NCBI RefSeq assembly: GCF_001194135.2
Contig: NC_069004.1
Span: 1,663,001-1,695,549 of the forward strand
Length of the DNA: 32,549 bases
DNA from: Octopus bimaculoides
Lineage: Eukaryota
Direction of reading: 5' to 3'
The position numbers were made by a program, and so were the translations under genes. The notes under the pieces are model-generated. The model saw only the letters and a program-made list of their open reading frames with translations. It did not search any database and was not told where the DNA came from. Positions 1-32,549 of the stretch are shown here, in pieces. Positions within the stretch are counted from its first letter, which is position 1. Each line of letters opens with the position of its first letter.

Positions 1-644
1 AGTAATTTGTAAACTATAATAAAATAAGTTTTAATAATCGAATTTTAATTTTAGCTGCAATATTTTAAGTGAAAAGTTTCTTATTCTTTACTTTACTTGA
101 AATAATAGTTTGTCCTATACTTTTACAGGTGTAATAAATTGTCCTGTACTTTTCCAGGTTTATAATCTTAAGAATATTAGTTTTCATGCTCGCATTTTTC
201 CATGTAATCCATGATTTTTCCAGGCATTGTTGCTATAAGATAATGTGTCAATTAATAATTTAGGATTTTACCTTATAAAATACTGGGTAGGGGGATATTT
301 TGGCTGCTATTTTTAGCGTGTCAAGTGACCAAGTAGAGGCTCTTTCACTGGTTTGATTGTGTGGTGAGATTTTTTTACACATATATGTATAATATGCATA
401 TATCATCGGCAGAAGTTAGAGAGTAAGTCAAAACCTGAGTTTCGTGTATTGGCACTTATCAAACATGAATTTGTCCATTGTCACTCTGTAACTTGTGACG
501 AAATAACTTTTAAAATACAAATTTTTGTCAAAAACGTTAAGAGTAAACCTTGTTGCATGTGACACATTGTACAAGTATCGGAAGTTTCAAAGTTCTTAGT
601 TAAAAAAAAATAATTAAATATCTGTACATCAAATTGAATAGATC

Positions 645-772
645 CGAAATGGATAAAAAGCAAAGTCGACCTTCGCGGAATTTGAAACCAAAACGTAAAC
701 ACAAGCGAAATACCGTTAGGCATTTCGCTCGGAGCGACAGCGTCTCTGCCAGCTCGCTGCGTTAGAATACGA
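645..772 (-). mobile_element. tRNA-derived SINE, family A (gcggcgagctggcag head)
   Basis: Reverse complement matches the copies at 14898 and 15843. Confidence 0.8.
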
Positions 773-842
773 AAATTCATTTTAGCAATATATTCTTTAA
801 TATTCTTATTGATAAGTGTTACTTCCTTCCTCTCTTACTTAC

Positions 843-945
843 ACGAAATTTCGTGGTATTTCACCCCATAACTTTCCTTCTACTAATTTTTGTTCAATGC
901 GACTAACGACTCTGAATTCCTCATACATTTTTCTATCATTTAAGT
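843..945 (-). CDS. Candidate exon of an unidentified minus-strand gene
   Basis: cttttcttag acceptor, gtaagt donor, open frame LNDRKMYEEFRVVSRIEQKLVEGKLWGEIPRNF. No homology recognised and partner exons unresolved. Confidence 0.3.
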
Positions 946-1166
946 CTAAGAAAAGTATACTTTTATTTTAAAATTAAAAAGTTAAAAGGTACATGTCCTC
1001 AGATTGAAATGTTCGTACTGGAGCTTCCGGCGCGAATACCAAGCAGTACATCATGCAATTTCCAAATTTCTGGCAGAATGAATTGCGTCGTGGTACTGTT
1101 TTTCTCACAAACGGTGCCCAACAGACCCTACTATACTGTGTAGTCGACAAAATCAAAACAAACAAA

Positions 1167-1176
1167 GCGCATGCGC
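1167..1176. promoter_or_regulatory. NRF-1-type palindrome GCGCATGCGC in a locally CpG-rich patch
   Basis: Exact match to the NRF-1 core consensus. A single motif, so function is not shown. Confidence 0.35.
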
Positions 1177-1367
1177 GAAATTAGAAATATAAAATAGCGA
1201 CAAGGGGGTCGCACACGCACTCACACACACGTATATACATACATACAAGCACACATACATAGACGGATAGGTATATATGTTTGTATGTATATGTATGTAA
1301 TTAAAAAGATAAATTAAATAGAGAGTTTACATTATGAAGGATCGCTTTTCCTCAGTTTGTTACTTTA

Positions 1368-1430
1368 TATCTATATATACTATATATATATTTACATATA
1401 CATATACATACATGTGTGCGTATGTGTTCG

Positions 1431-1476
<46 letters not shown>

Positions 1477-1565
1477 TATGTATGTATACATACGTATATA
1501 TATATTTATATATATATATATTATATATATACACACCACACACACATATATATATACATACACAT
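1368..1565. repeat. Compound (TA)/(TG)/(CA) microsatellite
   Basis: Read directly; explains five overlapping spurious ORFs. Confidence 0.95.
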
Positions 1566-2869
1566 TTAACGCTAGACTTAGTATGGAAGAAATCTAGAAA
1601 TACGGTATGGATCTTCAAGTTTTGATTTTTTGTTTGATTTATTCATTATTTGTTGTTTTTTTAAGATTGTTTTAAAAAGTTGTNNNNNNNNNNGTGTGTG
1701 TGTGATTCGGCGTTACTAATTAAGAATGCCAGAAACTTAATCATAAGAAAATATATCCGATCAAATCCATTTTTTATTCCTTGAATTTTCTTCATTACAA
1801 ACGGATCAAATCTTTAGATGGAAATCAGACCTAATTTCCATCCACATTAAAGATATCGGTGAGACTTCAATCGATATTCATACATACATACATACATATA
1901 TGTTATTTTCGTTTAGGTAATCTTTGATACTCTATTGGTGTGGTAGTAATTTTTCCGGGACATAAACAGAACAATTCGAAGGATCGGAATTATGGAAGAA
2001 TTATACAACATACTAAATATAAATTTCATAATGTCTGATGAAAAAGGGTTATGATTTTAATGTGTGTTCAAAATTTCCAACGTATCATAAATTGCATCGA
2101 TGATTGATATCCGACTTGCTCGTAAATAATGTACACGAAATGGAAAAAACAAAATGGATTATTGATATGCCGATATGTCGATAACATAATACATATAAAA
2201 ATAATGATCCACCATACATATGATTACATTTAAGCAATAATGAATCTGCCGTGTTCAATGGAATGCTTTAACTATCGACAATAGCCATTATTTCTCTTCC
2301 AGTGCTTACAGATTTTTGTCTAAAGTCATTTTCTGGAGATAAAATTTAGGATATCGAACAACAGGACCGGTAATCTTAAGAAGATAGTGGCTAATCGATA
2401 CCACTGAACCCATATATATATATATATANNNNNNNNNNNNNNNNNNNNNNNNNNNNNNNNNNNNNNNNNNNNNNNNNNNNNNNNNNNNNNNNNNNNNNNN
2501 NNNNNNNNNNNNNNNNNNNNNNNNNNNNNNNNNNNNNNNNNNNNNNNNNNNNNNNNNNNNNNNNNNNNNNNNNNNNNNNNNNNNNNNNNNNNNNNNNNNN
2601 NNNNNNNNNNNNNNNNNNNNNNNNNNNNNNNNNNNNNNNNNNNNNNNNNNNNNNNNNNNNNNNNNNNNNNNNNNNNNNNNNNNNNNNNNNNNNNNNNNNN
2701 NNNNNNNNNNNNNNNNNNNNNNNNNNNNNNNNNNNNNNNNNNNNNNNNNNNNNNNNNNNNNNNNNNNNNNNNNNNNNNNNNNNNNNNNNNNNNNNNNNNN
2801 NNNNNNNNNNNNNNNNNNNNNNNNNNNNNNNNNNNNNNNNNNNNNNNNNNNNNNNNNNNNNNNNNNNNN

Positions 2870-3028
2870 AAATATAAGGGATTAGCAATTGAGTTGCTTC
2901 TCCAACATACTGAAAATTTAGAAATAGCAGTCAAAGAACTTTAGAAATAGCAGTCAAAGTTCTTTGACTGCTATTTCTAAATTTTCAGTATGTTGGAGAA
3001 GCAACTCAATTGCTAATCCCTTATATTT
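2870..3028. repeat. Perfect 73-bp inverted repeat, 13-nt spacer, abutting a gap
   Basis: 2870-2942 is the exact rc of 2956-3028. Confidence 0.9.
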
Positions 3029-3139
3029 ATGATGATAAATGGTCTTACCGATAAAGGTTTTTTTCATACTGAACTACTTGGCAAAATTGTTAATTATTAA
3101 TTCTATTATTAATTGACGATTCCCTGCCCTCATTTCTTG

Positions 3140-3187
<48 letters not shown>

Positions 3188-4159
3188 GTATATATGACGT
3201 TATTCTGTAATACAGTATTAAACAAACTCTGCTACTGTCTTTAGGTAAATCATAGTGCCAAATATAGGTTTAAAACCTTAAACATATACAGGTGTGTATA
3301 CGTATGAGCGTATGTATATTCCTTGGTTATATTTCAGTGAATTGTATATGTACATATGTGTGTGTGTGTGTGTGTGTGTTTGTATTTCCATGTATATCAC
3401 GGAAAGAGCGCTTTCGACAGTTAAAGCGCTCACACAAGATCCTCCTTCCATCAGGTCTTTGTTAAGTAAAGATGCTTTTTAATATATAATTCTGAATTCT
3501 GAATTTCATGAAATTTATTTTTACACGTATTGTAATTGAATTAAAGTCCTNNNNNNNNNNNNNNNNNNNNNNNNNNNNNNNNNNNNNNNNNNNNNNNNNN
3601 NNNNNNNNNNNNNNNNNNNNNNNNNNNNNNNNNNNNNNNNNNNNNNNNNNNNNNNNNNNNNNNNNNNNNNNNNNNNNNNNNNNNNNNNNNNNNNNNNNNN
3701 NNNNNNNNNNNNNNNNNNNNNNNNNNNNNNNNNNNNNNNNNNNNNNNNNNNNNNNNNNNNNNNNNNNNNNNNNNNNNNNNNNNNNNNNNNNNNNNNNNNN
3801 NNNNNNNNNNNNNNNNNNNNNNNNNNNNNNNNNNNNNNNNNNNNNNNNNNNNNNNNNNNNNNNNNNNNNNNNNNNNNNNNNNNNNNNNNNNNNNNNNNNN
3901 NNNNNNNNNNNNNNNNNNNNNNNNNNNNNNNNNNNGGGGGGGTAAGAAAGAGAGAAAGAATTAAGGAAACTGAGAGTACGTGTGATAATGTCTGTATATG
4001 TAAGAGAGAGAGAGGGGGGACTGGGGGGGGAACGAATGCGCTTACAAAAACTTCTTCCCACAATAAATATTCCTCACACAAAACAAACCATTAACAATCG
4101 CCATGTGACTAGAGCTTTTGAACACCTACAAAGCAAAACTGATTCACATTATAAACCAA

Positions 4160-4318
4160 TGTGTGTGTGTGTATGTGTGTGTGTGTGTGTTTAAATACAC
4201 ACATATATACATACATGCATACATACATACATGCATACAAATGTGTGCGTGTGTTGATTATAACCTATCTACATGCCATCTATCTATCTACCTCTCTCTC
4301 TCTCTCTTTCTCTCTCTA

Positions 4319-4377
<59 letters not shown>

Positions 4378-4387
4378 NNNNNNNNNN

Positions 4388-4420
<33 letters not shown>
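4160..4420. repeat. Compound (TG)/(CATA)/(CT)/(TA) microsatellite
   Basis: Read directly. Confidence 0.95.
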
Positions 4421-4423
<3 letters not shown>

Positions 4424-4600
4424 GAGAATGTACGAAAAAACAACAACAGACGAGGACAGGTGGTGTAAATAACAAAAGGATGTATTAGTATGACGCTCGG
4501 GAATACGGAAAGTCTTTGACGTTTCGAGCTACCCTCTTCAACAGAAAGAATACGGAGACAAGGAGAAAAACACGGAGAAAAAAAATTGAATAGTGTTCAG
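4421..4600 (-). mobile_element. Penelope-like terminal repeat fragment, copy 1
   Basis: Shares gggagaat...acaggtggtgta...attagtat(g/a)acgctcgggaa...gtcttt(g/a)acgtttcgag...ctcttc(a/c)acagaaag with the copy near 16525. Follows a TA microsatellite. PLE assignment rests on the CGAAACGT motif. Confidence 0.55.
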
Positions 4601-4641
4601 TCAACGGTCAATCAGTACAACAACAGCAACAACAACACGAA

Positions 4642-5400
4642 TGAAGGCTGAGGAAAAAGTTCGTGCGCCGTGTTAAGACAATGATTTTTTATGCAAGAAT
4701 TAATTCAAAACCAACAACTATTCTTCAAGATAAAGACCTTCATTTTCTATGACCTTCTGCCGATGATCTGCAAGCTTTCGAATTTGGTCAAAGTACCAGT
4801 CCTTCGGCTTTGAATCGGAAAATTCTTAACAGGCTTCTTTAACTTCATCGATTGGAAGATGTGGCAATGTCTGGACTATAGGCTGGAGGATTTTGCTTTT
4901 GTATTACACGCTTACTGTATTCCAACAATTCGCGTATCATTTCCACTGTCATTCTGACCTATCAAACGGTTTTAATGTTCTGGTGCCTTACTCCAGACAA
5001 TACTACCTTAGTGTTTAGCGTTAAAAAGAAGTAGTATTCAAGTGCCATTTCCAATGCTAAAATTTCGGCTGCGAAGTCCTTCCTAAAAGCTTCTTCTGGA
5101 TCACTTTCTAACCGTGTTAAGTATATTTTAATGAAAAGCAACGGTACGTTACTATCCTTCTGTTCCGCTGCCCCACAATCTCATCGGGCAAAGACGCATT
5201 ATCTTCTGTGATGTACCTCACTCATTGCGTCTCTTTTCCGGGCTCTTAGAGAGTTTCAATTCCTCTCAGCACACAACGATGTTGACAAATAATGTTGATT
5301 TATTTGCTTGTCTCTTTGCTAATTCTATTTCCCTTGTTGCTGTTAATGTTGACTAAGCTACACGCTTCAACGTCATTGTTCTATTTCGCGTTAGTGTCCA
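4642..5400 (-). mobile_element. Degenerate mariner transposon (3' part with TIR)
   Basis: Minus-strand translation gives PPAYSPDIA and DEVKEAC*EFSDSKPKDWYFDQIRKLADHRQKVIENEGLYLEE*, the mariner C-terminus. TIR-like aggctgaggaaaaagttcgtgcg near 4645. Stops and frameshifts present; the 5' limit is approximate. Confidence 0.8.
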
Positions 5401-6173
5401 GCTTATTTTTAATATCCAAGGCGTAGTCAGTCATGACATTTCTGAAAAGCTATAATTTTCCGATTTCAAATGATTTTTTTTCTTTTTCTGTCTAGAGTGG
5501 GTGCTTTGTTTATTCTGCCCTATGTAAATCCCATTGTGGGGACCACTTTCATCTACTACAACCGAATACGACACGTTTAAAAGAAAAATTTCAATGTCTT
5601 CCCGGCGAAAAATGCAAAGTCAACAAATATTTTGCCTCCCCCTCCAACTAGGGGAGAAAGACAAACATTTAACACAAATCAGTTTACGACAGAAACAAAA
5701 ACAGGAAACACCCACTTGAATCGCAAAGGGACACCCAGAAGCAGCTGAAAAGAAAAAGGTCCTTTTGGGCATTTATGACTATGTCATTTCATTTTTAAGA
5801 TAAGGTGCGATTGAAGGTTTTGCTGCTGCTGCTGCTGCTGCTGCTACTGGTGGCGGCGGCGGCGATGGTGGTGGTATTTGTGCGGCTGCTCGTGCTGGTG
5901 CTGCTTTTTATGACTTCTTGCAGGTCGGTTGATAACTTGGAATTTTTACGTCTAGTGAAATCTCTAACATCCCATGAAACCATTTCTCATAGTCCTGTAA
6001 TGAATCCGTTACAGAAGAGAAATCGTAGTTAGAGGAAAGAATCAGAATTTTCTCTCTTACAGCCTTTAAAGTTAATAATACAAGCATGGTTAACATTATA
6101 TGGATGGCAGCGTGGGCTTCAAGACTGGCTGAGCAATGCGCTACCGTGCGGTACTGTAATGCACATACGCGCA

Positions 6174-6208
<35 letters not shown>

Positions 6209-7214
6209 CATGCAGTACTCTATTGCCCCTATTGTGCACGTTATATATATATATATATAAAGTAATGTTTGTCACCACTTCAACATGGCTGTTCCGTAGA
6301 AACCGACGTTATTACCGTTTTTCACCCCAGGAGGGCGCCCCTTCCGGTTGGTTGTCGACTGAGGAAAATATAAAAAAAGATACATTGAATGGCCATTGGT
6401 GTTCAGTAGAGTAAAATGAAAATCAAAAGAGTCCATAGACAAAAAATGGTTGAGAACCATTGCTCTACAGATTCTGTCAGCTCCCTGCCTCGTAGGGACA
6501 TCTGATCATCATAAGTTAGATTCCTTTCCCGTGTCCAGGGGTCAGCTTGCCAAGATTCTTCAGTTCCTGCGACGTAAATACAATGAACCAGGCTCCTGTC
6601 TCCACTCCTGTCTCCAGTCCATTCTTTGATATTGTCGGTTCACAAACCTCTTTGACGGCCTCTTGCAACCCGTCCTCTCGAAACTTCCAGTCAGGATGGC
6701 CTTCGCTAATGATTTGTGGAGCATTGATGGTCTCCGAAATATGATAGTTTTGTAGACTTGGTTCTCGACAAAAGGCGTCTTTGGACTTTGGACTTTCAGC
6801 TTTTCTAGGACTGCAACATTTGTTACCCTGTCTGAAAGTGTTTGTTAAAATTAACCAAACGTTCCAAGATATCATACTTCAAGAGAAAACAGAAACGGAG
6901 GAGAAAGAGAGAGAGGGGGGAGACAGACAGAGATGGATGGAGGAGAGAGGGAATATAAATAGAAGTATTGACACCTAGGGTCACAAAATTATGAATTGCT
7001 AAATTCAGTGTCTTACTCTTCTCCACTTCCTCTCTCCCTACACACACACAAACACACACACATATGCACATACACACACACACAGCCACATATTGAGTAA
7101 TTTACACGTCAAATCGACACAAATATTTAAACATTTAGTTTCTTCTCCTTCGAACATTCTACGCACGCAAACTTATTAACACGTCTTTCTCTGACTCTCT
7201 TCCCCTCTTCCTTC

Positions 7215-7410
7215 ATCTTCTTTTTCTTCTCTTTCTCCTCCTCCTCCTCCTCCTTCTTCTTCTTCTTCTTCTTCTTCTTCTTCTTCTTCTTCTTCTTCTT
7301 CTTCTTGTGTTCAAACACCAATAAACATGTCACCTTTCCACGACGAGCAACAGATTTAATATCGCCGTCGAGACCGTTGTTGACGAATCGTTCATACAAC
7401 GCCTTGTGTG

Positions 7411-7453
<43 letters not shown>

Positions 7454-7475
7454 GTGCGTGTGTGTGTGTGTGTGT
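7215..7475. repeat. (TCC)/(TTC)n tract and nearby (TG)n tract
   Basis: Read directly; unique sequence lies between them at about 7307-7404. Confidence 0.9.
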
Positions 7476-7869
7476 AGAAGACGAAGAAGCTGTCAAGGTC
7501 ACAGTGTCAATGAAGCTTTGTGAGGCGGCAGGTGTCTCCACTTATAGATTGGATCCCGTAGACTCGTCAACGCTTAACGAAGTTGTTGTCATCAATGTGA
7601 AGGAGACAACTGTTCATATTGGAGTGGTCGAGGCAGCCATTGAAAATGTTTGACTCGAAATAGTTTGCATTTTTAACGTCGAGAAACCCCACAAGATTTT
7701 TTTTTCTTAATTCATTCATGTTGCGTCTCGTCGTCGTCGTCGTCGTCGCTGTTGTTGTTGTTGCATACAATTCTATATACCTGTATTTGCCTACGTTTCA
7801 CATACATACACATACCTACATATATACATACATAGATGCATAACTATACGTACATAGATTCATATATAC

Positions 7870-7990
7870 ACGACGGGCTTCTATACAGTTCCGTCTACAA
7901 AATCACTCACAAGGCATTGGTCGACCTAGGACTACAGGAGACGTCACGTGGATGCTAAACGCCCTTCTCAACTGCACAACCATGCCTCAG
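7870..7990 (-). mobile_element. SINE family B (ccttgggcaagtgtcttctactatagcc...gacggaaactgaaagaagccc core), diverged
   Basis: rc matches the core seen at 12625 and 28805. Confidence 0.7.
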
Positions 7991-8189
7991 CTCATCTTTT
8001 GTGTTTCATTCAAAATTAAAGACTCGTCTAAACCTTCTCTATTTTTTTAACTTCTTTTAACTCGATCAGCTGTTTCAGCTGTTTTTTTATTTCCATCTGT
8101 CTTCGTAGTCATTAGGTAGAATACCTTCTAATCTTTCTGCCCGTCTCTATGGCAGTCTTCGAATACTTTTCGAGTCAGCTTCCTGATAT

Positions 8190-8760
8190 TTAAGCAGAAT
8201 AGATTACACAGTATCTCCTAAGAAGTGCACTAAAAGACAAAGTTTCTAATGCCAACTTGTTTAGCAAGTGTAAGATTGGTGGAATCGAGAGCTTCCTTAT
8301 ACACTCACAATTGCACTGGGCTGGCCATGACGTCAGATTGAGTGACGAAAGAATACCCAAAGTCCTCATGTACAGCCAGCTTGAGAGTGGGCTCAGGAAT
8401 GTTGGTCGACCATGGCTCAGATATAAGGACAAGATGAAGGGTAACCTCTTAGAGATGAAGATAGCTCACAACACCTTTGAGTGAACAGCCTTGGTGCAAA
8501 CAAAATGGAGATTGTTGCGTCAAAATGCTATAAAAAACTTTTTGTTGCAAGCAGCATAAACAGACTTCGGAGTGCAAGGCAAAGGAGAACAGAAGCGGCT
8601 GCAAATATATCCCCTACACTGACCTATAATCCTCAAACTTGCAACATTTGTGGCCTTCTTTGCAAATCGTTGGCGGAACTTAAATGTCACATTCGACATA
8701 AGCATTATGACTGACAAAGAAAGAGTACGTGATCGGAAACTCAACCGACGGGAGAGTCAT
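8190..8760 (+). mobile_element. RTE-clade LINE 3' fragment
   Basis: SQLHWAGHDVRLSDERIPKVLMYSQLESGLRNVGRPWLRYKD and a terminal CNICGLLCKSLAELKCHIRHKH zinc finger; frameshifted. Confidence 0.85.
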
Positions 8761-10640
8761 GACTCACTTAATAATTGTATTTCTTAATATGTTTATTTTA
8801 TTGTTGTATTATTTCATTCCTTAACATGCTTATTTTATAGTTATTGTATTGTTTATATTTATTATTTTATTTCTTAATATGCGTATTAATAAATATTAAT
8901 ATGTGAATANNNNNNNNNNNNNNNNNNNNNNNNNNNNNNNNNNNNNNNNNNNNNNNNNNNNNNNNNNNNNNNNNNNNNNNNNNNNNNNNNNNNNNNNNNN
9001 NNNNNNNNNNNNNNNNNNNNNNNNNNNNNNNNNNNNNNNNNNNNNNNNNNNNNNNNNNNNNNNNNNNNNNNNNNNNNNNNNNNNNNNNNNNNNNNNNNNN
9101 NNNNNNNNNNNNNNNNNNNNNNNNNNNNNNNNNNNNNNNNNNNNNNNNNNNNNNNNNNNNNNNNNNNNNNNNNNNNNNNNNNNNNNNNNNNNNNNNNNNN
9201 NNNNNNNNNNNNNNNNNNNNNNNNNNNNNNNNNNNNNNNNNNNNNNNNNNNNNNNNNNNNNNNNNNNNNNNNNNNNNNNNNNNNNNNNNNNNNNNNNNNN
9301 NNNNNNNNNNNNNNNNNNNNNNNNNNNNNNNNNNNNNNNNNNNNNNNNNNNNNNNNNNNNNNNNNNNNNNNNNNNNNNNNNNNNNNNNNNNNNNNNNNNN
9401 NNNNNNNNNNNNNNNNNNNNNNNNNNNNNNNNNNNNNNNNNNNNNNNNNNNNNNNNNNNNNNNNNNNNNNNNNNNNNNNNNNNNNNNNNNNNNNNNNNNN
9501 NNNNNNNNNNNNNNNNNNNNNNNNNNNNNNNNNNNNNNNNNNNNNNNNNNTATATATATATATATATGGCGTGTGTGTATGTTTGTATGTACCCCCTCGT
9601 GTTTACACTTTGGAGTCAGAAATATAACACTAATCGATATTCCTTTAACGATCTGCTCCATCGCTTGACCACCAAGGAGCACCAACCAAATCTCTTTCAA
9701 ATTACACTATGTTACCTAAAGAAATAAAGGCCATATCAGGCCCTTCTAGTCCCTGATTTAGAAAAGGACAGAATGGTCACAGTAGAAATCTCTTATGGTC
9801 ATTGCACTTTGTTTTCTAATATAAAGTTTCTTTTCTCTTTACCTCAAATGTACCCCACACTCTTCTGTCTGCCTAGTCCGCATCTACCTCTTACCCCCTA
9901 CTGTGTCGGCCTCTTTTAGTTACATCTGTTGTATTCCATCCCTAAATTCTGCTTTCATTTCAATTCTTTATCTTAACGAAAGCGATAGATTTAGATTTTG
10001 GGATGGAAGGGTGGCTAGAAGGAAGGATGGACTGCCGGGTGGATGGATGGATGGACGGGTGGATGGAGAGTTATGTGCTGTCTATTCAGTAACGTAAGTA
10101 GGAGTGGTGATGAGGGAGATCCACCCCAGGTAACGGTTTAATTGTGGTACCACTTTTGGCTCTGCAGTATAAGTGTCTATAGGAGCGAGAGGGTAAAGGC
10201 GGCACCTTTGGGTCTGCAATATAAGTATGCATAGGGGTGAGAGGGCAGGGATGGCCAACCTAAGACAGCCCACTCAGTCTGACGTCGGATTCGATCAGGA
10301 TATCTGGGGCGTGGTTTTTGCTAGTTTTGATTATTTTTAGTTTTTCCTTTTTAGTCAAACAGGTTTGGACAATAAAACAAGTTTTCTAAAAGTAAACAAA
10401 CATATATACATATATACATGCATGCAAAGACATACACACACACACACACACACACATGCGCGCGCGTGTGTGTGTGTGTGTGGTGCCGGTCGGCCCAAGG
10501 CTAGAGTAAAAGGCACTTCCACAGAGTGCAATGACGTTGATCTCAGAACCACAAATTGCCAAACAACCTTCCCTACACAGCCATAATAATAATGGTAATA
10601 TTGGGTTCAAAGGCCTTTGAGTAGGAAAGAAATTCAATGA

Positions 10641-10710
10641 CTGTCCGTGGGAATCGAACCTACATTTTCTGTAAAACATGATGATTGTTTTACCATTGGA
10701 CCAAAGAAAT
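10641..10710 (-). pseudogene. tRNA-like remnant (pseudo-tRNA or SINE head)
   Basis: rc has A box TGGTCCAATGG and B box GGTTCGATTCC at tRNA spacing, but the acceptor stem does not pair. Confidence 0.5.
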
Positions 10711-10762
10711 CCTTCGGACTTACCCCTTTCAGAAACCTATTGTTACCAGCGAGAATTGTATG

Positions 10763-10881
10763 TTGTTGACGTCATTAGAATTCAGAATCTTCGAGAACGT
10801 GAAATAATTCTTTAGAGGAACGGTGAATCTAAAGAATTATTTCACGTTCTCGAAGTTTCTGAATTCTAATGACGTCAACAA
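10763..10881. repeat. 54-bp inverted repeat, 11-nt spacer, one mismatch
   Basis: 10763-10816 vs rc of 10828-10881. Confidence 0.92.
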
Positions 10882-10885
10882 AACA

Positions 10886-10995
10886 GTGTTTCACTGGTAC
10901 TTGATTTATCGGCCCCGAAAGGATGAAAGGCAAAGCCGATCTTGGAGGAATTTGAACTCAGAACGTAAAGATGGACAAAATGCTGCTAAGGTACA
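10886..10995 (-). mobile_element. SINE family A, partial
   Basis: rc contains gttctgagttcaaattcc...tttgcctttcatcctttcggg...gataaatcaagtaccagt. Confidence 0.75.
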
Positions 10996-11704
10996 TTGAT
11001 ATCAGAGTCTGTTTGTGAATCCTTAGAGTCGTTGTGGAGTGCTTTATCGCCTCATCTTTTGCATGAAATCTCACCTCTACCGTTCTATACTTTTTTGCCC
11101 CTAACGACGTATATCTTGTTGCCTCAGATGAGTCTGAGGCACTTTTCTATGTGTCTCTGTTTTGCCTCCTCTATTTTCTTAGCTTTTATTCCTACCATTC
11201 TGCAAATAGTGGGGATCAATTATGTTTCCTGTTGAATGGACTTGAGGATGTTCAATGCAATGCTGCGACGTATTTCTTAAGTAAATATTTTGAGTTTTTT
11301 TTTTCCTATTCATTCACCGATATGGTAATATCTTCTCGGTGTTCAGTTTTAGCAAGAGCAGCCACGGGGCATTTGCACGTTGTGTCTTTTTTTGTGGTGT
11401 TGATAGCGGAGGTGGTAGTTTGTGTTTTTTCTGCTCTTAAAACTGCAAAATGTGTTGTTAACGCTTTTATTTTTAATTTTTCGCACTAAATGCATATTGA
11501 ATGCGTAAAACTACAAAATATGTTTGTTTACTCTGCGAGTCTAGGTCATGCTTCATGATCTTGTTTAGGGAGGCGTGGAAGGCGCCTGTACTATGACGGC
11601 AGGGCAGTGGATGGAAGTGGAAAGAATCCACAGTGGGAGTATCTTTCTCAGTACATGTGTGTGTGTTTGTGTGTGTTGCTTCCAAAAGTATTGCCGCCAA
11701 AGCA

Positions 11705-12060
11705 GGTTCAAGCGGGCGTGACGGGTCGATAAGTAAGCAACTTCACTTTTCCTTAACTATAATCGTTATGCCTTGATTTATTATTTTGTAACTTTTTGTC
11801 CGTTTGAATGGGAAAGTCCCACAAAATCTTACAGTGTTTCGACTCCAGGACTCTTTCGACTCGACGATTGTCCCATGGGTTTCCAGCTTCAAATCCCCAT
11901 TTCTGGCAGTTTCCAGTGTAACACTTTTACAACCTGGTCGTGCCTCCAATATGGGGCATGGGTCTTATATGCCAACATGGAGCATTCTGTCTCGTTTCAA
12001 GTTCCACAGGCTCTACATTTTTTCTGGCACATTCTCCCCACATTTTTCTTCAAGTTGTTT
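11705..12060 (-). mobile_element. R4/Dong-like non-LTR retrotransposon fragment (zinc knuckle plus restriction-like endonuclease region)
   Basis: Across frames: CRACG...ECSMLA...RHDQVVKVLHWKL...KILWDFPIQTDKKLQ...CLLIDPS, the RHD, ILWDF-IQTD and ID motifs of RLE-type elements. Confidence 0.8.
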
Positions 12061-12123
12061 TGTTTTTATCGCTTGATCTTGGGCTGCAACAATTAGGCTC
12101 TCCGTTTCTTTTTCCAATTGTCC

Positions 12124-12165
<42 letters not shown>

Positions 12166-12184
12166 ATTGCTACTTTCTTTTCAG

Positions 12185-12568
12185 ATTCTAATTTAATCAG
12201 AAACAGTATTCACATTAGCAACGCCTGTTATGGCGTTCACAACAACGTATTACATCTTCATTGTAAGTCTCCAAAAGTCATAAAAAAGGTGATCCAGATG
12301 ATTTTTGCAACCAAGGCAGAAAGTGAACATTGCCCCAAGGTGACAAACGAAGCTAACTACAAGGAAGGCTGCTGCACCCTGAGGGACGGAGACTGCACCG
12401 TTTCAGTTATCAATGAACATGATTTTTCCCACTGCATTGGGATGCAGGAATGTTCGCATTTAAGTACGTGGATGCTAATTGGAAACAAATGCGAGCAAGG
12501 CGTCTACCCTCAATATTCAAGCTTCATGGCAATTAAGTACCTGTGCGGAGAACCGGAAGGGAAGAAAT
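12185..12568 (+). CDS. Type I membrane protein, Cys-rich SUEL/rhamnose-binding-lectin-like domain exon
   Basis: ctttcttttcag acceptor, gtgagt donor, 384 nt fully open, phase 1 to 1. SNLIRNSIHISNACYGVHNNVLHLHCKSPKVIKKVIQMIFATKAESEHCPK...EGCCTLRDGDC...HCIGMQEC...NKCEQGVYPQYSSFMAIKYLCGEPEGKK. The C-x-G-xxx-C and terminal I-x-Y-x-C pattern resembles SUEL-type lectins; the domain name comes from motif recall. Confidence 0.8.
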
Positions 12569-12624
12569 GTGAGTAGGCTTTTTTTTTCACGAGAAAATTG
12601 GTCTTTATTTATTTATTTATTTAT

Positions 12625-12725
12625 GACCGGCTTCTTTCAGTTTCCGTCGACTAAATCTGCTCACAAGGCTTTGGTTGGCCCAAGGCTATAGTAGAAGACA
12701 CTTTCCCAAGGTGCCACGCAAGGTG
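12625..12725 (-). mobile_element. SINE family B core
   Basis: ggcttctttcagtttccgtcgactaaat...aaggctttggttggcccaaggctatagtagaagacactttcccaaggtgccacg. Confidence 0.85.
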
Positions 12726-14324
12726 CTGCGTTCCCCATATAATTATCTCATAAGTATGATAAAGGAATCAATTAGTAACCCTTAATGAGGTCCTTTTATA
12801 TGTGTACTTCATCAGAGCTGATTTGAGCTAAGCAACAATGACAACAACTAAGACGATAAACATAGAACCTCGGTACAGAGACTGCTTTTACTGTTGTCGT
12901 CTCTTACAGAGATCTTCTTATCGAACTCGTTTGCTTGTTGCAAGAAGAGTGACTGTGTGTCACTTATTTTCTATATATATTGCAGGCTGGGGTTAACAAC
13001 TACTATGTCTAGCAGACGAGTATCCATCACCGAGGATAACTATAATAAGGTCGAAACCGCATGGTCTGGTAGTCTCCATAGCTGGTTTAGTAGGGACTTC
13101 TCTTCCCACTTCTAATTTTTTACCGTGTGCAGAGAGCACTGAATAAGCTGCCGGGTGAGCGTCCTCCTGGGGTTAAAATAACGATATCGTCTGTTCTTCG
13201 AGGACAGCAATGTTCAGATGGCGATAAGCATTACTTTTCAGAGTAGATACTACTTTCGATTCTTAAACAGATTTTCTTAACGATAAAAAAAGATCACAAA
13301 AGAAATTCTTATCTAATAATTTCCAGTTAATTATATCATCTGAACAAGGCATTTAATGGTATTATACAATATCATTAAATAAACAAATGGATGTAAGTAT
13401 CTCGAATAATGTAAAGATTGATCATATCAGTTGTGTGTAATTAGGAGCGTACAGGTCCTATCCTCTAACCAAAACTCTTCGAAAGTGAATGTTTAGACAG
13501 TAACACACCCGAAAAGTCCTCAAAGCTTTTATAGTTTTCATTAGATCAACTGCTGAAACAGCGCTATTTACCTCTCTCTATTTGACTGGCACACTTTAAG
13601 AAGCTGTGTGACTGGTCTGGCTTTGTTAGTAACCTATTGTACAGCCATAATCACTCTTGACTGCGATGGAACGTATTTCGAACATTTCAAACGATTCCTT
13701 TGTAAATCGACGGCTCCAGGAAAACATTACTTCTGTTTATATTTTGGGAGGGGTGTTTTCTTCTTTCTTTTTTTTTTACTGTTTTTTTTTGTCTTTTCAT
13801 TTTTTGTTAATGGTGATTTTTTTTTTTTTTTTTTGCTCTTCTTTCACTTGTGTTTATTTTTATTTCATTTTTTTTTTATGGGTTTACAGTTTATCGAAAA
13901 GTTAGTTTAAAGACTTCAACTTTGTTCAGAAACAAACAAGTTTTGGAAGAGAAAAACAAGTTTGAGATTAAATATTTGAAATAGATAAATAAATAATATA
14001 ACATATTATAATAGAGAACACAATACCAAGATTAATCGCAAAACAAAAGAAGGATAGGGGTTCTTTTCTGGTTTCTCATAAACAACTTTGATTATCAGCT
14101 GCCTGGGTTGATAGTGCGTTTGTTATCAGTCCGACAGACAGGCCGATAGCTTATATGACGTGGCTAAAAAATTCTTGTCCCTCTTTTTTCTTTTTCTTTT
14201 TTTTATTAGGCAGTCACCTTGGCAGTGTTTGAAATCAAAATGTTCCTCAATACTGATATACTGTGGACATTTTATCCGATGCTCCAGCGATTCTGTATAT
14301 ACACAGAGACACTGAGACACACAG

Positions 14325-14455
<131 letters not shown>

Positions 14456-14897
14456 TTGACAGATGACACAAAAGAAATCACTTTAAACTTGCATAATTAT
14501 TGCGGCTTTTTTTCAATANNNNNNNNNNNNNNNNNNNNNNNNNNNNNNNNNNNNNNNNNNNNNNNNNNNNNNNNNNNNNNNNNNNNNNNNNNNNNNNNNN
14601 NNNNNNNNNNNNNNNNNNNNNNNNNNNNNNNNNNNNNNNNNNNNNNNNNNNNNNNNNNNNNNNNNNNNNNNNNNNNNNNNNNNNNNNNNNNNNNNNNNNN
14701 NNNNNNNNNNNNNNNNNNNNNNNNNNNNNNNNNNNNNNNNNNNNNNNNNNNNNNNNNNTAAAAAAAAGAAGTCGGAGAAAACTCTTCAAATGTAAACCAA
14801 GTAGAAATGTACAAAAATTTACATTTTTTAAAATCTTATTTTTGCTTCATTTTGAAAAATAAAACAATATTTCATGGTTCATTATTGTTAATATTTT

Positions 14898-15110
14898 AAG
14901 GCGGCGAGCTGGCAAATTCGTTAGCACCCTGGGGCGAAACGCTTAACGGTATTTCGTCTGTCTTTATGTTCTGAGTTCAAATTCTGCCGAGGTCAACTTT
15001 ATCTTTCGGGATCGATAAATTAAGCACCAGTTACGTACTGGGGTCGATCTAATCGATCTGGCCCCCTCATCCAAAATTTCGGGCCTTGTGCCAAGAGTAG
15101 AAAGGATTAT
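14898..15110 (+). mobile_element. SINE family A, near full length
   Basis: aaggcggcgagctggcaaattcgttagc...gagttcaaatt (B-box-like)...gtagaaaggattatt tail. Confidence 0.88.
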
Positions 15111-15763
15111 TGTATATATATTGAATTACATATATATGGGGGGGGCACCAAAATCTTTAAAATGCTTAGGGCTTGTCTGGGAGATAATCTCAAAAGCAGA
15201 GGAAGCAAGGTCGTGGAGAGAGGCTCTTACTGGTTCCTGGATATTCTTTTACTTGTTTCAGTCTTTTGACTGTGGCCATGCTGGAGCACCACCTTAAAGT
15301 GATTTAGACGAAGAAATAGACCGCAGGACTTACTCTTTGTAAGCCTGGTGCTTGATCTATCGATCTNNNNNNNNNNNNNNNNNNNNNNNNNNNNNNNNNN
15401 NNNNNNNNNNNNNNNNNNNNNNNNNNNNNNNNNNNNNNNNNNNNNNNNNNNNNNNNNNNNNNNNNNNNNNNNNNNNNNNNNNNNNNNNNNNNNNNNNNNN
15501 NNNNNNNNNNNNNNNNNNNNNNNNNNNNNNNNNNNNNNNNNNNNNNNNNNNNNNNNNNNNNNNNNNNNNNNNNNNNNNNNNNNNNNNNNNNNNNNNNNNN
15601 NNNNNNNNNNNNNNNNNNNNNNNNNNNNNNNNNNNNNNNNNNNNNNNNNNNNNNNNNNNNNNNNNNNNNNNNNNNNNNNNNNNNNNNNNNNNNNNNNNNN
15701 NNNNNNNNNNNNNNNNNNNNNNNNNNNNNNNNNNNNNNNNNNNNNNNNNNNNNNNNNNNNNNN

Positions 15764-15816
15764 CTACGTTAAGGCTACGTCAATGGTACAATTGTCTGTG
15801 GAGTGTTCAGCCACTT
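15764..15816 (+). CDS. Same gene, visible 3' end of a probable CUB-like ectodomain exon (remainder in gap 15367-15763)
   Basis: Frame YVKATSMVQLSVECSAT, phase-1 gtacat donor (weak) compatible with the next exon. Resembles the end of the CUB-like domain that follows SUEL-like domains in molluscan membrane proteins (inference). Confidence 0.5.
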
Positions 15817-15842
15817 GTACATTAATTCCAGGAGCAATTGTT

Positions 15843-16062
15843 AGGAGGCGAGTTGGCAGAAGCGTTAGCACGCCGGGCGAAATGCTTAGCGCTATTTCGT
15901 CTGCTACTACGTTCTTAGTTCAAATTCCGCCGATGAACATTTTGCTTTTTATCCTTTCGGGGTCGATAAATTAAGTACTAGTGAAAGACTGAGGTCGATC
16001 TAATCGACTGGTCCCCTCCCCAAAAATTTCGGACCTTGTGCCTGCCTAGAGTAGAAAAGAAT
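15843..16062 (+). mobile_element. SINE family A, near full length
   Basis: Colinear with 14898-15110. Confidence 0.88.
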
Positions 16063-16179
16063 TTCATGAGCAATTGTTCCGGCGATCGGATCAACTGGAA
16101 ACCGCGTCGTCGTAATCGAAGAGAGCCAATTAGGTTGATACACATAATAATTGTAAACTTTTTATTTATTTTTATACAG

Positions 16180-16227
16180 CGACAACTGAAATGACTACAG
16201 CAAAGGTAACTGCAGCAACGAACACAT
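16180..16227 (+). CDS. Same gene, Thr-rich stalk exon 1
   Basis: tttttatacag acceptor, gtaagt donor, 48 nt, phase 1 to 1; TTEMTTAKVTAATNT. Confidence 0.75.
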
Positions 16228-16522
16228 GTAAGTAATTTTAAGTTCTAAATAATTTGATGTTTTTATTTGCTCTTGAATTCGTACAACCTATTGCAGTGTA
16301 TGTTGATGGGTCTGTTTCCAGTTATTTCGTATATTAAATCATTTAAGAGGCCAACATTTCCTTTTAACGTGGGCATGGACGAGGAAATGCTGGCCTGACC
16401 GCCTAGCCAGATGGGTGGCATTCGAAAGCCACAACATTGCAAGGAAGCACATTGTAACAAGCTATGTATAACATCATCTGATAATCTGGTTGACACATAG
16501 TGATGTATATATATATATGTGT

Positions 16523-16700
16523 AGGGGGAGAATTCACAAAAAAAAGAAGACAGGTGGTGTAGACAACAAACAAATTATTAGTATAACGCTCGGGAAGTGA
16601 AAAAGTCTTTAACGTTTCGAGCCGACGCTCTTCCACAGAAAGGAACACAGAAAGAAACAAGGAGAGAAAATAAAGAATGCGTAGTGGCTAGCGATCTATC
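16523..16700 (-). mobile_element. Penelope-like terminal repeat fragment, copy 2
   Basis: Homologous to 4421-4600; also follows a TA-rich tract. Confidence 0.55.
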
Positions 16701-16739
16701 ATGGCGAATGCCGGACATACATACATATATATATATATA

Positions 16740-16892
16740 CGACAAGCTTCCACGCAGTTTCTCTCAACCTAATTTACTCACAAGAGATTGGTTGACCCTG
16801 GGTTAGAGCAGAAGACACTTGCGCCACGTGGAATTGAACCCGAAAAATCAGGTAGTAGCAAAGCGAGCTTCTTAACCTCACGGCCATACCTG
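16740..16892 (-). mobile_element. SINE family B with tRNA-like head
   Basis: Core plus rc head with gggttcaattcc B box. Confidence 0.8.
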
Positions 16893-17071
16893 CTTATGTA
16901 TATACAAAGACTCGTTTATGTAGCTTTTGTTGTTGTTGCCGTAGTTGTCGCAGTCGTGACTTATTGTCATTTTTATTAGCGAAGGAACTTCGTTTTTGAA
17001 TTTAAATTGAAATTTTATTCCATCATTTCTGTCCATTTATTTATTTATTCATTTATTTATCTTCATTGCAG

Positions 17072-17113
17072 CCCTGCGAATGTCTACGACCGAAAAATCT
17101 CTGCCAGTAACAA
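17072..17113 (+). CDS. Same gene, stalk exon 2
   Basis: cttcattgcag acceptor, gtaagt donor, 42 nt, phase 1 to 1; LRMSTTEKSLPVT. Confidence 0.75.
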
Positions 17114-17355
17114 GTAAGTAGAATGAAATTTACTTCACGGTCCCATTGCTTCAGGTTCAGTCCCACAGCGTTGCGCTTTAGGCAGGTGTCTTTTACTACA
17201 GCCCTGGGCCTTGTGATCACCAGGGAAGTCTGAGTTTCCCAGCAACGGAGTTTTGTTTCGTGGGTTCTCTTTCTTTTCCGAGTTATCTCCCATGACTTCA
17301 ACGAATGTGACATCGAAAAAACGCGTAAACGGCTCCTTTCCCCAGAAAAGGAAAG

Positions 17356-17466
17356 ATTTGGCTGTTATTTCTTGCACGCCCTGCTACTACGCAACAGGTA
17401 TTTCGGGTCCTTTATCGCAAATACCTGTTACGTGGTAGCAGGGCGTGCTAGAAACAGCAGTCAAAT
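17356..17466. repeat. 48-bp imperfect inverted repeat, 15-nt spacer
   Basis: 17356-17403 vs rc of 17419-17466, six mismatches. Confidence 0.9.
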
Positions 17467-18016
17467 ATTTGGCGGTGAGATACGTTGAATGCACTCGAAA
17501 GAAACCGATGGGAAAAAACTTTTTCACACCGAGATTACGAACGGGTCTTTTACGAAATATTTACTGTACTTTTAAAGTCATTTTCACTTCAAAATATTTT
17601 GCTCACCATAATGTGTCTAATGGAAAGGCTAGAGTTCCTTCCCTTTCAGAGTTAACTTATTTTCGGAGTATTTTCCCCTTATGCACCGTTTTGGGTATTT
17701 ATACCCCACCCCAAACCTCGAATATCTCAATAATCACTGCTACAGTTTACGTGAAACTTGTGTTATTCCGTTTGTATTCACATTTCAGGGGCACTTTACT
17801 TTCAAAGTATTTTCCCATTAGGCGCCAGTTTGGCTGTGTAACACTGCAACCAAGCAAGCAAGATTGAAGTTTCATCCGAATCCATGCAGCGGTTCTTGAG
17901 ATATCTTGTCCACGGACAAACAAACACGACTGAATACAGTATCTCCGCCTTTGCTAAGGTGGAAGTGATAAATATAATGAAATCGATGCTAAACTTGTGT
18001 TGTTTCGTTTATTTAG

Positions 18017-18145
18017 AAAACACGCCAGACAACATCGTAAAATCGGTTACGAAAACAACTAAAGGCAAAAACTATAATTCCACCAGCACCACAGAGAACA
18101 CTAACGTGGCACCGATTCGGGCAGAAAGCGAACAGCCAGCTTTAA
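18017..18145 (+). CDS. Same gene, stalk exon 3
   Basis: gtttatttag acceptor, gtaagt donor, 129 nt, phase 1 to 1; NTPDNIVKSVTKTTKGKNYNSTSTTENTNVAPIRAESEQPAL. Confidence 0.8.
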
Positions 18146-18496
18146 GTAAGTTTCATCGATTAATATTTCGCTTCGTTAACATAGAATTACTCATACGGCA
18201 TTTTAAACCTCTCACTTGCTACGTGTGTGTGTATATGTGTGTTATTTTGGTCGAGTCGGTCTCTTACTACTCTGTTATTTAATTTCAATACAGACTATGC
18301 AGGCTTATAGCCTAAAGCAGACCCAAAAGTGCCGCTCCCATAAAAGTGCCGCCCGGGCGGACCGCCTACTCCACCTCCTCGGAAAAATAATCCGGAAACC
18401 TTGTTCGGTACCGGATCGATCCTACACTCTAATCAGTTCGTGCTAGTCACGAGGCCAAACATCCCTGAAAGAATGTAAAAGATATCACCGGAGAGA

Positions 18497-18770
18497 ATGC
18501 GTGTTCTAATGGTTAAGATGTTGTGCTCTGGATCATAAGATTGTGGTTTCGATTCCTGGACCAGGTGACGCATTGTGTTCTTGAGCAAAACACTTCATTT
18601 CACGTTGCTCCAGTCCACTCCGCTGTTAATGAGTTCCAGCAATAACTGGGAAGTTAACTCTGCGATGGACTGGCGATCCATCCAGGTGGAAAGTGTTGTA
18701 ATCTCAATCAATTATAAGCCATTGAAACGTGGCTCTGGCTTAATGATTGCTGGGACTCATGGCAGACTTA
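18497..18770 (+). mobile_element. SINE family C (tRNA head, ttcttgagcaaaacacttcatttcac core, gcgatggactggcg V-domain-like block)
   Basis: A-box-like start and ggtttcgattcc B box; related reverse pieces at 27155-27260 and 31365-31515. Confidence 0.75.
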
Positions 18771-18821
18771 ACCGACGACCATACTAATATGGAAACCTTA
18801 ATACGTTTCATTTCATTTCAG

Positions 18822-18903
18822 TGTTGGGAGCTATAATTGCTATCACTTGCGGAGTTATTGGAATGTTGTTAAGTGTTCTCTGTCTCTGGATATATTGTCG
18901 CAC
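18822..18903 (+). CDS. Same gene, transmembrane exon
   Basis: tttcatttcag acceptor, gtaagt donor, 82 nt, phase 1 to 2; LGAIIAITCGVIGMLLSVLCLWIYCR, a hydrophobic run followed by basic residues. Confidence 0.85.
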
Positions 18904-19546
18904 GTAAGTTCATTCATTCGTACATATCTTCATTTATACAGTTATTCATTCCTTAGAACCGAGACCATACTAACAATTTCTGGGCGCAACCACATCGCAA
19001 TTGAAAAAGTCGTGGAAAGAGCTAGGTCGAGGAACCTATAATAAACCGTCGCCGTAACACTGCGGAAGGTGATGGACCACGTGCTACGCATGCTCACGAA
19101 GAGACCAGCGCGAGCCTCTCTCTCTCTAATGGAAGCCGCAGGTGGGGAGGGGTGGGAAACGCTGAAGACGAAGAAACTTCGTTGAAGACCAAGGAATCGG
19201 AACTGGCGGAAATGGACCTGATCTGAGATCAGGTTCTGTGACAAGACTTGCAATTGTGCTGTTGGGAGATTTCTCACCACCCGACGCTCATAAGGGTGCA
19301 GGAGGAACTAAGCTTAGCAAAAACATTGATTTGACTAGCTTAGGATTCAGTCATGCCTATCAAAAAGTTTCTGAACTGGTGAGACGATATCCTACAAACA
19401 GCATCCAAATGCCAAGTACTTTCACCTGGAAATAATCAAGCCAACGTATCGCTTGTCAAGACAGAAGTATCAGTTGAGATCGATAAATTGAACCAGCACC
19501 CATCAACAAAATTTCTGGCTTTGTGCCAATTGTACAAAAAAAAAAT

Positions 19547-19735
19547 GTGGCAGCGAGTTGGCAAAATTCTTTACAGTATTTATTCCGGTTTTCTGAGTTC
19601 AAATTCCGTCGAGGTCATCTTTGCCTTTCATCTTTTCACTGTGAATAAAATAAAGACCCAGCTAAACACTAGGGCCAATGTAGTCGAAAAACCCTTTTCT
19701 CCTAAAACTTCTGACCTTTGCCAAAATTTGAAACA
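19547..19735 (+). mobile_element. SINE family A, diverged
   Basis: ggcagcgagttggcaaaa...ctgagttcaaattccgtcgaggtcatctttgcctttcatc. Confidence 0.75.
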
Positions 19736-19829
19736 AACGAAAGACCTACATACAAATGAATTAACCGTTTTGATACGTTTTCTGTGTGTGAGTAATAACT
19801 GAACTATTTCGTTGTTTGTTATATTATAG

Positions 19830-20166
19830 TAAGAACCAGACGTCTCCAGATCCAGATACGCATAAAGTACCGACAAGGTTTTGGAATAATATCCTACCCC
19901 AGTCGTTAACGCCAAAGTCTTTCGGTAAAGGTTACAACAACTTTACAAGTTTTATGCCATCCAGCTATCCTGCATTCCCATACAAAGACGGACAACATGC
20001 GCATATATTGCGATCTACATCAGATGCCAGTCAGTCAGACCAATCAGTTTCATCTTGTGGCAACCAGTTAAGTGAACGATCTCCTCCGAATACACCAAGT
20101 AAATCCCGTTCGCCACAAGATGGCGCCCCGTTCGCTTTTACAATAGTCAATAACTTGGCTACATAA
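19830..20166 (+). CDS. Same gene, terminal exon (cytoplasmic tail)
   Basis: atattatag acceptor, phase 2 matches the TM exon (AC+T = Thr). KNQTSPDPDTHKVPTRFWNN...GAPFAFTIVNNLAT-stop, Ser/Pro-rich. Confidence 0.8.
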
Positions 20167-20195
20167 AAGCCACTACCTACAACAGCTTCATATTA

Positions 20196-20231
<36 letters not shown>

Positions 20232-20754
20232 NNNNNNNNNNNNNNNNNNNNNNNNNNNNNNNNNNNNNNNNNNNNNNNNNNNNNNNNNNNNNNNNNNNNN
20301 NNNNNNNNNNNNNNNNNNNNNNNNNNNNNNNNNNNNNNNNNNNNNNNNNNNNNNNNNNNNNNNNNNNNNNNNNNNNNNNNNNNNNNNNNNNNNNNNNNNN
20401 NNNNNNNNNNNNNNNNNNNNNNNNNNNNNNNNNNNNNNNNNNNNNNNNNNNNNNNNNNNNNNNNNNNNNNNNNNNNNNNNNNNNNNNNNNNNNNNNNNNN
20501 NNNNNNNNNNNNNNNNNNNNNNNNNNNNNNNNNNNNNNNNNNNNNNNNNNNNNNNNNNNNNNNNNNNNNNNNNNNNNNNNNNNNNNNNNNNNNNNNNNNN
20601 NNNNNNNNNNNNNNNNNNNNNNNNNNNNNNNNNNNNNNNNNNNNNNNNNNNNNNNNNNNNNNNNNNNNNNNNNNNNNNNNNNNNNNNNNNNNNNNNNNNN
20701 NNNNNNNNNNNNNNNNNNNNNNNNNNNNNNNNNNNNNNNNNNNNNNNNNNNNNN

Positions 20755-20791
<37 letters not shown>

Positions 20792-20802
20792 TATATATAT
20801 AA

Positions 20803-20846
<44 letters not shown>

Positions 20847-21794
20847 GCTTTAATATTACATCAAAAATCCTTTGTATTTAACATTGAGCGAAGGTATAGA
20901 AAGGAAAAGATACGTTTTCCAGCAACAGATTTAAATTTCGAAATCGAGAAAGAGAGAACACTATTTTTATTACAACAAAATTCTTCAATTATTTTAGCCA
21001 ATTCAGAATGGCTAAAATATTTAATGAGCTACTGCAGATAAATATTAGCTTTTTTCACTGCAAAAAAAAGTTGGTTTTCGTTGCTGCTCAATGTCCAGCC
21101 AAAACATCTTTGTATGAAGGAAAAGGATATACGTTCGTTTACAAAGAAAAAAAGACAAAACAAAAAACTCTTCATATGTCAATATGGTTTTTAAGGCAAT
21201 TTTTTTTTATATATTTGTTTTGATTATATTTTTATATTTTTTTATTAATTTGGATATTGATGATGCTAATGAGAAAGGAAACCAAAGAAAACGATTCCAT
21301 CTGGAATAAATCGATTGTCAGACTGAGATCGTGTCACAAACGAAAGTAGACAATGAGCTATTGCTGAAAACATTCGGGAATTCTATGAATATTATATATT
21401 TAACTCTTTTATAATCTTATCAAACTTAATTAGCAAGCTTCACACCTGTTTTGATAATAAAATGAACCTAATAAATGTTTTTCCATTTTTTTTCCCCTTT
21501 TGGAGTTTATTTTTTTCGCTCTGATTTAATTTTGAGTGGCAGACTTAATGCATCATCCATTGGGACAATGCAACCCCCCTGGTATGGTGGCATCTTCCAT
21601 TTTTTATTTGTTTCAGTCGTTGGAATGCGGCCATGCTGGGGCACTTCCTTGGTGGTGGTGGTGGTGGGAGTTTAGACGAACAAATTGACCCCAGTACATA
21701 TTTATTTATATAGTCACCAACCTGAATTTTTCCTACAAATATCTTAGGTAGGCAACTGGACTGGTAACAAGAGGTCAAACGGGTCAAAATATCT

Positions 21795-21995
21795 TCTTTT
21801 ATCTTTTACTTGTATCAGTCATTGGAATTGCAGCCATGCTGGAGCACTGCCTCTACTAGTTTTGTCAAACAAATCGAGCCCCAGTGCCTATGCTTTCTGT
21901 TTTTAAGTCTGGCACTTATTCCATCAGTCTCTTTAGTCAAACTGCTATGTTATGGAGATGTAAACAAACCAAGACTGGTTGTCAAGCAGTGTGGC
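21795..21995 (-). mobile_element. SINE 3' module, reverse orientation
   Basis: tcttttacttgtatcagtcattgg...gccatgctggagcac matches rc of 29290-29345. Confidence 0.75.
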
Positions 21996-22454
21996 TGGGT
22001 AACATACACACACACACACACACATATACATACATATATATATATTTCTTTTTTGAAGTGGTGAAGCACAAAGTAGATAAAGCTATAAACAACAGCATGT
22101 AAGTAATTGGGTTACACACTATTATTTATAGCTCTATCTGCTTCAAGTTTCACCATTCCAAAAGTGAATTATTTCACATTTTCTTCAAGTCTCTAAATTC
22201 TTATGATGTCAACAATACATACATGCATACATATATACATACACACACACACATACATAAAGTTGTAAATGACTGAGAAAGTTTGATGAAATTTTATTTA
22301 AAAATAACAAAAATCAAATACCACAAATTGTTTCATAACTTAAAACATGTAGATAATTTATATTATTATATTTAAAACTCTCTAATAATTATTTCTTATT
22401 ATTTTTATAAACCTCCCTTCTTATCTTAAGTACCTTTCAGTTTCTGTCTAACAA

Positions 22455-22582
22455 ATCCACTGATAAGGAATGAGTTGGCCTAGTACTTCAGTCGAAGGCA
22501 CACGCACAGGGTGACTTGCTATGGGATTGAACTCAAAACCACATAGTTGCAAAGAAAATTTCTTAACCACACAGTTATGCCT
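22455..22582 (-). mobile_element. SINE family B, diverged
   Basis: gggattgaactc (rc B box) and cttaaccacacag...atgcc head. Confidence 0.65.
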
Positions 22583-22952
22583 TGTCATTAGAGTGAATGT
22601 AAATACATATACACTTCAAAGAGAAGATTAATAATTAAAAAAAAGTTATCTTCAATCAAAGAATTAAAGAAATACAAGTTTATTTTATATTTAAATTAGA
22701 TACATAGAGAGAGAGAGGCGGGGAACAACAAATAAAAAAGAATCAAGACAGAGTACCAGGTGGGACTCACCTGGTACTGTCTTTAGATTTCTTTAATATA
22801 TTTGCTTCTCAACCGTTTCGCTAGAATCAGAGCATAATATATTCCGTGTAGTTTCTCCATTTAAAATTCTGGAATGGTGTTTGGGATTAAATCGGTATCA
22901 TTGATTATGATCTATAAAATCAATAAAATAGCAAGATCAATTCTGAAGATAT

Positions 22953-23053
22953 TTAGTCAAACCAATGTTCTCCCAAGCACTCAGTTGACCATTTTTTTCC
23001 ACAGACCCAGCACCATTCTGCTTCACATTTACAAATCATGTGGTTACAACCAC
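22953..23053 (-). CDS. PRKN: Parkin-like, terminal coding exon (RING2/Rcat)
   Basis: ttttaatag acceptor, phase 1. [33 protein letters not shown]-stop (TAA); ends in the Parkin-type HWFD. Confidence 0.93.
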
Positions 23054-23584
23054 CTATTAAAACAAAAGAGTAAAAAAAAAAACATTATAGAAAACAAAAT
23101 TTATCAGATGAATTTATTAAGCAAGTAATGTTATTTTCAGCTTAAAAATTAAGTACCAGTTACGCAAATCCACTCATAAAGCACTAATTAGCCCAAGAAG
23201 GCTATTTGCCCACAATGCTGTGCAGTGGGAAAGTTACTTTACTCAAGGGCCATGCCTGCACCAACCATTCTTAAGAGCCCTAGACATTTAGATCAGTCTT
23301 GCCAAACCGTCTGACAAATGTGCCCTTGTAAAATACCCTCTTATTCCATGTAAAAATCCACAGTAAACAAAACACAGCAGGGATCAGACAAATCACCCCT
23401 TAACTCGCCCGAAACCACAGGGGAGAAAATGCAGGCTAAAGGCAGAGGTTGTACGTAAAATGTAAAATACAGAAAACTAGAAAGTCTTCAATCACTATGA
23501 AAGACAAAGATCAAAAAGCCTATGGGGTGAGGGACAAAATAAACCCATAGAGAAATGGAAAATAATTCTCAAAGAATAACTTAC

Positions 23585-23678
23585 CACTTTTCTCAACATT
23601 GACTTCACATTTTGGACACTTCTTAGAGATTTTATGAATCAAGGTAGCTGACTGTTGTGCCAATTGGTGATCTGGATA
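23585..23678 (-). CDS. PRKN: Parkin-like, exon equivalent to PRKN exon 11 (REP and start of RING2)
   Basis: ttctgcag acceptor, gtaagt donor, 94 nt, phase 0 to 1. YPDHQLAQQSATLIHKISKKCPKCEVNVEKS vs human ...[26 protein letters not shown]. Confidence 0.92.
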
Positions 23679-24016
23679 CTGCAGAAGAATTGACAAGAAG
23701 AATTCCCTCTTTAAAATAGCATATTTTCCAATGTATTAGATGTGCCTTTTTTTATTTTTAACAGTATCAAAACATTGCCCTGTGTGTGTCTAATGTCTCA
23801 TGCAGCTGTATTACAGATGGAAGACTAAGTACCACAGGCTAAGGGGTCAGGTAAACATATGTCTGTTAGACGTGAAAAAACATTCGAGCGAGGTCGTTGT
23901 CAGTGCCACTAGACTGGCTCCTGTGCAGGTGGCACGTAAAAAACACCACTTGAGCATGGCCGTTGTCCTGTGTATGTGTGTGTGTGTGTGTATATCTCTC
24001 TCTCGCTCTCTTTCTT

Positions 24017-24066
<50 letters not shown>

Positions 24067-24080
24067 ATGGAGAAATTATA

Positions 24081-24440
24081 TTAGGTTGGCAACTAAGTTC
24101 CCGCGGTTTTTTTTTAATTTAAATTTTTTTTAAAGTTTAATAAAAAATAACAACTAATTAATCAATAATGTATTCGCCCTTGTTGTTTACAACTTTTTCC
24201 CATCGTTCAACAATATTTTCAATACCTCGTTGCTAGAAATCACCCGATTTCGACTCGAAAAAATTGATCCAACCAAGCTCTCAATTCTGCATCAGTATTG
24301 AACGAAACTCTGTGCATAGCATTTGAAAGAGATCGAAAGAGGTGGAAACCCATTGGTGCCAAATCGGGAGAGTACAGCAGGTGTGGCAGCACTTCCCAGC
24401 CATGCATTTGAATAGCTTCCTTGGTCATATTGGTTTCGCA
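24081..24440 (-). mobile_element. 5'-truncated mariner with intact 3' TIR, in the Parkin-like intron
   Basis: TKEAIQMHGWEVLPHLLYSPDLAPMGFHLFRSLSNAM...ELRAWLDQFF, then a frameshifted RGIENIVERWEKVVNNKGEYII. TA at 24079-24080 followed by TIR ttaggttggcaactaagttcccgcgg. Confidence 0.92.
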
Positions 24441-24495
24441 CTCACATAAGAAATCTGTCACAAACCTGAAATAGTTAGCAAATAAATACTCTTAC

Positions 24496-24573
24496 CAGGT
24501 CGCTTCCTTCAACTGGTTCTCGGCCACATGGTCCATTATGTGCCTCATTGGAACACTGACGGCAGAACTTGTG
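24496..24573 (-). CDS. PRKN: Parkin-like, exon equivalent to PRKN exon 10 (IBR second half)
   Basis: cctacag acceptor, gtaaga donor, 78 nt, phase 0 to 0. HKFCRQCSNEAHNGPCGREPVEGSDL vs human FAFCRECKEAYHEGEC. Confidence 0.9.
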
Positions 24574-24774
24574 CTGTAGGAAGAAAAAAAACCCAAAAAA
24601 ACATCACTAATTGTTAATTGGTAACCACCAGATTGATTAAATTATAATTATTGACATAGAAAGAGACAAATAATCAAAATATACATTGCGTGGTACCTTG
24701 GGACAAGCGCCTTCTATTTATAGCCCCAAGTTAGCAGAGTGGCAGACAGAAACTGATAGAAGCCCATTGTGTGA

Positions 24775-24811
<37 letters not shown>

Positions 24812-24865
24812 GTCATCCCATAAATAATGTTTGTTTTCAATTGCCTGAACTAAAGGTCGAATGAA

Positions 24866-24950
24866 CATACATACATACATACATACATACATACATACAT
24901 ACATACATACATACATACATACATACATACATACATACATACATACATAC
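24866..24950. repeat. (ACAT)n microsatellite
   Basis: Read directly. Confidence 0.95.
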
Positions 24951-25103
24951 GCACGCACTCACACATATACACACATCTAAAGGACTCTGATAGAGATTTC
25001 ACCCACACGGCTTTGGTCAACCTGAGAGTATGGTGGAAGACATCTTAAGCACCAAGATCACAGCCAGAACTATATTAAAACAAGGGGAGCAAAAAATACT
25101 CAC

Positions 25104-25238
25104 CTGACAGCGGTAACAGGTAATATCAGTGACATTTAGATCAGCCTCGAAACACTCTTTGCAATGAGGGTTCGGGCAGTAGACTGAATAAGTATTTTGA
25201 AGATAAGCCCTTGTTGCCTGGCTCTGGTATTCTTCATA
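25104..25238 (-). CDS. PRKN: Parkin-like, exon equivalent to PRKN exon 9 (IBR first half)
   Basis: tttacag acceptor, gtgagt donor, 135 nt, phase 0 to 0. YEEYQSQATRAYLQNTYSVYCPNPHCKECFEADLNVTDITCYRCQ; IBR Cys spacing kept. Confidence 0.9.
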
Positions 25239-25409
25239 CTGTAAAGAAACAATTAGGAATGTTAATCAAAGGACCTCTGAAAATAATTTATAAATCAAAA
25301 TAGTTATCTATGTATCATATTTAATGTAAGTACATTGCTGAAAAGTAATTTATTGCTGAGGTCATCCACAGTTAACATCTCTAGTGGAGATGCTGTGTTT
25401 AAAAGCACA

Positions 25410-25500
25410 ATATATATTGGGGGCAGGGCAAAAATATATTGGGGGCAGGGCAAAAATATATTGGGGGCAGGGCAAAAATATATTGGGGGCAGGGCAAAAA
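25410..25500 (+). repeat. 22-bp G-rich minisatellite, 4 copies (aaaaatatattgggggcagggc)
   Basis: Period of 22 read directly from positions 25417, 25439, 25461, 25483. Confidence 0.92.
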
Positions 25501-26369
25501 TCAACTCAGCAGCAACTAATGAAAATGCTAGATGTATTTCAGCCTTGTTGGGTGTTGTCAGTGGCAAATACTCACAGAGAGCCACATTGTAATAACAATT
25601 CCTTGATGATGTAAGCACCATAAACAGTGAAGTACTTAAGTAATTATAATGCAAACACAAATTAGATAAACTCTTTAAAACTCTTTTTGAAATGGAAAGA
25701 GCACACAAGGATGTTATTGGTCAAAGTAGCTTTAAAAGAGAAATATACGGCTTAGGTGGTTGGTCTAATAATTTCAAGTGGATCCACTAGGATACAGTTA
25801 AACAGCCAATGGCAGGTGGTCATGTGATCTTGAGTCTACTTCTATTCTGGCTCTTGAATGCATGTCTTAACTTTTACTTCTGGCTTTGTGAAAAACATAG
25901 GCCCAGCATTTATAACCAGCCGGCAATGACTGCACTAGAATTAAGTGTTGAAAGTTAATTATACACTTGTCAGTTGTGACTTACCACTTGGAAGTTAATT
26001 ACAGCTCTAACTTCCATGTACGTGTGATGTGTGCATGTGCACATGAATGGATGTGCATGTGGTTGCTCTGCAATCATTTGAACATGTGACATGTGGCACC
26101 CATTGCACCTGTACAGGTAACGTCAATCTGATGGAGCGAGTGAGCCTATGGCTCGATGGAGGGGAACGTGGCTGCAGCAATGTGGAGTGTAGAGAGAAAG
26201 ATGGAAGCAAACAAGACACCTTGGTCACCCACTGCATCCGTTTCCATCCCCAGCAGCACAGTTTTAATGCAATGGATGAACACCACAACATCATTGCCAG
26301 CTCAAATTCATATTTAAGATAAAAGAAAACAAAAAAAGAAAAGCATCAACAAGTCACATATATATTTAC

Positions 26370-26431
26370 CTTGACGTCTCCAAGAATTCGAAAATGGTGA
26401 GCTTCCTGGATGAAGGAGTGGTCACAGTGAG
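26370..26431 (-). CDS. PRKN: Parkin-like, exon equivalent to PRKN exon 8 (end of RING1)
   Basis: ttcttcag acceptor, gtaaat donor, 62 nt (same length as human exon 8), phase 1 to 0. HCDHSFIQEAHHFRILGDVK vs human [20 protein letters not shown]. Confidence 0.92.
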
Positions 26432-26479
26432 CTGAAGAAGGATTTGAAAGAGAATGGAATAAGATGAAGTAGCAAGTAA

Positions 26480-26590
26480 TGGTGGCGGCGGCGGCGGTGC
26501 TAATGAAGGTGGTGGTGGTGGTGGTGGTGGTGGTGGTGGTGATGTAGATAGTGGTGGGGTGTGCTGTAGGTGACGGTGGTAGTGGTGGTT
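26480..26590. repeat. (GGT)/(GGC)n tract upstream of the Parkin-like exon 8 acceptor
   Basis: Read directly; gives a spurious poly-Pro ORF. Confidence 0.9.
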
Positions 26591-26705
26591 GAGAATAACA
26601 GGAGGGGTGGTCATGACTAGAACGTCTTTGACCAGATCACAGGCCATACATGGAGGAGATTAGATGTTAATATAGATTGAAATTATTTTTTTATTTATCT
26701 ATTTA

Positions 26706-27111
26706 TATGATTGTTTCATATAGAAAGACAATAAATTCATTTTAAGAATCTGGATTGTCAAAAAGTATTCTTCAGTAGCAAAAATTAAAGAAAGGACAAA
26801 AAAACCCCCAGCTAAAAAGACATTAGAATTACTTAGGTGTGGTGTTTGTAATGTGTAACTGTTCTTAGAGTCATTTCTATTTAAAACAAGGTTAAAGGGT
26901 CTCAGTCGGGTGTTGATATATATAAAAAAATTAATAAGGGTTACGTTCTCTCTATAGATTAGTACAAACTTTACAAACACCATACCTATGTAATTCCAAT
27001 GTCTTTTTAGCTTTTTTTCACCTTTCTTTAAATTTTTGCGACTGATGAATATTTTTTGACAACCCAGATTCATAAAATGAATTTATTGTCTTTCTGTATG
27101 AAACGATCATA
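26706..27111. mobile_element. MITE-like element with about 90-bp terminal inverted repeats
   Basis: 26706-26795 is the reverse complement of 27021-27111 with about 7 substitutions and 1 indel. TA at both termini; non-coding interior. Confidence 0.75.
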
Positions 27112-27508
27112 CAGCTACATGAATAAAAAATAATTTCAATTCATGAAAACGATAAATGTCGTCCTTTCAAAGCCTAGCCAGGCTCATGGGCCTGGTTTCC
27201 CAGTTTCTATGGCATGTGAGTTCCCCCTCCCCCCAGCTGGACGGGACACCAGTCCATCGCAAATTTCAATCCATATTAACATCTAATCTACTCCATTTAT
27301 GCAAATTATGATTGAATTTGTTGAACTCTGTTTTATAAGTTAAATCATATACTTAATATACTTATATAAATTGTCATATCTAAGCTAATTTACACCTGTA
27401 AATTAAATTAAAGTATGAAGAAACAGCATTAGAAATCTTTGGAAAACTATTCTAATTTGAGCCCAAAACCACATGATTAGAAACGTCTTAATTATACAGC
27501 CATGCCTG

Positions 27509-27683
27509 NNNNNNNNNNNNNNNNNNNNNNNNNNNNNNNNNNNNNNNNNNNNNNNNNNNNNNNNNNNNNNNNNNNNNNNNNNNNNNNNNNNNNNNNNNNN
27601 NNNNNNNNNNNNNNNNNNNNNNNNNNNNNNNNNNNNNNNNNNNNNNNNNNNNNNNNNNNNNNNNNNNNNNNNNNNNNNNNNNN
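27509..27683. other. Assembly gap (175 N), candidate location of the missing RING1 exon
   Basis: N run. Other gaps: 1684-1693, 2429-2869, 3551-3935, 4378-4387, 8910-9550, 14519-14758, 15367-15763, 20232-20754, 28225-28262. Confidence 0.6.
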
Positions 27684-27809
27684 AATAGACAAGAGACTAC
27701 CCCTCCCCTGGTATCATGATATCAGCATCCTGTTTAAAATGACTAAAATTAATCCTTTTAAGACCAACCTGTCTAACACCATCCTGAGTTCTGTGATACA
27801 AACATCCGG

Positions 27810-27909
27810 TTTTAAAGTGCTCTGAATTAAAATCTTTTAAAGTGCTCTGAATTAAAATCTTTTAAAGTGCTCTGAATTAAAATCTTTTAAAATGCTTTGA
27901 ATAAAAATT
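27810..27909 (+). repeat. 25-bp minisatellite, 3 exact copies plus 1 degenerate (ttttaaagtgctctgaattaaaatc)
   Basis: Read directly. Confidence 0.9.
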
Positions 27910-28804
27910 TCATGTTAATTTATATTCCAAATGTCAGCTTAATAATGAGGAATTTATTTTGCTAAATTCTTCACCATTTTCAAAATTTACTTCATTAGAA
28001 TTTCAACATCAGCAACAGGGTATACATGTATGTATACATGTATGTATATGTGCAGATGTGTATGATTTGCTTTATGCGTGCATTTTCGTGCATATAGTTG
28101 CATGCCTAAATACGCTCGTATATACTTAGATGATAAATTTCTGGCAAGTTTTGTATGTATGTATGTATGTATGTATGCATACATATGTGGGTGGGTGTGT
28201 GCGTGTGTATCTTTGTGTTTATGTNNNNNNNNNNNNNNNNNNNNNNNNNNNNNNNNNNNNNNCCCCCCCCATTACTACTTCACAAGTGGTACTGGTTTGT
28301 TTATGGTCGCCTAACCTACAGGTTCAGCCCTGGATAATTGTCAGACTTTAAATTGTACCGGCAATGAAAAGAGTAAGGGAGACAACTCTAAAATTCAAAC
28401 ATTGGAACTTGGAGAACCTGGAAGGCAAAATACACAAGATTAGAGAGGACTTTATGATTCCAGTCAAAGTATTAATAAGACTATGGTTAAAGAATGTTTA
28501 AAGAATGGTTAAAGAAAAAACATTGTTGTATCCACAGCTACACCAGCAGCATAACTGGGCATGCAGTCTGGGCTCAGCAGCCCTGAGGCTATGCTGGGGC
28601 ACCTGCAAGGGAGACAAACAAGGAAAGGAAGAATGCCAAGGATAAACTTCGACAGACTGTCAGTGCTTGCGAAGCGACCAAGGGTAAGGGTGCCGACCCC
28701 CAAATGTAAATTGGGTCAGAAGAGAAAGCAGGGCCTCCCAACACTATACAACCTTGAAAGGTGGTCAAACAAAGGGAGAGACAATATCAAACTTAAATTC
28801 CTAG

Positions 28805-28922
28805 ATATGGCTCTGTGGTAAGAAGTCTGCTTCCCAACCACATGGTTCCAGGTCCAGTCCCACTGTGTAGTACCTTGGCCGAGTGTCTTCTAGTATAGCC
28901 TCAGGCCAACCAAAGCCTTGTG
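28805..28922 (+). mobile_element. SINE family B head and core
   Basis: tggctctgtggtaagaag (A box)...ggttccaggtccagtccc...gagtgtcttctagtatagcctcaggccaaccaaagccttgtga. Confidence 0.85.
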
Positions 28923-29084
28923 ATTTTTTACATTTTGCATTAATGCAGATATGTAAGTAATTCATTATTAAATATAATAATATATATTATTTACATGTTT
29001 TTAAGCTATGAAACAATTTGTCATGATATTGAAATTTTCTTCTAGCTGAATAAAATTTCCTCAAAGTAATTCTCTGTCATTTAT

Positions 29085-29085
<1 letters not shown>

Positions 29086-29121
<36 letters not shown>

Positions 29122-29348
29122 GCGCGCGCGCATTTATGTGTGCCTTTGTGCCTGTGTTTGCACCCCCTCCGGTGTTGACAACCGGTGTTGGTGTGTTTAC
29201 ATCCCCGTAACTGAGTGGTTCAGCAATACAATAAGTATCAGGATAAAAAAAAGAATAAGGAGGTCAATTTCTTTGACTAGAACCCTTCAAGACAGTGCCC
29301 CAGCATGGCCACAGTCAAATGACTGAAATAAGTAAAAGAATTAAAAGA
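29086..29348 (+). mobile_element. SINE 3' module (TG tract, then ...ccccagcatggccacagtcaaatgactgaaa...aaaagaa)
   Basis: The same module recurs in reverse at about 15243-15366, 21595-21700 and 21795-21995. Confidence 0.75.
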
Positions 29349-29508
29349 ACAGGTTATTAAGGGTTGCAAAGACACAAAAGCTAAGGGTTTCAACCCCTGA
29401 CAGTTAATTGGCTCAGAAGTTTAAGGCCTCTAAACTCTTAGGGGACAGGAATATTCATTCATCCATTCATTCAATAAGACAACAAAATTAGAGAATGAAC
29501 CAACTTAC

Positions 29509-29615
29509 AAGTCTCCTTCGCAGGTTATGCAGGAATAATGTTGAGAATTATTAAAGATGTGTTTCAATAAAACTGAATTTTTCTTTGGATGTTTACGGCA
29601 GTAAAATTCATATTT
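29509..29615 (-). CDS. PRKN: Parkin-like RBR E3 ligase, exon equivalent to human PRKN exon 6 (end of RING0, start of RING1)
   Basis: ttctag acceptor, gtaagt donor, 107 nt, phase 0 to 2. Translates KYEFYCRKHPKKNSVLLKHIFNNSQHYSCITCEGD, aligning with human EFFFKCGAH...ITCITCTDVR; CITC retained. Confidence 0.85.
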
Positions 29616-29652
29616 CTAGAAAAAAAGATAAAAGAAAATCCTATATATATAT

Positions 29653-29750
29653 ATCTATATATATAAAACTGAGAATGTGTGTCTGTCTGTATGTGTGAAT
29701 CCCTAAAACTCGAGAACTACCCAACCGATTTCATTCAGATTTTACTCGTT
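29653..29750 (+). mobile_element. Helitron-like 5' terminus fragment
   Basis: a|tctatatatataaaactgagaatgtgtgtctgtctg...ctcgagaactacccaaccgatttcattcagatttt matches the layout of non-autonomous Helitron 5' ends. No 3' CTRR end found. Confidence 0.45.
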
Positions 29751-30312
29751 GTAATGTGATATAATATTGTTTCACTTTTATTCTTTCACTTTTAATTCTA
29801 ATCTGATAACACACTAAGATCATCTTATTTTACACATTTACCGTTCAATTACCAGTTAATAATTATCACAGCAGCTGCAAGATTGCAAGCTATTTACAGT
29901 TACATATTAACCCTTAATTTAACATTTAATACATATGCTTAATCTATATATATTAAGAAATTTATCTATAATAATTATTGTGGCATTTACCGTTAAATTA
30001 GCAGTTCATACATGTGCTTCTATTTGGTTCATTTGCTTATATTTGATTCATTTACACTACATACAGAAATAAAAACATACAACTGCTTACAAAAATGGAG
30101 ATCAATGTATAATAGTATCACACCCCACGAGTGTCAACATATAATTTTTTTTCGTTTCCATTAAAATAATATAACCTTTTAGAGAGATAATCTTTCTATA
30201 CTCAAATAGAGTACAAGACATTTTATACCATGATAATGACAACGTCACACTTTGTATATGTGTGTGTATGTGTCTGTCAGTGTATGAGTGAGTGTATGAG
30301 CGTGCATGTGTC

Positions 30313-30362
<50 letters not shown>

Positions 30363-30394
30363 TCCACATTCAATGACATCGCATTTTGTATATG

Positions 30395-30672
30395 AGTGTC
30401 TATGTGTCTATGGCATGTAAAAAGCACCATTTTGAGTGTGGCCAATGCCAGTACCGCCTGACTTGCCTTTGTGCTGGTGGCATGTAAAAGCACCGACTAC
30501 ACTCTCGGAGTGGTTGTCGTTAGGAAGGGGATCCAGCTGCAGAAACTTTGCCAGATCAGCTGGGAGCCTGGTGCAGCCTTCTGGCTCGCCAGTTCCATGT
30601 CAAACCGTCCAACCCATGCCAGCATGGAAAACGGACGTTAAACGATGATGATGATGATGATGATGATGATGA
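30395..30672 (+). mobile_element. SINE family D 3' half with (GAT)n tail
   Basis: gccagtaccgcctgac...tgtaaaagcacc...gttaggaagggg...aacccatgccagcatggaaaacggacgttaaacgatgatgat; a related reverse piece lies at 23865-23970. Confidence 0.8.
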
Positions 30673-30809
30673 CTATATCGGTCAATGCATGGATTTATTA
30701 GATAAAATAAATGCAACTGCATATGAGTAGAACAAAGATTGTCAACAATTTTTTTTAAGTCAATTTTTTAAAAATATATTTGCTTTCATTGAGGTTGTAT
30801 TTATTTAAG

Positions 30810-31265
30810 AACCGGTTCGGCAAAATTCAAAGAGCAGTTACCTTTGTTGATAACAAAGGGATTCTCCCTCAGAGTGGAAGCCAGATTGTATGACGCTTGT
30901 GTATGGACAGCTATGTTACGTGGCAGTGAAATATGGGCAGTGACTGCAGAAGACATGCAAAGGACGTGCAACGTCAAGGTGCATGTACGATGAAGTGTAA
31001 ATGTTTGAAGAGAAAAATTGTGTCTCTGAGGCATCGGATGTTGTGTGCGAGAGAGATGACTGCACTGGTATGATGCATATAGGTGAGGACAGCTGCATAA
31101 GAAAGTGCCAATCTTTAAATGTGACAGGAGCCTCTGGAAGAGGAAGATCCAGGAAGAGGTGTGGGACAAAGTGGTGAGAAACGATCTTCAGATGTTGACC
31201 CTTACAGAAGAGATGACAAAGGATTGAGACAAAGAACAATTTCATCTGCATGGGAAAACTTGTCC
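30810..31265 (+). mobile_element. RTE-clade LINE 3' fragment
   Basis: KFKEQLPLLITKGFSLRVEARLYDACVWTAMLRGSEIWA...GASGRGRSRKR(W)DKVVRNDL across frameshifts. Confidence 0.85.
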
Positions 31266-31364
31266 CCAGCTAGGCAAAATCGAGGCTATAAAGACATGTC
31301 CTTTATATCCATGAACCCCTGTCACCCTGCATGTAATTTTCCCCCACCCCCGCACCCCAACAAA

Positions 31365-31512
31365 CCTCCTTCAACAGGTGCCACATGTCAGATGTCAAAA
31401 TGATTGCAGAGCAACATGAAAGAAAATGCTTTGCTCAAGATTCAATGCCACGCCCGGTCTGAGAATCGAACACACGATCTCATAATCATGAGTGCAAATC
31501 CTAACCACTAAA

Positions 31513-31515
<3 letters not shown>
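31365..31515 (-). mobile_element. SINE family C fragment
   Basis: gctttgctcaaga...gagaatcgaac...taaccactaa is the rc of the family C head and core. Confidence 0.7.
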
Positions 31516-31554
<39 letters not shown>

Positions 31555-32154
31555 ATGAATGACCAATGAACAGGAGTTGCATAATAACATTAATAAGTTT
31601 ACATCTGTTTCTGCTATAAGAAGCAGTGCAGTCAGAGCTGAGTGCATGTGTATTCGTGGATTCTGTACTCTCATGATGCTTCATTCTGAAACGTAGAGTT
31701 TCAACATCTGGTTATTAGCATCACTATGCCAAGACAAAAACCTTAAAATACATCTATCTCTATCGTTCTATCTATTTTTTTTTTTCTTTATACTTACTCG
31801 CCACAAAAACCACACACACTTCTGTATCAAGTGCTTTAGATTACATCTTTCTTCTTGGCCATCATTTATTTATTTATCCTTCAAGTCTATCTATTTATCT
31901 AACTTTCAATATGTATTCATTCTAATAACTTTCTTGGCCACTCCTGCAAATGACATAAACTTCTCAGAAGCCTTACCCTACTCAATCACAATATAGAACA
32001 CACTCTAACCATCCCAGAAACACAAGAATAAGCCATTAAGACAGAAGCAAAACTGGTTTTGTCACTGTTGTGTATTTACGTCATCAAAAAATATGTCTTT
32101 CCTTCCAAATATTCTCAGTATCTTCTTTCAGTTTCCAACAACCAAATCCACTTA

Positions 32155-32245
32155 CAAGGCCTTGGACAGCCTGGAGTTTTAGTAGAAGACACTTGCCCAA
32201 GGTACCACACAACAGAACTGAACCCAGAGCCTCATGACTACACAT
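32155..32245 (-). mobile_element. SINE family B fragment
   Basis: tagtagaagacacttgcccaaggtaccacac...gaactgaaccc. Confidence 0.75.
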
Positions 32246-32549
32246 TGTCATCATTTAATATTCATGTCCATATAGTTACAGAATATAACAGGAAAAGCAC
32301 AAAAGACTGGAAATTTATTCCTGGTTTATTAGGTACCGGGGTTTCAAATACGATGACACAACTTTGATAAGAACAGAATGATGTTGAATTCCTCTCTCTA
32401 TGTAGCATTTTAATCAATCAACTATGGGAGCAATTAGATTGTACATAAGTTTGCATTGCAGCATTTTGAGGAATGCTGTCCTGCTTGAAACATATATACC
32501 CGATAACTCATGAATATATCTTCGCTTTTTCGAGATTTTCCTATATATA

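What the first reader, a model, noticed from the sequence alone, without database searches (positions are those of the whole stretch)
29595..29615. Phospho-Ubl pocket lysine (human K211) replaced by Tyr
Seen: KYEFYCRKH vs human EFFFKCGAH, so the residue just before the conserved Zn-ligand Cys is Tyr. Known: K211, with K161 and R163, binds phospho-Ser65 Ubl during PINK1-dependent activation, and K211N blocks that activation. The phospho-ubiquitin site residues H302 and R305 (HHFRILG) and Y312 are retained. Inference: the protein may still bind phospho-ubiquitin but not use the phospho-Ubl release step.
Basis: partly seen in the sequence, partly recalled or inferred. Interest (0 to 1): 0.7.

Follow-up and report, generated by a model that had tools for sequence, protein, structure and literature searches.

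The report
Octopus Parkin lacks phosphoserine-pocket lysines
The octopus copy of the Parkinson's-disease ubiquitin ligase Parkin really has a tyrosine where almost all other animals sampled keep the lysine/arginine that docks the phosphorylated Ubl domain; it has also lost a second pocket lysine and the tryptophan of an inhibitory latch, so cephalopods seem to have re-tuned how this enzyme is switched on.

Summary
Confirmed. Window 29615..29509 (minus strand) is the exon-6-equivalent of the Octopus bimaculoides PRKN gene. Codon TAC at 29603..29601 sits at human K211. MAFFT and HMMER-vs-PDB alignments agree.

- **Not an error:** the Tyr is also present in O. sinensis and O. vulgaris.
- **Not a general mollusc trait:** seven gastropod or bivalve Parkins have K/R. 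So do 58 of 64 aligned sequences with C212 in place. The other cephalopods have His (Sepia) or Gln (an unidentified relative of Sepia).
- **Upstream exons, recovered outside the window:** a Ubl with Ser65 is retained, K161 is Gln, and R163 is kept. Only one of the three basic pocket residues survives.
- **Otherwise intact:** the pUb site (H302, R305, Y312), all Zn ligands and the catalytic Cys/His/Glu are intact. dN/dS is about 0.2.
- **REP latch:** Trp403 is Leu. In human Parkin, W403A rescues K161N and K211N.

Best reading (inferred): pSer65 docking on RING0 is weakened and offset by a looser autoinhibitory lock. The rival is that Arg163 plus Tyr-OH still bind phosphate. Only biochemistry can decide between them. 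This is a new variant of a known kind, of moderate interest.

The parts
29509..29615 (-). PRKN exon equivalent to human exon 6: the last RING0 strand and zinc knuckle (YEFYCRKH) plus the first two RING1 Zn ligands (CITC).
   Evidence: AG/GT splice sites and translation. tblastn to human 207-241. 100% match to O. bimaculoides XP_014779687.1 residues 169-204.
29601..29603 (-). TAC = Tyr at the position of human K211 (residue 173 of P0002; residue 191 of O. vulgaris Parkin).
   Evidence: The same Tyr is in O. sinensis and O. vulgaris.
27509..27683 (.). Assembly gap (175 N) that hides the exon-7 equivalent (N-terminal half of RING1).
   Evidence: O. sinensis L002 5470-5614 aligns to window 27833-27689, and L002 5890-5941 aligns to 27508-27457. 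The O. sinensis exon lies at L002 5693-5824, between these two matches. No RING1 C-x-H-x2-C-x2-C motif is found anywhere in the window.
26370..26431 (-). Exon-8 equivalent: (A)HCDHSFIQEAHHFRILGDVK. H302 is at 26399..26397 and R305 at 26390..26388 (phospho-ubiquitin site).
   Evidence: Identical to XP_014779677.1 (P0088).
25104..25238 (-). Exon-9 equivalent: Y312 (25238..25236), the pUb-binding helix, and the first half of the IBR.
24496..24573 (-). Exon-10 equivalent: second half of the IBR (HKFCRQCSNEAHNGPCGREPVEGSDL).
23585..23678 (-). Exon-11 equivalent: REP helix and linker (YPDHQLAQQSATLIHKISKKCPKCEVNVEKS). The Leu codon at 23663..23661 occupies the human W403 position.
   Evidence: An ungapped alignment anchored on C418, I411 and S407 puts the Leu at position -15, where human and 28 other lineages have Trp. 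A helix is predicted there in the AF2 model.
22953..23053 (-). Last exon: RING2/Rcat ([33 protein letters not shown]). The catalytic Cys (human C431) is at 23048..23046. The stop codon is included.
   Evidence: C431, H433, E444, W462 and F463 are conserved.

Best explanation
**What it is.** The feature is a genuine, fixed, cephalopod-specific change in the single-copy Parkin (PRKN) orthologue of Octopus bimaculoides.

**What is shown.**
- Tyr replaces K211 and Gln replaces K161. Of the three basic residues that receive phospho-Ser65 of the Ubl (or of a second phospho-ubiquitin) on RING0, only R163 remains.
- The rest of the enzyme is intact and under purifying selection. This covers the Ubl with Ser65 and its Ile44/Gly47/Val70 surface, the RING1 phospho-ubiquitin site (H302, R305, Y312), every Zn ligand and the catalytic Cys/His/Glu.

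**What is inferred.**
- Electrostatic capture of pSer65 by RING0 displaces RING2 in mammals. In Octopus this step is strongly weakened.
- The loss is tolerated because the autoinhibitory lock has been loosened in parallel. The REP anchor Trp403 is Leu, and Trp183 in the RING0 groove is Arg.
- PINK1 input would then act mainly in two ways. One is phospho-ubiquitin binding to RING1. The other is phosphorylation-driven release of the Ubl from RING1.
- At most a low-affinity Arg163/Tyr-OH contact would remain on RING0.
- In short, it is a re-tuned switch rather than a dead one.

The confidence given applies to the inferred mechanism. The descriptive part (identity, alignment, lineage distribution) I hold at above 0.95.
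For: **Identity and coordinates:**

**Column assignment:** MAFFT and HMMER vs rat and human Parkin chains agree on Y=K211, Q=K161, R=R163 and S=S65.

**Rarity:**
- K/R at 211 in 58 of 64 aligned sequences.
- K161 in 61 of 64.
- R163 in 62 of 64.
- Seven non-cephalopod molluscs all have K/R at 211.

**Cephalopod pattern:**
- Octopus x3: Q/R/Y.
- Sepia esculenta and S. pharaonis: K/R/H.
- Unidentified Sepia relative P0004: K/W/Q.
- These lineages form one clade and share W183R.
- That is 5 non-K/R cells out of 9, against about 3 of about 180 elsewhere. This signals relaxed constraint on the pocket.

**Functional gene:**
- dN/dS is 0.20 over 188 codons against O. sinensis.
- All splice sites are canonical.
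- Octopus deviates at 8 of 86 class-conserved columns. None of these is a Zn ligand or catalytic residue, and three are K161, W183 and W403. K211 is not among the 86 because gene-model artefacts in other sequences lower its score.

**Fold and domains:**
- Pfam finds zf-RING_12, zf-RING_14 and IBR.
- The AF2 model has a beta-grasp Ubl and RING0 at block-mean pLDDT of about 70-91.
- Foldseek top hits are all Parkin.

**Literature:**
- The pocket is K161/R163/K211 plus a hydrophobic groove (PMC9284454).
- K211N blocks RING2 release and activity (PMC9194792; PMC11368401).
- K161N and K211N are rescued by W403A or F146A (PMC10027901; PMC11412986).

**REP co-occurrence:**
- All three lineages with a non-basic residue at 161 or 163 lack W403: Octopus has L, P0004 has S, and the tardigrade with K161L has E.
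- By my manual reading of the alignment, allowing 1-2-residue shifts of the RW motif, only 3 of about 28 pocket-intact lineages lack the Trp.
- Fisher p is 0.004-0.015, with no phylogenetic correction.
Against: - No biochemistry exists, and pocket geometry could not be measured because the tools return no coordinates.
- Ser65 and the Ubl docking surface are fully conserved. That is what one expects if pUbl still docks somewhere.
- R163, L162, I164, P180 and Y/F208 of the docking groove are retained.
- Tyr is conserved in three Octopus species while 5 of its 11 nearest neighbours differ between species. This hints at constraint on the Tyr itself.
- Sepia keeps W403 and a K/R/His pocket, so loss of docking is not a shared cephalopod state.
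- Leu is a milder change than the W403A studied in humans.
- W403 is also missing in three lineages with intact pockets.
- The presence of PINK1 in Octopus was not tested.
- Cephalopod Parkin is fast-evolving overall (long branches), so some changes may be drift.
Confidence: 0.5

Rival explanations
1. The pocket still works. Arg163, the Tyr211 hydroxyl, the Gln161 amide and nearby Lys165/Lys214 still bind pSer65 of the Ubl. Octopus Parkin therefore uses the canonical two-step PINK1 activation, perhaps with lower affinity.
For: - Ser65, I44, G47 and V70 of the Ubl, and R163, L162, I164 and P180 of RING0, are conserved.
- Tyr is invariant in three Octopus species although adjacent residues vary.
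- Sepia's K/R/His pocket resembles the K151/H302/R305 pUb pocket, so the cephalopod ancestor probably kept a working site.
- Lys165 lies on the same strand face as R163 in the AF2 secondary structure.
- Arg+Tyr phosphate sites are known in other phospho-readers such as 14-3-3 and the Pin1 WW domain. This is from my own knowledge and was not tested here.
Against: - In human Parkin the single changes K211N or K161N abolish pUbl/pUb binding and activity (PMC9194792, PMC10027901). Octopus carries both positions neutral.
- Position 211 is Y, H or Q in three cephalopod lineages, and 161 and 163 each change once. That looks like relaxed rather than redirected constraint.
- O. sinensis and O. vulgaris have acidic residues at 207 and 209 next to the Tyr, and Leu rather than Arg at 213.
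Confidence: 0.3
2. The change is neutral or degenerative drift. Cephalopod Parkin is fast-evolving and its PINK1 regulation is decaying or irrelevant. The pocket, REP and W183 changes are then unconnected losses with no compensatory logic.
For: - The cephalopod branches are long in the NJ tree.
- The Ubl scores below the Pfam ubiquitin threshold (19.7 bits against a cut-off of 25.4).
- One cephalopod transcript (P0004) encodes a Ubl-less ORF.
- R305 is His in Sepia and P0004.
Against: - dN/dS is 0.20.
- All Zn ligands, the catalytic triad, H302, Y312 and Ser65 are conserved.
- The changes are concentrated in regulatory contacts rather than spread at random.
Confidence: 0.12
3. RNA editing restores the charge. 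Coleoid A-to-I recoding would convert Gln161 (CAG) to Arg in Octopus, His211 (CAT) to Arg in Sepia and Gln211 (CAA) to Arg in P0004. The genomic sequence would then understate the pocket.
For: All three codons are one A-to-G change from Arg. Coleoids recode extensively (PMC8382921).
Against: - Octopus Tyr211 (TAC) would edit to Cys, not to a basic residue, and P0004 Trp163 has no A.
- None of the 10 sequences in the Sepia cluster (nine transcript-derived, one genome annotation) has Arg at 211.
- No Parkin entry is in the editing supplement that could be searched.
Confidence: 0.04
4. It is an artefact: a sequencing or assembly error, a pseudogene or paralogue, or a misalignment by one residue.
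For: The window has 10 N gaps. The gene is annotated as two fragments, and exon 7 is missing.
Against: - Three independent Octopus assemblies give the same Tyr.
- Two alignment methods agree, anchored by the adjacent invariant C212/H215 and C238/C241.
- Reading frames, splice sites and the purifying-selection signal are intact.
- No second Parkin-like Octopus protein appeared in either database search.
- The missing exon falls exactly in a gap.
Confidence: 0.02

Closest known systems
Human and rat Parkin (PRKN; e.g. PDB 5C1Z, 4ZYN, 6GLC)
   Same: The architecture is the same: Ubl, RING0, RING1, IBR, REP, RING2. All Zn ligands, catalytic C431/H433/E444, pUb-site H302/R305/Y312, Ser65, R163 and F463 are shared. 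There is about 32% identity, and the Foldseek top hits have E-values of 1e-30 to 1e-20.
   Different: K211 is Tyr, K161 is Gln, K151 is Tyr, W183 is Arg and W403 is Leu. The Ubl-RING0 linker is short (about 20 aa) with no recognisable ACT element. The RING2 loop is 3 residues shorter.
Human Parkinson's-disease mutants K211N and K161N, and their intragenic suppressors W403A and F146A
   Same: The same two pocket positions are neutralised. The same REP anchor position is changed in the same protein. The literature shows W403A restores activity to K161N and K211N (PMC10027901, PMC11412986).
   Different: The natural residues are Tyr and Gln rather than Asn, and Leu rather than Ala. They are fixed in a lineage under purifying selection rather than being disease or engineered alleles. 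Their functional effect in Octopus is untested.
Decapodiform cephalopod Parkins (Sepia esculenta P0057, Acanthosepion pharaonis CAE1319314.1, unidentified transcript P0004)
   Same: They fall in the same clade and share the derived 'EP[KR]CRED' motif (W183R). Lys/Arg at 211 is lost in all of them.
   Different: Sepia has His211 with K161, R163 and W403 retained, but F463 is Leu. P0004 has Gln211, Trp163 and Ser403, with F463 as Leu and an ORF without a Ubl.
Gastropod and bivalve Parkins (Patella, Gigantopelta, Lymnaea, Elysia, Plakobranchus, Dreissena)
   Same: Same phylum, same domain set, and 31-35% identity to Octopus Parkin.
   Different: All keep K161, R163 and K/R211, and W183. All those with the region present keep W403.
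Tardigrade (Hypsibius exemplaris) Parkin OWA50968.1
   Same: This is an independent case of a neutralised pocket residue (K161 is Leu) together with loss of the REP Trp (W403 is Glu).
   Different: K211 and R163 are retained. The lineage is unrelated.

Membership tests
Parkin (PRKN) orthologue, RBR E3 ligase | RING1-IBR-RING2(Rcat) module with a catalytic Cys and a full set of Zn ligands | tested here: met
   Pfam finds zf-RING_14, IBR, IBR_1 and IBR_2 above cut-off. C431, H433 and E444 and every Zn-ligand column are conserved. The N-terminal half of RING1 is not visible in the window because of the gap, but it is present in O. sinensis and O. vulgaris.
Parkin (PRKN) orthologue, RBR E3 ligase | Parkin-specific RING0/UPD domain preceding RING1 | tested here: met
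   PF17976 zf-RING_12 scores 51.4 bits against a cut-off of 25 for P0002. The PDB hits are exclusively Parkin until E~1e-5. AF2 block-mean pLDDT is 70-89 over RING0.
Parkin (PRKN) orthologue, RBR E3 ligase | N-terminal ubiquitin-like domain with Ser/Thr65 | tested here: met
   The Pfam ubiquitin hit is sub-threshold (19.7 bits against 25.4). HMMER aligns residues 50-83 to the rat and human Ubl with Ser at position 65. AF2 predicts a beta-beta-alpha-beta-beta grasp fold with block-mean pLDDT of 73-91. These exons lie outside the window (L001 10001-14663).
Parkin (PRKN) orthologue, RBR E3 ligase | Orthology: closest relatives are Parkins, and the locus is single | tested here: met
   All significant database hits are Parkins. 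The sequence falls in a cephalopod clade within the Parkin tree. No second Octopus locus was found.
Canonical PINK1-activated Parkin switch (mammalian/insect type) | Phospho-ubiquitin site on RING1 (H302, R305, Y312, small residue at 320) | tested here: met
   H, R, Y and Thr at these columns. K151 is Tyr, but K151 is variable in other animals.
Canonical PINK1-activated Parkin switch (mammalian/insect type) | Tribasic pSer65 pocket on RING0 (K161, R163, K211) | tested here: not met
   Gln, Arg and Tyr in three Octopus species. K/R is found at these positions in 91-97% of all aligned sequences, cephalopods included.
Canonical PINK1-activated Parkin switch (mammalian/insect type) | REP helix anchored by Trp403 on RING1 | tested here: not met
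   A helix is predicted, but the anchor position is Leu and there is no Trp within +/-5 residues.
Canonical PINK1-activated Parkin switch (mammalian/insect type) | PINK1 kinase present in the same genome, and pSer65-dependent RING2 release | not tested
   PINK1 is not in the window. The word-indexed protein search proved too insensitive for a cross-phylum PINK1 query: the P0004 query returned no vertebrate Parkin. Confirming RING2 release needs biochemistry.

The most novel reading that the evidence does not exclude
Cephalopods may make the Parkin activation pocket conditional through A-to-I RNA editing. The genomic Gln161 (CAG) of Octopus, His211 (CAT) of Sepia and Gln211 (CAA) of the third lineage are each one inosine away from Arg. 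Edited transcripts, for example in neurons or at particular temperatures, would regain a basic pocket and PINK1/pUbl responsiveness. Unedited transcripts would encode a differently regulated ligase. The evidence does not exclude this for Octopus. For Sepia, the 10 sequences in the cluster show no Arg at consensus level.
Probability: 0.04. Interest if true: 0.85.

Novelty: new variant of a known kind. Interest (0 to 1): 0.5.

Why it matters

A whole animal class carries neutral residues at these positions in a gene that is otherwise intact and under selection. That makes cephalopod Parkin a natural experiment on how much of the switch is dispensable. It also pairs the pocket changes with changes at the very lock residues (W403, F463, W183) that engineered activating mutations and drug-discovery efforts target.

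If Octopus Parkin is active and PINK1-responsive, it shows an evolutionary route to the 'de-repressed' Parkin that small-molecule activators try to mimic. If Arg+Tyr still binds phosphate, it redefines the minimal pocket.

The practical yield is a short list of testable swaps: K161Q, K211Y and W403L in human Parkin, and the reverse changes in Octopus Parkin.

Tried and rejected
1. **Exon 7 and upstream RING0/Ubl exons inside the window.** I tried six-frame ORF lists, a Zn-motif regex and tblastn with O. sinensis and O. bimaculoides proteins. Nothing was found. Exon 7 lies in the N gap, and the upstream exons lie beyond position 32549.
2. **Compensating basic residue at 213.** O. bimaculoides has Arg, P0004 has Arg and Sepia has Lys. 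I rejected this as a general explanation because O. sinensis and O. vulgaris have Leu213.
3. **RNA-editing evidence.** No Parkin entry is in the searchable supplement of PMC8382921. The paper I recalled (PMC5499236) is not held.
4. **Literature on cephalopod Parkin or PINK1.** None was found.
5. **Interdomain arrangement of the AF2 model.** The model superposes better on activated-state and R0RB structures (RMSD 4-9 A) than on autoinhibited full-length Parkin (28-29 A). With pTM at 0.43 the domain packing is not trustworthy, so I drew no conclusion.
6. **P0019 (K211 to Ile, metagenome) as an independent case.** I set it aside because the contig has an in-frame stop 15 codons downstream of the Ile.
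7. **A PINK1 search with the last protein-search slot.** Not attempted. The word-indexed search returned no vertebrate Parkin for a cephalopod Parkin query, so a negative result would have meant nothing.
8. **Pfam scans of other long ORFs in the window.** These gave no hits.

Full report
**1. What is at the coordinates**

Read on the minus strand, window 29615..29595 is AAA TAT GAA TTT TAC TGC CGT, which translates to K-Y-E-F-Y-C-R.
- It opens an exon (29615..29509; AG acceptor, GT donor) encoding KYEFYCRKHPKKNSVLLKHIFNNSQHYSCITCEGD(L).
- tblastn with human Parkin aligns this exon to residues 207-241. My remembered human sequence was checked for K161, R163, K211, S65, H302, R305, Y312 and C431.
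- The same query also finds four more minus-strand exons.
- The window is 100% identical to Octopus bimaculoides chromosome CM046624.1 of GCA_001194135.2.

The exon set with canonical splice sites is listed below.

| Human-exon equivalent | Window coordinates (minus strand) |
|---|---|
| Exon 6 | 29615..29509 |
| Exon 8 | 26431..26370 |
| Exon 9 | 25238..25104 |
| Exon 10 | 24573..24496 |
| Exon 11 | 23678..23585 |
| Exon 12, with stop codon | 23053..22953 |

- The spliced exons 8-12 reproduce the annotated fragment XP_014779677.1 exactly.
- Exon 6 is the end of the annotated fragment XP_014779687.1.

**2. The missing exon**

No RING1 N-terminal exon is present in the window. O. sinensis has it at L002 5693-5824.
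- The sequence just before it (L002 5470-5614) matches window 27833-27689.
- The sequence just after it (L002 5890-5941) matches window 27508-27457.
- The exon therefore falls in the 175-N assembly gap at 27509-27683.
- This gap explains why the gene is annotated as two half-proteins in O. bimaculoides.

**3. Is the Tyr really at K211?**

- HMMER against all PDB chains aligns 'akyefYCrkhp' with 'aeffFKCgahp' of rat 4ZYN and human 5C1Z.
- The same alignment puts 'iasaQlRikc' against 'vqpgKlRvqc'.
- MAFFT over about 70 Parkins gives the same columns, anchored by the invariant Zn ligands C212/H215 and C166/C169.
- The Tyr codon is TAC at 29603..29601.
- The same Tyr is in O. sinensis (XP_029656806.2) and in full-length O. 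vulgaris Parkin (CAI9739973.1, 422 aa). It is therefore not an assembly error.

**4.

The upstream exons lie outside the window, at locus L001 10001-18362. They encode the following (AF2).
- A divergent but recognisable Ubl, predicted as a beta-grasp fold with block-mean pLDDT of 73-91.
- The Ser65 equivalent (Ser76 of P0002).
- The Ile44, Gly47 and Val70 surface residues.
- In RING0, K161 is Gln (CAG) and R163 is Arg.
- Q165 is Lys, K151 is Tyr and W183 is Arg.

Two of the three basic pocket residues are therefore neutral.

**5. How unusual is it?**

An exhaustive profile-free search of 1.84 billion representative proteins with the Octopus N-terminal half gave 53 hits. A second search seeded with a cephalopod sequence added named molluscs, cnidarians, an echinoderm and a mite.

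| Position | Basic residue count |
|---|---|
| 211 (sequences with C212 in place) | 49 K + 9 R of 64 |
| 161 | K in 61 of 64 |
| 163 | R in 62 of 64 |

- All seven non-cephalopod mollusc sequences have K or R at 211. These are Gigantopelta, Patella caerulea and P. vulgata, Dreissena, Plakobranchus, Lymnaea and Elysia.
- The exceptions at 211 are cephalopods, one intron read-through (P0035), and one metagenome contig with Ile that carries an in-frame stop and was set aside.

**6. The cephalopod pattern**

- P0057 occurs verbatim in a Sepia esculenta RNA-seq run. SRR20545814 is identified through PMC9538352.
- P0057 clusters with Acanthosepion pharaonis PARK2.
- All 10 sequences in that cluster have K161, R163 and His211 (CAT).
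- P0004 is an unidentified transcript from SRR27666080. It is 70% identical to Sepia and its sister in an NJ tree.
- P0004 has K161, Trp163 and Gln211 (CAA). Its ORF lacks a Ubl, with an in-frame stop upstream.
- All cephalopods share the derived EP[KR]CRED motif (W183R), which is absent from 63 other sequences.
- Five of the nine pocket cells in three cephalopod lineages are not K/R, against about three of about 180 elsewhere.
- The codons allow single-step paths: AAR (K) to CAA (Q) to CAT (H) to TAC (Y).
- This is the signature of a constraint relaxed at the base of the coleoids.

**7. The rest of the enzyme is intact**

- dN/dS between O. bimaculoides and O. sinensis is 0.20 over 188 codons, and 0.34 for the exon with the Tyr.
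- Of 86 columns conserved by class in at least 93% of non-cephalopod Parkins, Octopus deviates at eight.
- No Zn ligand or catalytic residue is among those eight. Three of them (K161, W183, W403) are regulatory contacts.
- K211 is a fourth regulatory change. It misses the 86-column list only because truncated gene models in other sequences lower its score.
- Pfam finds the Parkin RING0 and RING1 families and the IBR.
- The AF2 model's best structural matches are all Parkin, with E-values of 1e-30 to 1e-19.

**8. The latch**

I used an ungapped alignment anchored on C418, with I411 and S407 as internal checks.
- The REP anchor Trp403 is Leu in Octopus (window 23663..23661).
- It is Ser in P0004 and Trp in Sepia.
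- The tardigrade Parkin is the only other lineage with a neutral K161 (Leu), and it has Glu there.
- By my reading of the alignment, which allows the RW motif to sit one or two residues off, only three of about 28 pocket-intact lineages lack the Trp.
- Fisher p is 0.004-0.015. This is uncorrected for phylogeny and is therefore only suggestive.
- Sepia and P0004 instead have F463 as Leu at the RING0:RING2 interface.

**9. What is known experimentally**

- Binding of pUbl or pUb to RING0 is 'principally mediated' by pSer65 in the K161/R163/K211 pocket. Ile44, Val70 and Gly47 contact a hydrophobic groove (PMC9284454).
- K211N abolishes that binding, RING2 release, auto-ubiquitination and mitophagy (PMC9194792; PMC11368401).
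- K161N and K211N are rescued in cis by W403A or F146A (PMC10027901; PMC11412986).
- W183 lines the RING0 groove used by the ACT element and by activator compounds.

**10. Interpretation**

Shown:
- The substitution is real, fixed in Octopus and confined to cephalopods.
- It is accompanied by K161Q and W403L.
- It sits in a gene that is otherwise conserved and under purifying selection.

Inferred:
- The electrostatic pSer65-RING0 docking is much weaker than in mammals.
- It is tolerated because the autoinhibitory lock is weaker, mirroring the human suppressor data.
- PINK1 input then acts mainly through the intact RING1 pUb site and through release of the Ubl.

The main rival is that Arg163 plus Tyr-OH and the Gln amide still bind the phosphate. 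Conservation of Ser65, the Ubl surface, R163 and the Tyr itself supports this rival. These tools cannot exclude it, because model coordinates are not returned and there is no biochemistry.

Drift, RNA editing and artefact are less likely, for the reasons given under the rival explanations.

**11. Comparison and novelty**

This is a bona fide Parkin orthologue. It meets all family-defining features but fails two features of the canonical mammalian/insect activation switch: the tribasic pocket and the REP Trp. Four full-text searches found no paper describing this. I rate it a new variant of a known kind and of moderate interest. It is a natural counterpart of the K211N/W403A experiments, but it is so far supported only by sequence.

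Noticed in passing
window 27509-27683: The 175-N assembly gap swallows the RING1 N-terminal exon. As a result O. bimaculoides PRKN is annotated as two separate partial proteins (XP_014779687.1 and XP_014779677.1). The latter carries a spurious intronic N-terminus (MVLDSTAAAATITCYFILFHSLSNPSSA).
   Followed up: yes
window 23661-23663 (minus strand): The REP anchor Trp403 is Leu in Octopus. It is Ser in the unidentified cephalopod transcript P0004 and Glu in a tardigrade Parkin that also lacks K161. It is Trp in Sepia and in nearly all other Parkins.
   Followed up: yes
window 22953-23053 (minus strand): The RING2 loop between the Zn ligands equivalent to C436 and C441 is three residues shorter ([11 protein letters not shown] against human MKCPQPQCRLEWCW). 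The same short C-x-C form is seen in a mite Parkin and in two unnamed Parkins.
   Followed up: partly
L001 16006-16137 and 18273-18362 (outside the window): Further RING0 changes shared by all cephalopods: W183 is Arg within a derived EP[KR]CRED motif, with a 3-residue insertion before it. K151 of the pUb pocket is Tyr in Octopus and Pro in Sepia and P0004.
   Followed up: partly
L003 (SRR27666080 transcript), 1-1106: This cephalopod Parkin transcript encodes an ORF that starts about 20 residues before RING0, has an in-frame stop upstream and has no Ubl. It may be an alternative 5' exon or an unspliced or partial cDNA. The contig begins with Illumina adapter sequence.
   Followed up: partly
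P0057, P0004, P0078 (Sepia and relative): Decapodiform Parkins have F463 as Leu (RING0:RING2 interface), V164 as Thr (RING0 groove) and R305 as His. P0004 also has R275 as His. One Sepia transcript variant (P0080) differs by His to Arg ten residues upstream of position 211. This is an A>G change that could be a SNP or RNA editing.
   Followed up: no
window 24243-24491 (minus strand): An ORF in the intron between exons 10 and 11 reads ...LPHLLYSPDLAPMGFHLFRSLSNAM..., which looks by eye like a mariner/Tc1 transposase remnant. It has no Pfam hit at E<=0.01.
   Followed up: partly
window ~26450-26660: (CAC)n/(GCC)n microsatellite directly upstream of exon 8. It reads as poly-Pro, poly-Thr or poly-His in the three frames. 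(CA)n and (TA)n tracts are frequent throughout the window, which has 10 N runs totalling 2860 bases.
   Followed up: no
window 19792-20163 (plus strand): This ORF corresponds to the 3' end of a convergent neighbouring gene (a 360-aa product in the L001 gene calls). It is Ser/Pro-rich and has no Pfam domain.
   Followed up: partly
L004 (JGI metagenome 3300032739), 1448-2839: An arthropod-like Parkin on a 4.2-kb metagenome contig has Ile at K211 but retains K161, R163 and W403. The reading frame carries an in-frame stop 15 codons downstream of the Ile, so it may be a pseudogene or an erroneous sequence.
   Followed up: partly
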